Source: an uncultured archaeon
Lineage (GTDB): Archaea; Aenigmatarchaeota; Aenigmatarchaeia; CG10238-14; SCSR01
NCBI GenBank assembly: GCA_964646855.1
Contig: CAZYHQ010000002.1
Span: 9,127 to 73,126, forward strand
Direction of reading: 5' to 3'
DNA: 64,000 nt
Positions 1 through 64,000 of the stretch are shown piece after piece. The notes beneath the pieces are model-generated. The model was not told the DNA's origin. It saw nothing but the letters and a program-made list of their open reading frames with translations, and made no database searches. How positions within the stretch are numbered: the first letter of the stretch is position 1; each line of letters opens with the position of its first letter. A program made the position numbers and the translations under genes.

Positions 1-65
1 TGAATTCTAAAAATTCTTAAAATCTTTCAATAAAGATTTTCAGGCAAAACCTTTTACATTTTCCA

Positions 66-914
66 TTATCCGGCCAATAGGAAAATTATGATGCCGGCAA
101 AAACCATGAAGAAGCTGTGCTTTATCCCGGCGATTATCGCGCCTTCTGCCATTTTGCCTACCGCGAGCCCGGCAAACAGTCCCTGCACCACAATCAGGTT
201 CCTGAAAATTTCTTTGTAGGCTGGCCCCAAGTTTTCTTGCGCCGCGCCAAGCCCGGCACCCCCAAGCTGCAGTGGAGAAACATCTTCCAGGCTTGGAACC
301 AGGAATTTTTCCAGACCGATTATGACCAGAAGAAAAACAAAGAAAACTATGTACCCGGTTATTAGCTGCGAGTTTAGGTACAATTTTCTTTCCTGCCTAA
401 GCTTCTCGACTTCCAACGCAGTTCCGCTCAGCGCCTCAAAAGTTTCAGCAAGATTTCCGCCAAAATTGTGGCTTTCGATTACAGAAGATACGATCCTGCC
501 GATAAGTTTTGATCTGGTTTCTTTTATAAATTTAGTTAAGACTTTGTCGACCGGAATTCCCCACTCAAGCTGGGCAGACATTTTTTTAATGTACGGCGTC
601 AAACTTTTGTAGTCATTGCCAGAAACAGTTTTCAATGCCTGCGGCACAGACATGCCGCTTCGTATCGTCTCGACAAAGTCCCTGAGGAAAACAGGGAAGA
701 GCTCTTCCAACTGCTTGCCCCTGTTGTACTCAACATACTTTACAAGGACTATCGGGAAAATGAAAATGAAAGCCGCGAGTATGTATACCAGCTGGCTGAC
801 CAATTCCAAACCTGTCAAATACAAATAAGTGAGTACCATCATCGATGCTGCTATTCCCGCATTTGCAAGAATCAAATACCAAAACTTTTTTTCAATTCCG
901 AACAAAGCCTTCAT
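66..914 (-). CDS. T2SS-F domain membrane protein (type IV pilus/archaellum platform, FlaJ/TadC-like half)
   Basis: 282-aa polytopic ORF. A helical cytoplasmic domain (RDFVETIRSGMSVPQAL...) lies between TM segments, as in T2SSF/TadC. Its ATG overlaps the upstream ORF stop (ATGA at 911-914). Confidence 0.75.
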   Translation of the reverse strand: MKALFGIEKKFWYLILANAGIAASMMVLTYLYLTGLELVSQLVYILAAFIFIFPIVLVKYVEYNRGKQLEELFPVFLRDFVETIRSGMSVPQALKTVSGNDYKSLTPYIKKMSAQLEWGIPVDKVLTKFIKETRSKLIGRIVSSVIESHNFGGNLAETFEALSGTALEVEKLRQERKLYLNSQLITGYIVFFVFLLVIIGLEKFLVPSLEDVSPLQLGGAGLGAAQENLGPAYKEIFRNLIVVQGLFAGLAVGKMAEGAIIAGIKHSFFMVFAGIIIFLLAG

Positions 915-1783
915 ATCTCCACCTCGACGCTCTGCAAGAATATCAGAAACACGCTATTCATTATCGGGACAATTGCATAGATGCTAAGTTTTGTCAGGAA
1001 CAAGATGTCGTAGCCGGCAATCTGCGGCTGGATCATGTTCATTACTGCAAACAGCGCGATTATGAACAACGGCGCGGCGATGAGCAGGCCAGTGTAGAAT
1101 TCTGCGTACGCAGAAAGTTGCTGCAGGAACCTTTCGCGTTTAATCCTCCATTCAAACAAGGCTTGGTTTCCCGCGTTTTTCAAGAAAAGTTTTATATCCC
1201 CGCCGGACTCCGTTGTCGAAATGAAACCCAACAGCAGCTGGCGAAAAGAGTCGGAGGGAGTTCTTTCTGCAACTTCTTTCACAGCAGTCAGCGGGTCGCT
1301 GCCAAAATTTTCTATGTTTCTCACTACTTTTCTCATCTCGACTGCAACTTCTCCGTATTCTTTGAATCCGCCGATGAGTTTGAAAATTACATAAGGCGGC
1401 ACGCCCGACTCGGCAACCGCTCCCATGTGCGTCAGGACAAAAGGCAAATTGGACTCGATGCTTTTCTTCCTTGAAGAGGATTTCTGGTACGGATAAAAGG
1501 CAAGGACCGCAAAAGTTGCCATCGCAGTGATTATCGGGACGAACGCGTAGTACCCGATTTGCAGAAACGTGGTCAGCTGTAGATACCTTAAAGCTAGCGG
1601 CAACATGGCCAACGTCGAGAAATAGGCTATGATGCAGGTGAAAAAAATCACGCTCAGATAAGTCCTGTATGGAATTTTTATGTCTGCCCTAGGCAGGCTG
1701 ACCTTGATAAAATTAAAACTTTGCGCGTTTGCATCGGCAAAACCTCCAAAGAGTCTTGTTGCGAACCCGCTGTAGTTGAACAT
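911..1783 (-). CDS. T2SS-F domain membrane protein (FlaJ/TadB-like half)
   Basis: 290 aa with the same TM-helical domain-TM architecture (MGAVAESGVPPYVIF...). Translationally coupled to the ATPase gene (TAATG overlap at 1783). Confidence 0.75.
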   Translation of the reverse strand: MFNYSGFATRLFGGFADANAQSFNFIKVSLPRADIKIPYRTYLSVIFFTCIIAYFSTLAMLPLALRYLQLTTFLQIGYYAFVPIITAMATFAVLAFYPYQKSSSRKKSIESNLPFVLTHMGAVAESGVPPYVIFKLIGGFKEYGEVAVEMRKVVRNIENFGSDPLTAVKEVAERTPSDSFRQLLLGFISTTESGGDIKLFLKNAGNQALFEWRIKRERFLQQLSAYAEFYTGLLIAAPLFIIALFAVMNMIQPQIAGYDILFLTKLSIYAIVPIMNSVFLIFLQSVEVEI

Positions 1784-3588
1784 TATTTCTCCCTAATTAT
1801 TTTGAAACCCAAAAGTTCCAGTATCGAAGTTCTGCTCGGCCTTTCTTTCTCCTTGATCTCCACCGGCACGGCCTGCGGCAGCGGCACAGGTTCAGTCATT
1901 TTTGGCTTCTCCGTCTTGGCCGGGACGGCTGGCGCAAGCGGCGATGCGAGCTCCGGCTTGGTAAAATGTTCTCCTATTTCGGCAAACAGTTTTTCTGGCT
2001 CTTTGTAGTAGCGGTTGACTATTTTTGCAACTTCCAAATAATCTTTAACTCCTTTCGCCTGCATCCATTCAATCACCTTTTTTCTTTGCTCAATTTCTTT
2101 CACGGCCGCATCCATTGTTGCTCCGCGTGCTGTTGCAAATTTTTCAATTTTTACGCTGTCGTTCACCTTTTCGTATCCGTCGGTTATTGGATTCCAACGG
2201 AAAATCACGTTCGTGTTTACCTCTCCGGTTTTCGGATCCACGCCAACAATTTCTACAACTTCCTTGGTTCTTCTTGCAGACTTCCCCTTTTCTCGCGCGT
2301 GGGTTAAGATCGTGATGACATCCAGGCTTTCTAGCAAGGTCGGAGACAGATCTATTGGCGGGGTGGTAAGTCTTTTGATCACAGTGTCGACAGAACCTGC
2401 GTGGAACGTGCTCATTGACGGATGGCCAGATGACATACCCTGAAACATGACATAAGTCTCCTCGCCTCTGACTTCCCCGACGATAACATAGTCAGGATTT
2501 TGCCTGAAACTTTCTTTCAGCAAGTCAAAAAGAGTAACCTCTCCGTACTTTTCCCCTGACGGCAGCGGAATGCCGAAGCCCACACGGGCCAGTCCTGGAA
2601 TCCAGTGTTCGTGGGGAATTCTTATTTCCCTTGTGTCCTCTATCGAGACAATTTTCGCCTCGGGGGGGATGAATATTGATATTGAATTCAGCAAGGAAGT
2701 CTTCCCAGTCGCCACACCACCCACGACTAGCATTGACGCGCCGTGTTCAATCAAATACCAAAAGTAAGCTAGGATTTGCGCGTCGACAGTGTTCAATTCA
2801 ATCTGCTCTATCGGAGAGAACGGTTTTTCGCTGAACTTTCTTATTGTGAACGTCGGTCCGTGGGTTACCACATCACCGGCTATGTTGGCAGAAATTCTGC
2901 TTCCGTCAGGCAGGGTGCTGGCAAGTATCGGCTCGGCATAGCTCACATACCTTCCGGAGCGCTCAGCTAGCTTGACAATGAATTCTCTTAGGTTTTCCGT
3001 TTTGTCGTAAACTACGTTTGTCTTCAGCGAACCGTATTTCCTGTGAATGATGTAGACTGGTGTGTTGACCCCGTCGCACGATATGTCCTCGATGTTGGGA
3101 TCCTGCAAAAGGGGCTCGATTTCATTGAAACCTACAAAATTTCTGTAAATGTAGTACATGACCTTTGTATACTGATTTTGAGTTAGCGACAAACCAAAAT
3201 CGTGGATGACTTTCGCAATCTGTTTTTCCAGATATTCTATTGTCTTAGTCGGTTCTTTTATCGAAGTCAGACCGATTTCTACGAGCTCTATTAGCGCATC
3301 GGAAATTTTTTCTATTAATGACTGCTCCTCTGTTGTTAGCTGGGGCTCAACTAGGTTGTACAAAAGCTCTTTGTTTACCGCATCCCACGTGATGTTTGCG
3401 TATGCGAAAGGCTCGATTAACGGATAAGTAATATTTATTTTTGTCAAATCTGCTGTGGAAGGGAACTCGATTATCCTTTTCGGTTTTTCTACAGCAAACC
3501 CTGGAATTATTTCTTCCGGCTTTTCCTTGGTTTCGACAGTCTTCCTGTAAAGCGCTCCCCTAAGAGCTTTAATTTTTTCAAATACCAT
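1783..3588 (-). CDS. FlaI/PilB/VirB11-family secretion ATPase (type IV pilus/archaellum assembly)
   Basis: 601 aa. Walker A GGVATGKTSLLNS, VirB11/GspE-like core (VGEVRGEE, HPSMSTFHA), and an extra Pro/Ala/Lys-rich C-terminal tail. Confidence 0.85.
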   Translation of the reverse strand: MVFEKIKALRGALYRKTVETKEKPEEIIPGFAVEKPKRIIEFPSTADLTKINITYPLIEPFAYANITWDAVNKELLYNLVEPQLTTEEQSLIEKISDALIELVEIGLTSIKEPTKTIEYLEKQIAKVIHDFGLSLTQNQYTKVMYYIYRNFVGFNEIEPLLQDPNIEDISCDGVNTPVYIIHRKYGSLKTNVVYDKTENLREFIVKLAERSGRYVSYAEPILASTLPDGSRISANIAGDVVTHGPTFTIRKFSEKPFSPIEQIELNTVDAQILAYFWYLIEHGASMLVVGGVATGKTSLLNSISIFIPPEAKIVSIEDTREIRIPHEHWIPGLARVGFGIPLPSGEKYGEVTLFDLLKESFRQNPDYVIVGEVRGEETYVMFQGMSSGHPSMSTFHAGSVDTVIKRLTTPPIDLSPTLLESLDVITILTHAREKGKSARRTKEVVEIVGVDPKTGEVNTNVIFRWNPITDGYEKVNDSVKIEKFATARGATMDAAVKEIEQRKKVIEWMQAKGVKDYLEVAKIVNRYYKEPEKLFAEIGEHFTKPELASPLAPAVPAKTEKPKMTEPVPLPQAVPVEIKEKERPSRTSILELLGFKIIREK

Positions 3589-3609
3589 TTTTATCGCATT
3601 ATCAGTTGG

Positions 3610-3891
3610 TTATCGCATATGTTTTTTACGTATGCTTTTTCCAGGCTGGACTATGCCCCTGAACCTGGCGCATGACGGACACACATGCATTTTTCGCTGT
3701 AGCATGTGAACCATCCTTCTGTCCACCTGCTGCAAAATCGCCGGGTCGGAAATTCTGAATCCCCTAGTTATTGAAAATGTTTTGTATTTCGGAACTTCCC
3801 TGTTGCAATAATCGCAGCGGACTGTGGTTTCGCTGCCGCGGCTTTTCGTGTGCCAATATTTCCTTGTATATGGGGCTGTACTAATCGGCAT
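3610..3891 (-). CDS. rps26e: 30S ribosomal protein eS26
   Basis: 93 aa. RCDYCNREVPKYK ... HVCPSCARFRGIV aligns with the eukaryotic/archaeal S26e zinc-ribbon pattern (RCxxCxxxVPKDK ... YCVSCAIH). Confidence 0.7.
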   Translation of the reverse strand: MPISTAPYTRKYWHTKSRGSETTVRCDYCNREVPKYKTFSITRGFRISDPAILQQVDRRMVHMLQRKMHVCPSCARFRGIVQPGKSIRKKHMR

Positions 3892-3949
3892 TTTCTCTAT
3901 AATTATTTGGTTTTTAATCTTATTATTTGCTTAAAATGAAAAGGTAATT

Positions 3950-4609
3950 ATGGGCGTTCTGGATAAAATCAAATGGTTCGGCCACGCAAGTTTTTCGTTG
4001 GAAAACAGCAACAAAAATTTCTACTTTGTGGATCCTTTTGACTTGAAAAGCAAGCCCAAAGAAGAAGCCGACGCTGTTTTCATAACCCACGCGCATTACG
4101 ACCACTGGAGCCCGAAAGATATAGAAAAAACTTTGGGCAAAGAGACAATTGTTGTACTAGTGAACGGTTGTGAAACTGCTTTGCCAGTTTCTACAGTCAA
4201 AATAATTAAAACAGAACCCTTTCGCGAGATAAATGTTGGCGGTATAAAAGTTCTTACTGTGCCTGCGTACAATACAAAACCAGAAAGAAAAAATTTCCAT
4301 CCAAAAGAAAACAAATGGGTCGGCTACATCTTTGAATTGGACAACGCAAGAATCTACCATGCAGGTGATACAGATTTTATTCCTGAAATGAAAGAGTTAG
4401 GGAATTTGGATGTTGCGATGTTGCCGATTGGTGGTACGTACACGATGGACGTAAGCGAAGCAATAGAAGCAGCAAATGTAATTAAATCAAAAATCACTGT
4501 ACCGATGCACTATCGCAGATTGCTGGGTGTAAAAGCAAAAGACGCGGAAGAAAAATTTGTTTCTAGTGTGAAAGGCAGAGTGGAAATTCTAGAAGAAGTT
4601 TCTTTGTAA
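3950..4609 (+). CDS. MBL-fold metallo-hydrolase
   Basis: 219 aa with the HAHYDH motif (FITHAHYDHWSP) and downstream GDTD and H residues typical of the beta-lactamase fold. Confidence 0.8.
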   Translation: MGVLDKIKWFGHASFSLENSNKNFYFVDPFDLKSKPKEEADAVFITHAHYDHWSPKDIEKTLGKETIVVLVNGCETALPVSTVKIIKTEPFREINVGGIKVLTVPAYNTKPERKNFHPKENKWVGYIFELDNARIYHAGDTDFIPEMKELGNLDVAMLPIGGTYTMDVSEAIEAANVIKSKITVPMHYRRLLGVKAKDAEEKFVSSVKGRVEILEEVSL

Positions 4610-4720
4610 GTTTTAAATAGTTTGATATTTAATTTATTCAAAGCGTGTGCTCGGCGGAATTTCAACGCAAACGAGTGCATGCGGACTTGTTCTGCATGTG
4701 TTTGATTAGTGGTGAATTTA

Positions 4721-6193
4721 ATGCCGTTTAATCAAAATCTGAAAAAACCTGAATTCAAGAAAATTTCAGACGTAGTCTGGGAAATTCCTACAAGTTTTAA
4801 GAAAGGAATGAAAGTTCCTGCTAGAATTTACGCTACAAAAAAATTGATTGACGAAATGGATTTGGCAGTTTTCGATCAGATAACAAACGTTGCAACACTT
4901 CCTGGAGTAATTAACTATGCTTTTTGCATGAGTGACGGTCACTCTGGCTACGGTTTTCCAATCGGCGGGGTAGCCGCAATGGATACAGAAACTGGTGTAA
5001 TTTCACCAGGCGGAGTAGGCTTCGACATAAACTGCGGGATGCGATTGGTTTTGACTAATCTGACTTACGACGACGTCAAACCGCATTTGAAAGAAGTGGT
5101 TGACAATTTGTTCCAGCAGGTGCCAGCAGGAGTTGGCAGCTCGGGTTTTGTTAAGTTGACTCCAGAAAAATTTGTCGAGGTCGCGGAAGACGGCGCGGTA
5201 TGGGCAATCGAAAACGGCTATGGTTGGAAAAAGGATTTGCAGCGAACTGAAGAAAACGGAAAAATGCAGGCAGACTCTTCAAAAATTTCTAAAAAATCGA
5301 TCCAGCGTGGTATGACTCAGGTTGGAACACTCGGCTCGGGTAATCACTATTTAGAAATTCAGGTTGTCAAGCCAGAATTTATTTACGATGAAAAAATTGC
5401 AAAGGCTTTCGGAATTTTCCCAAATCAAGTTGTGATTATGTTCCACTGTGGAAGCAGGGGTTTTGGTCATCAGGTCGCAAGCGATTATCTTGAGTTGGCG
5501 TTAAGCGTGATGGAAAGAAAATACGGGATAAAAGTTATTGACAGAGAGCTTGCAGCACTGCCGTTCAACTCGAAGGAAGGTCAGGATTATTTTGCAGCGA
5601 TGAAATGCGGAGTCAACATGTCCTTTGCAAACCGCCAAGTTATTCTGCACAGAATTCGCGAGGTTTTTGCAAAAGTTTTCAAAAAGGACGCAGAGAGTCT
5701 TGGAATAGAAATGGTTTATGATGTTGCGCACAACACGGCAAAACTAGAGAAGCACAAAATTGACGGCGAGACGAGGGAGGTTGTTGTCCATAGGAAAGGG
5801 GCAACTAGAAGCTTCGGCCCAAACAGGGAGGAAATCATAACAAAAGAATTCATGCCAGTTGGCCAGCCGGTGATTATCGGCGGAAGCATGGAAACCGGAA
5901 GCTATCTTTTGGTTGGGACTGACAAAGCGATGGACGAGACTTTTGGGAGCACTTGCCACGGTTCAGGCAGAACAATGAGCAGAACGCAAGCTCGCAGGCA
6001 GTATAGAGGGGAAACTTTACAGAGAGATATGGAAAAGCGAGGAGTTTATGTAAAATCAGTTTCTTTCTCAGGTTTGGCAGAAGAGGCAGGACCTGCGTAC
6101 AAAGATATTGATGATGTTATTGATGCTGTGCACACGGCTGGAATTTCCAAAAAAGTGGTAAGATTTATACCAATCGGAAATGTTAAGGGTTAG
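4721..6193 (+). CDS. rtcB: RNA-splicing ligase RtcB
   Basis: Motifs GFDINCGMR, GSGNHYLE, HCGSRGFGH, HNTA. The ORF track begins at GTG 4709; ATG 4721 (MPFNQNL) was chosen. Confidence 0.95.
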   Translation: MPFNQNLKKPEFKKISDVVWEIPTSFKKGMKVPARIYATKKLIDEMDLAVFDQITNVATLPGVINYAFCMSDGHSGYGFPIGGVAAMDTETGVISPGGVGFDINCGMRLVLTNLTYDDVKPHLKEVVDNLFQQVPAGVGSSGFVKLTPEKFVEVAEDGAVWAIENGYGWKKDLQRTEENGKMQADSSKISKKSIQRGMTQVGTLGSGNHYLEIQVVKPEFIYDEKIAKAFGIFPNQVVIMFHCGSRGFGHQVASDYLELALSVMERKYGIKVIDRELAALPFNSKEGQDYFAAMKCGVNMSFANRQVILHRIREVFAKVFKKDAESLGIEMVYDVAHNTAKLEKHKIDGETREVVVHRKGATRSFGPNREEIITKEFMPVGQPVIIGGSMETGSYLLVGTDKAMDETFGSTCHGSGRTMSRTQARRQYRGETLQRDMEKRGVYVKSVSFSGLAEEAGPAYKDIDDVIDAVHTAGISKKVVRFIPIGNVKG

Positions 6194-6194
6194 T

Positions 6195-6527
6195 ATGGAA
6201 GATTTGACAAAAAAGAAGTGTGTTCCATGCGAAGGTGGAACACCGCCGTTCACAACCAAAGAGGCCGAAGATTATCTAAAGCAGGTCAAGGATTGGAAAT
6301 TGGTTGGAAACAAAATTGAACGAGATTTGAAATTCAAGGATTTTGTTGCAGCAATGAAGTTTATTAACAAAGTTGCTGATTTGGCTGAACAAGAACAGCA
6401 CCATCCTGACATAACCGTTTATTCTTGGAACAAAGTAAAGCTTGTCACGTATACTCATGCCATAGGCGGTTTGTCAGAAAACGATTTCATTCTTGCTGCA
6501 AAAATCAATAAACTTTTGAAAAAGTAA
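6195..6527 (+). CDS. Pterin-4-alpha-carbinolamine dehydratase (PCD/DCoH family)
   Basis: About 110 aa with the EQEQHHPD motif and the family's beta-alpha fold pattern. ATG 6195 lies just after the rtcB stop. Confidence 0.8.
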   Translation: MEDLTKKKCVPCEGGTPPFTTKEAEDYLKQVKDWKLVGNKIERDLKFKDFVAAMKFINKVADLAEQEQHHPDITVYSWNKVKLVTYTHAIGGLSENDFILAAKINKLLKK

Positions 6528-6535
6528 GTATTCTT

Positions 6536-6967
6536 ATGCCGTACAAATTTTTGGAGGGTTTGACAGTCGCGGATGTCGCATTCGAAGCCACAGGCAAGAC
6601 TCTGAAGGAACTTTTTCAATCTGCTGCTGATGCAACAACAGAAACGATGGTTAGGGATCTTTCTTCTGTAAAGCAAACTGTAAAAAAGAAATTTGAAGTC
6701 GAAGCTGAAAACGTCGAAATGCTGCTCTACAAATTTTTGCAAGAAATAATTTTTTATAAAGATGCAGAAATGCTGTTGTTCAGCAAGTACGAATTAGATT
6801 TTATTCCACAAAAAAAAAGATGGAAGCTAATTGCACTAGTGCACGGCGAGAAACTTGACATGAATAAGCACGAACTTATAGTCGACGTGAAAGCAGTAAC
6901 TCTTCACAAATATTCGGTTGAAGAAGGTAGCAACGGATGGAGAGCACAAGTAATTCTAGATATTTAA
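6536..6967 (+). CDS. Archease (RtcB activator)
   Basis: 143 aa. The N-terminus MPYKFLEGLTVADVAFEATG and C-terminus KAVTLHK...VILDI are typical of archease. Confidence 0.9.
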   Translation: MPYKFLEGLTVADVAFEATGKTLKELFQSAADATTETMVRDLSSVKQTVKKKFEVEAENVEMLLYKFLQEIIFYKDAEMLLFSKYELDFIPQKKRWKLIALVHGEKLDMNKHELIVDVKAVTLHKYSVEEGSNGWRAQVILDI

Positions 6968-6976
6968 TTATGCAAC

Positions 6977-7423
6977 TTAATATGTTGTTGAATTTTTTTT
7001 CGTTAACTTTAAAAACTGGTTATGCGTGTCAATCGCATCATGAAAAACCTTAATTTCCAACTCCCTGCCACCGATTAATTCTGCAACATGCCTGATTTCT
7101 TGGCAAAAAATTCTCCAATTCGTATACTGTCGCGATTTCTCCCCCCTCGAAAAATATTTGGAAACCGAATCTAAGGAGTGCAATAATAAGAGATATCTAT
7201 TCTGCTCCTTTGACGCAATACCAAGAGCCCTGACAACGTAAAAAAGATGTGGCAAACAGCCATCAGGACTCGTAATATCCGACAATTTTGCATAATTTTT
7301 AAGACAGTCTTCTTTGATGCCCAATCGTTGTAAAAAAGCATCATTTAACCCTCGAATTTCCTCTTCAGGAGTTTTCTTTTTCACACCATTGTATATCGGG
7401 TTTCTTGCCTTCTGCATAAACAA
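6977..7423 (-). CDS. Hypothetical protein
   Basis: 148-aa ORF with no recognisable motif. It lies 20 nt downstream of the 7443..8156 ORF on the same strand. Confidence 0.5.
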   Translation of the reverse strand: MFMQKARNPIYNGVKKKTPEEEIRGLNDAFLQRLGIKEDCLKNYAKLSDITSPDGCLPHLFYVVRALGIASKEQNRYLLLLHSLDSVSKYFSRGEKSRQYTNWRIFCQEIRHVAELIGGRELEIKVFHDAIDTHNQFLKLTKKNSTTY

Positions 7424-7442
7424 GCCGATTTTATTTTTGTTA

Positions 7443-8156
7443 TCAACCGTCGTCTTTCGGCTCCAACCCTTTACCTATGTTAGAGTACCAAAAATCATCT
7501 TGAAAATCATCAAATTCCGGATCAATAACGACTGGGAAATGTTCTTCTTCACCTACAGTAGCAGAAGGAAATTGTTTTCCGGCACGTGAAATCTCTTTCC
7601 ACAATTCTATTTTTCTTTTTTCACGTCCAACTCTCTTTGCCTGTCTTTCAAACAGCTCCCTACTTAGATATGGTGCTGTCTTATGCCAGTCCACCACTTG
7701 TACACTTCTGTAATCGACACTGCCTTTGGACGGCATTCCCTTCACACGTACTTTTATCGTGTAATTTCCTTGAAGATCCAATGCAGCCAACGCATCATAA
7801 AATATTTTTAGGCTTTCCAAATCTCCCTCATGCAGATTTTTTGGATTTAACCTACCAGCGTAAATGCGTTCTTTATCGTCCATGTCATAAACAATTAAAA
7901 ATGGGGGCAACTTTCTTCTGTTTTTATGCAGATAGTTTCTAATTTGGAGTAAGGCATCCGCTACTACAGTCTCTCTGACAATCTCTTCTTTTCTAAGTTC
8001 CATTTTTATTCTAAAAGGTATTTCAGTTTCGTAACTGACAGTTGTCCCATTTATTTTTAACCCTGAGGGATCGAAAGGGACAGCACCATCGTATTTTCTA
8101 TCTAAAAATCGTCCGGTAAGCTCTACTAGGTCGAGATCGTTTTTCATTGCCCTCAA
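7443..8156 (-). CDS. Hypothetical protein with acidic C-terminal tail
   Basis: 237-aa ORF with no recognisable family. The C-terminus DPEFDDFQDDFWYSN is strongly acidic and aromatic. Confidence 0.55.
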   Translation of the reverse strand: MRAMKNDLDLVELTGRFLDRKYDGAVPFDPSGLKINGTTVSYETEIPFRIKMELRKEEIVRETVVADALLQIRNYLHKNRRKLPPFLIVYDMDDKERIYAGRLNPKNLHEGDLESLKIFYDALAALDLQGNYTIKVRVKGMPSKGSVDYRSVQVVDWHKTAPYLSRELFERQAKRVGREKRKIELWKEISRAGKQFPSATVGEEEHFPVVIDPEFDDFQDDFWYSNIGKGLEPKDDG

Positions 8157-8287
8157 TTAAAATTTAAAAATTACAGATTTAAACCTATCTTTTTTTAAGG
8201 ACCAGCTACTCATTTACCACAATATTTATAAACTAAAATTTACTAATTTAACTTGTATACTTTTCGTGTTAATTAATTCTAAAAATT

Positions 8288-10000
8288 TTACTTCAAACTT
8301 TTCAACATTTTTTCTGCCGACAGCGTATTAATGACATCTTTTGCTTCAGCCCATCCTCTGCGAGCTTGCGCAATTCCGAATTCCAAGTAACGAAAATGCA
8401 GTTTGCTGTGCGCGTCGGAGTCGATGGAAAGTTTGCAACCAATTTCCACAGCTTTTTTAACGTGCTCATCCTTCAAATCTAATCTGTCTGGATAAGAATC
8501 AATCTCCAAAACAGTTCCTGTATCTTTAGCCGTTTGCAAAATTTTTTCGATGTCAACATCAATAGGTTCTCTTTGTTGTATCTGCCTGCCGGTGACATGA
8601 AACAAGATATCCACGTTTTCATTTTCCATAACAGCAATTAGCCTTTTTGTCTGCTCTGATCGAGGCAGTTTGAAATAGCCGTGTACTGCTGCACCAACAA
8701 CGTCAAGCTGTGCAAGTGTTTTGTTATCAATGTCCAGTTTACCGTCTTTCAAGATATTCACTTCAGCACCCGACAAAATTTTTATTCCCGACAACTGCTT
8801 GCCAATTTTTTCAATTTCGGTTTTTTGTTTCAACAATTTTTTCTCATCCAAACCCCCGGTCATTGCAAGCGATTTCGTGTGATCGGTAATAACAACGTAC
8901 TCAAGTCCGAATTTCTTAGCTTCTTCGGCCATTTCCTTTATGTTGTTGTTCCCATCAGTCCAATTTGTTTGCACCTGCAAATCCCCTTTCAAATCTTTGT
9001 ATCCAATTAAGTTCGGCAACATGTTTTTCTTGGCGGCATCGATTTCCCCTGCGTTTTCTCTAAGTTCCGGCGGCATCCATCTCAAACCAAGTTTCTCATA
9101 AACTTCTTCTTCTGTTTCTCCAGCAATTTGCTTGGTTCCCTTGAAAATGCCGTACTCGTTCAGCTTCCAACCTTTTTCGATCGCAATTCTTCTCAGAGCA
9201 ACATTGTGATCTTTGTTGCCAGTGAAGTATTGCATCGCCGACCCAAAACTTTTTTTATCTACTACCAGCAAATCGGCATCCAAACCAATTTTCAGCCTTA
9301 CAAGAGTTTTTCTTTCACCCTTTCCATAGACATGCGCGACTTCTGGCATCGAAACAAAAAAATCCATAACTTTCTGCGGATGTTTTGCCACCACCAAAAA
9401 GTCTACATCTCCGATAGTCTCCTTCATTCTTCTGGTGCTGCCCCCAATAACAACTTTTTCAGTTTCAGGGAATTCTTTCAGCTTGTTTTCCATTTCTCTC
9501 AGTACAGGCAAAACAAAACCAAGGACAAATCTTCCTTTGCTGCGTTTGAAAAATTCTATGCCCTTCAAAATTTTTTCTTCGCTTTTTTCGCCGAAATGTT
9601 CAAGCTTTCTGATTTTCCCGGCCTTTACGGCTTTCTCCAAATCGTCAACGGTTTTTATTTTTAGTTTTTTGTAAAGCGTCAACACAATTTTCGGCCCGAC
9701 GCCCTCTATCGCAGTTAGACTTTCTAAGTCAACAGGGATTTTTTTCTTCAGTTGTTCGTAGTAAGAAATCTTTCCAGTTTTCAGAGCTTCTTCGATTTTT
9801 TCCGCAATGCTCTGCCCAACCCCAGGAATTTCTAACAGCGCTTTAAATCCGCCACGGATGTAAATCTCTCTGACTTCCTGATCGAGTGCCTCAATCGAAT
9901 GCGCAGCACGCTCGTATGCCCTCGGTTTGAATTTTTCGCCTTTCATTTCTTCGAATATTCCGATGTTGCGCAGAATTTTTGCAATTTCAAAATTTTTCAT
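8288..10000 (-). CDS. polX: DNA polymerase X family with C-terminal PHP domain
   Basis: 570 aa. N-terminal HhH region (KPRAYERAAHSIE, GVGQSIAEKI, GVGPKI), nucleotidyltransferase GDVDFLV, and a PHP histidinol-phosphatase-like C-terminal half. Confidence 0.9.
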   Translation of the reverse strand: MKNFEIAKILRNIGIFEEMKGEKFKPRAYERAAHSIEALDQEVREIYIRGGFKALLEIPGVGQSIAEKIEEALKTGKISYYEQLKKKIPVDLESLTAIEGVGPKIVLTLYKKLKIKTVDDLEKAVKAGKIRKLEHFGEKSEEKILKGIEFFKRSKGRFVLGFVLPVLREMENKLKEFPETEKVVIGGSTRRMKETIGDVDFLVVAKHPQKVMDFFVSMPEVAHVYGKGERKTLVRLKIGLDADLLVVDKKSFGSAMQYFTGNKDHNVALRRIAIEKGWKLNEYGIFKGTKQIAGETEEEVYEKLGLRWMPPELRENAGEIDAAKKNMLPNLIGYKDLKGDLQVQTNWTDGNNNIKEMAEEAKKFGLEYVVITDHTKSLAMTGGLDEKKLLKQKTEIEKIGKQLSGIKILSGAEVNILKDGKLDIDNKTLAQLDVVGAAVHGYFKLPRSEQTKRLIAVMENENVDILFHVTGRQIQQREPIDVDIEKILQTAKDTGTVLEIDSYPDRLDLKDEHVKKAVEIGCKLSIDSDAHSKLHFRYLEFGIAQARRGWAEAKDVINTLSAEKMLKSLK

Positions 10001-10031
10001 ATTAATTACTTGGATTTAAAATGTAATTAGC

Positions 10032-10619
10032 CTAAATTTTTGGCCGAGTCTTGTCTTTACCGTACGTTTTTAGAAGGTACGCCACTTTGGCCCAGTCTTT
10101 TTTAGGTACGATCTTCATCAAGTCCTGTTCTATTTTATCTGGATTTTTATTTTTAGTCCACCCAAACTGTTGCGACAATTTAATTACCCAAGTGTCGACT
10201 GGAATTCCTTCTACGATTCCGTAAGCGTTAATCAAAATCGTGTTGGCAGTTTTTCTCCCTATTCCAGGCAAGGCAGTCAACTCTTCCATAGTTTTAGGTA
10301 TCTTTCCGCCATGTTTTTCCACAAGTGTTTTGCAGGCTTCTTTGATGAACTTGGCTTTGTTCGCAGCAAATGTTACTGAACTTATGTCTTTTGTTAATTC
10401 TTGCAAATCAGCTTCAGCATACTCTTTCGCAGTTTTGTATTTAGCAAAAAGTTTTGGTGTCAATGCATTGACAACCTTGTCTCTTACTTGGGCGGACAAA
10501 ATCGCAGCAACCATCAATTCTAGAGGATTAGAAAAATTTAGATAGTATTTTGCATTGGGATATTCTTTTTTCAGTTTCTGCAAAACTTCAGAGACTTTAT
10601 GCCGGCCAGAAAGTTTCAT
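10032..10619 (-). CDS. HhH-GPD superfamily DNA glycosylase (endonuclease III-like, no Fe-S cluster loop)
   Basis: 195 aa with the HhH motif LPGIGRKTANTIL and a following catalytic Asp region. No C-terminal Cx6Cx2Cx5C cluster is present. Confidence 0.75.
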   Translation of the reverse strand: MKLSGRHKVSEVLQKLKKEYPNAKYYLNFSNPLELMVAAILSAQVRDKVVNALTPKLFAKYKTAKEYAEADLQELTKDISSVTFAANKAKFIKEACKTLVEKHGGKIPKTMEELTALPGIGRKTANTILINAYGIVEGIPVDTWVIKLSQQFGWTKNKNPDKIEQDLMKIVPKKDWAKVAYLLKTYGKDKTRPKI

Positions 10620-10637
10620 AATATACTATACAATTGC

Positions 10638-10802
10638 CTAGACGAATAAAAATTTGACTATAAGTTCAAAAACAACAACACCCACAACTATGCCAACCAC
10701 ATGCTTTGGCGTCATTTTTATGAGCTGTTCCTCTTCCTCAGAGTACCTGATCAGTCCACCCATGCCTGAGGGCATGTAAACTTTCTCGCTATCTTTAGCC
10801 AT
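10638..10802 (-). CDS. secG: Preprotein translocase subunit Sec61beta (SecG)
   Basis: Absent from the ORF track (54 aa): MAKDSEKVYMPSGMGGLIRYSEEEEQLIKMTPKHVVGIVVGVVVFELIVKFLFV. It has the archaeal Sec61beta signature GLIRY followed by a C-terminal TM anchor. Confidence 0.85.
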   Translation of the reverse strand: MAKDSEKVYMPSGMGGLIRYSEEEEQLIKMTPKHVVGIVVGVVVFELIVKFLFV

Positions 10803-10837
10803 ACTCTTCACTTAGTTTTTACACTTAAATTTTCTTG

Positions 10838-10993
10838 CTATTTGCCTTTTTTCAGCAAAAACAGGGTCGAAAGAGCAATCAATACAAGAACTCCGCCACC
10901 GCTAACTGTTGCCAAATCATGAGCCAGAACAGTTGGAGCAAGCGTCGAACTTCCAATCAGCAAACCAGCAAGAAAGCTTTTGAGTTTTTGCAT
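10838..10993 (-). CDS. Small hypothetical exported/anchored protein
   Basis: Absent from the ORF track (51 aa): MQKLKSFLAGLLIGSSTLAPTVLAHDLATVSGGGVLVLIALSTLFLLKKGK. Signal-like N-terminus, Gly-rich linker, and a C-terminal TM helix followed by KKGK. Confidence 0.3.
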   Translation of the reverse strand: MQKLKSFLAGLLIGSSTLAPTVLAHDLATVSGGGVLVLIALSTLFLLKKGK

Positions 10994-11038
10994 AATTATC
11001 TATTGGTTAGACAATTTAAAAAGCTTGAATAAAAAGTA

Positions 11039-11329
11039 GGCGTGCTGGTCATAGCCTCTCTTCTGTTTTTGCGTTCGCAGCCTTTTACAGCAGAAAACAC
11101 ATAGGTAGCATTTGTCTGAGCGCTCAACGCTTGCATCCAATTCACACTGTACCGTTTCATCCTGCTTTATCCCAACTCGCTTGCGCACATCGTTAACGGA
11201 ACAAAGCGGTGCCGTTTCTGATTACAGTGTAACCCTCTCGGGCTGCCTGTTATTCGGCGAATTAGCGGATGGAGAGAACTTCCTCACCCTGCGTTTGAAG
11301 GCAGAGCGAAGCTACCCAACCAGCTCGCC
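11039..11329 (-). ncRNA. rnpB: RNase P RNA
   Basis: GC-richer segment of about 291 nt.
- P1: 5' GGCGAGCUGGU pairs with 3' ACCAGCACGCC (one mismatch).
- P2: GGUAGC pairs with GCUACC.
- P3: hairpin CUCUGC..GCAGGG.
- CR-I-like GAGGAAGUUC; CR-II/III-like AGGAUGAAACGGUACAGUG; CR-V-like ACAGAAGAGAGGCUAU. Confidence 0.8.
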
Positions 11330-11364
11330 TGAAAATTAGTAGTATTCCTGCTTTATAAAATTAT

Positions 11365-11952
11365 CTACACGTGAATCCCAGTTGCATGTTCCTCTCCACC
11401 ACAGCCGTCAGATAAATTCCAAACATCTGCTATCTGTGCAGAATTAAATCCATAATTTTTGATCAAATATTTAGCAAGACCCTCATACACATACCATCTC
11501 CAGCACATACAGCAGCAAGGCCCACCTTCATCCGACATTTTCATAGCTTCATCGTAAATTTTCTGCTCCTCAGATGTTAAAATTATACTGGTGTCATAAT
11601 TTAGTAATTCTTTTGCAAGACCCACAGTAATGTTGTAGGGATCTGTAGGAATTTTATCTATGTGCGAATATTTTTTCAATCCCTCAATTTGCTCATCGTA
11701 TCTGTGCAAGCTCATTTCGTCGCAACAAGATCCTTTCAAGGTTTCAGAATCAGATTTTCGTAAAACAGCATCCGGTCCGAAACAAAAAACATTTCCATTT
11801 GTGCTCAACTCTTCAAACCTTGCAACTATATTTTTATCTACGCCAGATATGGAAGCACTCTGACTAGTCTTATACGGTGCACCAACGAAAACAGAAATCA
11901 GTACAATTAATGAAACACTTACTGCTAAAATGTAAAAATAACTGTTTTTCAT
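11365..11952 (-). CDS. Membrane-anchored Cys-rich protein (PCC/CxC motif, possibly PCYCGC-family-like), paralog of 13148..13639
   Basis: N-terminal TM anchor, then motifs GSCCDE, GGPCCCMCWRW, YEGLAKYLIKNYG and SDGCGG. ATG 11952 (MKNSYFYIL) was chosen because it avoids overlap with the upstream gene. Confidence 0.65.
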   Translation of the reverse strand: MKNSYFYILAVSVSLIVLISVFVGAPYKTSQSASISGVDKNIVARFEELSTNGNVFCFGPDAVLRKSDSETLKGSCCDEMSLHRYDEQIEGLKKYSHIDKIPTDPYNITVGLAKELLNYDTSIILTSEEQKIYDEAMKMSDEGGPCCCMCWRWYVYEGLAKYLIKNYGFNSAQIADVWNLSDGCGGEEHATGIHV

Positions 11953-11959
11953 TTTTATT

Positions 11960-12715
11960 TCAAATCCCTTTATTTTCGGAATAAAAAATGTCAATTTTTC
12001 TTTTGACCGATTTCAAGTAAAAACTTGTTCCTTGTTCCTTCACGGTAAAACCATCTGCAAATTTTTCTTCTTTACTCGAATCATGATAGAATTTTACAAA
12101 AACTGAAAGCGGCGAGAAAAATCTTAGGATAGAAAAAGACAATTTTAGCAACGAACTTTTTCTTGCAATGTGTGCAATCTCGTGCAGCAAAACAGCTTCG
12201 AGCTCCTTTCTGTCAAGTACATCAAGCAAACCTACCGTGAAAAAGATTGCAGATTTAAAATTTCTGAAAGAGAACGCAGCAGGGATCGCTTTGTTCAGAG
12301 CATAGATTTTTGGGATCGGAAAATTTAATTTACTTGCATAACGCGTTACAATCTTCGTCATCCAGCTTATTTTTATTTCTCTGCTTTTGTTTGAAAAAAT
12401 ATAGTATGAAGGAATTACAATTGCGCCCACCAAAGTGCTCGCCAGAAAAGTAGTTGGCAAGGCCAGCAAAGTTAGACTTGTCAGATTGTTCTGACAAGGT
12501 GCGCACGCCACACTGCAGCCAACATTTGTTGTGAACAAGACAAACGGGAAAAACAGAAATGTAAGATGGCTGTAAATCAAAGCCAATTTGGTTTTCGTTC
12601 CGAAATTAGTACCTTTCAAAAAAATTAAAGTCACTATTGCGAGAAAGAAAGAGAAGACGGATAGCAGAACTTTGTCGTCAACCACTAATGGTATGCCAGC
12701 GAAGCAGCCAATCAT
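11960..12715 (-). CDS. BlaR1/MecR1-like M56 (M48-clan) zinc metallopeptidase without sensor domain
   Basis: 251 aa with N-terminal TM helices and the HExxH motif LLHEIAHIARK. A GCSVACAPC motif sits between TM helices. The ORF ends about 70 aa after HExxH. It overlaps the BlaI-like gene by 4 nt. Confidence 0.75.
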   Translation of the reverse strand: MIGCFAGIPLVVDDKVLLSVFSFFLAIVTLIFLKGTNFGTKTKLALIYSHLTFLFFPFVLFTTNVGCSVACAPCQNNLTSLTLLALPTTFLASTLVGAIVIPSYYIFSNKSREIKISWMTKIVTRYASKLNFPIPKIYALNKAIPAAFSFRNFKSAIFFTVGLLDVLDRKELEAVLLHEIAHIARKSSLLKLSFSILRFFSPLSVFVKFYHDSSKEEKFADGFTVKEQGTSFYLKSVKRKIDIFYSENKGI

Positions 12716-13089
12716 TTTTTCCTCCCTCTAAACCTTTCGTTAAAGTAAGTGACTGCTGCAGACCCGAAATCGTCGATCAACTTGTTTACAGTTTTTTCTA
12801 TTATGGACTGCTCTAAAGTAGCTTTAGAGAATTTTGGAAAATAAATGTAGTGCGCTCCCCCCCTCCCAACTTCTACCTTCCTCTCGACTATGCCTTTTTT
12901 GTGCAGCCTGTCCAAAATTACTGCGACACTCGTGAGCGCAACTTTCCTCCTCCGCTTTAAAATTTTGTGCAATTCCCTCACCCTTGATTGCTCCTTCTTC
13001 CAAAGAATTTCCAGAACATCGCACTCGAGGGGGCTTAGAAGAGACTTCACGCCGCTTTTATCGAAACTCATCTTGTTTACGCCAAGCAT
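12712..13089 (-). CDS. BlaI/MecI/CopY-family winged-helix transcriptional repressor
   Basis: 125 aa. LSPLECDVLEILWKK..RVRELHKIL......TSVAVILDRLHKKGIVERK matches the Penicillinase_R pattern. It is first in an operon with the M56 peptidase. Confidence 0.8.
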   Translation of the reverse strand: MLGVNKMSFDKSGVKSLLSPLECDVLEILWKKEQSRVRELHKILKRRRKVALTSVAVILDRLHKKGIVERKVEVGRGGAHYIYFPKFSKATLEQSIIEKTVNKLIDDFGSAAVTYFNERFRGRKK

Positions 13090-13147
13090 ATTTATTTAAA
13101 TATAGCTACCAGTATTTATAAGTATTACAAAATTTGTAAAGGATAGC

Positions 13148-13639
13148 ATGCAGCCCAAAAATGGAAATTTCATAGCGGCAATTGCAGTCGTTGTAGCAAT
13201 TTTCGTCGGGTTCCAAGTGTGGATTCTTTCCGGGGTTTACAGCGATCCTTATCAAGAGAAATTCGGTGCAGGACTTTTCGGTCTTGTAGATCATTCTGGA
13301 GTTAGCTCAAAATCTGGCATTGGCAAATACAGCAATCTTCCTCTTGGCGAAGATGGTTTCAACACAATGGTCGAATGGGACAAAACAATAACTTTAAGCG
13401 ACGAACAGAAAAAGCAATTTGCCGGGTTTAACACGAGATTGCCTTGCTGCGGTTTCGGTTTAACAACCGAGGACGAATTTAGCGACTGCAGATGCGGACA
13501 CCATCTTGCTTACGCCGGTTTGATTAAGTATGGTTTGACGAATGGTTGGGCGCGAGGGCAAATACAAGAAGAAATTGATCAATGGAAAACGGTATTTTAT
13601 CCAATCTGTTCGCAAAATCCAAAATTGTGTGATTTATGA
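13148..13639 (+). CDS. Membrane-anchored Cys-rich protein (PCC/CxC motif), paralog of 11365..11952
   Basis: 163 aa with an N-terminal TM anchor. Shares with the paralog the block WDKTITLSDEQKK...LPCCGFG...DCRCGHHLAYAGLIKYGLTNGW. Confidence 0.7.
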   Translation: MQPKNGNFIAAIAVVVAIFVGFQVWILSGVYSDPYQEKFGAGLFGLVDHSGVSSKSGIGKYSNLPLGEDGFNTMVEWDKTITLSDEQKKQFAGFNTRLPCCGFGLTTEDEFSDCRCGHHLAYAGLIKYGLTNGWARGQIQEEIDQWKTVFYPICSQNPKLCDL

Positions 13640-14151
13640 TGGGTAAATTAACATTAGGTTTGAAAATGCTGTTTAATGAAATGCGTTATGCCGCACTCAT
13701 TGTAATTTCTTCTGTAACCATTTCAATTTTGTTCATGTATTCGATGGGCGCGTTGTACCTAGATCCTTTATTTTTCAATTACTTTGAATTCTTTGAAGAC
13801 GGGTTGCTGAACATATCGTTGAATTTTGTTTATGTAACAATTGCGCCGATATTTGCGGGCATAACAGTTGCAAGCATTGTGTACAAGTTAGTAAACTTCA
13901 AAAAAAGTGTTTTCAAAGAAGGAAGCGCAGGATCTTTAGGTTTTGCATCTGCAGCTTTTGTAACAACATGCTCGAATTGCGTGCCTGTTGCATTATATTC
14001 TTTGGGGATAACGTATGGTTTATTTCAAGCAGCATTCGCTCCATTTGTTTTGCCGTTCAAACTTCTGACAATTGCAATAATATCTTTATCTTTTTATTTT
14101 GCCACAACTAGTTTAGGACAATTTTGTAAACTGAAAAAAACTCGGAGGTGA
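13636..14151 (+). CDS. Polytopic membrane protein with TM-embedded CSNC motif
   Basis: 171 aa with about 5 hydrophobic helices and GSAGSLGFASAAFVTTCSNCVPVAL. ATGA overlap with the upstream ORF. Confidence 0.6.
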   Translation: MMGKLTLGLKMLFNEMRYAALIVISSVTISILFMYSMGALYLDPLFFNYFEFFEDGLLNISLNFVYVTIAPIFAGITVASIVYKLVNFKKSVFKEGSAGSLGFASAAFVTTCSNCVPVALYSLGITYGLFQAAFAPFVLPFKLLTIAIISLSFYFATTSLGQFCKLKKTRR

Positions 14152-14155
14152 ATGA

Positions 14156-14332
14156 ATGAAATTTGATTTGACAATGGTAATGATAATTGCCGTGTTGGCC
14201 CTAGTTTCTGTCCAGACCATCCAACTTGTCGGGGTTATGTCAACAGTAAGCTCGCTGACTACAGGCAATTTGGCAACAGCAGCTACCGCTGCCAGCAGCT
14301 CACAGGCAATTTCAGGAATTGGTGGGTGCTAA
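14156..14332 (+). CDS. Small membrane peptide ending in Cys
   Basis: Absent from the ORF track (58 aa): MKFDLTMVMIIAVLALVSVQTIQLVGVMSTVSSLTTGNLATAATAASSSQAISGIGGC. A strong SD, GGAGGTGA, ends 5 nt before the ATG. Confidence 0.5.
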   Translation: MKFDLTMVMIIAVLALVSVQTIQLVGVMSTVSSLTTGNLATAATAASSSQAISGIGGC

Positions 14333-14370
14333 ATTTTTTTAGATGAAGCCAACTAAGGAGTCGAAAGATT

Positions 14371-15504
14371 TTGAAATCTATCAAGAAACACAAAGAGAAA
14401 GTTTTAGCAATAGAATTGAAGGATTTTGATTTGAAGAGAATCATTCTCTTGATACTTACAGTCATATTGATTGTAGAAGTTCTTGTTACGTTCAATATCA
14501 ACACAACAATATTCAACAAACTCCGCCCCTCGAATCTGGAACTCATTCGTGTCGTTGACTCTTCTTGCTCGGATTGTCTTAACATAGACACAATTTCTTC
14601 AAAAATCCAGGACCAAAATGTAAAAATCTTGTCGGACAAGACTTTGGAAAGAAACTCTGCAGAAGCACAACAGATTATAAACAAATACGGATTAAAGAGG
14701 GTTCCAGTACTTTTGGTTTCCGGCGAAATAAGCAGAGACGAAAATCTAAAAAGCTCTTTCATCCAACTCGGCGGCATGATGACTCAGGATGTCATCCTTA
14801 TCGAAACCGAACCACCTTACGTGGACTTGTCTATGGAAGAAGTCAGGGGAAGAATTGCAATTACGAATATTATTGACAGTTCCTGCGACCTTTGCAGCAG
14901 CTTTGACGGCTTTGTCAGTACACTCGAAAATAATGGAGTTAGGATAACAGAAAGGAAGACACTCGAATATACTGCCACCGAAGCCAAAGATTTGATAAGC
15001 AAATTTTCAGTCCAAAAAATTCCAGCGATTGTCCTGTCGGCGGACATAGTCGAATACAAATTTGTCCAGAGTTTCTGGTCTCAGCTGAACGCCACAGAAA
15101 AATCTGGATTTTTCGCGCTGCACACAACCACACCACCTTACAGGAACACTTCAACAAACAAAATAGACGGGTTGGTTACCCTGTATACAATTACTGATGA
15201 CAGCTGCGCAAATTGTTACAACGCTTCCGTCCACAAACAAATTTTGCTCAGCTTCGGCATCAAACCGCAAAAGGAGTCAGTGATAGATATTTCTTCGCCG
15301 AGCGGCAAGGAAATCACAATCAAGTACAACATAACAAAAGTGCCTACGATTATGCTTTCGCCTGATGCGTCTCTGTATTCGTCTCTTGTGCAAATATGGC
15401 CTACAGTCGGTACAGTGGACAAGGACGGCTGGTTCGTTTTCAGAAATGTAGAAATAATGGGAACATACAAAGATTTGTCTAGTGGTAAAATTGTTGCCGG
15501 CTAA
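14371..15504 (+). CDS. Membrane-anchored protein with three tandem thioredoxin-fold CxxC modules
   Basis: 377 aa with a TM anchor. Three repeats of about 95 aa each carry D-S-C-x-x-C (SSCSDC, SSCDLC, DSCANC), a cis-Pro-like (V/I)P (KRVPVLLVS, QKIPAIVLS, TKVPTIMLS), and the first two end in PPY. TTG start is preceded by AAGGAG. Confidence 0.75.
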   Translation: MKSIKKHKEKVLAIELKDFDLKRIILLILTVILIVEVLVTFNINTTIFNKLRPSNLELIRVVDSSCSDCLNIDTISSKIQDQNVKILSDKTLERNSAEAQQIINKYGLKRVPVLLVSGEISRDENLKSSFIQLGGMMTQDVILIETEPPYVDLSMEEVRGRIAITNIIDSSCDLCSSFDGFVSTLENNGVRITERKTLEYTATEAKDLISKFSVQKIPAIVLSADIVEYKFVQSFWSQLNATEKSGFFALHTTTPPYRNTSTNKIDGLVTLYTITDDSCANCYNASVHKQILLSFGIKPQKESVIDISSPSGKEITIKYNITKVPTIMLSPDASLYSSLVQIWPTVGTVDKDGWFVFRNVEIMGTYKDLSSGKIVAG

Positions 15505-16099
15505 ATACAGGATTATTGCTCTGCTTGCAGCAGTAATCATAATCTCTGGTGCAGTTTATTCAAACATGTCGGCGAAAGACGCAACTCAAAAAACAAAGCA
15601 AAGTACTTTATCCACGATTACAGCCCTTGTGAGTATAAGCCAGCACAGGATACTCACACCTTCAGACTTTTCTGAACTTTCAAAAATGGTTGAAGGAGAC
15701 GCCATTGCTTCCAAGCAAGTGAAATATGCAATATGGTTTTCAGAGAACGGTATAGCAGAACACATGTCCCACAAGCTAGGAGACTTGTACAATTATATCG
15801 ATAAGGGCCAATACGAAGTTTGCATACCGCACGAAGTAGAACATATTCTGGATTACATAACGCTTGGGGATTCAGAAAAGCTAAAGGAAACTTTAGATGT
15901 TATCGATGACAATTACCAAGGGTGGTTCTCGAAATCATATTCTTTGAAACAGCAATATCCAAATACGTATGCCGCCTTGGACCAAGTCGTACTTGCAATA
16001 AATTCTGCCCTGACAAAACTAAAAAATGAAAATTACCAGATAGCTGCAGAAGTCGGTTTTATCAAAGGCTACAGCGAGCTTGGCTGTTCAGGTTTGTAA
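15482..16099 (+). CDS. Membrane-anchored hypothetical protein (His-containing helical ectodomain)
   Basis: 205 aa with an N-terminal TM anchor and motifs EHMSH and IPHEVEH. No family recognised. GTG start overlaps the upstream gene by 23 nt. Confidence 0.5.
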   Translation: MVKLLPAKYRIIALLAAVIIISGAVYSNMSAKDATQKTKQSTLSTITALVSISQHRILTPSDFSELSKMVEGDAIASKQVKYAIWFSENGIAEHMSHKLGDLYNYIDKGQYEVCIPHEVEHILDYITLGDSEKLKETLDVIDDNYQGWFSKSYSLKQQYPNTYAALDQVVLAINSALTKLKNENYQIAAEVGFIKGYSELGCSGL

Positions 16100-16144
16100 T
16101 CACAAAGAATAAATACTAACTTTTACAAATCTTGTAAAGGTAAA

Positions 16145-16744
16145 ATGCAAACTAAAATAAAAAAGACGCATTTTGCAATAATTGTTGTCGCTTTAGTCGT
16201 CTTGGTTGCAGCATCGGGATACTTTTTGTTAAATCCGTTTGGGACTTCTGGCGACGTGTTTTCTGCGAAAAGTTCACCTGCTTCTACTGGCGTAAGTCAG
16301 TCCTCATCCAAGGGCTTGTCGCCAGGCAACAAGGCACCAGATTTTGAGGTTACTACTGTTGACGGCAAAAAAATAAGTTTGGCTTCCCTAATCCAACAGA
16401 AGAAACCTTTTGTTTTATATTTTTTTGCAAGCTGGTGCCCATTTTGTACTGATGAGCTGACTAGACTGAAAGGCATCTACCCGGATTATCAGGATAAAGT
16501 AGGATTCGTTGCGGTGGATTTAGATTTGCAGGAAACTGAAGAAACAGTGACCAAATACAAGCTTTCGCACCAGTTTTTGGGCGACTTCGCTGCTGGCAAC
16601 AGGGACATATTGATAAATTACATGGTCATTGCAACCACAACAAAATATTTCATTGACAGCGACGGAGTTATTCTTACAAAGGGTTCGGGGGAAATTTCAG
16701 ATGCCCAGTGGAAGGCGCTGTTCCAAGATTTGGTAAACTTGTGA
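16145..16744 (+). CDS. TlpA/ResA-like membrane-anchored thiol-disulfide oxidoreductase
   Basis: 199 aa with a TM anchor and the redoxin-fold motif FVLYFFASWCPFCTDE. Confidence 0.85.
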   Translation: MQTKIKKTHFAIIVVALVVLVAASGYFLLNPFGTSGDVFSAKSSPASTGVSQSSSKGLSPGNKAPDFEVTTVDGKKISLASLIQQKKPFVLYFFASWCPFCTDELTRLKGIYPDYQDKVGFVAVDLDLQETEETVTKYKLSHQFLGDFAAGNRDILINYMVIATTTKYFIDSDGVILTKGSGEISDAQWKALFQDLVNL

Positions 16745-16748
16745 TTGT

Positions 16749-17432
16749 ATGGTAGATTTTGTACTGCTGTCATTAGCTCTAGCAGCCGGGGCTGCAGCCT
16801 TTTTTAATCCGTGCGGATTTGCAGTTCTGCCTGCTTACATTTCAAATTATTTTTCAAAATCTCAAAAGAAAAGTTCTCCAGCGAAAAGTCTTTTCAGTGG
16901 TGTTTCAGTCGGTGTCATAGCAACTTTAGGTTTTATTTTTCTTTTTGTAATCCTTGGAATGCTGCTGAAATTTGTAAGTCGGGATATCGGAAATTATATC
17001 CCGTGGATTGATTTTGTTCTAGGGCTGGTTTTAATTGGATTTGGATTACTGTTGATAGTCGGTAGGGGTTTTGGTTTTACAGTTCCAGTAAGATCCTTGC
17101 CTTTAGAAAACAATTTCTCCTTTTTCCAATACGGAATTGTTTATGGTCTAGCATCTTTAGGATGCACTCTGCCGATCTTCTTGTCTGTCGCATTCGGCTC
17201 GCTGGCCGCAACTTTTGTTGAAGGAATTTTCATGTTTTTTGCCTATGCTATAGGAATGAGTCTACCGTTTATTGCAGTCACGATCGCTACAGTTCTGTCT
17301 AAAGATATTTTCGTCAGCAAACTGCAGTCTTATCTTAAGTATATGAAAACAATCAATGCAATCATACTGATTTTCGTCGGTCTTTATTTGATTTACTTCC
17401 AACTAAATGCTGGTTTGTTGGTTAGAGTATGA
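16749..17432 (+). CDS. ccdA: CcdA/DsbD-family transmembrane thiol-disulfide electron transporter
   Basis: 227 aa, polytopic. The two conserved TM cysteines lie in FFNPCGFAVLPAYI and LASLGCTLPIFL. Confidence 0.85.
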   Translation: MVDFVLLSLALAAGAAAFFNPCGFAVLPAYISNYFSKSQKKSSPAKSLFSGVSVGVIATLGFIFLFVILGMLLKFVSRDIGNYIPWIDFVLGLVLIGFGLLLIVGRGFGFTVPVRSLPLENNFSFFQYGIVYGLASLGCTLPIFLSVAFGSLAATFVEGIFMFFAYAIGMSLPFIAVTIATVLSKDIFVSKLQSYLKYMKTINAIILIFVGLYLIYFQLNAGLLVRV

Positions 17433-17481
17433 AAATAAAACCAAAATAAGGCAATAAATATTTAAAAATAAAAGTGATTAC

Positions 17482-18150
17482 ATGGAAAAAGCTGAATGCA
17501 AACATTGCGGAAAAAAGTTCGACTCATCAAGATCTTTAGAGCAGCATATAGCAGCTAAACATTCTGGCACCTACCAGTCAGCGAAAGTTGTCAAGAAAAA
17601 ATTTACATACAAGAGTTTGATTTTGTATGCAATAATTTCTTCGATAGCTGGCATTGGAATTTACGGCATTATCTGGGCTGTAACTTCGCCAAGTCAGATT
17701 GGTCCCATAGGATCCACACACATACATGCAGACATAGCAGTTTTTCTTGACGGAAGGCAGATAACTCCGTTTGGTCCGCAATACTACGTGCGAGCCAGCC
17801 ATGTTCATGTCGAATCTGGCCCTGGGGAAGGTACTGTGATCCACATACATGCAACTGGTGTGCCATTGGGAAACTTCTTCAGCACTTTGGGAATGAAGTT
17901 TAACAAAGACTGCTTTGTTAGTGACAACAAAGTTAATTACTGCAATTCTGATAGCAAAACTTTGAAAATGTTTGTAAAGCATGAAGGCGGCAATTGGACA
18001 CAAAACTTTGATTATGATAAATATGTGTTTACCGATTTGGACAAAATTTTAGTAACATACGGAGGCGAAACTCCAGACCAATTAGAATTGCATATGAACG
18101 CAGTTACGGATTTCTCGAAGGACAATTCAGGTAGAAAAATGCCCGTGTGA
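17482..18150 (+). CDS. C2H2 zinc finger - TM helix - His-rich ectodomain protein
   Basis: 222 aa. N-terminal CKHCGKKFDSSRSLEQHIAAKH (Cx2Cx12Hx4H), one TM helix, then an ectodomain with THIHADIAVF and HVHVESG..GTVIHIHATG. Confidence 0.6.
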   Translation: MEKAECKHCGKKFDSSRSLEQHIAAKHSGTYQSAKVVKKKFTYKSLILYAIISSIAGIGIYGIIWAVTSPSQIGPIGSTHIHADIAVFLDGRQITPFGPQYYVRASHVHVESGPGEGTVIHIHATGVPLGNFFSTLGMKFNKDCFVSDNKVNYCNSDSKTLKMFVKHEGGNWTQNFDYDKYVFTDLDKILVTYGGETPDQLELHMNAVTDFSKDNSGRKMPV

Positions 18151-18154
18151 TTTG

Positions 18155-18289
18155 ATGCAAGATCCAGTTTGTAAAATGGAAGTTGGTGAGGCAGGAATTA
18201 AAGCAGAGCATAAAGACAAAACTTATTATTTTTGCAGCGAAAACTGCAAAGCAGAATTTTTGATCAATCCGAAAAAATTCGCGAAGTGA
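18155..18289 (+). CDS. YHS/TRASH-domain metal-binding mini-protein
   Basis: Absent from the ORF track (44 aa): MQDPVCKMEVGEAGIKAEHKDKTYYFCSENCKAEFLINPKKFAK. The pattern matches the N-terminus of the CopA at 22488 (DPVCGM...YFCSEVC). Confidence 0.7.
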   Translation: MQDPVCKMEVGEAGIKAEHKDKTYYFCSENCKAEFLINPKKFAK

Positions 18290-18292
18290 GAT

Positions 18293-18835
18293 ATGAAAAA
18301 TAAAATTTTCGTACTTGTCCTTGTGGCAGTTGTATTAGCTTCGAGTAGCGTGTTAGCCCACCAAGTCGAAAAAACAAAGACAGTCGAAGAAATTCTCGCA
18401 GAAATTACGAGAGAACAAAATGTTGTTGCTGTGAGTCAGATCGACTGCAATAAAGTTTCTAATTTGCAATTTGAAGACCTTGGGGATGCTGTAATGGAAA
18501 GAATGGTTGGTAGCCACGAGCAGCATGAACAAATGGATGCAATGATGGGCGGAGAAGGCTCAGCTAGTCTTGTGCAAATGCACACGATTATGGGAAAAAA
18601 TTGGTTGAGTTGCAACAATTTGCAGGGAATGATGGTTGTAGGAATGACAGGAACTAACATGATGCCAATGATGATGAGAATGATGGGGAATTACTATCCA
18701 GCGTACTACAGCAGATACGATTCCTTGTTGGTTTTTACTTTAATCGGATGGGCACTCGCAATAATTCTGCTTGTGGTGTTATTAATTTTTTCAACAACTG
18801 GAAAATTAAAATTCCGAAAGAGAAGAATTGAATAA
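18293..18835 (+). CDS. Exported Met/His-rich protein with C-terminal TM anchor (putative Cu(I) binding)
   Basis: 180 aa with a signal peptide, then HEQHEQMDAMMGGEG and GMMVVGMTGTNMMPMMMRMMG, and a C-terminal TM helix. Confidence 0.6.
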   Translation: MKNKIFVLVLVAVVLASSSVLAHQVEKTKTVEEILAEITREQNVVAVSQIDCNKVSNLQFEDLGDAVMERMVGSHEQHEQMDAMMGGEGSASLVQMHTIMGKNWLSCNNLQGMMVVGMTGTNMMPMMMRMMGNYYPAYYSRYDSLLVFTLIGWALAIILLVVLLIFSTTGKLKFRKRRIE

Positions 18836-18870
18836 CTTATAAATAGTCTTCGTTTGTTATATCTAATTGT

Positions 18871-19368
18871 ATGTCTCGATTTTTTTCAAACACAAATAGA
18901 GTTTTAGGTTTTTTGATTATTGTCGTTTCTGTAATTTCCTTTCTTTCCCTTTACAATGTCACTATGAAAATAGCCGAGACCACACACACGCAATGCTTAG
19001 CAGTTCACACTGAAACAAGCTGTACGGTTTTAGGGCATATACCATACGAGTCTTTTCTGGGTTTAGGCGGTCTGACTTTTCTAGGTTTCAGTGGCATGTA
19101 CATAATTCTCAAAGAGGGGGCGAAACTTAGGTCTACAAGCAGGACAATCAGGAACGTTAATGAGGCATTGAAAAATCTTGATGGCGAGGAAAAAACTATT
19201 TACGGCCAAATAAAAGATTCTGACGGTTTCATCTTCCAAAACGATCTGATACAAAAAACTGGGTTTTCGAAAGTAAAAGTTAGTAGATTGTTAGATAAAC
19301 TAGAAGCAAAAAATTTAGTTGAGAGAAGAAGGCGCGGAATGAGCAACGTTGTCGTTTTGAAATACTGA
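18871..19368 (+). CDS. Membrane-tethered winged-helix transcriptional regulator
   Basis: 165 aa with two N-terminal TM helices and a C-terminal wHTH (LIQKTGFSKVKVSRLLDKLEAKNLVERRRRG). Confidence 0.65.
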   Translation: MSRFFSNTNRVLGFLIIVVSVISFLSLYNVTMKIAETTHTQCLAVHTETSCTVLGHIPYESFLGLGGLTFLGFSGMYIILKEGAKLRSTSRTIRNVNEALKNLDGEEKTIYGQIKDSDGFIFQNDLIQKTGFSKVKVSRLLDKLEAKNLVERRRRGMSNVVVLKY

Positions 19369-19431
19369 GCAGAAGCAGGTGAAACTAGTTTCACTTAAAA
19401 TGTTATATGCTATTTCTTGTATTGAAAATGC

Positions 19432-19884
19432 ATGGAAGTAAAAATAAAAAACAGTACAGCAGTGGCAATAAGCTTGGTGATAATCGCTGCTCTGATAGGT
19501 GCTACAGGTTTTTTGTTGGCGCAGATGTACCTGCCTAAAACCGGATACGTTGTTTCAGCCGGACAAGTTGCGGTACCCACTGGCGTTGACCAGTCAAACA
19601 TCTTTGAAGGTAAGATAACCAGTCCAAAAGTCAGCCCTGGAAAATTGGAAGGGGTCACGACGTACGATGCAAACTGTGTTGGTAACGAAATTACTCAGTG
19701 TGATTCTGGCATAATGACCGTGGAATATGGCGTGCTCAATTTCCATTACTCGCACAAGATGGAAATCCAACCTTGCTTGCACATGTTCGGACCTGAGAAA
19801 GTTATTGTAGACATCCTAGATTCAGATGGGAATGCAAAAATTACAAGGACCATCGACGTCAGCATGATGGGTCATCACGAGTGA
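19432..19884 (+). CDS. Membrane-anchored hypothetical protein (Cys/His ectodomain)
   Basis: 150 aa with a TM anchor. The ectodomain has 3 Cys, HYSHKME, and a C-terminal MMGHHE. Confidence 0.5.
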   Translation: MEVKIKNSTAVAISLVIIAALIGATGFLLAQMYLPKTGYVVSAGQVAVPTGVDQSNIFEGKITSPKVSPGKLEGVTTYDANCVGNEITQCDSGIMTVEYGVLNFHYSHKMEIQPCLHMFGPEKVIVDILDSDGNAKITRTIDVSMMGHHE

Positions 19885-20042
19885 ATTGCGTGGTAGGATT
19901 ATTCGGATTTGGCAAACCAAAATGTGCACAATGCGGAATGGCGTTGGGAGAACAGACATACGAATGGGAAAACAGAAAATTCTGTTGCCATGACTGCAAA
20001 ACAGCTTTCAGAAAGGGCAAGTCAAAAGCAAGCTGTCATTAA
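19881..20042 (+). CDS. TRASH-like zinc-ribbon mini-protein
   Basis: Absent from the ORF track (about 53 aa): ...KCAQCGMALGEQTYEWENRKFCCHDCKTAFRKGKSKASCH. GTG start overlaps the upstream stop (GTGA); the exact start is uncertain. Confidence 0.5.
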   Translation: MNCVVGLFGFGKPKCAQCGMALGEQTYEWENRKFCCHDCKTAFRKGKSKASCH

Positions 20043-20050
20043 GTGATTTC

Positions 20051-20581
20051 ATGAAAACTCTGCTGGTAAAGGTTTCGTTTACGGTAATTTTTTTAGCGTT
20101 ATTCTTGAACTTTGTCCAGCCAGTCTATGCACATTGCCCGTTGTGCACAGCTGCAACTGGCGCGGCTATAGCAGTAACGCGTTGGTACGGAATTGACGAT
20201 TCTGTGGTAGGTTTGTTTGTAGGTGGAATGATAATCTCAACAGCATTTTGGTTCAACAACATCTTGAAAAAGAGAAACAAAGGGAAAGAGTATATTGCCT
20301 ACCAAGGTTTGATTTTGATTTTCATCTCTTTGCTTTCTACCCTTGTATCATTTTACTTTGGTGGTCTGATCGGCACAGGCATTTATATTTTGTACGGAAT
20401 TGACAAACTATTGATAGGTATTTTCATCGGCTCATTTTTAACTTGGTTCGCATTTTACTTGCACGACATGTTAAGGCAAATTAATAGAGATAAAAATTAC
20501 ATACCGTTCCAGGCTATCGTACTGGCTTTTGTGTTTCTATCAACAGCGAGCGTCAGCTTTTATTTTGCAGGGTGGCTGTAA
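20051..20581 (+). CDS. Polytopic membrane protein with N-terminal CPLC and an internal two-fold repeat
   Basis: 176 aa with a signal-like N-terminus ending VYA|HCPLCTAATG. Two units of about 70 aa share (W/L)YGID..G.F.G...N(K/R).K.YI..Q...L.F......SVSFYF.G. Confidence 0.6.
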   Translation: MKTLLVKVSFTVIFLALFLNFVQPVYAHCPLCTAATGAAIAVTRWYGIDDSVVGLFVGGMIISTAFWFNNILKKRNKGKEYIAYQGLILIFISLLSTLVSFYFGGLIGTGIYILYGIDKLLIGIFIGSFLTWFAFYLHDMLRQINRDKNYIPFQAIVLAFVFLSTASVSFYFAGWL

Positions 20582-20986
20582 ATGGACGAAAATAAAAAAG
20601 TTGACTTGACACAAAAGGAGGACATGAGCATCGCTGTTATGAATCTAATCAGCCTGGAAGAACATTTTGCGTTTACTGCGATGAAAACCGGAAATGAAAT
20701 TTATCTGGAGGTTTTGAAAGAAGTGAGAAAAATACGAGTCAGCTTGATGAAAAGGTTAGTTGTGAACACCGAAGGCGAGCTGTGGTGCATCAGCAAACAC
20801 TTGCTTGCAGCTACAATAAGGCTGATGGAGACTTCCACCAAATACCTCGACTCCGATGTGAAACTTGCTATGCAGACTGAAAAGCAGGCGCTTGATCTGT
20901 ACAGCCTATTTTGGTTTTTGCAAAAGACCGGTGAAAAAAATGCTGCTAGAAAATTTAAGCAAGCGACTAAAAAAGTCAAAAAATAA
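20582..20986 (+). CDS. Hypothetical cytoplasmic helical protein
   Basis: 134-aa ORF that starts on the base after the upstream stop. No TM helix and no recognised motif. Confidence 0.5.
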   Translation: MDENKKVDLTQKEDMSIAVMNLISLEEHFAFTAMKTGNEIYLEVLKEVRKIRVSLMKRLVVNTEGELWCISKHLLAATIRLMETSTKYLDSDVKLAMQTEKQALDLYSLFWFLQKTGEKNAARKFKQATKKVKK

Positions 20987-21016
20987 AATTTCACAAACAA
21001 TGAAAGAGGTTTTGGA

Positions 21017-21439
21017 ATGTTGTTTGGAAAAATAAACAGGTTAAAAGGGAAATTGTCAGCTGTATTTGGAAATGCCGCTGGTGTCGGCAGCATCATCTCC
21101 GCGCACAACGTTTGTCATTGGCTGTGCCTTGCTGCGGTAGCCGCACTTTCTGTTTTTGGTATTGCAGTCTCGAGTACGGCTTTGATGTTTCTAGAAGATT
21201 ACAATTTACTTTTTTGGGGTATGGGTTTGGCCTTTCTTGCCGTTAGTTTGTTTCTTTACTCAAAAAATCCAAAATGCATTTCAAAAAAACTTATTTTGTT
21301 TAACGTTGGTTTGCTTGTTATCGGCACGCCCTTCGTTGCACAGTTCAGTTCATTTTTTTGGCTTACCGGAGGTTTAATTGTCGCCATGACTTCTGGATTT
21401 TATTTCAAAGAAAAATTTTTTGCTGGTGAAAAAGAATGA
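21017..21439 (+). CDS. Polytopic membrane protein with TM-embedded CHWLC motif
   Basis: 140 aa with GNAAGVGSIISAHNVCHWLCLAAVAAL. This resembles GSAGSLGFASAAFVTTCSNCVPVAL in ORF 13636..14151. Confidence 0.55.
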   Translation: MLFGKINRLKGKLSAVFGNAAGVGSIISAHNVCHWLCLAAVAALSVFGIAVSSTALMFLEDYNLLFWGMGLAFLAVSLFLYSKNPKCISKKLILFNVGLLVIGTPFVAQFSSFFWLTGGLIVAMTSGFYFKEKFFAGEKE

Positions 21440-21666
21440 AAAACCGAAATGCGAAACTGATCTACATTGCATTAGTCGCAATCGCTGCAATTTTTATTTT
21501 TACTGTTTACGTATACTACCAGACTTATTTCGGTACAGAATATACGCGGGCTGTTTCAAGTCAGAACACAAACAACATTTGTCAAGTCCCTCTGGGCTAC
21601 ACAGAGGAAGCGTGGAAAGAACACATGAGCCATCATCCAGATCAGTATAGAGAGTGTCTCAGATGA
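21436..21666 (+). CDS. Small single-TM protein with Cys/His tail
   Basis: 76 aa with a TM anchor, then NNICQVP...EEAWKEHMSHHPDQYRECLR. ATGA overlap with the upstream ORF. Confidence 0.45.
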   Translation: MKNRNAKLIYIALVAIAAIFIFTVYVYYQTYFGTEYTRAVSSQNTNNICQVPLGYTEEAWKEHMSHHPDQYRECLR

Positions 21667-22037
21667 AGAAAGTAACATACGCAATAACTATTTTAGTTAT
21701 TGCGGTAGTAACGATTGCATATTACTTATTTTCACAATCTGCAAGCGGGCTAGGGAAGTACGATGATTTTGCAAAATGTATCACTGAAAAAGGGATAGTT
21801 GTTTACGGCGCATACTGGTGCCCGCACTGTTTGAATCAAAAAAACATATTTGGTAGCAGTTGGAAATACGTTGACTACGTTGAGTGCGACCCGAAGGGTA
21901 TAAATGCAAACCTGCAACTCTGCCAAGAAAAGGGAATCAGCGGATACCCAACCTGGGATATCGGCGGTAGACAATACGCAGGTGAACTAACTTTGTCTAG
22001 TTTGGCGAAACTTTCCGGCTGCAGCCTGCCAAAATAA
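21654..22037 (+). CDS. Membrane-anchored thioredoxin-like protein of the type fused to bacterial VKOR
   Basis: 127 aa with a TM anchor. YGAYWCPHCLNQKNIFG...YVECDPKG...LCQEKGISGYPTW.IGG matches the Trx-like domain appended to cyanobacterial VKOR homologs. Confidence 0.75.
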   Translation: MSQMKKVTYAITILVIAVVTIAYYLFSQSASGLGKYDDFAKCITEKGIVVYGAYWCPHCLNQKNIFGSSWKYVDYVECDPKGINANLQLCQEKGISGYPTWDIGGRQYAGELTLSSLAKLSGCSLPK

Positions 22038-22121
22038 ATTAGTGTTCACATACACATTTGCAGACTGCCTCATTTTCACAGCCACAATCACAGACGTGTT
22101 TATTCTCAGCTCTCATAGCCA
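22038..22121 (-). CDS. Metallothionein-like mini-ORF (tentative)
   Basis: Absent from the ORF track (27 aa): MAMRAENKHVCDCGCENEAVCKCVCEH, a symmetric H-x-CxCxC-x5-CxCxC-x-H. It starts 13 nt downstream of the Trx gene on the same strand. There is no clear SD, and the sequence is CA-rich on the plus strand. Confidence 0.35.
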
Positions 22122-22133
22122 TTAACCATTAAA

Positions 22134-22445
22134 TTATTTCATTTTAGAAAGGCTGATTCCTGCTCTGGCCGTATGCTCATTCCCAATCGCCCATTTCTTC
22201 AGATTTTCGTACGAAGTTGCCCCGCAAATCCACTTTCCTGTTCGCTTGTTGAAGAAAAACGGGACCCCGCCGCAGAAGTCTTTGTCGAATTCCATCATCG
22301 TTTCAGCGTTTTTTTCGTTGTGCCAGACTTCAAGTTTTTGCACTTTCAATCCTATTTCTGATTCTAGCTTTTGAACAAGTGGATCCATATCGTGGCAGTG
22401 AGGACACTCTGTTCCGTAGAATTCTAACAAATCACTTTCAAGCAT
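22134..22445 (-). CDS. Thioredoxin-fold protein (CPHC)
   Basis: 103 aa: EFYGTECPHCHDM ... GGVPFFFN (cis-Pro), a glutaredoxin/thioredoxin_3-like small protein. Confidence 0.8.
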   Translation of the reverse strand: MLESDLLEFYGTECPHCHDMDPLVQKLESEIGLKVQKLEVWHNEKNAETMMEFDKDFCGGVPFFFNKRTGKWICGATSYENLKKWAIGNEHTARAGISLSKMK

Positions 22446-22487
22446 ACTTATTCTTTGTTTTTATAAAATAAATGTTGTGTATAATTT

Positions 22488-24554
22488 ATGGCAACCGATC
22501 CTGTTTGTGGAATGCACGTTGATGAAAAGAAAGCAGTGTTCAAAAAAGAAGTTGATGGTAAGACAGTATATTTCTGCAGCGAGGTTTGCTTGAGGACTTT
22601 TGAAAAACCTGAAGCTGAGTTGAAAAGATTAAAACTTTTAGTAATTTTGGGTGCAATAATTTCTATTCCGACTATTGCGCTCTCCTTTTTTATAAAAATC
22701 CCTTACAACAATTTTGTTTTGTTAATTTTGTCGGCTCCTGTCCAATTCTATGCAGGCTGGAGATTTTACAAAGGTACGTTTGATGCGCTGAAAGCAAAAT
22801 ACGCGAATATGGATACACTAATTGCAACAGGCACAACAGCAGCCTGGCTTTATAGTACAGCAGTGACTTTCTTTCCAACAATAATTCAAGGCGAAACTTA
22901 CTTTGACGTTTCTGTAATAATTGTGACTTTGATTTTGTTCGGCCGTTATCTCGAAGACATCGCAAAGGGCAAAGCATCTTCTGCAATCAAACGACTGATG
23001 GGTCTACAACCAAAAACAGCAACAGTCATTCGCGCAGGAAAAGAAATCGAAGTCCAGATAGAGGATTTAAAAGTTGGGGATATCGTAGTTGTCAAACCTG
23101 GTGAAAGAATTCCGGTTGATGGTATTGTTGTTGAAGGGCATTCCTCGGTTGACGAATCAGCAATTACTGGAGAGAGCATGCCTGTTGGCAAAAAAATCGG
23201 TGACGAAGTTATCGGAGCTACTATCAATAAATCTGGTTTGCTAAAATTCAAAACGACAAAAGTTGGTAAGGATACAGTTCTGTCGCAAATAATACAAATA
23301 GTCCAGCAAGCATTGACAACCAAAGCACCAATTCAGCGTCTGGCAGACAAAGTGTCATCCTATTTTGTACCAGCTGTAATTTTAGTTGCACTAGCTTCTT
23401 TCTTCTTATGGTTCTATTTGACTGGTTTCAACTTTTTGTTCGCTCTAACAATTACGATTGCAATCTTGATCATTGCCTGCCCGTGTGCTTTAGGAATAGC
23501 AACACCAACTGCGATTCTTATTGGAACAGGACTGGGAGCAGAAAGCGGGATTCTAATCAAAGGTGGAGAGGCTTTGGAAACCACGCACAAACTTACAACT
23601 GTTGTTTTTGACAAGACTGGCACTCTAACAAAAGGTCAACCATCAGTCACAGATGTGATACCTGTTGGAGTCGAACAGAAGGAAGCTCTGATGCTTGCAG
23701 CTGTAGCTGAAAAAGGATCTGAACACCCGATTGGTGAAGCAATAGTAAAACGTGCAGAAGAACTGAAAATAAAATTAGCAAATGTAAAGAACTACGAAAC
23801 AATTGCAGGCAAAGGGATAAAAACAAAATATCTGAACAAAATAATTTTGGTAGGAAATAGGGAATTCATAAAGGAAAACAAAATCGATGCAGAAAAAATT
23901 GAGAGCACGCTGCAAAAATTAGAAGGGGAAGGAAAAACTGCAGTTATCGTTTCGTTCGGAGGCGTAGTCAAAGGTGTCATTGCAGTTGCGGATACGCTGA
24001 AGAAGTTTTCAAAGGAAGCAGTAGAGGAGCTGCACAAAATGGGTAAAGAGGTTATTATGATTACTGGTGACAACGAAAGAACTGCCGACGCGATCGCAAA
24101 GCAAGTTGGTATCGATAGAGTTTTTGCACGAGTTCTGCCCGGTGAGAAAGCGAGCATTGTCAAGAAATTGCAGGAAGAGAAAAAAATTGTTGCAACTGTC
24201 GGCGACGGCATTAACGATGCACCAATGCTTGCTCAAGCCGATGTCGGGATTGCCATAGGCAGCGGTACGGATGTAGCATTGGAAACTGGGAAAATAGTTT
24301 TGATAAAAAATGATTTGCGGGATGTGGTTACTGCAATAGATTTGAGCAAATTCACAATAAACAAAATAAAACAGAATTTATTTTTGGCTTTTGTTTACAA
24401 TGTTGCAGGCATACCGATTGCTGCTGGTCTGCTTTATCCTTTCTTCGGATTCCTGTTGAGTCCGATAATTGCCGGAGCGGCCATGGCTTTCAGCTCTGTT
24501 TCTGTTGTAGGCAACTCACTGCTGATGAAAAGATATAAACCCAAATTGCGTTAG
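22488..24554 (+). CDS. copA: Copper-translocating P1B-type ATPase with N-terminal YHS/TRASH domain
   Basis: 688 aa. N-terminus [12 protein letters not shown]...YFCSEVC, TM CPC motif ([13 protein letters not shown]), [18 protein letters not shown]. Confidence 0.95.
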
Positions 24555-24561
24555 TGGATTT

Positions 24562-24846
24562 ATGCTCGACAAAAAAACTGTTTTGAAGGCTTTGGAGAGG
24601 GTGACAGATCCGGAGGTAAACGTTTCTATAACAGAAATGCAGTTGGTAGACAAAGTTGAAATCGACAAGGGAAATGTTTTTGTCGAATTCCATGTCACAA
24701 CCCCAGCCTGCCCTCCTGTTTTTGCAGTAAAGCTTGCAATGGATGTGAAGGACGCAGTTTCTAAACTTGAAGGAGTGAAAGCAGTAAAGCTGAAAGTCAC
24801 TGGCCACTACATGACAGATTTCATCAACAAAGAAGTAAACAAATAA
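24562..24846 (+). CDS. DUF59/MIP18 (SufT-like) Fe-S assembly domain protein
   Basis: 94 aa: VTDPEVNVSITEMQLV ... TTPACP, typical of the DUF59 family. Confidence 0.75.
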   Translation: MLDKKTVLKALERVTDPEVNVSITEMQLVDKVEIDKGNVFVEFHVTTPACPPVFAVKLAMDVKDAVSKLEGVKAVKLKVTGHYMTDFINKEVNK

Positions 24847-25116
24847 TTATTTTATCTCAAACTTATCGTAATCACCACGAACTTTTTCCTCTTTCAATTC
24901 GATTTTGTCAACTCTTGACATTTCTGGTCCTTGCTTGCAAAATTCAACAATTTGGTTCACTTCTGCATCATTTCCCTCTGCCAAAATTTCCACAGTCCCG
25001 TCAAAATTATTTTTTGCAAAGCCCCTTACCCCCAACCTGTCAGCAAGCTCCTTTGCGGAATAGCGGAAGAAAACTCCTTGGACCTTTCCGAAAACTTTTA
25101 TCCTTACTCTCTTCAT
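24847..25116 (-). CDS. acyP: Acylphosphatase
   Basis: 89 aa: VFGKVQGVFFRYSAKELADRLGVRGFAKNNFDGTVEI matches the acylphosphatase signature (V.G.VQGV.FR...G..G...N..DG.V). Confidence 0.9.
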   Translation of the reverse strand: MKRVRIKVFGKVQGVFFRYSAKELADRLGVRGFAKNNFDGTVEILAEGNDAEVNQIVEFCKQGPEMSRVDKIELKEEKVRGDYDKFEIK

Positions 25117-25153
25117 AATTCGTTACTGATGACCGAAAGCCTTAAATACTTAT

Positions 25154-25189
25154 ATATGAATTTAATTTCATATGAAATTAAATTCATAT
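25154..25189. promoter_or_regulatory. 36-bp perfect palindrome (putative ArsR-family operator)
   Basis: ATATGAATTTAATTTCAT|ATGAAATTAAATTCATAT was verified base by base. Its symmetry centre (25171/25172) coincides with the annotated ATG of the ArsR-family gene, in the divergent intergenic region shared with acyP. Confidence 0.6.
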
Positions 25190-25489
25190 GTTTTGTTTGT
25201 TAGGGCATTCGGGAGTCCCTTAAGATTGCAAATTCTTGAAGTGTTAAAGAAATCGCCTAAATCTGTAACGCAAATTTGTGATGAACTGGGAGTCGAACAA
25301 AGCAAGATTTCTCATAACTTAAGATGTCTTGTAGATTGCGGTTTTGTGAAAAACAAGAAGGAAGGTAGGAAGCGAGTTTATTCTTTAAATAAAGAAACGG
25401 TTTTCCCGTTGATGAAAATCATAGATAGACACATCGACAAATACAAAGACCATTTAGTTGCTTGTGGTGTGATAAAGGAGGTTGTATAA
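25172..25489 (+). CDS. ArsR/SmtB-family metalloregulator
   Basis: 105 aa: FGSPLRLQILEVLKKSPKSVTQICDELGVEQSKISHNLRCLVDCGFV (wHTH) with C-terminal Cys residues. It lies immediately upstream of merA. Confidence 0.85.
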   Translation: MKLNSYVLFVRAFGSPLRLQILEVLKKSPKSVTQICDELGVEQSKISHNLRCLVDCGFVKNKKEGRKRVYSLNKETVFPLMKIIDRHIDKYKDHLVACGVIKEVV

Positions 25490-25570
25490 ATGAAAACGAA
25501 AACATTGTGTGGCAATGAGGGAGAAGGCGGTTGTTCTCCATTCGTTCCAGATAATTTTAAAAAAATGTGA
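25490..25570 (+). CDS. Mini-ORF with Cys pair, in frame with merA across a TGA
   Basis: Absent from the ORF track (26 aa): MKTKTLCGNEGEGGCSPFVPDNFKKM. The strong SD AAGGAGGT ends 7 nt before the ATG. Its TGA stop (25568-70) is in the same frame as the merA ORF. Confidence 0.4.
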   Translation: MKTKTLCGNEGEGGCSPFVPDNFKKM

Positions 25571-25600
25571 GGTGAAAAAATTATACAAGAAAAATTTGAC

Positions 25601-27001
25601 TTGATAATTCTAGGACAAGGGTCAGCTGCTTTCGCCGCAGCGATAAAAGCAAATGATTTGGGAATAAAAACAGCTATGGTTGGAGGCAATGCAACTCCTG
25701 GCACAGTTATTGGTGGAACTTGTGTTAATGTCGGTTGCATGCCGAGCAAAAATCTGATCACAGTAGGAACTCTCTACTATCATGCTATGAACAATTCTTT
25801 TGAAGGCATTAAATACGAGAAAGGAAGGCTCAATTTCAAGAAAGTTATTGAACAAAAAGATAGGCTAGTAAAGAAATTCAGAAAAGAAAAATATGCTAAT
25901 GTTATAAAAAGCTTAGAGAATGTCACCCACTACGAAGGTAGAGGAAAGTTCGTTTCGAAAAACGAAGTAAAAGTTGGAAATAAAGTTTTGCTCGGAGGAA
26001 AATTTGTAATTGCAACGGGTGCGCGAGCACACATTTTACCGATAAAAGGAATTGAAAAGATTGGTTATCTGACGAACGAAGAAGCTTTGGATTTGAAAGA
26101 ATTACCGAAGTCCATGTGTGTGATCGGTGGGCGTGCGTTGGGTTTGGAATTCGCACAGATGTACGCACAATTCGGAACGAAAGTTACTGTTTTGCAGCGT
26201 AGTGAAAGAATATTACCAGAAGACGAACCGGAAATTTCTTTAGCACTTACACGATACCTCGAAGAAATAGGAATAAAAATTCATACCAACACTTCAATAA
26301 ATTTCGTTGCTAAGAAAAGTAAAAATAAGATAATCAACTTCACTACTGGCGGTCGGACGAAAGAAATTGTATGTGAACAACTTCTATTAGCTACTGGTAG
26401 AAAACCCAACACTGAATATCTTGACTTGGAAAAAGTTGCAGTGAAAACTAATGAGAAAGGTTTTATTCTGGTTAACAACGAAATGCAAACATCTACTTCG
26501 CATATTCGGGCTGCTGGAGATGTGATCGGCGAGCCTATGCTTGAAACCATAGCAGCAAAAGAAGGGGCTGTTGCCGTGGAAAACACATTCACCAAAAATA
26601 AAAAGAAAATTAATTTTACAGAAGTACCAAGTGCCGTTTTCACCTATCCTGAAGTCGCTCGCGTTGGACTGACGGATGCCGAGGCTGTCAAACAAGGCAT
26701 AAGATGTAATTGTGGAGTTCTGCCGTTAGAATTAGTTCCAAAAGCGCATGTTATCGGCGATACGAGAGGGCTAGTAAAAATCGTAGCCAACAATGATACA
26801 AAACAGATATTAGGTGTGCACATATTGGCTCCGCATGCCGCAGACTTGATACACGAGGGAGTACTTGCAGTTAAAAATAAACTCACCATTGATGATATAA
26901 TCGACACTGTTCACATTTTCCCCACATTATCGGAAGCTATTAAATTAGCTGCACAGTCATTCTACAAGGACGTAAGTAAATTAAGTTGTTGTATCGAGTG
27001 A
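25601..27001 (+). CDS. merA: Mercuric reductase core (no NmerA domain)
   Basis: Redox-active GGTCVNVGCMPSK, FAD and NAD(P) Rossmann motifs, and a C-terminal vicinal Cys pair (KDVSKLSCCIE) diagnostic of MerA. The start is uncertain: TTG 25601 truncates the KFDLIILGQGSAAF strand (see finding). Confidence 0.85.
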   Translation: MIILGQGSAAFAAAIKANDLGIKTAMVGGNATPGTVIGGTCVNVGCMPSKNLITVGTLYYHAMNNSFEGIKYEKGRLNFKKVIEQKDRLVKKFRKEKYANVIKSLENVTHYEGRGKFVSKNEVKVGNKVLLGGKFVIATGARAHILPIKGIEKIGYLTNEEALDLKELPKSMCVIGGRALGLEFAQMYAQFGTKVTVLQRSERILPEDEPEISLALTRYLEEIGIKIHTNTSINFVAKKSKNKIINFTTGGRTKEIVCEQLLLATGRKPNTEYLDLEKVAVKTNEKGFILVNNEMQTSTSHIRAAGDVIGEPMLETIAAKEGAVAVENTFTKNKKKINFTEVPSAVFTYPEVARVGLTDAEAVKQGIRCNCGVLPLELVPKAHVIGDTRGLVKIVANNDTKQILGVHILAPHAADLIHEGVLAVKNKLTIDDIIDTVHIFPTLSEAIKLAAQSFYKDVSKLSCCIE

Positions 27002-27006
27002 TATGA

Positions 27007-27165
27007 ATGGTAAAAAGAATAGCACATGAAGGGGTAAATTATTTTGCATGCAACATCTGCGATTTCAGATATGCAGATAAAAAAACCGCAGAGGAGTGCG
27101 AAAATTATTGCAGAACTCACAAGAGCTGTTCGATGGAAATCACGAAGCATGCCGTGAAGATTTAA
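27007..27165 (+). CDS. Small Cys-rich zinc-ribbon-like protein
   Basis: Absent from the ORF track (52 aa): MVKRIAHEGVNYFACNICDFRYADKKTAEECENYCRTHKSCSMEITKHAVKI (CxxC...CxxxC...C). It begins 6 nt after the merA stop. Confidence 0.5.
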   Translation: MVKRIAHEGVNYFACNICDFRYADKKTAEECENYCRTHKSCSMEITKHAVKI

Positions 27166-27197
27166 ATTGTAAATAGCGAATAAATAAAAGAGGCTGT

Positions 27198-27449
27198 TTG
27201 ATGACCAAAGTAACTGTGGTTTACACAAAGACATGCCAGTATTGTCCAATTGCTAAGACATTGTGGAAAAGTTTGCAGAAACAACTGAAATTCGATTACG
27301 AAGAGGTTGACGCGGTTTCTACCAAAGGCCAACAGCTGGTGGCAAAATTCGGCATAATGGCTGTGCCGACAACGATAATCAATGACGGCAAAGATGTCAT
27401 CGTAGGCGTGCCGTCAAAAGAAAAAGCGATTGCAGCTGTGAGCAAGTGA
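27198..27449 (+). CDS. Small thioredoxin/glutaredoxin-like protein (CQYC)
   Basis: 83 aa: VVYTKTCQYCPIAK ... MAVPTTIIND, a thioredoxin fold with cis-Pro. Confidence 0.8.
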   Translation: MMTKVTVVYTKTCQYCPIAKTLWKSLQKQLKFDYEEVDAVSTKGQQLVAKFGIMAVPTTIINDGKDVIVGVPSKEKAIAAVSK

Positions 27450-27453
27450 TGAA

Positions 27454-27585
27454 ATGGCGGAAGAAGTTAAACATGTCGGTGAAAAAACCCAGCTAATTTT
27501 CGAGTGTGCAGTCTGCAAAAAAATTTACAAGCAGCCTGGCATGTGTGCCGAGTGCCAATTAATTCTAAAGCCCAAGGGCGGTTGA
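27454..27585 (+). CDS. Small CxxC...CxxC zinc-ribbon protein
   Basis: Absent from the ORF track (43 aa): MAEEVKHVGEKTQLIFECAVCKKIYKQPGMCAECQLILKPKGG. Confidence 0.4.
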   Translation: MAEEVKHVGEKTQLIFECAVCKKIYKQPGMCAECQLILKPKGG

Positions 27586-27589
27586 TCGA

Positions 27590-28681
27590 TTGCAGCAATT
27601 GTTAGAGAAACCAAAAGACATAGAAGAAATTAGTAGCGAAACTGTTCAAACTACTGTTCAAATTCAGCCTGCAGAAGAAGAGAAAGATGTATACGACACA
27701 ATAATCGTAGGCGGCGCCGGAGCAGCACTGACAGCAGCAATTTACGCTGCACGACGTGCGATGAAGACTTTAGTCGTAATGAAGGGATTGGGAGGGCAAG
27801 CTGCTATGACTGACCAGATTGAAAATTATCCAGGTTTTCTTAATGTCGGTGGCCTGCCACTGATGCAGAGATTTTTGAAACAAGCAACAAAATCCGGCGC
27901 CGAAGTTCTTACAGGTTTGGAAGTAAAAGAAATTATAGAAGAGAAGGGAACCGACGGCAAGCCAGAATTTATTGTGAAAGCCGACTCGTCAGAGTACAGG
28001 GCGAAAACTGTAATACTTTCATTTGGAAAAACTCCGAGAAATTTGGATGTTCCTGGTGAGGACAAATTCGGGAACAAGGGAGTCTCCTACTGTGCCACCT
28101 GCGACTTGCCGTTGTTTGCGAATAAAACTGTTGCTGTTGTAGGCGGAGGAAATTCTGCTCTCGATGCCGCAACTTATGCGTCAAAAATTTGCAAAAAAGT
28201 CTACCTCATTCATAGGCGAGACGAATTTCGTGGGTTCGAATATTTGATTGAAAGGGCAAAGACTGATCCAAAAATCGAAATTCTGTACAGCAATGTTGTA
28301 AAAGAAATAAAAGGCGAAGTCAAGGTCCATTCGGTCGTTGTGCAAGATTTGAAAACAAATCAGACGAAAGAAATTTCTGTAGAGGGGGTTTTCGTCGAAG
28401 TTGGCTCTATCGCAAAAACGGACTTTATAAAAAGCTTGGTCAAGCTGGATAATATCGGACAGGTAATCATAAGCAGAAATTGTGAAACGTTTTATCCAGA
28501 CAAAGATGAAATCCGTCCCGGAATATTCGCTGCAGGCGACTTGACAACCACACCTTTCAAGCAGATTGTTGTTTCAGCCGGCGAAGGTTGCATTGCTGCC
28601 CTGCAGGCGTATAATTATCTACATGAACTACAACCTACTTTTGTTGCGGACTGGGTTGCAAAGAAACATGTCAAGAAATAA
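27590..28681 (+). CDS. trxB: Thioredoxin-disulfide reductase with acidic N-terminal extension
   Basis: 363 aa with GGAGAA FAD motif, redox CATCD, and GGGNSALD NADPH motif. TTG start, and an extension of about 35 aa (QPAEEEKDVYD) precedes the Rossmann fold. Confidence 0.9.
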   Translation: MQQLLEKPKDIEEISSETVQTTVQIQPAEEEKDVYDTIIVGGAGAALTAAIYAARRAMKTLVVMKGLGGQAAMTDQIENYPGFLNVGGLPLMQRFLKQATKSGAEVLTGLEVKEIIEEKGTDGKPEFIVKADSSEYRAKTVILSFGKTPRNLDVPGEDKFGNKGVSYCATCDLPLFANKTVAVVGGGNSALDAATYASKICKKVYLIHRRDEFRGFEYLIERAKTDPKIEILYSNVVKEIKGEVKVHSVVVQDLKTNQTKEISVEGVFVEVGSIAKTDFIKSLVKLDNIGQVIISRNCETFYPDKDEIRPGIFAAGDLTTTPFKQIVVSAGEGCIAALQAYNYLHELQPTFVADWVAKKHVKK

Positions 28682-28705
28682 ATCTGTAACGTCTATTATG
28701 TTTTT

Positions 28706-29866
28706 ATGTCATTGCGTGAAGATTCTCTAAAAATTCACAAAGATCTTCGAGGTAAAATTGAAATAAAAAACAAAATTTCTGTAAAAAATTTTGATGAATT
28801 GAAATTGATTTACACTCCAGGAGTCGCTGAGGTTAGCAAGGAAATTGCTGCAAACAAAGAAAAGGTTTACGAATATACTTCAAAATGGAATAGTGTTGCG
28901 ATAGTTACGGACGGTTCACGGGTTCTGGGTTTGGGAAACATCGGACCTGAAGCGGCCTTACCTGTTATGGAAGGCAAGTCGTTGCTGTTCAAAACTTTTG
29001 CAAATGTAGATGCTTTTCCCATTTGTCTGCGTACGCAAGACACCGAAGAAATCATCGCAACTGTAAAGAATATAGCACCAGTTTTCGGAGGCATAAACAT
29101 CGAAGACATAGATTCTCCAAAATCATTTGAAGTTGAAGAACGACTAGAAAACGAACTTGATATTCCAGTTTTTCAGGATGACCATTATGGAGTAGGTATT
29201 GTAACGTTGGCCGCATTGAGTAATGCTCTAAAGGTAGTCGGAAAAAAATTTTCTGACGTAAAAATTACTATAGCTGGCGCAGGTTCTGCAGGATTTGGTA
29301 TAGCTAGGATGTTAAAAACAACGAAAACAAGCATACTTGTTGTTGATTCAAAAGGAATAATTTCTGCTGGCAGAAAGGATTTGAACAAATATAAGCAGAG
29401 TTTGCTTGAATTCACAAATAAAGAAAATTTAGAGGGTACACTGAAAGATGCGATGAAAGACTCCGATGTTTTCATAGGTGTGTCGGCAGTTCCAAACCTG
29501 ACTGATGTGGGAATGATTAAGACAATGGCAGACGATTCTATTGTTTTCGCTCTTTCGAACCCCGACCCTGAAATTGATCCTGAAGAAGCGAAACGAGTTG
29601 CAAAGATTGTTGCCACAGGAAGATCCGATTATCCTAATCAGGTGAACAATGCACTAGTCTTTCCAGGTTTGTTTCGTGGAGTTTTAGACGCACATGTAAA
29701 AAAAATTACAGAGGAAATCAGACTAACCGTGGCAGATACTTTGACTAAGCTTGTAAATGAAAACGAACTTAACGAAGAAAACATAATACCAAAAATTTTT
29801 AATAAGAATGTTGTATTAAGTATTGCTGAAGCAGTTTCAAACGCTGTGAAAAGCAAAAAATGTTAA
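28706..29866 (+). CDS. NAD(P)-dependent malic enzyme (short form)
   Basis: 386 aa: IYTPGVA, DGSRVLGLGNIG, GAGSAG, typical of malate dehydrogenase (oxaloacetate-decarboxylating). Confidence 0.9.
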   Translation: MSLREDSLKIHKDLRGKIEIKNKISVKNFDELKLIYTPGVAEVSKEIAANKEKVYEYTSKWNSVAIVTDGSRVLGLGNIGPEAALPVMEGKSLLFKTFANVDAFPICLRTQDTEEIIATVKNIAPVFGGINIEDIDSPKSFEVEERLENELDIPVFQDDHYGVGIVTLAALSNALKVVGKKFSDVKITIAGAGSAGFGIARMLKTTKTSILVVDSKGIISAGRKDLNKYKQSLLEFTNKENLEGTLKDAMKDSDVFIGVSAVPNLTDVGMIKTMADDSIVFALSNPDPEIDPEEAKRVAKIVATGRSDYPNQVNNALVFPGLFRGVLDAHVKKITEEIRLTVADTLTKLVNENELNEENIIPKIFNKNVVLSIAEAVSNAVKSKKC

Positions 29867-29888
29867 AAAACAAAGAGTCGATTGAATT

Positions 29889-30653
29889 ATGTTGCTGAAA
29901 GGGAAAGTTGCAATAGTTACAGGTTCAACAAAAGGTAATGGAAAAGCAATTGCAGAGATTTTCTCCGAGCACGGCGCAAATGTCGTCATAACAGGTAGAA
30001 ATGAGCAAGAGATACAAAGCGTTACTGAAGGAATAAGAAAAAAGTACAAAACTAATCCACTGGGTTTACGAATAGACGTGTCTTCGATAAACGATGTCAA
30101 ACAACTTGTTAGAAAAGCAACAGACAAATTTAAAAAAATAGACATACTTGTGAACAACGCTGGCTATCCGATTGCGAACGAATTGTGGGATGTCGCATTC
30201 GAAAAGATTTCCGACGAAGACATAGAAAAAGTTTTTAATGTTGATACCTTGGGCACTTATCGTTGTTGTCGAGAAGTGTTGCCAATAATGGTAAAACAAA
30301 AGTCAGGAGTAATAATAAACATTTCATCAACCCCAGCTATTAGTGGTTATGACAAAGGTGCGCCTTACACTGTTGCAAAATCTGCAAATCTTGGAATAAC
30401 AAAACACATTGCAAAAGAATACGGCAAATATGGGATTCGTTGCAACACAATAGCTCCCGGCACTATTGCAACACAAAGAAACTGGGAAAGACTTTCAGAA
30501 AAAGAGAAGAAAGAACTTCTATCAACAATTCCATTAGGTAGACCTGGAAAGCCAGATGAAATTGCAGGAGTTGCATTAATGCTTGCTAGCGACTATACAT
30601 CGTTTGTCAATGGTCAGACAATTGTCGTTGATGGTGGAGAAGTTACATTGTAG
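29889..30653 (+). CDS. SDR-family oxidoreductase (FabG-like)
   Basis: 254 aa: TGSTKGNGKAIA, NNAG, catalytic YTVAKSA (YxxxK). Confidence 0.85.
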   Translation: MLLKGKVAIVTGSTKGNGKAIAEIFSEHGANVVITGRNEQEIQSVTEGIRKKYKTNPLGLRIDVSSINDVKQLVRKATDKFKKIDILVNNAGYPIANELWDVAFEKISDEDIEKVFNVDTLGTYRCCREVLPIMVKQKSGVIINISSTPAISGYDKGAPYTVAKSANLGITKHIAKEYGKYGIRCNTIAPGTIATQRNWERLSEKEKKELLSTIPLGRPGKPDEIAGVALMLASDYTSFVNGQTIVVDGGEVTL

Positions 30654-30685
30654 ATAGTTAATTTATATTAATTTCAAATAAAATT

Positions 30686-31837
30686 ATGGAAATAGAAAAA
30701 TTTGCGGATGAGTTCGGTCCTGAGCTTGTCCTTGAAGTTTACAATAAAAAAGTCGGCTTGAAAGGGATTTTAGTTATTGATAACACAGCGCTAGGTCCTG
30801 GCAAGGGAGGAATACGTATGACCCCTACTCTTGATGTGGAAGAAGTTTTTCGTCTGGCGAGAACAATGACTTGGAAAACTGCGCTTGCCGAATTGCCTTT
30901 TGGCGGAGCCAAGTCAGGAATAATTGCAGATGTAAAAAATATTTCTAAAGAAAAAAAGAAAGAACTGATCCAAAATTTTTCTCGGGAATTGAAAATTGTT
31001 TCACCAAAAAAATACGTAGCTGCACCAGATGTGAACACAGCAGAAGAAGAGATGCGATGGTATGTTGAAGCAAACGGAAACTGGAGATCTGCCACTGGCA
31101 AGCCAGCGAATTTGTGCATGAAACTTTTTGGTAAGTCCGGAGAGAAGTGCGGCATCCCTCACGAATACGGTTCGACTGGCTTTGGAGTTGCACATGCGAC
31201 TCTGGTTGCCGTAGAGCATTTGCGTTTAGAAGAAACTCTTACTGTAGCGATAGAAGGTTTCGGCAATGTCGGGAGTTTTGCTGCAAAATATTTGTCTGAT
31301 TTTGGCTTGAAAATTGTTGCGGTCAGCGACAGCAAAGGCTGCATTTATGTTCCTGAAGGAATCGATGTTAAACGTCTGCAGGAAATAAAAGAAAAAACAG
31401 GTTCTGTGATAAATTATACAGGTGGGAAATCCCTGCCGGCAAAAGAATTGTTCGGGTTGCCGGTTGACGTGGTCATACCCGCTGCGCTCCCAGATTCGAT
31501 AAACATGGACAATGTAAACAGAATTAAAGCAAAGATTGTTGTGGAGGCTGCCAACATTCCTGCAACTGTTGAGGTTGAAGACCGCCTAGATAAAAATGGA
31601 ATTTTAGTCATTCCGGATTTTGTTGCCAACTCAGGCGGGGTCATTTCTTCTTACGCGGAATACCGTGGATACAACCCGCACAGGATGTTCGAACTTGTCC
31701 AGAAAAAAATCAGAAAAAACACGAAACTGGTTTTGCAGCTAGCAAAAAAAGAAAATATTAAACCAAGAGACGCCGCATTATCAATAGCTCAAGACAGAGT
31801 AAAAAAGGCAATGGAAAAAAAGAAAATGGACTGGTGA
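30686..31837 (+). CDS. Glu/Leu/Phe/Val dehydrogenase family (glutamate dehydrogenase-like)
   Basis: 383 aa: GPGKGGIRM, PFGGAKSGI, GFGNVG nucleotide-binding motif. Confidence 0.85.
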   Translation: MEIEKFADEFGPELVLEVYNKKVGLKGILVIDNTALGPGKGGIRMTPTLDVEEVFRLARTMTWKTALAELPFGGAKSGIIADVKNISKEKKKELIQNFSRELKIVSPKKYVAAPDVNTAEEEMRWYVEANGNWRSATGKPANLCMKLFGKSGEKCGIPHEYGSTGFGVAHATLVAVEHLRLEETLTVAIEGFGNVGSFAAKYLSDFGLKIVAVSDSKGCIYVPEGIDVKRLQEIKEKTGSVINYTGGKSLPAKELFGLPVDVVIPAALPDSINMDNVNRIKAKIVVEAANIPATVEVEDRLDKNGILVIPDFVANSGGVISSYAEYRGYNPHRMFELVQKKIRKNTKLVLQLAKKENIKPRDAALSIAQDRVKKAMEKKKMDW

Positions 31838-31838
31838 C

Positions 31839-32648
31839 ATGGCTTCAAAAACTCGTAGTAGTTCGCGGACAAAAATCTTGATTGTTATTTTGGTTTTGTT
31901 AATTGGTAGCTCGTCGTATTTTCTTTACACATTCTCGCAAAAAATTACAGAGCAGAACAATATAATCCAAAATTTGGAAATGAGCTTAGCGAACAAAAGT
32001 CTGACTGTTGAAAATTTGCAGGAAGAAATTGATAAATTAAATCTTGACGCAAAAACAAAACAATCGCTGATAAGGTACCTGAGCGACAGATTGCAGTTAA
32101 GCGAAATAGAAGTCCAGGGACTGACTCCTGTCATAAAACGTTACTATGCAGCCGCAGTCAGAGAAGATGGAAGCGGATCAATAATACCATTTGAAATAAA
32201 ACTTCTCAAGGGCACAGGTGCAGTTTCTATCAACATAAAAAATGTTGCCCCGCTAACTGGCGTGCAGGATTCGATAAGAATCGCCGCAAAAGTTGCAGGC
32301 GATTTTACTAATGTTGACATGTCTAAAAAAGACATTGATGTTACTTTTATCAACGAAGGCGGTGGAATTGTTGTGGTTGACGGCCCATCAGCAGGCGCAG
32401 CGATGACTGTGGCAATCATTGCTGGTCTGGAAAACAAAACAATCAACACAAAAATTTTCATGACAGGAACAATTAATGAAGACGGCACATCGGGACCTGT
32501 TGGTGGAATACAGCAGAAAGCCGCAGCTGCAAGGGATTTTGGGGCGAATACTTTCCTTGTGCCGGAGGGCCAGAAATCCCAAGTTACTGGGATAGAAGTT
32601 GCAGAATATGGCAACATCGTATCTGCAGTTAGCTTGGTTTTGAAATAA
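31839..32648 (+). CDS. Membrane-anchored S16 (Lon C-terminal) serine protease domain protein
   Basis: 269 aa with a TM anchor and coiled coil. The Lon proteolytic domain has DGPSAGAAMTVAI (Ser) and GGIQQKAAAA (Lys). Confidence 0.8.
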   Translation: MASKTRSSSRTKILIVILVLLIGSSSYFLYTFSQKITEQNNIIQNLEMSLANKSLTVENLQEEIDKLNLDAKTKQSLIRYLSDRLQLSEIEVQGLTPVIKRYYAAAVREDGSGSIIPFEIKLLKGTGAVSINIKNVAPLTGVQDSIRIAAKVAGDFTNVDMSKKDIDVTFINEGGGIVVVDGPSAGAAMTVAIIAGLENKTINTKIFMTGTINEDGTSGPVGGIQQKAAAARDFGANTFLVPEGQKSQVTGIEVAEYGNIVSAVSLVLK

Positions 32649-32677
32649 ATTTATTACTTGCTTGTATAATGTAAATT

Positions 32678-33367
32678 ATGCAAAAGGTCGCAATCTGTTC
32701 TACAGGCAATAAAAAGTTTCTGTCCTCCGAACTTAGAAAAGCCGGGTTTAAAATTGTAGACGAAAAACCTGATTGGGTATTATCCTATGGAGGGGACGGA
32801 ACAATACTCTATGCCGAGCGCAAATTTCCCGGTGTGCCCAAGCTGGCAGTAAAGAACACAAAAATCTGCCACCGCTGTGAAATAAAATCAGACGGATTGA
32901 AAGGCCCGCTTGCCAGCATCAAGTCGCACAATTACACGATCACAAAGGAAACTAAACTCGAGGCTGCAGTCGGTAGACAAAAGGTGGTCGCGTTAAACGA
33001 AATCCAAATACACAACAAGCTTCCGACAAGGGCTATAAGATTTTCCATGCAGGTTGACGAAAAAAAGTTTGACGACTTGATCGGAGACGGAGTCATCACT
33101 GCAACTCCTTACGGCTCGACAGCCTACTACCAGTCAACCGGAGGGATTCCTTTTGAAGCAGGCATCGGCATCTCCTTCAATAATTTGTTCTTGAAAAAAG
33201 TTAGCAGTTTTATTGTTAGCGATAATTCTGTGATAAAAATTAAAATCGGGCGCGGGCCAGCTTTGCTGATTGCTGACAACAGCGAAAAATTTATTGAATT
33301 GAAAGACGGGGATGTTGTAGAAGTCAAGAAGTGCGAAGAGAAAGCACAATTTATCAAAATTTACTAA
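32678..33367 (+). CDS. nadK: NAD kinase
   Basis: 229 aa: SYGGDGTILYA (GGDGT), NEI, TPYGSTAY. Confidence 0.8.
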   Translation: MQKVAICSTGNKKFLSSELRKAGFKIVDEKPDWVLSYGGDGTILYAERKFPGVPKLAVKNTKICHRCEIKSDGLKGPLASIKSHNYTITKETKLEAAVGRQKVVALNEIQIHNKLPTRAIRFSMQVDEKKFDDLIGDGVITATPYGSTAYYQSTGGIPFEAGIGISFNNLFLKKVSSFIVSDNSVIKIKIGRGPALLIADNSEKFIELKDGDVVEVKKCEEKAQFIKIY

Positions 33368-33537
33368 AAATCACTTTGGCACGATAGGGCCATTTATGGT
33401 GTCATTTGCGGGCCCTGTTTTTACCGGTCCCTAAAACGACCCGTATTTGACCCTGTCAAATTAAATATAAAAAAGACGTCGGAGGAACTTCCGCTTTTAG
33501 CGAAAGTTTCGAACCCGCGAGCCTTTTTTATTTTTCC

Positions 33538-34200
33538 TTACAATTTTTCTAAAATTTCTGGTAATTCGGTCAATGCAGTTACAATATAACTAGCTCCAGC
33601 TTGTTCAAGACTTTTTGAATCTGTTGTGCCGATCCTGCCAATCCCGACTATACCAAGCCTCTTTGCTAGCTCCATATCGGGTTTTCCGTCACCTACAAAC
33701 ACAACAGTTTTCCTAAAATCTTCTTCTGAAAGATCGTAAATTCTTTTCACATGATCAAAGTGTTCTTCTTTTCTCTTGAAACCGTTCGTGCCAAAATAAT
33801 GGTCCAAATGTTTTTCCAAACCGTGGTGCAATACTCTGCCGTTCAAAATATCTTGTCTGGTATTCGTTGAAATTATCCTTTTGTGACCCGCCAATTTTTC
33901 AAAAGCAGGTTTTATATCAGGAAATATATCAGGAACATTCTTTGCAGCCAATTCAAAAAATTCATTTACAAGTTCTTGAATTTTGTCAGTTGGTTTTCGG
34001 TGTTTTGTTAGCATCATCTCAAATTGTTTTCCCAACGGAATTCCTGCTGATGAGTTATACAAAATTGAGCTATCCTCTCTCGGAATTCCAAATTTTCTTT
34101 CCAGTTGACCCGAAAATATCTCGGTATAAATTGGCATGGAGTTGAAGATTGTTCCGTCTGCATCAAATACAACAATTAAAACTCCAGTCATGACAATCAA
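33538..34200 (-). CDS. HAD-superfamily hydrolase
   Basis: 220 aa: VFDADGTIF (DxDxT), STNT, GDGKPD. Confidence 0.85.
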   Translation of the reverse strand: MIVMTGVLIVVFDADGTIFNSMPIYTEIFSGQLERKFGIPREDSSILYNSSAGIPLGKQFEMMLTKHRKPTDKIQELVNEFFELAAKNVPDIFPDIKPAFEKLAGHKRIISTNTRQDILNGRVLHHGLEKHLDHYFGTNGFKRKEEHFDHVKRIYDLSEEDFRKTVVFVGDGKPDMELAKRLGIVGIGRIGTTDSKSLEQAGASYIVTALTELPEILEKL

Positions 34201-35096
34201 CCAGGCGCTTTATACGGATTTTCCTCAACTATTTTGAAGCCAAGCTCATTCAACTGGCTCACCAAATCATCGTGCCATTTTCTGCCAAATCTCAATCTGC
34301 CATGCAACAGAGTAGCCCCGATTCCATTACCTACAAAATTAGACGCATCATTTAAAACAAAATCGTGCAAAACTTTTTCATCAAGCTGCTTCGGAATTAG
34401 TCTTTCGCTTTCTTCTTCAGCCGTTAAGTTTTTTGCTACTTGATATTTTTCTCTCACCTGCTCCGAAGTTTTCGGTGTGTTCATGATGAAAACTAACGCC
34501 GGGTTCCAAGACTCCATCCTGTCTCTAACAACTCCTATCAGTGAAACGTCAGTCTCGTGCATGTCTTTGCTATCAAAACCAACCTCTTTGTTTGCTCTCT
34601 GGTACAAACCTTCAATAGGAGTTTGCATCTTTCCGCTACATTCGTAATCTTCCAAATTTCCAGCAGGAAGCTGAATAATTTTACCTGGCACTTGGACTGA
34701 CTTGCCTCTAACTTCGTAAATAGTTTGATAGTCTGACGTTTCGATTATGCCGATGAAACCAATGGCTGCAACATACTTGGCAAGCGTTTCTCGCCCGCCT
34801 TCGTCTAGTCTTTTAGGTACTTTTCTTGCTCCAAAAAGCGTTTTCATATCACTCAAGTTGTAACCAATCTTAAGATGGCCGGGGGCATACTCGAGATTTT
34901 GCAAATTAGCAACCCATGTGTTTTTTCTCGGTTTTTCAGCACCGACCTCCGCTTCAACCCAATCGGGCAATCCTGGAACCTTCTGATAAGGAAAGTCTAC
35001 TTTGTGCAGGCTTGTAAAAAACGGATTCAACGCAAATTCTATCTGGTCCTGTTTTATTGGAGCCTCAAAATACTCGATTATATCTATTCTGTTCAT
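34197..35096 (-). CDS. Hypothetical protein
   Basis: 299-aa ORF overlapping the HAD gene start by 4 nt. No confident motif was found, and a Nudix-like resemblance is too weak to call. Confidence 0.5.
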   Translation of the reverse strand: MNRIDIIEYFEAPIKQDQIEFALNPFFTSLHKVDFPYQKVPGLPDWVEAEVGAEKPRKNTWVANLQNLEYAPGHLKIGYNLSDMKTLFGARKVPKRLDEGGRETLAKYVAAIGFIGIIETSDYQTIYEVRGKSVQVPGKIIQLPAGNLEDYECSGKMQTPIEGLYQRANKEVGFDSKDMHETDVSLIGVVRDRMESWNPALVFIMNTPKTSEQVREKYQVAKNLTAEEESERLIPKQLDEKVLHDFVLNDASNFVGNGIGATLLHGRLRFGRKWHDDLVSQLNELGFKIVEENPYKAPG

Positions 35097-35207
35097 TAAA
35101 ATCTATAAACAACTTAAAAATTAAAGATTTAAAACTTGTTATGGGATGGGCGAATTATCAAAGAATTCAGTTTGAAATAATATTTATTCACAACTCCAAA
35201 AGATATT

Positions 35208-36209
35208 ATGGCTGAAATTTTAAACGGTATAGTTCTTGCTTTGTTGGCCGGGTTATTTCAAGGAACATGGGCTCTTTTCTTAAAATACACTGGCCCGTGG
35301 AAATGGGAAAATTTTTGGAGCGTATATTCCGTTGTAGCATTAATCGCATTTCCCGTGCTTTGGACAGCGGTAGCAGTTCCAAATTTTGTTGCGATATTAT
35401 TTTCTGTATCCAGCGTAGATCTGTTGGTGCCTTTGATTTTCGGCTCAATATGGGGAATCAGTAGCGTACTCTTTGGGCTCTCGGTCGTACGACTTGGATT
35501 GTCACTCACCTATAGTGTTGTTGTTGGAATGAGCGCCTTAATCGGCACAGTTTCTCCGTTGTTCATCAATGGAATTTTCCCCGCAGGCAATGTGTTAATT
35601 GCTTTCGTAGCTGGTTTATTGGCGATGTTGCTAGGAATAATATTGAGCGGCTATTCTGGCTATGTTAAGGAAAAAAAATTCAGCAAAGTCCAAAAAACAA
35701 CTTCGAAAGCATACCTGCACGGATTGTTAATAGCTATAGCTGCAGGATTCATGTCACCTATGCTGAACGTAGGGTTTGTCTACGGCAACCAAATCAGTGA
35801 AACTGCAATAAAGTTCGGTGCTTCGATAAACGATGCTACTTTACCTGTTTGGATTATAGTACTTCTTGGCGGCTTCGTACCAAACATTTTTTATGCAGTT
35901 TATCGACTTTTCAAAAACAACACGCTAAAATTATTTTTATCCACCAAACCAAAAGCAGCGTTGAGTGCAACGGTTGCCGGATTACTTTGGTTCGGTGCAT
36001 TCGGACTATTTGGAATATCCACAGTACTTCTCGGAAATTTGGGGGCATCAGTCGGATGGGCCATTTTAATGGGCTCGATGATAATCATCAGTAATGGCTG
36101 GGGTATTTTCACGGGCGAATGGAAAGCGGCTAAAAAACCTTTGGCAATTCAACTAGCTAGCATTTTTATTTTGATCGTCGGTATCGTCACACTATCCTCA
36201 ACACTCTAA
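35208..36209 (+). CDS. RhaT-family sugar:proton symporter-like membrane protein
   Basis: 333 aa with about 10 TM helices. The N-terminus GIVLALLAGLFQGTWALFLKYTGPWKWENFWSV...PNF resembles L-rhamnose-H+ transporter RhaT. Confidence 0.7.
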   Translation: MAEILNGIVLALLAGLFQGTWALFLKYTGPWKWENFWSVYSVVALIAFPVLWTAVAVPNFVAILFSVSSVDLLVPLIFGSIWGISSVLFGLSVVRLGLSLTYSVVVGMSALIGTVSPLFINGIFPAGNVLIAFVAGLLAMLLGIILSGYSGYVKEKKFSKVQKTTSKAYLHGLLIAIAAGFMSPMLNVGFVYGNQISETAIKFGASINDATLPVWIIVLLGGFVPNIFYAVYRLFKNNTLKLFLSTKPKAALSATVAGLLWFGAFGLFGISTVLLGNLGASVGWAILMGSMIIISNGWGIFTGEWKAAKKPLAIQLASIFILIVGIVTLSSTL

Positions 36210-36469
36210 ATCAACTGTTCTCCAGTTTCCAGATCAAAAATATGTATGACAGCAACAGGGCAGACTCTTGCTGCTTCCATGTTTGCTTTCAAATCTTCCT
36301 CATCGATTATCAGTTCAAAATTCTTTGTTTTAGGATTTTCAACACCGCCGATTAAAACTGCCTTTTCCAATTCTTCATCCATCTTCCAATGTTTGGGGTT
36401 AGCTACCGCGCACGGTCCGGCATTGATGCAGCCAGCCATGTCGTAAACAATCTTGTATTTCTTGCCCAT
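36206..36469 (-). CDS. Small mono-cluster ferredoxin
   Basis: 87 aa: AGCINAGPCAV ... EAARVCPVAVI, the divergent single [3Fe/4Fe-4S] ferredoxin pattern. Confidence 0.65.
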   Translation of the reverse strand: MGKKYKIVYDMAGCINAGPCAVANPKHWKMDEELEKAVLIGGVENPKTKNFELIIDEEDLKANMEAARVCPVAVIHIFDLETGEQLI

Positions 36470-36473
36470 AGCA

Positions 36474-36554
36474 AACTATTTGCAGTTAAAGTTTTATAAC
36501 GTTTCCGAACCTTCGCTTGAATCCTTTCTTGTACTGTTTATGCTTCTTCTTTTT
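36474..36554. repeat. 81-bp perfect direct repeat, copy 1
   Basis: AACTATTTGCAGTTAAAGTTTTATAACGTTTCCGAACCTTCGCTTGAATCCTTTCTTGTACTGTTTATGCTTCTTCTTTTT is identical to 37574..37654. It begins 5 nt upstream of the ferredoxin ATG. Confidence 0.95.
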
Positions 36555-36590
36555 TCTCTCCGGCATTACTTCGTCAATGTCTAATTCCAT
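36486..36590 (-). CDS. Tentative small basic ORF partly encoded by repeat copy 1
   Basis: 34 aa: MELDIDEVMPERKKKKHKQYKKGFKRRFGNVIKL. The last 23 residues (KKKKHKQYKKGFKRRFGNVIKL plus part of the preceding R codon) lie inside the repeat. Confidence 0.25.
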   Translation of the reverse strand: MELDIDEVMPERKKKKHKQYKKGFKRRFGNVIKL

Positions 36591-36640
36591 TTGTACCACT
36601 AAATCTTAAATATTATAACTACAAGTAATTAATTGATTGC

Positions 36641-37105
36641 GTGCCACTACTGTATAAATTTTTTAATCTAATCGACAAAATCAAACCAGCTAAGACAGCA
36701 TACGCGCACTGTGACATACCATGTGGAATTTACAACAGCTTTCCGTCAATGATGGCAGCACAGACTGTGTTGAAGATGGTCCAAAAAATTAAGGAGCTTA
36801 CCAAAGATCCCGACAAGATGACTGTCAACGATAGAAACAATTTTGTTCGTATGGTTAACGTAAAGGAAGAGCACGCGCAACTCTGCAAAAAAGAAATACT
36901 AATTTTGTGGACTGACTACTTCAAACCCGAACATTTGAAAATGTTTCCAGATTTGCATGAAAAAGTTTGGAATGCATGCAAACTATGCTCGAAGAACAAG
37001 CAGGAAATTAATGAGGGTGTTGCAAATGAGTTAATTGAAGCAGTTCACGAAATCGGTCATATGTGGGAACAAGCTGAAGAGGCTAAAAGGAAAGTTTCTA
37101 AGTGA
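36641..37105 (+). CDS. sodN: Nickel superoxide dismutase precursor
   Basis: 154 aa with a GTG start. A pro-peptide ends ..TAYA, followed by the Ni-hook HCDIPCGIY. ILWTDYFKPEHL matches Streptomyces NiSOD (VLWSDYFKPPHF). Confidence 0.9.
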   Translation: MPLLYKFFNLIDKIKPAKTAYAHCDIPCGIYNSFPSMMAAQTVLKMVQKIKELTKDPDKMTVNDRNNFVRMVNVKEEHAQLCKKEILILWTDYFKPEHLKMFPDLHEKVWNACKLCSKNKQEINEGVANELIEAVHEIGHMWEQAEEAKRKVSK

Positions 37106-37121
37106 TTTTGTGTTTCCCCTG

Positions 37122-37394
37122 ATGCGATTTAAAATTCGAGATGAAAGTATGCTCCCAACTCTAAAGCCAGGAGACTATCTTTTTGTAAATAAATTTTCCA
37201 AAAAACTTTTTACAATGGACATTATCGTTTTTAAACACGATGATAAATTTCTTGTAAAGAGGATTGAAAAAATTTTTGGAGATAAAATTTTCGTGATTGG
37301 TGACAACACATCATCAAGTACTGATAGCCGGACACTTGGTTACATCGATAAAAATTCTGTAGTCGGAAAAGTTCTCATGAAAGCGAGGCAATAA
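37122..37394 (+). CDS. sodX: S26-family signal-peptidase-like NiSOD maturation protease
   Basis: About 90 aa: MRFKIRDESMLPTLKPGDYLFV (catalytic Ser in SMLPT), VKRI, GDNTSSSTDSR. The track ORF (from 37035) overlaps sodN, so ATG 37122 was chosen. Confidence 0.8.
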   Translation: MRFKIRDESMLPTLKPGDYLFVNKFSKKLFTMDIIVFKHDDKFLVKRIEKIFGDKIFVIGDNTSSSTDSRTLGYIDKNSVVGKVLMKARQ

Positions 37395-37398
37395 AACT

Positions 37399-37566
37399 TC
37401 AGACACCTTTGACCAGCACAACTACACCCACAATCCAGAAGAAGCTGTAATTAATTCCAGAATACATAGCAAACATCACGACCCCTGTCAGCACATCAAT
37501 TATTCCAAGTAGGTCGTACTGGAAGCCACTTCCCAGTGCAGCAAGTATAGACCAACCACCTTTTGA
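37399..37566 (-). pseudogene. 5'-truncated paralog of the 101-aa membrane protein gene at 38940..39245
   Basis: Encodes SKGGWSILAALGSGFQYDLLGIIDVLTGVVMFAMYSGINYSFFWIVGVVVLVKGV*, about 70% identical to residues 40-94 of ORF 38940..39245. There is no start codon; the frame is closed by TGA next to repeat copy 2. Confidence 0.75.
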
Positions 37567-37573
37567 TCACATG

Positions 37574-37654
37574 AACTATTTGCAGTTAAAGTTTTATAAC
37601 GTTTCCGAACCTTCGCTTGAATCCTTTCTTGTACTGTTTATGCTTCTTCTTTTT
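37574..37654. repeat. 81-bp perfect direct repeat, copy 2
   Basis: Identical to 36474..36554 and offset by exactly 1100 bp. It abuts the stop codon region of ORF 37660..38256. Confidence 0.95.
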
Positions 37655-37659
37655 AGGCA

Positions 37660-38256
37660 CTATGTCTTCGTTGTTATTTCTAATTGTTGCGGCCCTTCAA
37701 AACTTTCAGAATCACTTGAAGCAATCATTTGTTCTTTTCTAGCCGCCATTTCTTTATCTGAGCTTGATGCTTTTGATGAATGAAAAACACGCACTTTATA
37801 TGCTGTTCCTTGTGAAATTCCCTTCTTTTTTAATTGCCTGCCTACCCATGTCAAATTGTACGGTGATATGTGAAATTTTGAACCCACTGACGTTCGTGCA
37901 ACTGCCTTATTTTCCTCCACATAATTTTTAATTTCTTCCATTTGCCTTTGCAGACCGTAACAATCTGATAATATATCGTGCATTCTTTCCAGAGCCAGCG
38001 TAGCGTATTTTCCTGTTCCTATTCCAGGCTCCTCGCGAACAAGATGCCAGTGAGCGTCTGCGTACTCTGAAAGATTTTTGAACTGGTTGTAATCCGGGGT
38101 GCACCCGAATTTCACCAGAACGTCAGGATTTCTACGCATATATTTACAGAGTGATTTGAGACGTTTAGATGAATGCGCGCCGTTTTTTGTCCTAAAAACA
38201 ACGTAGTCTAAACAAGCTTTTGTATCGAGACTTTCATACATACTTTGCGTCTGCAT
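37660..38256 (-). CDS. Hypothetical protein
   Basis: 198-aa ORF with no recognised family and a Ser-rich C-terminal region. It ends at TAG just before repeat copy 2. Confidence 0.55.
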   Translation of the reverse strand: MQTQSMYESLDTKACLDYVVFRTKNGAHSSKRLKSLCKYMRRNPDVLVKFGCTPDYNQFKNLSEYADAHWHLVREEPGIGTGKYATLALERMHDILSDCYGLQRQMEEIKNYVEENKAVARTSVGSKFHISPYNLTWVGRQLKKKGISQGTAYKVRVFHSSKASSSDKEMAARKEQMIASSDSESFEGPQQLEITTKT

Positions 38257-38276
38257 GAGATATCACATAAAGAATG

Positions 38277-38891
38277 CTACTTGCTGAATCTTTTCTCAAC
38301 GTCGTCCCAATTTACAACATTCCACCATGCCGCCACATAGTCCGCCCTTTTGTTTTGGTACTTCAGATAATAAGCGTGTTCCCATACATCCAAACCTAAG
38401 AGAGGAATCAATTTAAGCGCTCGTGGACTGTCTTGATTAGGCGTTGTAATAAATTCTACTTCGTTGCTTTGCGGATTGAAAACAAGCCAGCCCCAACCGC
38501 TTCCCTGAATAGCTGTCGTATCTTTTGAAAATTTTTCTTTGAAACTTGCAAAATTCTTGAAAGAAGAAATTATAGCATCGGCAATTTTTCCTCCGGGCTC
38601 CCCTCCCCCGTCTGGCTTCATGTTCGTCCAAAATATTCTGTGGTTGTCATACCCTCCTCCATGAAAATTCACAGCTTTTCGTATGCTCTCCGGAACTTTT
38701 GAAATATTTTCGAGGATTTCTTCAATGCTGTTCGCCAGCAACTGTGCTTCTGGACTTTCAAGGGCAATGTTCAGTCCGTTAACATAAGCCTGATGATGTT
38801 TGGTGTGGTGAATTTCCATTGTTCTTGCATCAATATGCGGTTCTAACGCATCATACGCATAAGGCAAGGGAGGCAGTTCATATTTTTTCAT
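38277..38891 (-). CDS. sodA: Fe/Mn superoxide dismutase
   Basis: 204 aa: HHTKHHQAYVN, FNGGG-like HGGGYDNH, DVWEHAYYLKYQNKRADY. Confidence 0.95.
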   Translation of the reverse strand: MKKYELPPLPYAYDALEPHIDARTMEIHHTKHHQAYVNGLNIALESPEAQLLANSIEEILENISKVPESIRKAVNFHGGGYDNHRIFWTNMKPDGGGEPGGKIADAIISSFKNFASFKEKFSKDTTAIQGSGWGWLVFNPQSNEVEFITTPNQDSPRALKLIPLLGLDVWEHAYYLKYQNKRADYVAAWWNVVNWDDVEKRFSK

Positions 38892-38939
38892 AATCCTTTA
38901 TTGAACGAACTGTTTTAAATTCTTTTACGCAGCCGCAGT

Positions 38940-39245
38940 TCACGAGAGTGAAAAAAACGAACTCCACACTCCTTTCAGCAACAGTACTGCTCCAACGACC
39001 CAAAAGAAGCTGAAGCTAATTTCAGAATACATTATGAACATGACAAATCCAGAGAGCACGTCAATAATTCCAGGAATATCAAAATAAAATCCGCTTCCCG
39101 CAGCAGTAAGCACAGACCAGCCGCCTTTTGCCAAGTGGAACAGCGCAAGGTAAAAATAGAACAGCGATCCGAAAATCGGCAGAGAAGGATAAATTATACT
39201 TACTCCTGCGAGGACGTCCATAGCTGACAAAAACATCAAGAGCAT
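38940..39245 (-). CDS. Small polytopic membrane protein (unknown family)
   Basis: 101 aa with about 3 TM helices. A truncated paralog lies at 37399..37566. Confidence 0.55.
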   Translation of the reverse strand: MLLMFLSAMDVLAGVSIIYPSLPIFGSLFYFYLALFHLAKGGWSVLTAAGSGFYFDIPGIIDVLSGFVMFIMYSEISFSFFWVVGAVLLLKGVWSSFFSLS

Positions 39246-39295
39246 TTTGATTTTGATTCACCAAAAATTTTATGCAAAAAATCTAAAAAAATCTT

Positions 39296-42200
39296 TTAGC
39301 TGCAACCGCTAGTCGTGCCGCATGACGTGCACACGTAACACGTGCCGCTTCTGACCATCATGCCTCCGCATTCGTAGCAAGTCGGCGCATCCCCGCTCAT
39401 GTCGAAATTGTCCTTCTCCTGCTTGGTGAAAACTTTTAGGTTCACGATTTCACTGCTTTGAGTTTTCGATTCCTCAGCTGTTTCATTAGTTTCCATGAGT
39501 TTCTCGCCGTTCAGCAAGCCAAGCTCTTTCAAATCTTCCTTTGGAAGGAACTTGAACGCCATCCATTTGAAAATGTAATCCATTATTGATTTTGCCACAG
39601 GCACTTCAGGATTGTCGGTCCAACCCTGCGGTTCGAATCTTGTGTTGGTGAATTTTTGTATCCAGACTTTCAGCGGCACCCCGTACTGCAATCCAACTGA
39701 AATAGCGATAGCAAACGAATCCATCAACCCGGACAGGGTGCTGCCCTGCTTGGCCATTTTGACAAACAATTCTCCGGGCGAACCATCTTCGAACAATCCG
39801 ACATGCAGATAGCCTTCCTGGTTTCCTACTCGGAATTTGTGTGCTATTGCTTTTCTTTCTTCTTGCAATTTTCTCCTAACTGCTTTGAATTCCTCTTTCT
39901 TTTCTCTGAAAACCGCCAGCGGCTGGACAACTTTGCTTCCGTCCCTGTAAAGTGCAACAGACTTGAGCGCGAGCCTCCAAGATTCAAAGTAAACTTGTTT
40001 TATGTCTTCCACAGTTGCGTGGTTGGGCATGTTTATTGTTTTGCTGATGCTGCCTGAAAGCAGCGGCTGGGTCACGGCCATCATTTTGACATGAGCCATG
40101 TAGTCTATGTACCTAACTCCTTTCTTTCCGCACCTGTTCGCGCAATCGAAAATCGGGTAATGTTCCAACTTCAGGTGCGGCGAACCTTCTATTGTCTGTG
40201 TGCCGCAGATGAATTCTGTAGCTGCTTCAATCTCGTCATCTCTAAATCCGAGAGCTTTCAGCAAATTGAAATCATGCGAGGAGTACTGGGATTCTCTGAA
40301 TCCCAACTTTTCCAAACATTCTTTGCCCAAAGTGTTAATGTTGAACACAAAAGACAAATCCAGGGCAGTAGGCAAAACAGCTTCCATCTTAGCTATGTCA
40401 CTATAAGCGAACCCTTTTGTCTTCAATGCGAATGTGTTGATATGCGGAGCTCCTTCAAAAGTTCCGCTGCCGACCACGTATTTTGTCATGTCTTTTATTT
40501 GTTCTTCCGTGTAGCCAAGTCTCTTCAATGAACCGGGCACGCTCTGGTTCACGATTTTGAAATAACCGCCGCCAACCAATTTTTTGAACTTCACTAATGC
40601 AAAATCAGGTTCGATCCCAGTCGTATCCGCACCCATGACCAAACTTATTGTTCCTGTCGGAGCAATCAAGGTTGCCTGCGCGTTTCTGTATCCATAGCGC
40701 TCGCCAAAAGCCAGCGCCCTGTCCCAAGATTCGATTGCCGCCTTGAGCAAATACTCCGGGCACTGCGTGTGTTCTATCCCAGGCGGTACTGTGTTCAAGC
40801 CTTCGTACTCTTCCTTCGGCGCATTGTAAACAATTCTTCTGTGGTTTCTGACAACTTTCAGCATGTGTTCCTTGTTCTTTTCGAAAGCGGGAAACGGACC
40901 GAGGAAGCCTGCGATTTCAGAACTGGTTGCATAACTTTCTCCAGTCATCACCGCTGTTAGCACTGCGGAGATGGCTCTTGCTTTGTCCGAATCGTACGGA
41001 ATTCCCATCAGCATCAACAGCGAGCCGAGGTTTGTGTAGCCCAGTCCAAGAGTTCTGTATTCATAACTCAACTGCGCGATTTCTTTTGACGGATACTGGG
41101 CCATCAGCACAGAAATTTCCAGGACAATCGTCCACAACCTTGCCGCATGTTTGTAACCTTCCACATTGAAAGTTCCATTTTCCAAAAACTTTGCAAGGTT
41201 TATTGATGCGAGATTGCAGGCTGTGTTGTCCAAAAACATGTATTCGCTGCACGGGTTGCTAGCGTTTATCCTGCCGGAAGCAGCACATGTGTGCCAGTCG
41301 TTTATCGTTGTGTCGAACTGCAACCCAGGGTCTGCGCACTCCCATGCCGCTTGTGCAATCTTGTCCCACAGTTGCGCAGCCTCAACTGTTTTTGCAGTTC
41401 TTCCATCAGTCCTCCAAGTCAGATTCCATTCTTTGCCGTTGATAACAGAGTTCATGAAGTCATCAGTCACACGAACAGAGTTGTTTGAATTCTGCCCGAA
41501 AACATGCTCGCCTGCCGACTCGACGCTGTCAGCTTTCACCAACCCCATTTGTACGAGTGCAGAGAATTTTTTCTCTTCGTTGGCCTTCCATCGGACAAAT
41601 TCCTCGACCTCCGGATGATCGACATTCAAAATTACCATCTTCGCCGCTCTTCGTGTGGTCCCGCCAGATTTTATCGCACCTGCAACTTGGTCGTAAATTT
41701 TTAGGAAAGACATCACGCCGCTTGAAATTCCACCGCCAGACAGGTGCTCACCTTTTGCTCGCAACGATGAAAAATTTGTACCGGTTCCGCTTCCATACTT
41801 GAAAATTCTCGCCTCTCTTGTGGCAAGATCCAGAATCCCGCCCTCGTTGACTAAGTCGTCCCTAACTGGCTGGATGAAGCACGCATGGCATTGCGGATGC
41901 GAGTAAGCGTCTGCAGACTGCGTCAGCAATTTCGTATCGGGATCAACATACCAGTGTCCTTGCGAAGGTCCTGCGATGCCGTAAGCCCAATTCAATCCTG
42001 TGTTGAACCACTGCGGCGAGTTCGGTGCAGCAAACTGGTGCAGCAGCATGAACGCGATCTCGTCGTAAAACGCCTTCGCATCTTCTTCTGTAGCAAAGTA
42101 GCCGTACTTTTTGCCCCACCATGTCCAACAGCCTGCAAGCCTGTGTACAGTCTGCCTAGCTGAAGTTTCGCTGCCGAGAATTTGTTTGCCCGTTGCATCT

Positions 42201-42481
42201 AAAATTGGATTTCCGTTTGTATCAAACTGCGGGACCCCGCGCTTCCTAAAATATTTTTGTGCGAGAATGTCCGTTGCTGTTTGCGACCAAAATTCAGGAA
42301 CTTCGACATTGTCCATTTTGAAAACTGTCGTTCCGTCCGGATTCTTTATCAAAGAAGTTCTCTTTGTCCATTTGCAAGTATCGTAAAGATTTTGATCCGC
42401 TTTTGTGAAAAGCCTAGGTATTTTCAAGCCTTTTGCTTCACCAACGAGAGCAACGCGCTGACTTAGATCAAAGCCGTCCAT
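39296..42481 (-). CDS. nrdJ: Class II (adenosylcobalamin-dependent) ribonucleotide reductase, long form with C-terminal zinc finger
   Basis: 1061 aa with an RNR barrel (NPCSEYMFLDNTACNLASINL, GLGYTNLG). C-terminus CYECGGMMVRSGTCYVCTSCG. Visibly GC-richer than its neighbours. Confidence 0.9.
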   Translation of the reverse strand: MDGFDLSQRVALVGEAKGLKIPRLFTKADQNLYDTCKWTKRTSLIKNPDGTTVFKMDNVEVPEFWSQTATDILAQKYFRKRGVPQFDTNGNPILDATGKQILGSETSARQTVHRLAGCWTWWGKKYGYFATEEDAKAFYDEIAFMLLHQFAAPNSPQWFNTGLNWAYGIAGPSQGHWYVDPDTKLLTQSADAYSHPQCHACFIQPVRDDLVNEGGILDLATREARIFKYGSGTGTNFSSLRAKGEHLSGGGISSGVMSFLKIYDQVAGAIKSGGTTRRAAKMVILNVDHPEVEEFVRWKANEEKKFSALVQMGLVKADSVESAGEHVFGQNSNNSVRVTDDFMNSVINGKEWNLTWRTDGRTAKTVEAAQLWDKIAQAAWECADPGLQFDTTINDWHTCAASGRINASNPCSEYMFLDNTACNLASINLAKFLENGTFNVEGYKHAARLWTIVLEISVLMAQYPSKEIAQLSYEYRTLGLGYTNLGSLLMLMGIPYDSDKARAISAVLTAVMTGESYATSSEIAGFLGPFPAFEKNKEHMLKVVRNHRRIVYNAPKEEYEGLNTVPPGIEHTQCPEYLLKAAIESWDRALAFGERYGYRNAQATLIAPTGTISLVMGADTTGIEPDFALVKFKKLVGGGYFKIVNQSVPGSLKRLGYTEEQIKDMTKYVVGSGTFEGAPHINTFALKTKGFAYSDIAKMEAVLPTALDLSFVFNINTLGKECLEKLGFRESQYSSHDFNLLKALGFRDDEIEAATEFICGTQTIEGSPHLKLEHYPIFDCANRCGKKGVRYIDYMAHVKMMAVTQPLLSGSISKTINMPNHATVEDIKQVYFESWRLALKSVALYRDGSKVVQPLAVFREKKEEFKAVRRKLQEERKAIAHKFRVGNQEGYLHVGLFEDGSPGELFVKMAKQGSTLSGLMDSFAIAISVGLQYGVPLKVWIQKFTNTRFEPQGWTDNPEVPVAKSIMDYIFKWMAFKFLPKEDLKELGLLNGEKLMETNETAEESKTQSSEIVNLKVFTKQEKDNFDMSGDAPTCYECGGMMVRSGTCYVCTSCGTTSGCS

Positions 42482-42485
42482 AAAC

Positions 42486-42935
42486 CTATGCTCCTTTCTT
42501 CAACTCTTTGAGTTCCTTTTCCAAGGATTCTATGTCTTTAAACTTTTTATAGACTGATGCAAAGCGGATGTAAGCAATGTTGTCCAATTCCTTAAGTTTC
42601 TCCATTACCAAGTCTCCAACAATTTTAGATTTTATCTCTGTAGTGTCCATGTTTTTCAATTCGGCTTCGATTTCATCGACAGTTTTTTCTATCCGATCTT
42701 GCGAAATTGGCCGTTTGCCACAAGCAGTCATAACGCCTTTCAAAATTTTGTTTCTGTTGAAAGGTTCTCTCCTGCCGTCCTTTTTTATTATTATCAATGG
42801 TTTTCCTTCAAATCTTTCGTATGTCGTGAATCTTTTTTTACAATCATCGCATTCTCTGCGTCTTCTGATTGTTTCCGCCGTCTCCCTCGAGTCAACCACT
42901 TTTAGTTTGTCGCTTTGGCAAAATGGACATTGCAT
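42486..42935 (-). CDS. nrdR: Transcriptional repressor NrdR
   Basis: 149 aa. Zinc ribbon MQCPFCQSDKLKVVDSRE...RRRECDDCKKRFTTYE followed by an ATP-cone. It lies 4 nt upstream of nrdJ. Confidence 0.9.
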   Translation of the reverse strand: MQCPFCQSDKLKVVDSRETAETIRRRRECDDCKKRFTTYERFEGKPLIIIKKDGRREPFNRNKILKGVMTACGKRPISQDRIEKTVDEIEAELKNMDTTEIKSKIVGDLVMEKLKELDNIAYIRFASVYKKFKDIESLEKELKELKKGA

Positions 42936-42996
42936 GCATTATATTGTGTCCTTGTAGCTATTTATACACAATCTGTAGTGCTACTATATGTTGTGG
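42934..42996. promoter_or_regulatory. Candidate NrdR boxes upstream of nrdR-nrdJ
   Basis: Three 16-mers resemble the ACACnATATATnGTGT-type box:
- 42934-49 ATGCATTATATTGTGT
- 42966-81 ACACAATCTGTAGTGC
- 42981-96 CTACTATATGTTGTGG
The first two are 32 bp apart centre to centre. Confidence 0.45.
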
Positions 42997-43103
42997 TTGA
43001 AAATTTCAAAAGCCACAAGATACAGTTCAGCTTTTTACTTATAAACCATTTTCGTTAGGACAACTTATATTATGCAGACGATGATTCTGTAGTCACACAC
43101 TAG

Positions 43104-43742
43104 TTATGATTCGTCAACCTGTGCAAATTTTTGCTCGTCCAACGATTTGCCGCCTGCAAAGTCTTCAATTTTATAATTGAACTCCTGATAGCTTTTTATT
43201 TTGTCCCGCTCTTTCAAGATTTCCCTCGCAAGCAGCCAGAACAAAGTTGCTAGCGAGCGCCTGCCGTTGTTGTTGGCCGGAATTATTATATCAACATCCC
43301 GCGTTTCATTGAACGTATCTGACAACGCAACCACAGGAACGCGGGCTTTCACAGCTTCGCGGAGCGCCTGCACATCGGCCAGAGTATCTACAATGAATAT
43401 CGCATCTGCCTCAAAAAATTTTTTGTATCTGGGATTAGTCAGAGTGCCAGGCATAAACCTGCCTGTGATGACTTCGGTGCCAACAATCTCAGCGAATTTT
43501 TTTATCGCATCTACCGCAGCAGGTTTTCTGCTTACAACCATTATCTTGCTTAGCCTTGCCAGGAATTTTGCAGCAGTCTTTATCCGCTGATCAATTTTGC
43601 TCAAATTCAAAACTGCCAGTCCGTCGGGACGAATTTTATAGATGAATTCCTTCATCTGCGCAGTTCTCTGCTTCATACCGATATGTACGCCGGAAGCCAG
43701 GTACTCTTCCCTTGAAAGCAAAAGTTTCGTAGGCATATTCAA
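43104..43742 (-). CDS. rps2: 30S ribosomal protein uS2
   Basis: 212 aa: LLSREEYLASGVHIGMKQRT, IFIVD, archaeal S2 pattern. Confidence 0.9.
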   Translation of the reverse strand: MNMPTKLLLSREEYLASGVHIGMKQRTAQMKEFIYKIRPDGLAVLNLSKIDQRIKTAAKFLARLSKIMVVSRKPAAVDAIKKFAEIVGTEVITGRFMPGTLTNPRYKKFFEADAIFIVDTLADVQALREAVKARVPVVALSDTFNETRDVDIIIPANNNGRRSLATLFWLLAREILKERDKIKSYQEFNYKIEDFAGGKSLDEQKFAQVDES

Positions 43743-43806
43743 CTATTTGTTAGAATAAGTTTTTAAACATTAGATGCAACTTAACTCAGGTTTTAAAATT
43801 TTTGGA

Positions 43807-44607
43807 TTAACCAATGTAAGTCAATTTATCCTTTTCTTCCCCAGGTTTTCCTGTAGGTGCGCTATGCATCATCTGCATCATTGTCCTCTTTTCAACGTCC
43901 TGTATTTTCTTTATGAATTCTTCCATTTCCTTTACTTTCTTGTCCAGTCTGCTAGTGTCGATTTTCAAATTTAAAATTTTCGCCAGCACCTTCAAAACCA
44001 CTTCCGCGCTTTTCGGATCAGGAATAATAGGAAAACCAACGGTTTCCCCGAGCAAACAAATGCCTTTTATCCCGTAGTACCTGCCTATGCCGATAAGCAA
44101 ACCCGAAGCGCCCACTATAGTGCCGACTCTGCTGCCAGCATCAAAATCGATTCCAGCGTCTTTGTACTTTTTTATCAAATCAGGGTCGCTGACAGCGCCG
44201 ATCACTTTTGGAGTTTTCACTTCCTGTCCGACCGACAAACCGGCAAGAGTAATCATATCCTTTGTCCCAAATTTTTTTACGAACGTTAAAATTTCGTGGA
44301 CAATTTCGTAATGCCCATCCGGATCTATCGACTGGCTGTCGCCGATTAGAATTATCAAATCCCTCTGCCCTTTTTTGCCTTTCAGATAATAAAACTCGTT
44401 TTTCAAAACGTGCACTGCTGACGACTGGTGCAGCAGTACAAAAGGCATGAAATGGGACGAAGTAAGGTCGGCAAATTTTTTCGCACCAAGCTCCTCGACA
44501 ATATAACCAGCTGCTATCCTGCCGACGTTTCCTACCCCAGGAAGGCCTTCGATGAAGATTGGATTGTTCAACTTCGGTTTTTCGAACTCAACAATTTTTG
44601 TTGCCAT
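43807..44607 (-). CDS. PAC2-family proteasome assembly chaperone
   Basis: 266 aa: FIEGLPGVGNVGRIAAGYIVEEL and the overall PAC2 (COG1938) pattern. Confidence 0.75.
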   Translation of the reverse strand: MATKIVEFEKPKLNNPIFIEGLPGVGNVGRIAAGYIVEELGAKKFADLTSSHFMPFVLLHQSSAVHVLKNEFYYLKGKKGQRDLIILIGDSQSIDPDGHYEIVHEILTFVKKFGTKDMITLAGLSVGQEVKTPKVIGAVSDPDLIKKYKDAGIDFDAGSRVGTIVGASGLLIGIGRYYGIKGICLLGETVGFPIIPDPKSAEVVLKVLAKILNLKIDTSRLDKKVKEMEEFIKKIQDVEKRTMMQMMHSAPTGKPGEEKDKLTYIG

Positions 44608-44703
44608 GTATAATGAATTTTGTGCTGCTGGTATTTATTGTTTCCTGAAAATAGATAATTTAAACTTTCGTTAGCTATTTACAGATTACAACAGCGATAA
44701 AAT

Positions 44704-45834
44704 ATGGACAAATTAAGAGCGGCTATACTAGGCGCAACCGGTCGTGAAGGACAAGAATTCATAGAAGCGCTTTATGAACATCCGTTATTTGAATTGACTA
44801 CTTTAGCAGCATCAGAAAGATCTGAAGGCAAACTTTATGGAGATGCGTGCAAATGGTTGCTTGACAATGACGAGATTAGAGAATTCGCAGCTAAAGAAAG
44901 AGTAATCAATGCTTCTCATGTTGATTTGTCCGGGTCTGACATAATATTTTCTGCTTTGCCGACAGACAAACCAGAAGACAAAGAATATACTCAAAAAATT
45001 GAGGCGGAGTATGCCAAAAAATTACCGGTCTTTAGCATTACCTCAGCTCATCGCTATGACGAAGATGTCCCAATAATTATACCAGAAGTTAATGCAGAAC
45101 ATTATAAGCTGATTGAAGCTCAACGGAAAAATAAGGATTTCAAGGGATTTATCGTAACCGGACCGAACTGCACGACAGTAGGTCAGGCAATTTCTTTGGC
45201 TCCTGTATATACCGGCTCTAATTTGAGATTAGTTGTCATGACTTCGATGCAGGCTATCTCAGGTGGAGGGCAAAGGTTAATAGAATTGCGTGACAGACAG
45301 GAGGCTAACAATTTTGTGGAAGGCGAAGTGATTTTAAAAAGAAATGTTGTTCCCTACATACCTAATGAAGAAGAAAAAGTCCGGCGAGAGACTTTAAAAA
45401 TACTTGGCAAATACGACAGAGGCACTTCTAAAATAATTGATGCTGGTTTTCAAGTCGAACCAAGTTGCAATAGAGTTGATACAAAGGATGGACATTTGGA
45501 GAGTATGACAGTTTTCTTTAATTCTAATTACTCCCCAGAAGATTTTGTTGAAGCTATAGATATTTTTAATCGCCGATCTGGACAAGCATTCGGCAATCTT
45601 TATTCTGCACCCAAAGAGACTATCCACGTCTTTGGCGATCCTTACAGACCACAACCTTTGTTAGATGCAAAATTAGGGAATGGTATGACGACGTCTATAG
45701 GGAGAATTAGGCATGGTGACACCAAGAATTGTATAAAGTATACCGTTTTATCTAACAATTCAGTAAAAAGCGGGTCTGGAGGAGAAGTCATGGTAGCAGA
45801 ACTTTTTCATCGAGAAGGTTATTTATTTCATTAG
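44704..45834 (+). CDS. asd: Aspartate-semialdehyde dehydrogenase
   Basis: 376 aa: [15 protein letters not shown](P) motif, active-site GPNCTT, and a C-terminal dimerisation domain. Confidence 0.8.
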
Positions 45835-45966
45835 CCTTCTGTATTTTCCGTACTTGTCCTCTGGAGAAAATCTTGGCGGGTGCGGATTCGATGTCTTATT
45901 GCTGCAAACAGAACAAATTTCTTTGAAAGTGTAACGTTCGCAGTTTTCGCATTTTTTCAGTTTCAA
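45823..45966 (-). CDS. nop10: H/ACA RNP protein Nop10
   Basis: Absent from the ORF track (47 aa, TTG start): [47 protein letters not shown], the canonical Nop10 zinc ribbon plus PxRFSPxDKY. It starts 4 nt after the aIF2alpha stop. Its 3' end overlaps the asd 3' end by 12 nt. Confidence 0.85.
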
Positions 45967-45970
45967 AAAA

Positions 45971-46750
45971 TCACTTCACGAATTTGTAGCTGCCTTCTCC
46001 GTGAAGCTGCTTTATAGTTTTGAGTGCTGATTCCAAGTTTTCTCTCAATTTTTTTTCGTCGTGTTTCGGATCCTTGGTTTTCAACTCTATTCTATACTTT
46101 GGCGCAGAAATGTATCTAACGTTTGCTCCGGAGTTTTGCAAATCCGACAATAATTTTTTAATGTCATTTATTCCGCTACCGCTGTAACTCTTCAACTCAA
46201 GCTCGGCCTTCAAAACAATTTCCTTTTCTTTAATGGTTTTTTCAATGATTTCGACTAACACATCGGTCCATTTTTTTGGAATGTTTAGCTTGTCTAAAAC
46301 TTTTTTGTCTTTCTTTATCTCTTCCACGGCAACGAACAGCTCTCCAAATTTTTCCTGAAGCAGGTAGCCGACTTCTTCGTAGGCTTGCTGAAGGTTCTTC
46401 CCTAGAATTTGCGCAGACTGTTCGAGAATCTTTTCTGCCCGCTGCTCCTTGCGGAAGGAATTCAGCTTGTTCTTTTCTTCGTTTTTCGAAACTTTTTTGA
46501 TGCTCAGATTTATTATTCCTTTCTCCTCGTCTATCCGCACAACTTTTGTTACGTATTGCTTGTTTTGCTTTACAAACTCGCGGATGTCGTGGACCCACTT
46601 CCCTGCAACTTCGGAGATATGAATCATGCCCTCCAAATTCTCGTACTCGTCCAGAGTGCACCAGGCAGCATATGGAGAAATTTTGCTAACTGTGCACAAA
46701 ACAAGTTCTCCGAATGTCGGCAAACCTTTTCGTTTAATCATTGGAACCAT
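45971..46750 (-). CDS. eif2a: Translation initiation factor aIF-2 alpha
   Basis: 259 aa with an S1 domain (GELVLCTV...[22 protein letters not shown]) and helical plus alpha-beta domains. Confidence 0.9.
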
Positions 46751-46780
46751 TTTAAAGCTGTAAAGTTATATTTTTTAACT

Positions 46781-47521
46781 ATGGTCTCATTTGTTTATAT
46801 ACTGTTTTTTGTCGTGGTCAGCAGCCTTTTGGGCCTGACAGGCGGGGTCCTGCTCCTGCTGAATAAAAAACTCGCCTACAAAATTTCAAAGTACATGATG
46901 AGTTTTGCCGCAGGAGCGTTGATTGGGGTCGCCTTCCTTGACTTGTTGCCTGAGGCTGTGACAAAAGTTGGTTTTGAATCAGCGTCGATTTTTACGCTGG
47001 CAGGTTTAGTAATTTTTCTTGTAATCGAAATTGCTGTGTGGCATCACCATCATGCCTATGGAAAAGAAACTCATTCGTTCAGTTCCATCGTTATTTTGGG
47101 CGACACGTTGCACAATTTCATAGACGGAATAATTCTTGCTATAACATTTTTGGTTTCCGCACCGCTCGGAATAGCAACTTTTGTTGCAGTAATCTTGCAC
47201 GAAATACCTCAGGAGATAGGTGACTTTAGTGTGCTTTTGTATGCAAAAATGAAAAAACCAAAAATAGTTTTCTACAACATTCTATCAGCTTTAATTTCAG
47301 TTTTTGGGGCGGCATTAGCCTATTTTGTACTTCAGCCGATGACATCCGTAATCTACTTTTTAGTCGCATTCGTTGCCGGGGGCTTCATTTACATTTCAGC
47401 AGCAGATCTGATTCCTGAAACAAGAAAAGAGACGAAATTCAAAAAATCAATAGTTAACATTATTTTGCTGCTGTTCGGAATCTTGGTTATGTGGTACGTC
47501 GGATTTATTTTTGCCGAGTAG
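46781..47521 (+). CDS. ZIP-family divalent metal transporter
   Basis: 246 aa from ATG 46781 (MVSFVYILFF). Has HHHH loop and HEIPQEIGDF. The track ORF 46409.. is an artefactual 5' extension antisense to eif2a. Confidence 0.85.
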   Translation: MVSFVYILFFVVVSSLLGLTGGVLLLLNKKLAYKISKYMMSFAAGALIGVAFLDLLPEAVTKVGFESASIFTLAGLVIFLVIEIAVWHHHHAYGKETHSFSSIVILGDTLHNFIDGIILAITFLVSAPLGIATFVAVILHEIPQEIGDFSVLLYAKMKKPKIVFYNILSALISVFGAALAYFVLQPMTSVIYFLVAFVAGGFIYISAADLIPETRKETKFKKSIVNIILLLFGILVMWYVGFIFAE

Positions 47522-47573
47522 CCCGTATTTAAAACTGCAAAGCTTATATTTGCCTTTAACATAAAAGTAACTA

Positions 47574-48371
47574 ATGACGCAACATCCTATCAGCAAAAAT
47601 ATTATTTACATTATAGCGGCGATCTTGCTTGGTGTTGGAATTTTAATTTATTCTCAGTACGGCGCCCAAAAAACCAGTACATCTGAGCAACAAACAGATG
47701 CCAAACAATCAAGCCTCAGTGTTAGTTCGCAGCCTCTAGTTGGAAATGAAATTACGATCGACAGTTTGTATTTGGACAAGCCTGGTTATGTCGTTGTGCA
47801 CAAAGATGCTGAAGGCAGACCTGGAGCCGTCATAGGTCACAGCGATCTGATATCCGGCGCGAAAACAAATCTTAAGATAAATGTCAACGCAAATCAATCA
47901 GGTACAAAAGTTTTTGCGATGCTCCACTACGATGACGACAACGACGGTGTGTACGGATTTCCAGACGAGGACAAACCTGTAGTGCTTGAAGGCAACGTAG
48001 TAGTCAAACCGATTACGGTTATCACTGAACAGATAACTCCGCAAACCCAGCAACAAACACAAACGATAACAGGAAGTGTTACTGCAGCAAAAGAATTTTC
48101 AATTGAGGCAGACGACAACAAATTCAGTCCATCAAGCATTACAGTAAATAAAGGTGACACTGTCAAGATAACTTTTAAATTTTTAGATTCGAATATATAC
48201 TTTGGTGGTTTGGACGTCAAAAGCCCCAAGTGGCCAACAGTTGAATACAAAAAGGGCTCTGCAACTAACGAGAAGACCGTCGAGTTTACTTCAGACAGCA
48301 CTTTTACATTTTCATCTTATTGGCCAGCTTCCGGCGTCAAGAAAGCTGATGGGCAAGTAATTGTAAAGTGA
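47574..48371 (+). CDS. Membrane-anchored protein with a C-terminal cupredoxin-like fold that lacks Cu ligands
   Basis: 265 aa with a TM anchor. The N-terminal beta domain is LDKPGYVVVHKDAEGRPG...MLHYDDDNDGVYGFPDED. The C-terminus FSPSSITVNKGDTVKITFKF is homologous to the next ORF but has no Cys/His/Met ligand set. Confidence 0.6.
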   Translation: MTQHPISKNIIYIIAAILLGVGILIYSQYGAQKTSTSEQQTDAKQSSLSVSSQPLVGNEITIDSLYLDKPGYVVVHKDAEGRPGAVIGHSDLISGAKTNLKINVNANQSGTKVFAMLHYDDDNDGVYGFPDEDKPVVLEGNVVVKPITVITEQITPQTQQQTQTITGSVTAAKEFSIEADDNKFSPSSITVNKGDTVKITFKFLDSNIYFGGLDVKSPKWPTVEYKKGSATNEKTVEFTSDSTFTFSSYWPASGVKKADGQVIVK

Positions 48372-48375
48372 TTTC

Positions 48376-48822
48376 ATGGCTAGAAAAGTCGAAGGTGCGC
48401 AGGATTTCAAAAAAACTTTGATACTGGTAGCGATAGCAGTTGTAATTCTCGTGGGTGGAGTCTACTTCGTGCAAACTGGTGGATATCAGCCTGCACAGAC
48501 TTCGGAGCAACAAAAAACTTCACAACCAACTGTAACAGAAACTTCTGCAGGAGTAAAAGAAATTACCATTCACGGGAAGAGTTTTGATTTTGACTCGAAT
48601 ACGATTACTGTGAACAAGGGCGACAGAGTAAAAATAACTTTTATTTCTGATGATGTTTCACACGACATATGTGTTGAAGGCTACGGCTGTAGTGAAGTAA
48701 TCTCCAAAGGTCAGACTACTACCTTGGAATTCGTTGCAAAAGAGTCTGATAAGTTGAAATTTTTCTGCTCTGTAGACGGCCACAGACAATTCGGAATGGA
48801 AGGCGACCTCGTAATTCAATAA
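48376..48822 (+). CDS. Membrane-anchored type-1 (blue) copper cupredoxin-domain protein
   Basis: 148 aa with a TM anchor: TITVNKGDRVKITFISDDVSHD ... KFFCSVDGHRQFGMEG, giving a His, Cys, His, Met ligand pattern. Confidence 0.75.
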   Translation: MARKVEGAQDFKKTLILVAIAVVILVGGVYFVQTGGYQPAQTSEQQKTSQPTVTETSAGVKEITIHGKSFDFDSNTITVNKGDRVKITFISDDVSHDICVEGYGCSEVISKGQTTTLEFVAKESDKLKFFCSVDGHRQFGMEGDLVIQ

Positions 48823-48853
48823 ATTTTTCTTCTTCTAAAACAATTCTCAATTA

Positions 48854-49642
48854 ATGAATTTGTCCGAAGCTTACAAAAATTTTGATGTTTACTGGCAGAT
48901 GATTGTCACCCTTGTTGTTCTCGCTGGTTTTGGTGTATACAAATACGGTTTTGCTGACACCCTGCCTCAGCTTGCTGTCGCCGTAGCGGTTGCAACAGTT
49001 TCGGATTTGCTGATAAATTTTTTCCTTCACAAGCAGAGAGTTTTTTCCAAGTCAGCAATAATTTCCGGCTTGTTTGTTGGCATGCTGCTGAACGTAGGAC
49101 TAGTTTGGTACGCTTCAGCTATTGCGGCTTTGCTCGCCATACTGACAAAGCACCTAATCCGTTTCAGAAGAATTAACATCTTTAATCCGGCGGCACTCGG
49201 GGTTTTGATAACTTTGTTCTTGTTTCCAAATTCAAGCGCGTGGTGGGGAGGCGAGCAGATGATTGCGATTATTGTCTTGGGTCTGCCGATTTTGTACAGG
49301 ATTAAAAGGCTGCAGATGGTAGCAATATTTCTTGTTTCTTACGCCGTCGTCTCTTTGGTTTACGACCGGTCTCTGGTAAATGTTTCTTCACTGCAAAACT
49401 TAATACTCAATCCGACTTTGTTATTCTTTTCATTTTTCATGCTGACCGAACACAAAACAAATCCTTTTACCAGTAGAGGCAGGATTATTTATGCGCCTGT
49501 AGTTGCAGCAATTTCTTTCTTCAGTTTAATTTTCTTACCACAATACAATTTTATTTTAGGATTAGTGATTAGCAATTTGATTTCTGTTTTGCTGAATCAG
49601 ATTAGAACAAAAACTTCATCACCAACAACTTTAACTTCGTAA
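48854..49642 (+). CDS. RnfD/NqrB-like polytopic membrane protein
   Basis: 262 aa: SAIISGLFVGMLL, INIFNPAALGVLI, FFMLTEHKTNPFTSRGRIIYA. These resemble RnfD/NqrB family blocks (FNPA..., F..TDP.T.P). The 3' end overlaps the convergent Rieske gene by 46 nt. Confidence 0.55.
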   Translation: MNLSEAYKNFDVYWQMIVTLVVLAGFGVYKYGFADTLPQLAVAVAVATVSDLLINFFLHKQRVFSKSAIISGLFVGMLLNVGLVWYASAIAALLAILTKHLIRFRRINIFNPAALGVLITLFLFPNSSAWWGGEQMIAIIVLGLPILYRIKRLQMVAIFLVSYAVVSLVYDRSLVNVSSLQNLILNPTLLFFSFFMLTEHKTNPFTSRGRIIYAPVVAAISFFSLIFLPQYNFILGLVISNLISVLLNQIRTKTSSPTTLTS

Positions 49643-49902
49643 GTAGGCTCGTCTTCCTCTGCAGGCGGTGCTAAAACTTTTCCAGTCTTCACATCAAACT
49701 GAGCATAATGGCAATGACAAGTCAACACATTTCCTTGAAGTATGCCTTCTGCAAGCGAACATTCTTCATGAGTACAAACATCGCCTATAGCATACAACTT
49801 GCCGTCCAAATTTGTAATCATTATGTCCTGCCCGTTTACAACAACTCTTTTCTTGTCGTTAGCTGGAAAGTCAGACAACTTGCCGACCTTTACCTGTGTC
49901 AT
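49597..49902 (-). CDS. Rieske [2Fe-2S] ferredoxin
   Basis: 101 aa: CTHEECSL (CxH) and CHCHYAQF (CxxH). Confidence 0.85.
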   Translation of the reverse strand: MTQVKVGKLSDFPANDKKRVVVNGQDIMITNLDGKLYAIGDVCTHEECSLAEGILQGNVLTCHCHYAQFDVKTGKVLAPPAEEDEPTYEVKVVGDEVFVLI

Positions 49903-49998
49903 AAAAATTTTATGTCAGATTTGATATTTAAGTTTAAAATCTTTAGTGAAAAGTATCACGGCGTTATATTTAAATAGTTTTAAGCTGAAGAATAAACC

Positions 49999-50373
49999 AT
50001 GCGTGTGCTTTGCGAGGTTGTGGTTTCTGATATCCTACCTACCTTGCGGTCTTTGATTACTCGAGAACTCGTACGAAATTACAAACTAAGTCAGGTTGAC
50101 ATATCTAAAAAATTAGGCATCACACAGCCGGCTGTTTCACAATACAAAAGTGGAATGAGGGCTTCGAAGGCCAAAAAAATTACCGGGAATAAGACAATCA
50201 TGAGCGCCATAAAAAAGCTGTCTGCTGATATTGCTAGCAAGGAATTCTCTCCTGTCGACGTGCACGTGAGAATTTGCCAGTTATCCGAAAAATTAATCGA
50301 AGAAAAAATTTTTACTGACGAGGAAATTTCTCCAGGGCCTTGTATTATTGATAGAAAAAGGTTTGGAAAATGA
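49999..50373 (+). CDS. HTH (XRE-like) transcriptional regulator upstream of the suf operon
   Basis: 124 aa: LSQVDISKKLGITQPAVSQYKSG HTH, with C-terminal Cys residues. ATGA overlap with sufC. Confidence 0.65.
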   Translation: MRVLCEVVVSDILPTLRSLITRELVRNYKLSQVDISKKLGITQPAVSQYKSGMRASKAKKITGNKTIMSAIKKLSADIASKEFSPVDVHVRICQLSEKLIEEKIFTDEEISPGPCIIDRKRFGK

Positions 50374-51125
50374 GTTTGGAAATTAAAAACCTACACGTTT
50401 CGGTTGATGGAAAAGAAATTCTGAAAGGTATAACTCTGCAGATGGAAAAGGGAGAAGTTCATGCGTTGATGGGGCCTAACGGAAGCGGAAAAACTTCGTT
50501 GTCTTTCGCTTTGATGGGGCATCCCAAGTACAAAATTGAGCGCGGAGAAATTGTTTTTGAAGGTCAGGACATCACAAAACTCTCCACGGATAAGCGAGCA
50601 AAGCTAGGTTTGTTCTTGGGTTTCCAGTACCCTGTTGCTGTTTCGGGCGTTACAGTTTCAAATTTTTTGTGGACTGCATATAAAAATCTTCAATCCAACG
50701 GCAACCAAAAATTCGTCTCTCGCATAGATTTCAACGACCTGCTTTCTGAAAAGCTGAAACTCCTGGGTATGGACTCTAGTTTTGCTGATCGACACTTGAA
50801 CGATAACTTTTCTGGCGGGGAAAAAAAGCGAACAGAAATTTTGCAGCTTGCAGTGTTGCAGCAACCGTTTGCACTTTTGGATGAAACCGATTCTGGTACC
50901 GACATAGATGCGCTGAAGATAATATCCAATGGAATAAACCGTTTGGTAAATGAACAGAAAATGGGGATACTCCTAATCACGCACTACAACAGGATTTTGA
51001 ATTACGTGAAGCCGGACTTTGTCCACATCCTAGTTGACGGTAGGATAATCAAAAGCGGAAAAGCAGAACTCGCCGATGAGATCGAAGCCAAAGGCTACGG
51101 CTGGTTGGAAAATAATTCAAGCTGA
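50370..51125 (+). CDS. sufC: Fe-S cluster assembly ATPase SufC
   Basis: 251 aa: Walker A GPNGSGKTS, signature FSGGEKKR, Walker B LLDETDSG. Confidence 0.95.
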   Translation: MSLEIKNLHVSVDGKEILKGITLQMEKGEVHALMGPNGSGKTSLSFALMGHPKYKIERGEIVFEGQDITKLSTDKRAKLGLFLGFQYPVAVSGVTVSNFLWTAYKNLQSNGNQKFVSRIDFNDLLSEKLKLLGMDSSFADRHLNDNFSGGEKKRTEILQLAVLQQPFALLDETDSGTDIDALKIISNGINRLVNEQKMGILLITHYNRILNYVKPDFVHILVDGRIIKSGKAELADEIEAKGYGWLENNSS

Positions 51126-51131
51126 TTGCAT

Positions 51132-52541
51132 ATGAACCAAATTGGAATACGAGAAAGCTATGCAGAAAAGTTCGGTTTTAAGTTTGCAGACAAATCTGTG
51201 CACAAATCAGAACCAGGTCTGTCCAAAAAAACTGTGAATGAAATTTCAGAAATCAAAAATGAAAACAAAGAAAACGAGTGGATAAATAAATTCAGACTTC
51301 AGGCATTGCAACATTTTTTTAACAGGCCGATGCCAACATGGGGGGCCGACATTTCCAGTATAAATTTCGACGACATCACTTACTATGTGAAACCTACTGA
51401 GAAAGCGGAATCCAGTTGGGAAGATTTGCCCAAGGAAATTAAACAAACTTTTGACAAACTTGGGATACCAGAAGCAGAAAGAAAGTTTCTAGCTGGCGTC
51501 GGCGCTCAATACGACTCTGAAGTTGTTTACCACAAAATTCAAGAGGATTTGGCTAAGCAAGGTGTTATTTTTGTTGACCCTGATACGGGTTTGCAGAAAT
51601 ATCCGCACATTTTCAAAAAATGGTTCGGAACAATCATCCCATCCAACGACAACAAGTTTGCTGCATTGAATTCCGCGTGTTTCAGTGGTGGAAGTTTTAT
51701 CTACATACCACCAAATGTTGAAGTCAAACTGCCGTTACAAGCATACTTCAGGATAAATGCGGATGCAATGGGACAATTTGAAAGAACGTTAATTATTGCT
51801 GACCGTGGAAGCAAGGCCCACTACATCGAAGGTTGCTCAGCCCCAGTTTATTCAAGAGATTCTTTGCACGCAGCAGTAGTAGAAATTGTTGCATTGCCCG
51901 GGGCACACATTCGCTATACAACTCTGCAAAATTGGTCCAACAATGTTTACAATCTTGTCACCAAGCGCGCCCATGCGTTTGAAGGGTCTACTGTTGAGTG
52001 GGTGGATGCGAATATTGGAAGCAAGGTAACGATGAAATTCCCAAGCGTGTTCATGCTGGGCGCGAAATCCAAAGCTGACATTTTGTCTGTCGCGTTTGCA
52101 GGCAATGGCCAGCATCAGGACACTGGAGGAAAGGCGGTGCATCTCGCCCCTGACACGACTTCAAGGATAACTGCAAAATCCGTAAGCAAAGATGGCGGCA
52201 GGACAACTTACAGGGGTTTGCTGCGAGTTGCAAAAAACGCTACCAACGTTAAGTCAAGCGTCAGGTGTGACGCCTTGTTGCTAGACGAATTGTCGAAAAC
52301 TGACACCTACCCATACAATCAGATTGAAAACGAGAGCGCAGCCATCACGCACGAAGCAACAGTAGGAAAAATTGGAGAAGAACAATTGTTTTACCTCATG
52401 TCCAGAGGCTTGACAGAAAACGAAGCATTAAATCTCATAGTGATGGGTTTTTTCGATGCGTTTGCCAAAGAAATTCCTCTTGAATATGCAATCGAGTTCA
52501 ACAGGCTTATCCAACTAGAAATGTCCGGCTCTGTCGGCTGA
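51132..52541 (+). CDS. sufB: Fe-S cluster assembly scaffold SufB
   Basis: About 469 aa: GGSFIYIPPNV, EGCSAP, typical SufB C-terminal beta-helix. ATG 51132 was chosen over TTG 51126. Confidence 0.95.
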   Translation: MNQIGIRESYAEKFGFKFADKSVHKSEPGLSKKTVNEISEIKNENKENEWINKFRLQALQHFFNRPMPTWGADISSINFDDITYYVKPTEKAESSWEDLPKEIKQTFDKLGIPEAERKFLAGVGAQYDSEVVYHKIQEDLAKQGVIFVDPDTGLQKYPHIFKKWFGTIIPSNDNKFAALNSACFSGGSFIYIPPNVEVKLPLQAYFRINADAMGQFERTLIIADRGSKAHYIEGCSAPVYSRDSLHAAVVEIVALPGAHIRYTTLQNWSNNVYNLVTKRAHAFEGSTVEWVDANIGSKVTMKFPSVFMLGAKSKADILSVAFAGNGQHQDTGGKAVHLAPDTTSRITAKSVSKDGGRTTYRGLLRVAKNATNVKSSVRCDALLLDELSKTDTYPYNQIENESAAITHEATVGKIGEEQLFYLMSRGLTENEALNLIVMGFFDAFAKEIPLEYAIEFNRLIQLEMSGSVG

Positions 52542-52550
52542 GGTGTTTGC

Positions 52551-53774
52551 TTGCAGATAAAAGAAGCTTTTCAGAATTCTTTAAAAAATGGGCAGGAATT
52601 TTCAAAAGACTTTAGAAAGAAATCTTTTGAAAACTTTGAAAAGTTGCCAACAGAAAGCTCCCAGGTTTTCAAATATGAAACTTATTTCAACAATTTTGAT
52701 TTCGATATGCAGACAACGAGCGAAAAAAATAACGTAATGGTAAGCTCTGACGGCCTGGTCGTGCGCAGTATCGAAGAAATGATTGCTGAAAATCCAAAAG
52801 AATTGGAAAATTTTCTTCACGTTTCAGACGACAAGTTTCTGAGTTTCAACAACGCCATGTTTGACTCAGGATATTACGTTTACATACCTAAGAACACCGC
52901 GGTCGCGACGCCACTTGTGATAAGAAAAGAATTTCAGGAGAACAGCTTTTCAAAATTAATTATTGTTGTTGACGCAAACAGCAGCTTGAATGTCATAGAA
53001 GAGCTTACTTCCTCGCCCGACAAAATTCTGTGCAGCGAGTCGACTGAAATCGTTTTGAAGGAAAATGCTGAATTGAAATTTTTATCCGTGCAAAATCTTG
53101 GAAAAAATACCGTACATCTGACAAACAAAAACGCATACTGCTCCCGAGATAGCAAAATTTTTTGGAACATCGGGCTTTTCGGTTCGGGCAAAGTCAGATC
53201 ACGGATTAACAATTTTCTTGAAGGCGACGGCTCAAATTGCGAGGATGTGGAATTGGTTTTTTCTGACGGTGAGCAGACGTTTGACACATTTTCTAGTCTT
53301 ATTCATAAAGGAAGGCATACCACCGGTAAAGTTTTGTCTAAAAGTGTGTTGAAGGACAAATCGGCATGTGTGTTCAAGGGTATGATTAAAATCGGTTCAA
53401 ATGCAAAAAATACCAACTCCTTCCTTGCGGAGCATGCCATGCTGCTGGGCAAAGATGCAAGAGCCAATGCGATTCCTAGTTTGGAAATTGAAACAAACGA
53501 TGTGAAAGCAACTCATGCGGCCTCGGTTTCGCAGATTGACGAGGAAAAAATCTTTTATCTCATGTCCCGAGGACTAGACGAAGACACCGCAAGAAAACTT
53601 ATAATTTTTGGATTTTTCGACCCGCTGATAATGAGAATTTCAGATAAAAACATTAGGGAAAAAATTGTTCAGGTGATTGAAAGTAAATGGTCAGGCAAAC
53701 TTGGCGATTATCAAACAATTGACAGTAAATTAAAATCCACTGACATGTTTGAAGGTCATTACAAATACAGGTGA
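52551..53774 (+). CDS. sufD: Fe-S cluster assembly protein SufD
   Basis: 407 aa, a SufB/D-family beta-helix paralog (GYYVYIPKNT, FYLMSRGL). TTG start. Confidence 0.85.
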   Translation: MQIKEAFQNSLKNGQEFSKDFRKKSFENFEKLPTESSQVFKYETYFNNFDFDMQTTSEKNNVMVSSDGLVVRSIEEMIAENPKELENFLHVSDDKFLSFNNAMFDSGYYVYIPKNTAVATPLVIRKEFQENSFSKLIIVVDANSSLNVIEELTSSPDKILCSESTEIVLKENAELKFLSVQNLGKNTVHLTNKNAYCSRDSKIFWNIGLFGSGKVRSRINNFLEGDGSNCEDVELVFSDGEQTFDTFSSLIHKGRHTTGKVLSKSVLKDKSACVFKGMIKIGSNAKNTNSFLAEHAMLLGKDARANAIPSLEIETNDVKATHAASVSQIDEEKIFYLMSRGLDEDTARKLIIFGFFDPLIMRISDKNIREKIVQVIESKWSGKLGDYQTIDSKLKSTDMFEGHYKYR

Positions 53775-54997
53775 GTTTTCTGGATATTGAAAAAATTAGG
53801 CAAGATTTTCCAATACTTAATAGAAAAATAAACGGAAAGCAACTGGTTTTTTTGGACAATGCTTCAACTTCGCAAAAGCCACGACAGGTTATTGATGCGA
53901 TTAAAAATTACTACGAAGAACATAATGCAAATCCTCATAGGTCAATTTACAAACTTTGTGAAGAAGCAACAGAAATTTATGAGAAGTCGCATGAAGACGC
54001 TTCAAAATTCATTAAAGCCTCAGGCAAAGAAGAAATTGTTTTTGTTCGAAATACAAACGAGGCAGTAAATCTTGTGTTGCATTCGTGGGCCATTGACAAT
54101 TTGAAAAAGGGCGACGAGATACTGCTGACTATGATGGAGCATCATGCAAACATCGTACCCTGGCAGTATCTCCAAAAATTTGGAATCAAATTAAAATTTG
54201 TCGGTCTGAATGGTAACGGCACTTTGGATTCGGATGATTTTGAGAAACAGCTCACAAAAAATGTGAAATTGGTCTCTTTAACTCATTGTTCGAATGTTTT
54301 GGGTACAATAAACGGCGTGAAAGGGATTTCCAAATTAGCGCATGATAACGGCAGTTTGTTCTTTGTAGACGGAGCGCAGTCGGTTCCGCACATGCCTGTT
54401 GACGTAAAAGATATTGGTTGCGATTTTCTTGCATTTTCTGGGCACAAGATGCTCGCACCTATGAACATCGGCGTTCTGTACGGCAAAAAGGAGCTCCTAG
54501 AAAAAATGGAGCCATTCATGCGCGGCAGCGACATGATCAAAGAAGTTAAAACCACTGGAGCAACTTGGAATGATTTGCCATGGAAGTTTGAAGCCGGCAC
54601 GCCGAACGTTGAAGGCGCAGTCGGACTTTCTGCGGCCATTGATTATTTGAAAAAATTAGGCATGGAAGAAATCGAGAAGCACGAAGAAGAATTAACTGAG
54701 TATGCTTTAGAAAAATTGTCTGCTATCGATGGTATAGCAATTTACGGCCCGAATGGTGGAGAAAAAAGAGCAGGAATAATTTCTTTCAATTTGAAAGGCG
54801 TCCATTCTCATGATACCGCGCAAATTCTCGATGATTTTGGAATTGCAATAAGGTCAGGCCATCATTGTGCTATGCCTCTTATGGAATTTTTAGGAATACA
54901 ATCTGCTGCACGGGCCAGTTTCTATTTGTATACGACCAAAGAAGAGATTGATGCTCTGGTGAGCGGTTTGCATAAAGTCAGACAGGTGTTCAAATGA
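53771..54997 (+). CDS. sufS: Cysteine desulfurase SufS
   Basis: 408 aa, class V aminotransferase: FLDNASTSQKP, FSGHKM (PLP Lys), RSGHHCAMPL (catalytic Cys). GTG start overlaps the sufD stop. Confidence 0.9.
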   Translation: MSFLDIEKIRQDFPILNRKINGKQLVFLDNASTSQKPRQVIDAIKNYYEEHNANPHRSIYKLCEEATEIYEKSHEDASKFIKASGKEEIVFVRNTNEAVNLVLHSWAIDNLKKGDEILLTMMEHHANIVPWQYLQKFGIKLKFVGLNGNGTLDSDDFEKQLTKNVKLVSLTHCSNVLGTINGVKGISKLAHDNGSLFFVDGAQSVPHMPVDVKDIGCDFLAFSGHKMLAPMNIGVLYGKKELLEKMEPFMRGSDMIKEVKTTGATWNDLPWKFEAGTPNVEGAVGLSAAIDYLKKLGMEEIEKHEEELTEYALEKLSAIDGIAIYGPNGGEKRAGIISFNLKGVHSHDTAQILDDFGIAIRSGHHCAMPLMEFLGIQSAARASFYLYTTKEEIDALVSGLHKVRQVFK

Positions 54998-55377
54998 ATT
55001 CAGACTTGTACCAGGAAAATATTTTGGAACATTTCAAGAATCCTGCAAACCGCGGAAAGTTGGACAATGCAGATGCAAAATCCTACGAAGTTAATCCATT
55101 ATGCGGCGATGAAATCGAAGTTGCGATAAAGGTAAACGGTGGCCATATTTCAGAAGCAAAATTTAACGGCGTGGGCTGCGCAATCAGTCAGGCATCAGCG
55201 GATATTTTGTTAGATCAGGTGAAAGGGAAACTAGTAAAAGATGCGGCAACACTTGACAAAGACAAGTTTCTAAAAAGTTTAGGCATCGAACTTAGTGCAC
55301 TTCGATTGAAATGCGCACTGCTCGCATTTAAAGCCCTCAAGCTTGCAGCAATAAAAATGATTTCAAAAGGCGAATGA
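54994..55377 (+). CDS. sufU: SufU/IscU-like sulfur acceptor/scaffold
   Basis: 127 aa: NPLCGDEIEV, GVGCAISQASA, RLKCALLA. Confidence 0.85.
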   Translation: MNSDLYQENILEHFKNPANRGKLDNADAKSYEVNPLCGDEIEVAIKVNGGHISEAKFNGVGCAISQASADILLDQVKGKLVKDAATLDKDKFLKSLGIELSALRLKCALLAFKALKLAAIKMISKGE

Positions 55378-55680
55378 ATGCAATTCCAGGAAAAAGTTTG
55401 GAAGCTGATGAAAAGAATTCCTGAGGGAAAAATAACTACTTATAAAATTATTGCGGAAAAACTTGGAACTAAGGCTTATCGTGCTGTTGGTAACGCCTGC
55501 GCAAACAACCCTTACTCTCCAGAAGTCCCATGTCATCGCGTAGTTAATTCTGATGGACGTGTTGGAAACTTCTCTGCGCCTGGTGGCATACAAGCAAAGA
55601 TAAAACTATTGCAGTCAGAAGGACTAGAAATTAAGCGTGGTGTTGTCGTGTCATTTGAAAAAAGTTTATTCAAATTATAA
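55378..55680 (+). CDS. ogt: MGMT-family methylated-DNA--protein-cysteine methyltransferase domain protein
   Basis: 100 aa, C-terminal MGMT domain only: IPEGKITTYKIIA...NPYSPEVPCHRVV (PCHR active site). Confidence 0.8.
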   Translation: MQFQEKVWKLMKRIPEGKITTYKIIAEKLGTKAYRAVGNACANNPYSPEVPCHRVVNSDGRVGNFSAPGGIQAKIKLLQSEGLEIKRGVVVSFEKSLFKL

Positions 55681-55869
55681 ATCTTTGTCGAGAACTCGGA
55701 CACCACAGTATTCCAGTGCTCTTTTGCGAGCTTCCGACTTTTCAACATTCGCCCCTAGAAGCCCTATATATTTTTCTTTGAATCTTTCAAGGTTCCCCTT
55801 TTCAGATAATTCAGAGTATACAGAGTCTCCAAGAACCCAGTAGATTTTCATTGTTGACAATCTTCCCAT
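55675..55869 (-). CDS. Hypothetical small protein
   Basis: 64-aa ORF with no motif. Its 3' end overlaps the 3' end of the convergent ogt gene by 6 nt. Confidence 0.35.
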   Translation of the reverse strand: MGRLSTMKIYWVLGDSVYSELSEKGNLERFKEKYIGLLGANVEKSEARKRALEYCGVRVLDKDL

Positions 55870-55905
55870 TTTAGAATGAACGTAAGAAAGAGATTTAAAC
55901 CTTTG

Positions 55906-56004
55906 TGCAGGAGGCCGGATTTGAACCAGCGAAGGGACTAACCCACGAGGTTTCTTCCTGATGACCTAAGCCTCGCGCCATTGACCAGACTAGGCGACTC
56001 CTGC
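55906..56004 (-). tRNA. tRNA-Leu (anticodon UAG) with a canonical-position intron of about 13 nt
   Basis: GCAGGAG/CTCCTGC acceptor, D arm GCC..GGC, anticodon stem CGAGG/CCTCG. The loop CUUAGG is interrupted after position 37 by TCATCAGGAAGAA. Long variable arm, T arm GCTGG-TTCAAAT-CCGGC. 99 nt total. Confidence 0.85.
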
Positions 56005-56042
56005 GTAAAAAAATAATAACACGCTTCACTTATAAACTATTA

Positions 56043-56489
56043 ATGGTGGAGCTGAATTATCCCTTTCTCGTTTTGATATTTGCGCTTGTATTTGTCACTG
56101 TTTTTCTTGCATACTATAAATCCGATAAAAAATTTGCAGTTGTCGAAATCGATGGCATTAAGGTGAATGCAGAAGTTGCGAATAATTTTGCTAAACAAGC
56201 GGTCGGATTGATGTTCAGAGAAAAACTCGGGAAGAACGATGGTATGATTTTTGTATTTGGCAAAGAGGATTACCACAAATTCTGGATGATGAATGTGAAA
56301 TTCCCGCTTGATTTCATTTGGATTAGCGGCAACAAAACTGTTGTTGATGTGACAGAGAATGCACAGCCCTGTTTGATTAATTGTACCAGCTTTACATCCA
56401 AAGGAAAAGCACAGTATGTGTTAGAACTGAATACAGGATTTGTTAAAGAAAATAAAATTAAAGTTGGGGATAAAGTTAAAGGCATCTAG
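56043..56489 (+). CDS. DUF192 domain protein
   Basis: 148 aa with a TM/signal N-terminus: GLMFRE...DGMIFVF...FWMMNVKFPLDFIWI, typical of DUF192. Confidence 0.75.
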   Translation: MVELNYPFLVLIFALVFVTVFLAYYKSDKKFAVVEIDGIKVNAEVANNFAKQAVGLMFREKLGKNDGMIFVFGKEDYHKFWMMNVKFPLDFIWISGNKTVVDVTENAQPCLINCTSFTSKGKAQYVLELNTGFVKENKIKVGDKVKGI

Positions 56490-57094
56490 AATCCTAGTTT
56501 TTCCTTTACAAAAATCAAAGTTATTCTTCCGGCTATCTTTTCCTTGTTAATAATTAGAAGTTTATTGACACCACTGCCTACGCCGTACGCTTTTTTCGCT
56601 CGTTCATCCTCAAGTGGAAAAGTATACTCGTAAATTCGCTTTATTCCGTCTTCAACATTCTTTACAATTTTCTGTGTGCCTACAACCCAGATAACTTTTT
56701 CTGCAGCGTAGGCATACGCAGGCAACTGACTTCCACTTGCAGAAGCTATCAAAACACTGCCATCTTCAGCAACAGCATGCACACTTCCCACCGTAATCTG
56801 CGGTGCTGCTCCTACAGCATTCATATCCCTGCTTTGTGTTTTCTTGTCCATCGACATCAGCTTATTGCGAACAGAATTAAATTTTGCAGATTCGTTTATT
56901 TCCTTTGTCAATCCCAAAGAGTCGAGAGTGGTAGAACTCATCGTCATCACTTCGGCTCCAGCAGGAATTATTTCCAAAACTTTCTTTTTCGTCTGGTCAC
57001 CATTTTCAACTACTGACGCTTCAATTCCATTTACCTTCAAAGCTTTGATAGTTTTTTCTATTGTTTCGTTGTCAGCCAATTTGTCCCATGCCAT
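56486..57094 (-). CDS. LUD (lactate utilisation B/C-like, DUF162) domain protein
   Basis: 202 aa from ATG 57094 (MAWDKLADNET). The track ORF extends to 57145, into the tRNA-Glu gene, and was trimmed. Confidence 0.65.
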   Translation of the reverse strand: MAWDKLADNETIEKTIKALKVNGIEASVVENGDQTKKKVLEIIPAGAEVMTMSSTTLDSLGLTKEINESAKFNSVRNKLMSMDKKTQSRDMNAVGAAPQITVGSVHAVAEDGSVLIASASGSQLPAYAYAAEKVIWVVGTQKIVKNVEDGIKRIYEYTFPLEDERAKKAYGVGSGVNKLLIINKEKIAGRITLIFVKEKLGF

Positions 57095-57114
57095 AGTAAG
57101 TCTCCAAAAATTCA

Positions 57115-57189
57115 TGCTCCCTACGGGATTTGAACCCGTGTCCACGGCTCGAGAAGCCGCTATCCTTGGCCGGACTAGACGAAGGGAGC
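57115..57189 (-). tRNA. tRNA-Glu (anticodon CUC)
   Basis: 75 nt: GCTCCCT/AGGGAGC acceptor, anticodon arm GCGGC-TTCTCGA-GCCGT, T arm ACGGG-TTCAAAT-CCCGT. No intron. Confidence 0.9.
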
Positions 57190-57223
57190 GTTAATGAATA
57201 ATTACTCTAAATAAATTAAATAA

Positions 57224-57694
57224 TTAAAATTCTTGCGGCGGCAGATATTCCCACACCCAAGGTTTTTTATCTTCTATAGAAACAACTTCTTTATTCTTTT
57301 TAAGTATTGTCAAATAGTGTGCAATTGCGCCTGTTCCAAACCCCAGATCATTTGCAGCCTGCCTCGCTCGAATTCTAATCTTAGATTTGAGGTAGGCTCT
57401 CAATTTTGCAAGGATCTCTTCACCTAACTTCTTATGATCATTATTCTTGCGATTATAACTTGCAGTTGCGGCTATTTCGGAAGTATAAACTCTTCGCAAA
57501 ATTCCGAGCTTCACCGATTCGTTATAAAATGTTCTAGTATTGCTAACAAATTCATTAATTTCAGACTTGGTCAAAGGTCCGTGTAGAAAATGTTCGTATA
57601 TTGAGTCTTTCAATAGTATATCTCCACTTTCTAGTTTTTGTCTCCAGCGTTCAGTCAATTCGTATTTTTCCATAGAATTATTTTTTAATAACAA
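57224..57694 (-). CDS. Hypothetical protein (possible C-terminal wHTH)
   Basis: 156-aa ORF: ARQAANDLGFGTGAIAHYLTILKKNKEV is HTH-like. No family recognised. The start could be M8 (57673). Confidence 0.5.
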   Translation of the reverse strand: MLLKNNSMEKYELTERWRQKLESGDILLKDSIYEHFLHGPLTKSEINEFVSNTRTFYNESVKLGILRRVYTSEIAATASYNRKNNDHKKLGEEILAKLRAYLKSKIRIRARQAANDLGFGTGAIAHYLTILKKNKEVVSIEDKKPWVWEYLPPQEF

Positions 57695-57710
57695 AACTTA
57701 TAAATATCAT

Positions 57711-58652
57711 ATGTTTGAAAAACCTGCCATAGAGTTTGAAGGCATAAAAACCTGGATAAATTCTCCCCCACTAACTCTACAAAAACTAAGAGGAAAAGCT
57801 ATCCTTCTGGATTTCTGGACCTACAGCTGCGTTAACTGCATACGTACTCTGCCTGCGCTCAAGGCAATGCACGAAAAGTATTCGAAGAAAGGTTTGGTAA
57901 TTGTAGGGGTACACACTCCTGAATTCGGATTTGAAAAAGATTTGAAGAACGTGCAAGCTGCAGTCGATAAGCATGGCATAAAGTATCCCGTTGCGCTAGA
58001 CAGCGACAACGCAACATGGCAGTTGTATGGAAATCGGTATTGGCCACGAGCAACTCTGATTAACCAGGAAGGAAAAATCGTTATGGAGCACATCGGAGAA
58101 GCCGGATACGACGAAATTGAAGAAAGGATTGCAGAACTATTAAAAATCCATACTGATGTTCCAGAAGAAGAAAGAGAGTTTGCATTAATTCCAATCACTC
58201 CGGAAATTTACACCGGCTCTCTGCGAAGCGGCGGATTCGGCAGTTCGCAGGTATGCGCGCTCGATGGCAGCTGTGATGTGCACGTTGACCAAGGTGAACA
58301 CCAGAGAGACGTAGTTTATCTCAGCGGTGAATGGAAACAAGAGCCAGAGAGAATTGTTCACATTCAAAATAAAGAAGGCTATGTTCTCCTCAAGTACTCT
58401 GCCCGAGTTGTCAATGCAGTTATGCTGCCCGCAAGTGGAAAAAAATTTACTGCAGAAATTTTGCTGGACGGCAAACCCCTACAAAAATCGCAGGCAGGTA
58501 AGGATATTAAATTTGCAGGCAAAAAAAGTTTTGTTGAAGTTGATCATGCAGACATGCACGAGCTTGTGAATACGAAAACTGTAGAAACCCACGAAATAAA
58601 AATTGTTACTAATTCCCCAGAGTTTACTCTTTATACTTTTACCTTTGGATAA
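57711..58652 (+). CDS. DipZ-C-terminal-like thioredoxin-fold protein with an additional beta domain
   Basis: 313 aa from ATG 57711: AILLDFWTYSCVNCIRTLP, GVHTPEFGFE, YPVALDSDN..W..YGNRYWP. The track ORF 57540.. is a 5' over-extension. Confidence 0.8.
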   Translation: MFEKPAIEFEGIKTWINSPPLTLQKLRGKAILLDFWTYSCVNCIRTLPALKAMHEKYSKKGLVIVGVHTPEFGFEKDLKNVQAAVDKHGIKYPVALDSDNATWQLYGNRYWPRATLINQEGKIVMEHIGEAGYDEIEERIAELLKIHTDVPEEEREFALIPITPEIYTGSLRSGGFGSSQVCALDGSCDVHVDQGEHQRDVVYLSGEWKQEPERIVHIQNKEGYVLLKYSARVVNAVMLPASGKKFTAEILLDGKPLQKSQAGKDIKFAGKKSFVEVDHADMHELVNTKTVETHEIKIVTNSPEFTLYTFTFG

Positions 58653-58734
58653 ATATATTAAAAAAACATGAAGTTCTAGACAAAGTTCAGTTGGACCTTA
58701 TAAAAAAATTTAGAAAAGTCAAAAGTGAATACAA

Positions 58735-59289
58735 ATGAATTTAAAAAATTATTTTGTACCGTTCATAATTTTAGCTATAGGAACATTCGCTTTCTTTTTG
58801 ATTGGTAATTTTGCTATTGCTACTATTTATCTATTTATTTGGGTCGATAAAACATTTTTAGGAAAACTACAACTTCCAGGAGAATTTGGTCTGGAGCTTA
58901 CTTTTCTACCTTCGATTTTGTCTGGCATACTCTATGGTCCTGCTGTTGGTTTTCTTTTCTCGTTCTTGGCAATTCCAGTAATAGGGAGTTTGATAGACAT
59001 CGTATATGCACGACGCAGCGGATTTATTGATACGAAACATGAGATATTCTTTCCAAACTTGGATACGTTCATCAACGGCATGATGGCTGTGCTAGCCAGC
59101 TTCCTAAAAGCTTCATTACCATTCCTTTTAGTTGCTGTGGTTTGCATAGCAATTAAGAATACAATAAATCTAATCAAAGGTATTATGTCCGGTCAAACTC
59201 CAATTGTGAAAATTCTTATTAACTTAGGATTAAATATCGGTGTCGCTTTTTATATTCAAAGCTTCATCCCCTTTATTTTAGGAACTTAG
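58735..59289 (+). CDS. Polytopic membrane protein (unknown family)
   Basis: 184 aa with about 5 TM helices and no motif recognised. Confidence 0.5.
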   Translation: MNLKNYFVPFIILAIGTFAFFLIGNFAIATIYLFIWVDKTFLGKLQLPGEFGLELTFLPSILSGILYGPAVGFLFSFLAIPVIGSLIDIVYARRSGFIDTKHEIFFPNLDTFINGMMAVLASFLKASLPFLLVAVVCIAIKNTINLIKGIMSGQTPIVKILINLGLNIGVAFYIQSFIPFILGT

Positions 59290-59334
59290 AAGCAAGAAAA
59301 TATATTTTATGACAAATATATTAAATTATCTTTG

Positions 59335-59420
59335 TGGCCCCGACGGGACTCGAACCCGCAACCGGAGGTTGCCTCCCGCAGTCCGAAGCCTCCTCGGTTA
59401 TCCAATTACCACACGGGGCC
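59335..59420 (-). tRNA. tRNA-Arg (anticodon UCG) with a canonical-position intron of about 13 nt
   Basis: GGCCCCG/CGGGGCC acceptor, anticodon stem GGAGG/CCTCC. The loop CUUCGG is interrupted by ACTGCGGGAGGCA. T arm GCGGG-TTCGAGT-CCCGT. 86 nt. Confidence 0.85.
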
Positions 59421-59487
59421 GATAATATCGTTGGTAATTTAATATAAGAACTTTTGTGAAATTAACCTTAATTGAAATTTGTTAAAA

Positions 59488-60468
59488 CTACTTTTCTTGA
59501 AAATATGGAATTACTTTTTCTCCCACCAAACGTATAGCAGAAAGAATATTTTCATGCGATATTTTTTCGTTAAAAGAAGGTCTAAGAACTATGTGGTCAA
59601 CATTGATTTCCTTTTTGTATTTTTCAATTTCAGCAATAGCTTCGTCTGGATTTCCTACAATAAACATGTCCTTACCATCTTCCCGTGGATTAAAATCTTG
59701 TTTAATTACGGGATGTCCGTGGTTCGCATAATCTAGATACGAACGAGTCAAAGCGGGCTCGCAAGCATTCCACGCAGAATCAGCATCATTAGCAACGAAC
59801 GAGTCTCGAGTCAAAATAATTTTAGGTCCTTTACCAATTTTTTGTGATTCTTCAGTGTAAGTTCTCGAATACTCGACTACGTCAGATCTAAAACTTGCAG
59901 GCCCCTCTATCCATCCGTCTCCCAATTTTGCCGCTCTTGTCAGAGCAGCCCTCGACCTACCACCAACATAAATTGATGGACCATTTTTATCAACTGGTCT
60001 TGGCTCAATCCTAACATCTTTTACTCTATAAAATTTTCCTTCATGCGCCACAGATTCTTCTGACCAACATTTTCTCAGAAAAGGTATAGTTTCATCCAGC
60101 CATCCGCCTCTTCTCTTGTACAAATCTGGCAAACCTAGAGCTTCATATTCTTCTGGTCTATAGCCTATGCCTACTCCCAAAACAAACCTTCCGCCGGAAA
60201 TAACATCAAGATGAGCAACATCTTCAGCCAATCTCACAGGGTTGTAGAGGGGCGCAATAAGTATGTTCGTCCCCAAGATCATACCTTCGAGTTCGCCAGC
60301 CAAAGCAGTCAACGCCTTTAAAGGGGAAGAAAGATAACCTGCCTTATCGTACCCGTGATGTTCCATGAACCAAATAGACGAAAAACCTAATTTTTTCGCA
60401 AGTAAAGCTTGCTCTAGAGCTTCGTTATAGAAGTTACCCCACTGTTTAGTGTTTAACCCGAATTTCAT
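59488..60468 (-). CDS. LLM-class (luciferase-like) flavin/F420-dependent oxidoreductase
   Basis: 326 aa: MKFGLN...LGFSSIWFMEHHG, GRFVLGVGIGY. Confidence 0.85.
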   Translation of the reverse strand: MKFGLNTKQWGNFYNEALEQALLAKKLGFSSIWFMEHHGYDKAGYLSSPLKALTALAGELEGMILGTNILIAPLYNPVRLAEDVAHLDVISGGRFVLGVGIGYRPEEYEALGLPDLYKRRGGWLDETIPFLRKCWSEESVAHEGKFYRVKDVRIEPRPVDKNGPSIYVGGRSRAALTRAAKLGDGWIEGPASFRSDVVEYSRTYTEESQKIGKGPKIILTRDSFVANDADSAWNACEPALTRSYLDYANHGHPVIKQDFNPREDGKDMFIVGNPDEAIAEIEKYKKEINVDHIVLRPSFNEKISHENILSAIRLVGEKVIPYFQEK

Positions 60469-60499
60469 ATCTACAGTTAATTAAGCAAATATTTAAAAT

Positions 60500-60721
60500 C
60501 TAAATTTTTTTTACAATCATGTATCTTACTTTCTGCGGATCAGCCCTGCCAAAAGATTTTTTCATTGCAATGGAAACGAGCTTTTCCAGCGCAGATGCCA
60601 TACCAGCTCTGTACTCGAGAATAAGTTTGCTGTTCGATTCTATAACTTCGTTGACAAGCTTTTCTAAATCAATTTCCACCGGGAGTTTCAAAAAGACTTC
60701 CTCCTTTCTCCTGCCGCTCAT
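60500..60721 (-). CDS. Stand-alone GatB/YqeY-like C-terminal domain protein
   Basis: 73 aa: LILEYRAGMASALEKLVSIAMKKSFGRADPQKVRYMIVKKI resembles the GatB_Yqey tail (..G....lvGqvMK...G+A.P..v...l). Confidence 0.6.
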   Translation of the reverse strand: MSGRRKEEVFLKLPVEIDLEKLVNEVIESNSKLILEYRAGMASALEKLVSIAMKKSFGRADPQKVRYMIVKKI

Positions 60722-60755
60722 AATTCAGAGTTGATTTCAAAGGATAAAAACGACT

Positions 60756-61859
60756 CTAATTTTTACGTCTGGGCAATTCTGCGAAGGCGTACCAGCCCAA
60801 TGTTTTTCTGCCATCGCCTCGCCGCTTGATGCCAAAATAGCTTTCTTCCAGCGGATGTGCGATCTCTTCCGGGGCAAAAATTCTGTATTTCGGGAGCATG
60901 GACATTGCTGATGCGTACTTGTGCAGGTAGACAAGGTTAGTTCCTTCTGTCAACGCAGGTATTGAATGTATATAGTCTGCCTGCTCCTTTTCTGTGTAAT
61001 GCGAAACGTAAGAATCTGGTCGAAAAATAGTTTCACTCTTTTTGTAGTTCTTGCTCATGTCCAGCAAAGCTCTGACCTCCTGTGATTTTGTTCTCGACCA
61101 CAAAAATTTCATGAAAAACTCCAGATTGGAAAACACATTTTTCGGCAGACTCGGTCCGCACGGGCATCCAGTTTCGGTTATGACCAAAGGGCCACCAACA
61201 TCTTTTTTCACCTCTGCGATGAAATTCTTAACTTCATCAGAGCTTGGCTCGAAGAATTTTGGATACTGCGGGTAGAAATTCAGGGACGGAAAATCGACGA
61301 AATTGCGCAGCTTCTTGAATGCAGTCAAATCTTTTTCGTAGAACCCACTCCTTTTGGGTTTTAATAGGTCCGTGTTGATTGTTATCAAGGCATCCGGATT
61401 CCCGTCTCTAATTGCTCCGCACATCTCTCTGGCAAGTTCGTACTTAAAGTCACCGTCGCGGTCTAACCAGTCCTTGTCACGCCAGCCAATCATGGCGTGA
61501 ACTTGAGAGTGATTGAGTTCATTTTCGGGTTGAAAAATTTTGACCACGCCGCGAAGTTTTCTCGCAATCTTCCCAGCCTGATTTGAAGCATATTCAATAT
61601 ACTTTTCTGGTTCTGATAGCGGGCCACGTGTTACGTCTTTGTATCCGCACAATATCGGTAGCATGATTGAGATGCCTTGCTTCTGCAGCAATCTGATTAT
61701 CTCATCCTGTCGAACCTGGTTGCTGTACCACCTTAATCTGAAATGCCTAACGCCGAATTCCTGCAGTTCGTTAACAGACTCCCGGTTTACGTCACAAAAA
61801 TCAATGTTAATTCCGTACATCTGCCTTTCTGCTGTTCGTAATGTTTCTAAGAATTCCAT
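60756..61859 (-). CDS. TIM-barrel glycoside hydrolase (clan GH-A-like)
   Basis: 367 aa from ATG 61859 (MEFLETL): FQPENELNH (acid/base NE) and LVITETGCP (nucleophile E). The track ORF ran into the tRNA gene and was trimmed. Confidence 0.6.
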   Translation of the reverse strand: MEFLETLRTAERQMYGINIDFCDVNRESVNELQEFGVRHFRLRWYSNQVRQDEIIRLLQKQGISIMLPILCGYKDVTRGPLSEPEKYIEYASNQAGKIARKLRGVVKIFQPENELNHSQVHAMIGWRDKDWLDRDGDFKYELAREMCGAIRDGNPDALITINTDLLKPKRSGFYEKDLTAFKKLRNFVDFPSLNFYPQYPKFFEPSSDEVKNFIAEVKKDVGGPLVITETGCPCGPSLPKNVFSNLEFFMKFLWSRTKSQEVRALLDMSKNYKKSETIFRPDSYVSHYTEKEQADYIHSIPALTEGTNLVYLHKYASAMSMLPKYRIFAPEEIAHPLEESYFGIKRRGDGRKTLGWYAFAELPRRKN

Positions 61860-61888
61860 TAGAATAAATTGAAAGTTAAAAATAAATG

Positions 61889-61977
61889 CGCCCTCGGGGG
61901 GATTTGAACCCACGACCAACCGGTTAACAGCTTCACCTGCTATAGCATCGGGTGCTCTACCGCTGAGCTACGAGGGC
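61889..61977 (-). tRNA. tRNA, probably Asn (GUU), with an atypically placed insertion/intron
   Basis: 89 nt: acceptor GCCCTCG/CGAGGGC, D arm GCTC-AGCGGTA-GAGC, T arm GTGGG-TTCAAAT-CCCCC (one mismatch), and a perfect loop CUGUUAA followed by CCGGT. About 17 extra nt (ATGCTATAGCAGGTGAA) lie 5' of the loop inside the 5' anticodon-stem strand. Confidence 0.65.
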
Positions 61978-61986
61978 TTACTTAAA

Positions 61987-63285
61987 TTATGGATAAATTC
62001 TATTTATTAGCCTTGGGAAGAGGATTGCATCCCGTATGTGGTCAAGCTTGCAAATCCATGCAACTACACGCTCCACACCAAATCCGAATCCCGAGTGCGG
62101 GACGCTTCCATACTTTCGCAAATCGATATACCACTGGTAGGCTTTTGTGTCAAGTTTTTCTTCCTTTATTCTCTGCAGCAATTCCTTGTAGTCATGAATC
62201 CTCTGCCCGCCCCCTGTGATTTCCCCGTACCCTTCAGGCGCAAGCAAATCCGCAGACAAAGTCACTTCCTTTCTTTTCGGATCTGGTTTGTGGTAAAATG
62301 CCTTTATCCCCTTCGGAAAGTGGGTCAAGAAAAACGGTTTGTCAAAATGCTGTGTAAGAACTTTTTCAAGTTCCCATGTTATGTCGTCTCCCCACTTGAT
62401 TTTTACTTTATCTTTTTTCAACAGTTCAATTGCCTCGTCATATGTAACTCTTTTGAATGGAGGTCTGACAGATTTCAAAAACTCCGGGTCTCTGCCGAGC
62501 TTTTTCAATACTTCTGGCATATCTTCTGCAAGTTTCTGGCAAATAAAACTGACCAACTGCTCTTCGGTTTTCATTATGCAATCCAAATCACACCACGGCT
62601 CTTCAGCTTCCAAGTGCCAGTATTCTGTTAGATGCCTGCGTGTGCGAGATTTTTCTGCTCTGAACGACGGAGCAACAGTAAAAATTTTTCCGAGTGCAAC
62701 TATTACAGCTTCTGCATACAGTTGCCAGGATTGAGTCAAGTAAGCTTTCTGGTCAAAATATTTTAGTCCGAACAAGGTAGACCCACCTTCGACAGCAGCA
62801 CCGACAATTGTTGGAACTTGTATTTCAGTATAACTGTGTTTTTCAAACCATTCTCTTGCCGCATGTAAAATTTTCGCCTTTATTCTCATAACCATTTGTA
62901 GTTTCTCACTTCGTATGTAGAAATGTCTCTGGTCAAGCAAAAAATCCGGACCATGTTTTTTCTTAGCAATCGGAAAATCTTCTGCAGCTTTGTCTTCTAC
63001 AGAAATTTTTTCAACTACAATTTCGTATCCTCCAGGAGCACGCGGATCTTTTTTTGCAGTTCCAGAAATTTCAACAACAGATTCTACCGGAAGCTTTTCG
63101 ATCTCATCGAAAGTTTTTTCTCCAGTTTTGTCTTTCCGCAAAGTGCACTGTACCATACCGCTGCCATCTCTCAAAATCAAAAATTGAATGCCACCAGACG
63201 AGCGCTTGCTGTGAATCCACCCGTGTACTGCTACTTGACCTTCTTTTCCAGAAAGAACCTTCGAGATTTCAGTAAACTCTGTCAT
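61987..63285 (-). CDS. asnS: Asparagine--tRNA ligase (class IIb; AspRS not fully excluded)
   Basis: 432 aa from ATG 63285, preceded by AAAGGAGGAT. OB fold, motif 2 FRAEKSRTRRHLTEYWHLEAE (AsnRS-like S.T.RHL.E.W..E.E), GGGQRIH, GFGFGVER, FPR. Confidence 0.75.
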   Translation of the reverse strand: MTEFTEISKVLSGKEGQVAVHGWIHSKRSSGGIQFLILRDGSGMVQCTLRKDKTGEKTFDEIEKLPVESVVEISGTAKKDPRAPGGYEIVVEKISVEDKAAEDFPIAKKKHGPDFLLDQRHFYIRSEKLQMVMRIKAKILHAAREWFEKHSYTEIQVPTIVGAAVEGGSTLFGLKYFDQKAYLTQSWQLYAEAVIVALGKIFTVAPSFRAEKSRTRRHLTEYWHLEAEEPWCDLDCIMKTEEQLVSFICQKLAEDMPEVLKKLGRDPEFLKSVRPPFKRVTYDEAIELLKKDKVKIKWGDDITWELEKVLTQHFDKPFFLTHFPKGIKAFYHKPDPKRKEVTLSADLLAPEGYGEITGGGQRIHDYKELLQRIKEEKLDTKAYQWYIDLRKYGSVPHSGFGFGVERVVAWICKLDHIRDAILFPRLINRIYP

Positions 63286-63464
63286 CGAATATCCTCCTTT
63301 AGAATTTGTTCGCACGGGTAGAAAAGAGTTTTGGCTGAGCAAAAGTCAGAATCAGTTAAGCAGATTTTGTCTATCGCCTTTCATTTTTTCCCACCGATAT
63401 AGCTTGTTTGTAGCAGATAGTATTTAAAGATTAGTATTTAAATTTAGTTTCGGCAACAATTTTT

Positions 63465-64000
63465 ATGACTAAACAAAAAACGCGCGAACAATTCGATGAA
63501 GAGCTATTCAATGAGCAATTGTTGAAAGAAGTTCTTGGTGAAGGCAGGGCTTATGTGAGCAAGCATGCCAAGGCTTTGGACATCCCTATCACAGCCGTGC
63601 AGCATGAGATAGCCACAAGCACATGCAAGGAAAAATCGGATTTATTGAGACGCACGCACGGAGACTACTGGACACCAGACAGAATTGTCAAAGCACTGTA
63701 TTTCGCGTTTGCAAATCGGTTAAAGCGTGAGGTGTACGGGTTTGTAGTGCCCGAACTTGGGAAAAGATTAGATGCTGACGTTGTCCATGGTGTGATTGCT
63801 GCAAAAAATAATAGATCTCCAAGCTATGACGCAGTTTATATGGGATTGAATGGACAAGGCCCCTTCGGTCATTATATTCCAAATGAGATGGCAAGAGGAA
63901 CCTGCACACCGTTTCCAACTGCAGGTGAGATGGATCAGATCTCAAGGATATACATACACAACATGCCTTCGCTCAGTGGACGTCCCGTTGACATCTCCAT
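63465..64000 (+). CDS. Hypothetical protein, 3'-truncated by the window end (weak YbaK/ProX-like editing-domain resemblance)
   Basis: Open frame from ATG 63465 to the window edge (178 codons, no stop). It is absent from the ORF track because it is incomplete. KALYFAF...VVPELGKRLDADVV is only loosely YbaK-like. Confidence 0.55.
   Translation, partial: MTKQKTREQFDEELFNEQLLKEVLGEGRAYVSKHAKALDIPITAVQHEIATSTCKEKSDLLRRTHGDYWTPDRIVKALYFAFANRLKREVYGFVVPELGKRLDADVVHGVIAAKNNRSPSYDAVYMGLNGQGPFGHYIPNEMARGTCTPFPTAGEMDQISRIYIHNMPSLSGRPVDIS

What the first reader, a model, noticed from the sequence alone, without database searches (positions are those of the whole stretch)
25490..25603. merA lacks a canonical start; an SD-driven Cys-pair mini-ORF sits in the same frame, separated only by TGA
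The MerA reading frame opens at 25571 (GEKIIQEKFDLIILGQGSAAF...). Its first canonical start codon is TTG 25601, which clips the first beta-strand of the FAD Rossmann fold.

The stop that closes the frame upstream (TGA 25568-70) terminates a 26-codon ORF, MKTKTLCGNEGEGGCSPFVPDNFKKM. That ORF has an excellent SD (AAGGAGGT, ending 7 nt before the ATG) and is in the same frame as merA.

Three readings are possible:
- (a) Near-cognate ATT 25580 or ATA 25583 initiation behind the GAGGTG at 25569-74.
- (b) TGA read-through or recoding that fuses a flexible Cys-pair arm onto MerA. This could act as a miniature substitute for the missing NmerA metal-handoff domain.
- (c) An independent leader peptide.

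TGA is clearly a normal stop elsewhere in this window, including for merA itself.
Basis: partly seen in the sequence, partly recalled or inferred. Interest (0 to 1): 0.6.

Follow-up and report, generated by a model that had tools for sequence, protein, structure and literature searches.

The report
Mutated merA start beside conserved mini-gene
In this tiny groundwater archaeon the mercury-reductase gene has ATA where its relatives have the ATG start. The 26-codon two-cysteine ORF in front of it is a separate, conserved small gene that ends at a real TGA stop, so nothing here points to stop-codon recoding.

Summary
The sequence is exactly as described. arsR ends at 25489. A 26-codon ORF runs from ATG 25490 to TGA 25568-70. 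The merA frame opens at 25571, and TTG 25601 is its first canonical start.

The recoding idea is not supported.
- TGA is an ordinary stop genome-wide, there is no tRNA-Sec, and there is no structured element at the junction.
- No MerA relative carries a Cys-pair N-terminal arm.
- The mini-ORF has three distinct homologues in other loci. They lie in a different frame from merA or have no merA nearby. All keep M1, C7, G8, G11, G13, G14, C15, F18 and P20, with mostly synonymous changes. It is therefore an independent, unannotated small gene.

merA's real start position is 25583. The closest relative (82% identical) has ATG exactly there behind the same GAGGT SD, and the window has ATA, a G-to-A change at 25585. 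Independent contigs from two samples show the same bases.

MerA is otherwise intact and has evolved under purifying selection. It is most likely translated weakly from ATA, or it has recently been silenced.

A side result: a clade of soil-archaeal arsR-merA loci keeps ACG at the same start position, often with no canonical start at all.

The parts
25154..25189 (.). 36-bp perfect palindrome centred on the arsR ATG, with a TATA-like box just upstream. Probably the ArsR operator of a leaderless operon transcript.
Evidence: Sequence printed (ATATGAATTTAATTTCAT|ATGAAATTAAATTCATAT). The function is inferred.
25172..25489 (+). arsR/SmtB-family metalloregulator, 105 aa. Cysteines lie in CLVDCG and in the C-terminal ACG motif. 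Its stop TAA abuts the mini-ORF ATG.
   Evidence: Pfam HTH_5 1.6e-15. NCBIfam NF033788 76.5 bits. 75% identical to the L009 ArsR and 55% to the L080 ArsR.
25475..25482 (+). Shine-Dalgarno AAGGAGGT, 7 nt before the mini-ORF ATG.
   Evidence: All four family members have an SD plus ATG. SD-like motifs precede only about 7% of genes in this genome, against 2.8% in the control.
25490..25570 (+). Conserved small gene, 26 aa, with a Cys-x7/8-Cys Gly-rich loop (MKTKTLCGNEGEGGCSPFVPDNFKKM). It ends at a genuine TGA stop.
   Evidence: Homologues: L009/L010 (33 aa), G018/L051 (26 aa) and L080/P0124 (29-34 aa). In codons 6-20 against L080 there are 8 synonymous and 1 nonsynonymous difference. No Pfam or NCBIfam family.
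25569..25575 (+). SD GAGGTGA for merA. It overlaps the mini-ORF stop and lies 7 nt before ATA 25583.
   Evidence: The homologous GGAGGT precedes the ATG of L008, and TGAGGTGAAA is also conserved after the L080 mini-ORF.
25583..25585 (+). ATA at the family's start position. The ancestral ATG carries a G-to-A change at 25585. Most likely a weak near-cognate start.
   Evidence: The L008 alignment reads ...AAAATT ATG CAA GAA AAA TTC GAC TTG against the window's ...AAAATT ATA CAA GAA AAA TTT GAC TTG. 100 of 119 relatives have 8-11 residues before the GxG motif, and ATA gives 10.
25601..25603 (+). TTG, the first canonical start codon in the frame. It is a conserved Leu codon of beta-1 and an alternative start that would give a 466-aa product.
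   Evidence: It lies 30 nt after the upstream stop and has no SD.
25583..27001 (+). merA, core-type mercuric reductase of 472 codons counted from ATA, without an NmerA domain. Stop is TGA.
   Evidence: TIGR02053 552.5 bits against a cut-off of 454. Best PDB matches are MerA 4YWO and 5X1Y. CVNVGC, Y104, F446 and the C-terminal CC are present. dN about 0.12 with dS saturated against L008 and L009.
27007..28681 (+). The rest of the operon: a 52-aa Cys-ribbon protein (27007-27165), a thioredoxin (27198-27449), a 43-aa Cys-ribbon protein (27454-27585) and a thioredoxin reductase-like flavoprotein (27590-28681).
   Evidence: The gaps between genes are 4-32 nt.

Best explanation
Two unrelated things lie next to each other.

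(1) The 26-codon ORF is an independent, conserved small gene of a previously unnamed family. It is translated from its own strong SD and ATG and ends at a genuine TGA. Its product is a soluble peptide with two cysteines on a Gly-rich loop (C-G-x2-G-x0/1-G-G-C-x2-F-x-P). It is made together with ArsR-controlled soft-metal genes and most likely binds Hg(II) or other thiophilic metals as a small chaperone or buffer. That function is inferred.

(2) merA has its own translation-initiation region: the SD GAGGTGA, 7 nt of spacer, then the family's start position at 25583. There the ancestral ATG has become ATA through a G-to-A change at 25585. MerA is most probably still made from ATA at low efficiency. 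Initiation would be SD-directed and perhaps helped by ribosomes that terminate 12 nt upstream. This step is also inferred.

That the mini-ORF and merA share a frame is coincidence, a 1-in-3 chance.
For: Independent small gene:
- There are three further distinct homologues. L009/L010 has arsR, membrane protein, mini-ORF and merA, with the mini-ORF in frame -1 and overlapping the merA ATG by 14 nt. G018/L051 has no merA, and the mini-ORF precedes a CxxC membrane protein. L080 has arsR and the mini-ORF followed by unrelated genes.
- Nine positions are invariant.
- The profile hit to P0124 scores E = 7.9e-7 against 1.84 billion proteins, and the hit in G018 scores 1.2e-12 per genome.
- Codons 6-20 against L080 show 8 synonymous and 1 nonsynonymous difference.
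- Every copy has an SD and an ATG.

Start at 25583:
- The closest relative, L008 (82% identical), has ATG aligned to the ATA, with the same SD and spacer and identical following residues QEKFDLII.
- 100 of 119 relatives have 8-11 residues before the GxG motif. ATA gives 10, TTG gives 4.
- Neutral sites between the window and L008 are saturated (dS above 2.6), yet the SD and spacer are nearly identical.

Real bases: two separately assembled samples agree.

No recoding:
- 144 of 466 long ORFs end in TGA.
- No tRNA-Sec or tRNA with anticodon tca was found.
- Folding of the junction gives z = -0.9.
- merA's stop is 5 nt from the next gene.

Intact enzyme: all MerA signature residues are present.

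Support for non-canonical starts at this position: in soil-archaeal arsR-merA loci the same position is ACG in 8 distinct sequences, 5 of them with no in-frame ATG/GTG/TTG before beta-1.

Coupling by termination-reinitiation falls off within about 20 nt (PMC10666635). This argues against reinitiation at TTG, which is 30 nt from the stop, more than at ATA, which is 12 nt away.
Against: - There is no expression or protein evidence. No RNA runs hold the locus.
- ATA is seen only in this one lineage, and the nearest relative is only 82% identical. The change cannot be dated and could be a fresh inactivating mutation.
- Near-cognate ATA initiation is very inefficient in the systems where it has been measured (general knowledge, not tested here).
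- A genome-wide scan found no other gene here that clearly depends on ATA or ATT.
- The MAG has no 16S rRNA gene, so the anti-SD could not be checked.
- The metal-binding role of the peptide rests only on its two cysteines and its gene neighbourhood.
- The peptide family is small: four distinct sequences, and 2 of 371 genomes of the phylum.
Confidence: 0.6

Rival explanations
1. merA has recently been silenced. The ATG-to-ATA change abolishes useful translation, and the gene is a young pseudogene that has not yet accumulated other damage. The mini-ORF remains functional.
For: ATA occurs only here among about 160 relatives inspected. merA looks laterally acquired and dispensable: relatives in the same family have only 32-36% identical flavoproteins. 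No other gene in this genome clearly uses ATA.
Against: The 472-codon frame is fully intact, with every catalytic signature present. The same allele is present in at least two samples. The SD and spacing are preserved. A related clade keeps the near-cognate ACG at this position across diverged members, which shows that merA can persist without a canonical start.
Confidence: 0.25
2. MerA is translated from TTG 25601, giving a 466-aa enzyme that starts MIILGQG. Ribosomes that finish the mini-ORF would reinitiate there.
For: TTG is the first canonical start. It removes only two positions of the family models. The gene caller behind the database entry chose it (P0001).
Against: There is no SD within reach. 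TTG is 30 nt from the upstream stop, whereas coupling is nearly abolished at about 20 nt (PMC10666635). TTG is the conserved Leu codon in relatives that start upstream. Other database proteins that start at this Leu are miscalls with an upstream ATG or TTG (P0070, P0118), or are themselves cases with no canonical start (P0092).
Confidence: 0.1
3. TGA 25568-70 is read through or recoded (Sec, Trp or Cys), which fuses the Cys-pair peptide to MerA as a miniature NmerA-like arm.
For: The two ORFs are in frame and separated only by the TGA. The MerA core lacks NmerA. A Cys pair on a flexible arm would make chemical sense.
Against: - In L009 the homologous mini-ORF is in another frame and overlaps merA.
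- In L080 the same TGAGGTGA ends the mini-ORF, and read-through would add only 13 residues before TAG.
- G018 has the mini-ORF without merA.
- None of 119 MerA relatives has a Cys-pair extension.
- No tRNA-Sec or suppressor tRNA was found, and TGA closes 31% of long ORFs.
- There is no stimulatory structure.
- Only 5 nt separate merA from the next gene, so an archaeal 3' SECIS has no room.
Confidence: 0.03
4. The ATA and/or the TGA is a sequencing or assembly error, and the real genome has an ordinary ATG.
For: The genome is a MAG from short reads. The junction is A-rich. Contigs of two of the four runs break across 25534-25653.
Against: Contigs from X1 (depth 18) and X4 were assembled independently and match the window base for base across the junction. 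The breaks in X2 and X3 coincide with many co-occurring merA alleles from other organisms that share k-mers, not with a variant of this strain.
Confidence: 0.04
5. The mini-ORF is only a regulatory leader (uORF) whose translation controls merA, and its peptide has no function of its own.
For: It sits directly upstream of merA, has the strongest SD in the operon, and its stop overlaps the merA SD.
Against: The amino-acid sequence is conserved, with mostly synonymous change. This holds in loci where the downstream gene is not merA (L080, G018).
Confidence: 0.05

Closest known systems
Archaeal core-type mer operons, e.g. Sulfolobus/Saccharolobus merR-merH-merA-merI and Metallosphaera sedula MerA (PDB 4YWO)
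   Same: A MerA without NmerA and with the archaeal Phe at the Tyr605 position. The gene order is regulator, small accessory gene, merA, then small unknown ORFs. The best solved match is 4YWO (2.6e-107).
   Different: The regulator is ArsR-type. The small gene between regulator and merA is a 26-aa two-Cys peptide with no TRASH motif and no similarity to MerH (the layout of merRHAI and the TRASH domain of MerH are recalled from the literature, not tested here). merA has ATA at its start.
NmerA / MerP heavy-metal-associated (HMA) domains with GMTCxxC
   Same: A Cys pair that could take Hg(II) and pass it to the MerA C-terminal Cys pair. NmerA matters when cellular thiols are scarce (title of Ledwidge et al. 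2005, as cited in PMC8261052).
   Different: There is no HMA fold or motif and no Pfam hit. The peptide is about 26 aa rather than about 70 aa, its cysteines are 7-8 residues apart rather than CxxC, it is encoded separately, and it also occurs without merA.
Near-cognate start codons with SD, such as the AUU start of bacterial infC (general knowledge)
   Same: A single-base variant of AUG at a start position with a good SD at proper spacing. Low-efficiency initiation is expected.
   Different: No evidence of regulation or of actual use here. Archaeal initiation factors differ from bacterial ones. ATA is unique to this lineage, whereas ACG is conserved in another merA clade.
Translational coupling by termination-reinitiation in archaea and bacteria (PMC6728339, PMC10666635)
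   Same: The upstream ORF ends next to the downstream start, and its stop overlaps the downstream SD. In L009 the mini-ORF and merA overlap by 14 nt.
   Different: In the window the gap is 12 nt to ATA and 30 nt to TTG. Typical coupled pairs overlap by 1 or 4 nt, and about 20 nt abolishes coupling.

Membership tests
Mercuric reductase MerA (TIGR02053; signatures as used in PMC8261052) | Redox-active Cys pair CxxxxC (207/212 in Bacillus RC607 numbering) | tested here: met
   GGTCVNVGCMPSK aligns with GGTCVNVGCVPSK of 4YWO and 5X1Y.
Mercuric reductase MerA (TIGR02053; signatures as used in PMC8261052) | Vicinal Cys pair at the C-terminus (628/629) | tested here: met
   ...SKLSCCIE* aligns with ...SRLSCCV of 4YWO.
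Mercuric reductase MerA (TIGR02053; signatures as used in PMC8261052) | Tyr264, and Tyr605 (bacteria) or Phe605 (archaea) | tested here: met
   Y104 (KEKY) aligns with the Y of 5X1Y (NQKY). F446 (HIFPT) aligns with F of 4YWO (HMFPT) and with Y of 5X1Y (APYLT). F446 lies 23 residues before the CC pair, matching 605 against 628. The criteria were read.
Mercuric reductase MerA (TIGR02053; signatures as used in PMC8261052) | Whole-protein score above the curated equivalog cut-off | tested here: met
   552.5 bits against a cut-off of 454.45, covering model positions 1-464 of 465 from residue 5.
Selenocysteine (UGA) recoding in archaea | tRNA-Sec gene in the genome | tested here: not met
   ARAGORN finds none. 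Hits to RF01852 are all below the cut-off and coincide with tRNA-Ser, His, Arg and Phe. The MAG is 89% complete, so absence is not absolute.
Selenocysteine (UGA) recoding in archaea | SECIS hairpin in the 3' UTR, and a TGA that aligns with Cys or Sec in homologues | tested here: not met
   Only 5 nt lie between the merA stop and the next ORF. Homologous mini-ORFs end at TGA, TAA or TAA and are not continued into merA.
Programmed stop-codon read-through fusion | The in-frame arrangement and downstream coding continuity are conserved among homologues | tested here: not met
   L009 is in frame -1 with an overlap. L080 and G018 have other downstream genes. No fused relatives were found. No stimulatory structure, z = -0.9.
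HMA domain (NmerA, MerP, CopZ) | A beta-alpha-beta-beta-alpha-beta domain of about 70 aa with a GMxCxxC motif | tested here: not met
   The peptide is 26 aa with a C-x7-C pattern. It has no Pfam or NCBIfam hit at E <= 1.
TRASH/YHS domain (MerH-type chaperones) | A pattern of three cysteines, C-x(19-22)-C-x3-C (recalled from the literature) | tested here: not met
   Only two cysteines, 7-8 residues apart.
Termination-reinitiation coupled gene pair | Stop and start overlap or lie within a few nt of each other | tested here: inconclusive
   The gap is 12 nt to ATA and 30 nt to TTG. The paper reports near-complete loss of coupling at about 20 nt.

The most novel reading that the evidence does not exclude
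Archaeal arsR-merA operons repeatedly place merA behind the stop of a short upstream ORF whose stop is embedded in the merA SD (..AGGTGA..), and they use a near-cognate start: ATA here, and a conserved ACG in a soil Nitrososphaerales-type clade. MerA synthesis would then be deliberately weak and tied to translation of the upstream ORF. In this lineage the upstream ORF is a new family of 26-34-aa Cys-pair peptides that act in trans as a minimal NmerA-like Hg(II) hand-off or thiol buffer in cells with few low-molecular-weight thiols.
Probability: 0.15. Interest if true: 0.6.

Novelty: new variant of a known kind. Interest (0 to 1): 0.35.

Why it matters
- It removes a tempting but wrong recoding story. 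An in-frame TGA between a Cys-rich mini-ORF and an enzyme is here just two adjacent genes.
- It adds a conserved small gene that annotation pipelines mostly miss, linked to ArsR-controlled mercury and soft-metal genes in small archaeal genomes. A 26-aa peptide is directly testable by synthesis and metal-binding assays.
- It shows that merA genes without a canonical start are not rare accidents. One clade conserves ACG at the start position. This matters for gene calling, because truncated MerA entries exist in databases, and it offers a natural test case for near-cognate initiation in archaea.

Tried and rejected
- Alternative genetic code: rejected. TGA closes 144 of 466 long ORFs, and treating it as sense only merges ORFs.
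- Selenocysteine: no tRNA-Sec.
- RNA structure or a known RNA family at the junction: none.
- Frameshift routes: the GTG codons at 25567 and 25572 are out of frame and run into stops. The A7 run is not in a slippery register, and a single shift would leave the merA frame.
- Genome-wide use of ATA or ATT as a start: no convincing other case.
- RNA-seq evidence: no runs.
- 16S anti-SD check: the MAG has no SSU rRNA.
- Wider search for the peptide: 371 genomes of the phylum gave only G000 and G018. G276/L083 and the other weak hits are spurious. The repeat proteins P0122, P0123 and P0125 are false hits.
- Most merA loci fetched from genome and metagenome collections have arsR directly before merA and no mini-ORF.
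- P0061: its DNA could not be fetched.
- Variant alleles of this strain at the junction: none visible in Logan contigs. The contig breaks in X2 and X3 are explained by the many other merA alleles present.
Full report
**Setting.**
The window is C2:9127-73126 of a 648-kb, 15-contig, 41% GC genome bin that is 89% complete. It carries an archaeal RNase P RNA and comes from groundwater metagenomes. It is a DPANN-type small archaeal genome, and I did not determine its phylum. The finding lies in a plus-strand operon with the order arsR, mini-ORF, merA, a 52-aa Cys-ribbon protein, thioredoxin, a 43-aa Cys-ribbon protein and a thioredoxin-reductase-like flavoprotein. The gaps between genes are 0-32 nt. 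A CopA-type ATPase lies upstream.

**Observation.**
- arsR ends at TAA 25487-89.
- AAGGAGGT (25475-82) lies 7 nt before ATG 25490.
- The 26-codon ORF ends at TGA 25568-70.
- The merA frame opens at 25571, and its first ATG/GTG/TTG is TTG 25601.
- merA ends at TGA 26999-27001.

One statement is too strong. The TTG start removes only the first two positions of the Pfam and TIGRFAM models.

The bases are real. Contigs assembled separately from two samples, X1 at depth 18 and X4, match the window with no differences across 25300-25900. In two other runs the contigs break between about 25534 and 25653. At lower stringency that stretch collects many merA alleles from other organisms, all with ordinary ATG starts in their upstream sequence. 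The breaks are therefore assembly-graph effects, not evidence for a variant of this strain.

**Where merA starts.**
A search of 5.8 billion proteins returned thousands of MerA relatives, and the best is 82% identical. Of the best 119, 100 have 8-11 residues before the GxG motif, typically M-x-x-[YF]-[DE]-L-[IV]-I-L-G.

The closest relative (P0002, locus L008) reads GGAGGTTGAAAAAAATT ATG CAA GAA AAA TTC GAC TTG ATA ATT. The window reads GAGGTGAAAAAATT ATA CAA GAA AAA TTT GAC TTG ATA ATT. ATA 25583 is therefore the exact counterpart of the relative's ATG. It has the same SD and spacer and is followed by the same residues, QEKFDLII. The difference is one base, G to A at 25585.

Synonymous sites between the two genes are saturated (dS above 2.6) while dN is 0.12. 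The near-identity of the SD and spacer therefore reflects constraint on this initiation region, and merA as a whole has evolved under strong purifying selection.

The protein is a bona fide core MerA.
- TIGR02053 scores 552 bits against a cut-off of 454.
- The best solved matches are MerA 4YWO and 5X1Y.
- The signatures used by Christakis et al. (PMC8261052) are all present: CVNVGC, the Tyr after the active site, the archaeal Phe at position 605, and the C-terminal CC pair.

**No recoding.**
- TGA closes 144 of 466 long ORFs.
- No tRNA-Sec and no tRNA with anticodon tca was found.
- The junction RNA folds no better than shuffled sequence, z = -0.9.
- Only 5 nt separate merA from the next gene, so an archaeal 3' SECIS has no room.
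- None of the 119 relatives has an N-terminal Cys-pair extension.

**The mini-ORF is a gene of its own.**
In L009/L010, two JGI metagenome contigs whose MerA is 81% identical, the order is arsR, a 171-aa CxxC membrane protein, a 33-codon ORF (MDIKTACGKNGGGCASFQPENVEEIIGERNAEI) and merA. That ORF has AAGGAGGT and an ATG. It lies in frame -1 relative to merA and overlaps the merA ATG by 14 nt.

A profile of the two peptides found MKTKEMCGGKGGGCPSFQPKEELEQK in G018, a genome of the same family. It scored 1.5e-6 with the first profile and 1.2e-12 with the four-sequence profile. G018 has no merA there, and the ORF precedes a 184-aa CxxC membrane protein.

An exhaustive HMMER search of 1.84 billion representative proteins found one more member, P0124 (E = 7.9e-7), which reads (MENDK)MKINMLCGKEGEGGCSPFVPEVPNSLEKN. 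Its contig, L080, has arsR abutting the mini-ORF, followed by unrelated genes. The stop context TGAGGTGAAA is the same as in the window, and read-through would add only 13 residues.

The four sequences share M1, C7, G8, G11, G13, G14, C15, F18 and P20. Between the window and L080, codons 6-20 differ at 8 synonymous positions and 1 nonsynonymous position. This is a clear signature of selection on the peptide.

There is no Pfam or NCBIfam family, and only 2 of 371 genomes of the phylum carry it. The family is real but rare.

It is always embedded in cysteine-rich soft-metal gene sets. It sits with ArsR in three of the four loci, with a CxxC membrane protein in two, and with MerA in two. A homologue of that membrane protein lies elsewhere in the window (13636-14151) without a mini-ORF.

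Sharing a frame with merA in the window has a 1-in-3 chance and is not conserved.

**How MerA is made here.**
This part is inferred. SD-like motifs precede only about 7% of genes in this genome, against 2.8% at control ATGs. The retained GAGGTGA 7 nt before ATA is therefore a deliberate initiation site.

TTG 25601 has no SD and lies 30 nt after the mini-ORF stop. Huber et al. found that about 20 nt between stop and start almost abolishes termination-reinitiation in Haloferax and E. coli (PMC10666635). I therefore rank the possibilities as follows:
- weak initiation at ATA, about 0.5;
- effective silencing of a still-intact gene, about 0.25;
- initiation at TTG, about 0.1.

A scan for other genes that use ATA or ATT in this genome found none that is convincing, so ATA is a local mutation and not a habit of the organism.

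**Support from elsewhere for non-canonical merA starts.**
In arsR-merA loci of the '...CD[VA]LER*' type, found in soil Thaumarchaeota/Nitrososphaerales MAGs and contigs, the arsR stop is embedded in GAGAGGTGA. The codon two codons after the stop is the family start position.
- It is ATG in L106, TTG in L099 and GTG in L017, L020, L023 and L127.
- It is ACG in L021, L022, L043/L046, L044, L090, L122/L123, L128 and L139.
- It is GCG in L091.

Six distinct loci have no in-frame ATG/GTG/TTG ahead of beta-1: L022, L043/L046, L090, L122/L123 (identical in two assemblies) and L139, which carry ACG, and L091, which carries GCG. Earlier AI notes from other genomes also mention merA without a canonical start, one of them with ATA. 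I did not verify those notes. This makes near-cognate initiation at merA plausible, but it does not prove it for the window.

**Function of the peptide.**
This is also inferred. Two cysteines separated by a Gly-rich loop could give linear bis-thiolate coordination of Hg(II) or Cu(I). That chemistry, together with co-expression with ArsR-regulated metal genes and occurrence both with and without merA, suggests a general soft-metal chaperone or buffer more than a dedicated MerA arm.

**Verdict.**
What remains is an ordinary point change at the merA start, plus a small but genuine new gene family and a recurring pattern of non-canonical merA starts. Interest is modest.

Noticed in passing
L021, L022, L043/L046, L044, L090, L091, L122/L123, L128, L139 (arsR-merA junctions): In a clade of soil-archaeal arsR-merA loci the arsR TGA abuts merA in the same frame. 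The codon at the family start position, two codons after the stop, is ACG in 8 distinct sequences and GCG in one. Sister loci have ATG, GTG or TTG there. Six distinct loci have no canonical start before beta-1. This looks like a conserved ACG start or, less likely, ArsR-MerA read-through.
   Followed up: partly
window 61888-61977 (-): ARAGORN calls a 90-nt 'tRNA-Pyl (cta)', and Rfam tRNA scores 47.5 bits. With the intron option ARAGORN gives a different, unconvincing Ser(gct) fold. It is probably an intron-bearing tRNA that was parsed wrongly, but a CUA anticodon was not excluded.
   Followed up: partly
window 13636-14151 (+); L009 2391-2906; L008 937-1383; L051 1613-2167: A family of 148-184-aa polytopic membrane proteins with CxxC-type motifs (TTCSNC, GCPLC, GACPAC, TCSEC) and no Pfam match. 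They lie next to merA and/or the mini-ORF in relatives. The window's copy follows a PCC-motif protein with a 4-nt overlap.
   Followed up: partly
L080 4161-4529 and 4634-6163: Downstream of arsR and the mini-ORF lie a 122-aa helical protein and a 509-aa membrane protein. They share an 'MPD..R...MK.M' type C-terminal module and have no family assignment.
   Followed up: no
window 25172-27001: arsR, the mini-ORF and merA are all in one reading frame, separated only by TAA and TGA. The arsR/mini-ORF case follows from the abutting TAAATG, which is also seen in L080.
   Followed up: yes
P0070/L011 1245; P0118/L089 1201; P0115/L122 1201: Database MerA entries with short N-termini are gene-calling artefacts or cases with no canonical start. 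L011 has an ATG five codons upstream of the called TTG, and L089 has a TTG five codons upstream. L122 was called from an internal ATG that deletes the GxGxxA motif.
   Followed up: yes
window 25555-25565: The A/T-rich stretch TTTTAAAAAAA at the 3' end of the mini-ORF lies about 20-27 nt upstream of ATA 25583 and resembles an archaeal TATA box. An internal leaderless merA transcript was not tested.
   Followed up: no
genome-wide (G000): SD-like 5-mers precede only about 7% of first ATGs (2.8% at internal ATGs), so most genes here are not SD-led. The MAG has no SSU rRNA gene.
   Followed up: yes
window 25534-25653 in runs X2 and X3: Per-run contigs of this strain break on both sides of the junction. 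At 80% likeness the stretch attracts contigs of many other merA alleles at up to about 10 times higher depth, so the community holds numerous merA-carrying organisms.
   Followed up: partly

Follow-up and report, generated by a model that had tools for sequence, protein, structure and literature searches.

The locus described here raises the question of whether a pair of nickel superoxide dismutase (NiSOD) genes lying between two identical direct repeats is a recently acquired cassette, or whether the genes are resident and the repeat is the newcomer. Within the window, the whole stretch of 64,000 nucleotides (64 kb) that was analyzed, an exact 81-nt direct repeat occupies positions 36474 to 36554 and 37574 to 37654, with 100% identity and a start-to-start distance of 1100 nt. 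The first-pass annotation had reported a perfect repeat of this length and spacing, and comparison of the copies confirmed it, with 0 differences over 81 nt. Intact sodN and sodX genes lie between the copies, together with a fragment of a membrane-protein gene. No other long exact repeat is present in the 64-kb window, and a chance origin of the pair is excluded because the runner-up direct repeats are only 29 to 36 nt long at 72 to 76% identity. Beyond the repeat, the similarity between the surroundings of copy 1 and copy 2 was nonsignificant, as 287 of 2000 shuffles on the right and 1316 of 2000 on the left scored equally well. An exact 34-mer of the repeat gave 0 matches when scanned against metagenomes and was absent from viral contigs, and an Rfam search returned nothing relevant. 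The complete identity over 81 nt supports the conclusion that the repeat is recent.

This DNA belongs to an Aenigmatarchaeota-like (DPANN) archaeon; the best matches of its ribonucleotide reductase (RNR), at 66 to 77% identity, are Aenigmatarchaeota or unclassified archaeal MAGs. The RNR gene also served as the anchor for finding relatives, among them the contig L002. The features of the locus are as follows.

36206-36469, minus strand: ferredoxin-like gene, 87 aa, single 4Fe-4S cluster (Pfam Fer4_15, E=6e-8; 67% identity to the orthologue at this position in L002).
36474-36554, unstranded: repeat copy 1, comprising 12 nt of the spacer between small ORF and ferredoxin together with the small-ORF stop codon and the 22 codons that precede it; colinear with L002 over both borders.
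36486-36590, minus strand: small ORF, conserved and highly basic, 34 aa, MELDIDEVMPERKKKKHKQYKKGFKRRFGNVIKL, with a 34-aa orthologue in both L002 and the contig L003.
36641-37105, plus strand: sodN, nickel superoxide dismutase precursor (Pfam Sod_Ni, PF09055, E=2e-41; TIGR02753, 158 bits against a cutoff of 90).
37122-37394, plus strand: sodX, S26-type SodN maturation peptidase, 90 aa (Pfam Peptidase_S26/S24; sigpep_I, 71 bits; TIGR02754, 58.3 bits, slightly below its cutoff of 63.25).
37375-37573, minus strand: memb′, pseudogene of a membrane-protein paralogue, 5′-truncated at the His36-equivalent codon, with a 1-nt frameshift and a nonsense codon.
37574-37654, unstranded: repeat copy 2, an ectopic, nonfunctional copy of copy 1, with two novel junctions (memb′ to copy 2, and copy 2 to the 3′ flank of p198).
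37660-38256, minus strand: p198, near-orphan gene, 198 aa (193 aa if the start is at 38241), with its stop 5 nt from copy 2.
38277-38891, minus strand: Fe/Mn superoxide dismutase (FeSOD), 204 aa, with full-length Sod_Fe_N (PF00081, 2.5e-30) and Sod_Fe_C (PF02777, 4e-40) domains.
38940-39245, minus strand: memb, intact membrane protein, 101 aa, positional orthologue of the RNR-adjacent gene (63% amino acid identity to the 98-aa protein of L002).
39296-42481, minus strand: class II RNR, 63 to 77% identical to its closest relatives.

That sodN encodes the Ni-hook HCDIPCGIY and is accompanied by an S26-type sodX, as first proposed, was confirmed by Pfam and TIGR models. The hook (pattern H-C-x-x-P-C-G-x-Y) directly follows a 22-aa leader, and the locus thus carries both features that identify a NiSOD system, a Ni-hook after a leader and an adjacent S26-family peptidase. 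Moreover, sodX adjoins sodN in all relatives examined (L001, L002, and L004). The arrangement resembles the sodN-sodX operon of Streptomyces and marine cyanobacteria in having the hook behind a cleavable leader, an S26-type protease encoded next to it and a TIGR02753 score at equivalog level, but it differs in that the host is Aenigmatarchaeota-like and the operon lies beside an Fe/Mn SOD.

Comparison with relatives indicated that the bracketed genes occupy an ordinary chromosomal position. The gene order in L002 is ferredoxin, small ORF, sodN, sodX, membrane protein, RNR, and the window is colinear with L002 from ferredoxin through sodX, with 71% nucleotide identity over 1109 nt. In L001 and L004, sodN-sodX lies between GluDH/NADK genes and RNR. 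The interior of the 1.1-kb unit (the 5′ part of the small ORF, sodN, and sodX) is colinear in L002 and occurs in the other two. The closest homologues of SodN, at 72 to 87% identity, are found in syntenic archaeal contigs, and the nine closest proteins, those of L001, L002, and L004 included, form one clade apart from the remaining matches. The few remaining matches with placeable taxonomy are Patescibacteria at about 58 to 64% identity, and relatives in viral contigs reach only 42 to 43%. DPANN archaea have been reported to carry sodN-sodX by way of Patescibacteria, in that case Woesearchaea (bioRxiv 10.1101/2021.01.12.426412), and the present locus is similar in that Patescibacteria are the nearest named nonarchaeal relatives of its SodN. 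The earlier suggestion that sodN-sodX was a recent horizontal cassette fails on both synteny and the single SodN clade; the phylogenetic check proposed with it returned a vertical archaeal clade. We conclude from gene order and protein relationships that sodN-sodX is a long-standing resident of this DPANN archaeon.

Mobile elements that could account for the flanking repeats were considered. No integrase, transposase, or site-specific recombinase was found among ORFs of at least 110 aa over 25.6 to 52.5 kb or among the ORFs of the locus, bearing out the absence of integrase and transposase noted at first pass, and neither the 1.1-kb unit nor the FeSOD block was found to be bordered by terminal inverted repeats. 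A transposon or insertion sequence with a target-site duplication was rejected because transposase and inverted repeats are lacking and the repeat is 81 bp rather than the expected 2 to 15 bp. An integrative element flanked by att repeats was rejected because there is no recombinase and the interior is shared with relatives rather than element specific. The locus does resemble Campbell-type or att-flanked integrative elements in having direct repeats around a discrete segment that recombination would excise as a circle, but it differs in that an integrase is absent, the repeat lies within a protein-coding gene rather than a tRNA or att core, and the interior is syntenic host DNA. Integron attC sites have been reported in Archaea, with Aenigmatarchaeota among the phyla concerned (PMC9668308). 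Like those integron cassettes and CALINs, the locus is from an archaeal MAG and has short repeats that set off a small module of genes, but it has no attC-like hairpin and no IntI, its interior genes lie on two strands, and its repeat is coding (PMC9668308). An attC identity was rejected by DNA folding of either strand against shuffles: folds of −1.4 and −2.6 kcal/mol were obtained, and 139 to 145 of 200 shuffles folded at least as well.

Copy 1 had been read as the leader and promoter region of the ferredoxin gene. It does lie upstream of ferredoxin but is not simply a leader, as it consists of the 3′ end of the conserved 34-aa small ORF plus 12 nt of spacer. The small ORF precedes ferredoxin, which is the second gene of the pair, and in L002 the stop codon of the small ORF abuts the ferredoxin start. 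Duplication of a ferredoxin promoter, for which the TATA-like sequence TTATAAAA in the repeat was a candidate, was ruled out because TTATAAAA lies inside conserved small-ORF coding sequence; this position and the abutment in L002 make an operon of small ORF and ferredoxin the better reading. Over its last 27 codons, the small ORF differs from that of L002 by 12 synonymous and 3 nonsynonymous changes. As the small ORF runs intact across the right border of copy 1 and is under purifying selection (12 versus 3), that border is ancestral. The small ORF had no match in Pfam, NCBIfam, PHROGs, or PDB, a degenerate pattern of its C terminus had 0 matches when scanned in metagenomes, and no second copy was found in L002 or L003. 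We conclude that copy 1, on the evidence of these alignments, occupies the ancestral context.

Copy 2 has different surroundings. Of the small ORF it retains just the 22 codons at the 3′ end, with no ORF upstream. On its left, memb′ is truncated at His36, and on its right, the p198 stop follows after 5 nt; as copy 2 abuts a truncated gene and the 3′ flank of another, both of its borders are nonancestral. The locus therefore has the pattern of a dispersed segmental duplication or templated patch, in which one copy keeps its ancestral context while the other lies between two novel junctions. The neighbor p198 offered few leads: a word-based search of 5.8e9 proteins returned only the self-match, family databases and PDB gave no match, and a genome-collection scan found no relative. 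A HMMER search of 1.84e9 representatives yielded one credible remote homologue of similar length, P0243 (31% over 144 aa), which is encoded on short contigs without a SOD neighbor, and a second, weak match to a 2654-aa protein. An AlphaFold2 model of p198 built without an alignment was too poor for use (pLDDT 46.6). We conclude that copy 1 is ancestral and that copy 2 is, to judge from its junctions, an ectopic piece.

The gene fragment between the copies is indeed a 5′-truncated paralogue of the gene at 38940 to 39245, but it extends over 37375 to 37573 rather than the 37399 to 37566 originally assigned. The frameshift in memb′ is one extra A in an A-run, the nonsense codon is a TGG-to-TGA change at 37399 to 37401, and the original stop is at 37375 to 37377, such that the 3′ end of memb′ overlaps the end of sodX. 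When one A is removed, a gap-free alignment of 66 codons can be made between memb′, memb, and the L002 orthologue, all ending at the same stop. Its differences from these homologues are concentrated at third codon positions, and this bias, with the shared stop, shows that memb′ was functional until recently. The "dead ATG-TGA" described beside copy 2 proved to be the memb′ codons CAT GTG ATC (His-Val-Ile) read out of frame. A decay of memb′ older than copy 2, as two disabling mutations against none in copy 2 might imply, was downgraded because the third-position bias points to a recently functional gene.

Evidence for the repeat also came from outside the deposited contig, in the form of Logan k=31 unitigs from three runs (SRR12113420, SRR12113384, and SRR12113383), all of which stop exactly k−1 = 30 nt inside the repeat. 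Unitig L007, from SRR12113420, corresponds to positions 36525 to 37603 and both starts and ends 30 nt inside the repeat, L008 and L009 stop at 36503, and L093 begins at 37625. All four repeat borders are thus found in these unitigs, with the copy 2 junctions in L007 and L093, and the concern that the repeat might be an assembly artifact was answered in favor of a real repeat with two left and two right contexts. Simple duplication of the 1.1-kb unit in tandem was ruled out because L007 passes unbranched from memb′ into the repeat, with no continuation of the memb′ 5′ end in SRR12113420; the repeat alone is doubled, not the 1.1-kb unit.

The reading we favor, to which we give about an even chance of being correct, is that the locus is a chromosomal oxidative-stress neighborhood with ancestral sodN-sodX genes, in which copy 2 is a patch left by a recent local rearrangement. 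The "recent duplication-insertion" offered as an alternative in the first-pass annotation comes close to this reading. Before the event, memb′, p198, and the Fe/Mn SOD would have lain between sodX and the RNR-adjacent memb. A genome with both memb and memb′ is plausible, since the relative L041 has two memb-family paralogues in tandem and L092 has FeSOD, then an unknown gene, then a memb-like gene. No genome with the presumed earlier state (intact memb′ and no copy 2) was found among relatives, the closest of which are only 63 to 77% identical in RNR. A recent break or replication error would have cost memb′ its 5′ third and p198 its downstream spacer, and the gap may have been sealed by 81 nt from 1.1 kb away, a copy of the small-ORF 3′ end with its spacer. 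The probable route is template switching or repair that is microhomology mediated and synthesis dependent. The sole visible candidate microhomology is a possible 2- to 3-nt overlap (GTT/TT) at the junction of memb′ and copy 2, judged from memb and L002. Copy 2 would thus be functionless filler, and the truncated memb′ would afterwards have gained its frameshift and nonsense codon. Two inactivating mutations in the 199 nt of memb′ against 0 in the 81 nt of copy 2 is mildly unexpected if both have been neutral from the same moment. As a by-product, sodN-sodX would now be framed by perfect 81-bp direct repeats, through which homologous recombination could delete or amplify it, and the original proposal that recombination between the copies could remove the 1.1-kb unit is borne out as a possibility.

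Filler DNA and templated insertions are known from SD-MMEJ and MMBIR/FoSTeS in eukaryotes and from copy-choice slippage in bacteria, and MMEJ is known in Haloferax and Sulfolobus. The locus resembles templated-insertion repair junctions in that a nearby sequence is copied exactly, over a short length and in the same orientation, with two new junctions and a gene-truncating deletion, but its 81 nt is longer than most reported patches. To our knowledge, there is no documented archaeal case of an 81-nt templated patch at a deletion junction.

Campbell-type integration of a 1.1-kb circle, the explanation originally put forward, is in our estimate unlikely. It would have a circle carrying the repeat, the 5′ part of the small ORF, sodN, sodX, and the memb′ fragment integrate, or reintegrate by homology, into a conspecific chromosome with the order ferredoxin, repeat, p198, FeSOD. 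Formally, the structure is the product of one crossover in the repeat, the de Bruijn graph loops through the repeat, and excision would yield just such a circle and an empty site. A genome usually has either a nickel or an Fe/Mn SOD but not both (PMC10783094), so strains differing in SOD are conceivable. Against this, one illegitimate event must have stripped the recipient of sodN together with the 5′ half of a conserved gene, and the donor must have circularized illegitimately between memb′ codon 36 and the spacer of small ORF and ferredoxin, for a total of two illegitimate events plus one crossover. Moreover, the interior is ordinary syntenic host DNA and not foreign, neither a recombinase nor a replication function is present, and no contig with the empty site was seen, although the k=31 data would not reveal one. 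Given the recipient and donor required, integration of a circle is less parsimonious than local rearrangement.

A second alternative, which we regard as quite unlikely, is that the block from the repeat through p198, FeSOD, memb, and RNR came from another strain by homology in memb/RNR and an illegitimate join inside a resident memb′, with both SODs kept. FeSOD and p198 are both absent from the RNR neighborhood of the relatives examined, and memb and memb′ share merely 68% nucleotide identity, as xenologues would. The nearest sequences to FeSOD are a small clade of four contigs at 78 to 84% identity, followed, among named sequences, by Nitrosopumilaceae/Thaumarchaeota at about 75%, and an earlier study reported that Aenigmarchaeota received an Fe/Mn SOD (SOD2) from TACK archaea by horizontal transfer (PMC8407114). 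The present gene resembles that case in its nearest named relatives but differs in grouping first with the four contigs. Two of these, L090 and L092, have weakly Aenigmatarchaeota-like neighbors; any transfer is therefore older than this genome. The closest FeSOD homologues (L090, L091, and L092) do not encode memb upstream. An imported block would further need a donor in which the repeat was already fused to the 3′ flank of p198 and was 100% identical to the recipient's copy, yet memb about 32% different from that of the recipient. Consistent with native DNA, the stretch from memb through the spacer to the RNR 3′ end is colinear with L002, and there is no break in GC content across the block.

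The order in the deposited contig could also be one resolution of an assembly-graph loop, the truth being ferredoxin, repeat, and p198 plus a 1.1-kb unit that is circular or amplified in tandem, or else a population mixture, which we consider improbable. The k=31 graph forms a simple loop with a two-in, two-out node at the repeat, where the unitigs all end, and fits one or more 1.1-kb units or a circle plus an empty site equally well; assemblers by default pass such loops once. However, 150-nt reads normally cross 81 nt, so the deposited contig is probably read resolved, and, the four borders being real, the junction of memb′ and repeat holds under any resolution. In addition, a 1.1-kb circle would be without replication genes, and a chromosome without sodN would carry a broken form of the conserved small ORF. 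Last, and very improbably, copy 2 could be the remnant of an older duplicate of small ORF and ferredoxin between p198 and memb′, made identical by a recent 81-nt conversion tract: the small-ORF frame reads, over the five codons upstream of copy 2, EDIVP then KKKK and DEVMPER then KKKK upstream of copy 1, the flanks being identical at 10 of 15 nt after a 6-nt gap (p of about 0.04 by our own estimate, allowing for offsets), but local alignment of the flanks is nonsignificant, the ATG beside copy 2 belongs to memb′ codons rather than to a ferredoxin start, copy 2 is preceded by neither a start codon nor any additional similarity to the small ORF, and L002 and L003 lack a second small-ORF copy.

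The finding is a fairly ordinary one, and it leaves unchanged what is known of SODs and of gene transfer among Patescibacteria, TACK, and DPANN, both directions of transfer having been reported already. Of modest interest is a NiSOD adjacent to an Fe/Mn SOD in an Aenigmatarchaeota-like DPANN genome, since the two are usually alternatives (PMC10783094). It is conceivable, though we think it highly unlikely, that the genome is midway in a change of SOD type, in which a repeat-flanked nickel module could be deleted, amplified, or restored, such that a population could switch SOD metal with the supply of nickel and iron; the loop in three sequencing runs would then be real population heterogeneity. 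Because of the 81-bp repeat, the NiSOD pair is prone to being deleted or amplified. The main value of the analysis is one of correction: a repeat-bracketed gene pair resembles a mobile cassette, yet comparison with relatives indicates that the NiSOD genes are resident and that the repeat is a scar of repair or rearrangement. If confirmed, the 81-nt templated patch would offer a rare view of break repair in an uncultured archaeon.

The exact direct repeat R occurs at 36474-36554 (R1) and 37574-37654 (R2) with zero mismatches in 81 nt and a start-to-start distance of 1100 bp, which bears out the repeat reported by the first-pass annotation. A repeat search of all 64 kb gave runner-up direct repeats of only 29-36 nt with 72-76% identity, and because no comparable repeat is present, a chance origin of R is excluded. 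Pfam, TIGR02753 and paralogy with the membrane protein gene memb likewise supported the reading that sodN, sodX and a membrane-protein gene fragment lie between the copies:

36206-36469, minus strand: ferredoxin-like gene, left of R1
36486-36590, minus strand: small ORF of 34 aa (MELDIDEVMPERKKKKHKQYKKGFKRRFGNVIKL), with its 3′ end in R1
36641-37105, plus strand: sodN (Pfam Sod_Ni, 2e-41; TIGR02753, 158 bits against a cutoff of 90)
37122-37394: sodX (Peptidase_S26/S24)
Between the R copies, minus strand: memb′, a fragment paralogous to the 101-aa membrane protein at 38940-39245
37660-38256, minus strand: p198, an orphan gene right of R2
38277-38891, minus strand: Fe/Mn superoxide dismutase gene (FeSOD), right of p198
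38940-39245, minus strand: memb, intact, 101 aa, between FeSOD and RNR
39296-42481, minus strand: class II ribonucleotide reductase (RNR), beyond memb

SodN carries the Ni-hook HCDIPCGIY directly after a 22-aa leader.

RNRs from MAGs labelled Candidatus Aenigmatarchaeota or "archaeon" match the window RNR at 66-77% identity and bacterial RNRs at no more than about 57%, and the neighboring genes include those for eIF2-alpha, PAC2 and ribosomal protein S2. Judging by these genes, we conclude that the host is an Aenigmatarchaeota-like DPANN archaeon. A bacterial-type NrdR (Zn_ribbon_NrdR plus ATP-cone; 42486-42935, minus strand) adjoins the RNR, as it does in the archaeal relative L002; the best RNR matches after Aenigmatarchaeota come from Chloroflexi and Patescibacteria (about 56%), and an old bacterial origin of the RNR-NrdR pair is suggested. 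The RNR of the closest relative, the NC_groundwater Aenigmatarchaeota MAG L041 (10001-14272), has 1423 aa versus 1061 aa in the window, and its insertion with intein-like motifs is probably an intein that the window RNR lacks. ARAGORN also called a 90-nt "tRNA-Pyl (cta)" at 61888-61977 on the minus strand; given the type of archaeon, a genuine pyrrolysine tRNA is less likely here than a tRNA that is unusual or contains an intron.

Logan unitigs (k=31) of three other sequencing runs encode SodN, ferredoxin and FeSOD proteins identical to those of the window. Unitig L007 (SRR12113420; 1079 bp, window 36525-37603) comprises the 1019-bp unique interior flanked on both sides by exactly 30 nt of R, L008 (SRR12113384) and L009 (SRR12113383) both terminate at 36503, and L093 (SRR12113383) matches 37625-39889 with one SNP, at 37823. 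The SNP (T in the window, C in L093, in 2265 nt) changes a Lys of p198 to Arg. Near-clonal strain variants thus have the same repeat borders. All unitigs halt k-1 nt within R, the pattern of a true repeat node that has two ways in and two ways out, and therefore all four borders exist in the reads. The k=31 graph is a simple loop that fits a single traversal (the deposited order), tandem units, or an empty site plus a 1.1-kb circle, so that one alternative is a loop resolved differently from the deposited order. Against the assembly artefact considered earlier, the four borders stand in independent unitigs.

On the minus strand, R reads KKKKHKQYKKGFKRRFGNVIKL-stop followed by 12 nt, and the small ORF that it terminates ends 16 nt before the ferredoxin ATG. 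A 34-aa orthologue is present in L002 (1686-1790, minus strand) and in the further contig L003, and the last 27 codons differ by 12 synonymous versus 3 non-synonymous changes. The small ORF protein, extremely basic and encoded immediately upstream of ferredoxin under purifying selection, had no match in Pfam, NCBIfam, PHROGs or PDB, and no additional copies turned up when JGI metagenomes were scanned with a degenerate pattern. We conclude that, by its conservation, the small ORF is a real gene and is probably cotranscribed with ferredoxin. Because it is conserved across R1, both R1 borders are ancestral.

The closest SodN proteins (72-87% identity) are encoded on the archaeal contigs L001, L002 and L004. 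L002 carries, in order, ferredoxin (minus), the 34-aa ORF (minus), sodN (plus), sodX (plus), an 80-aa ORF, a 98-aa membrane protein (minus), RNR (minus), NrdR, S2, PAC2 and eIF2-alpha. Window 36207-37306, spanning ferredoxin, R1, the small ORF, sodN and most of sodX, is colinear with L002 at 71% nucleotide identity, and window 38939-39394 aligns with the L002 memb, spacer and RNR 3′ end at 69%. In L001 and L004, sodN-sodX also lies between RNR and the GluDH/NADK/pyridine-nucleotide oxidoreductase genes, which occupy 25.6-33.4 kb in the window. A neighbor-joining tree built from the 60 best SodN hits puts the nine closest, among them those of L001, L002 and L004, in a single clade; of the 51 outside it, the five with a source name are all Patescibacteria (58-64% identity). 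The contig of one SodN match (67%) also encodes a bacterial-type prepilin peptidase. The SodN proteins of the window and L001 (10001-10465 in L001) share 87% identity, while the RNRs of the two genomes (4656-7829 in L001) share only 64%, which may reflect either unusually strong constraint on sodN or exchange among related archaea. Given the shared gene order and the single clade, we conclude that sodN-sodX is resident in the neighborhood and apparently inherited vertically. The recent horizontal acquisition proposed by the first-pass annotation is thus not upheld, and a Campbell-integrated NiSOD cassette is largely refuted, as the bracketed genes are resident and colinear with L002. Any bacterial origin of sodN-sodX would be old, in agreement with reported NiSOD transfers from Patescibacteria to DPANN archaea (bioRxiv 10.1101/2021.01.12.426412).

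R2 carries just the 22 small ORF codons, in a frame that lacks a start and closes 14 codons upstream, and the flanks beyond R1 and R2 show no significant similarity to each other. When one A is taken out of the run at 37560-37563, minus-strand 37573-37375 gives an ungapped 66-codon alignment with memb and its L002 orthologue, memb′ reading HVIKGGWSILAALGSGF...KGV*SFIASLS* and memb HLAKGGWSVLTAAGSGF...KGVWSSFFSLS*. The fragment begins at the His36-equivalent codon, flush against R2; it has the frameshift and a TGG-to-TGA nonsense codon (37399-37401) and retains the ancestral stop (37375-37377). What had been read as a dead ATG-TGA after copy 2 is CAT GTG ATC of memb′ out of frame. Differences from memb and L002 concentrate at third positions (37-38, versus 11 at second positions), and hence memb′ was a functional paralogue until recently. 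On the right, R2 starts 5 nt past the p198 stop, and p198 is not truncated, since its length matches that of its one credible remote homologue. We conclude from these alignments that both R2 borders are new junctions; the simplest structural statement is that R2 is an 81-nt ectopic copy between truncated memb′ and the p198 3′ flank. R2 contains no ORF, terminator-like T-run or RNA family match and appears functionless.

In none of the relatives examined does FeSOD or p198 lie near RNR. Four sequences match FeSOD at 78-84% identity and group with it as sister to a thaumarchaeal set in a neighbor-joining tree; for many Nitrosopumilaceae/Thaumarchaeota SODs the identity is about 75%. Earlier work describes the transfer of Fe/Mn SOD to Aenigmarchaeota from TACK archaea (PMC8407114). 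Of the contigs with the four closest FeSOD sequences, L090 encodes a malic enzyme with 56% identity to that of the window and a VIT1 with 24-33% identity to the VIT1 proteins of Aenigmatarchaeota-like loci. In a second, L092, FeSOD is preceded by the start of a VIT1 gene matching that of L090 and followed by an uncharacterized gene and the start of a memb-like gene. These neighbors weakly suggest related archaea. Genes of the uncharacterized memb family, whose products are membrane proteins of about 100 aa that match no Pfam model, adjoin RNR in Aenigmatarchaeota-like loci, often with a VIT1 iron/manganese transporter adjacent (L041, L010, L011, L012, L001, L004). L041 (15763-16397) has two family paralogues in tandem; given these and the L092 neighbors, a pre-event genome with the minus-strand order memb, FeSOD, p198, memb′ next to sodX is plausible. 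FeSOD is not a very recent arrival.

We favor a single recent event in which memb′ would have lost its 5′ third and p198 its downstream spacer, the gap being filled, through template switch or microhomology-mediated synthesis-dependent repair, with an 81-nt copy of sequence lying 1.1 kb distant, after which the memb′ remnant would have decayed slightly. As no pre-event genome was found, we infer this event. It retains the fallback of the first-pass annotation, a recent duplication-insertion, with R2 ectopic between two new junctions. Three alternatives each call for an additional illegitimate event or for an intermediate that was not observed: Campbell-type re-integration of a circularized fragment into a sodN-less conspecific; arrival of the FeSOD block, by homology-facilitated illegitimate recombination, from a strain already carrying R beside p198; and gene conversion of an older small ORF duplicate, for which the sole hint is EDIVP-KKKK versus DEVMPER-KKKK upstream of the copies. 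Only R is present twice and L007 is unbranched at the memb′-R2 junction, which excludes a plain tandem duplication. R was also compared with the integron attC sites of archaea (PMC9668308) and rejected as one, as it folds into no hairpin. No terminal inverted repeats flank the 1.1-kb unit or the FeSOD block, and no integrase or transposase domain was found among the ORFs of 25.6-52.5 kb, as had been noted.

What the locus shows, we conclude, is a small dispersed duplication: a rearrangement scar within a resident neighborhood of oxidative-stress genes in a DPANN archaeon. R2 makes the 1.1-kb unit a substrate for amplification and for homologous deletion, which would take out sodN, sodX and the 5′ half of the conserved small ORF. 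The nickel SOD (36641-37105) and Fe/Mn SOD (38277-38891) genes lie 1.2 kb apart in one DPANN genome, an unusual pairing given that the two types tend to be mutually exclusive (PMC10783094). In view of that tendency, and speculatively, the genome could represent a transitional state.
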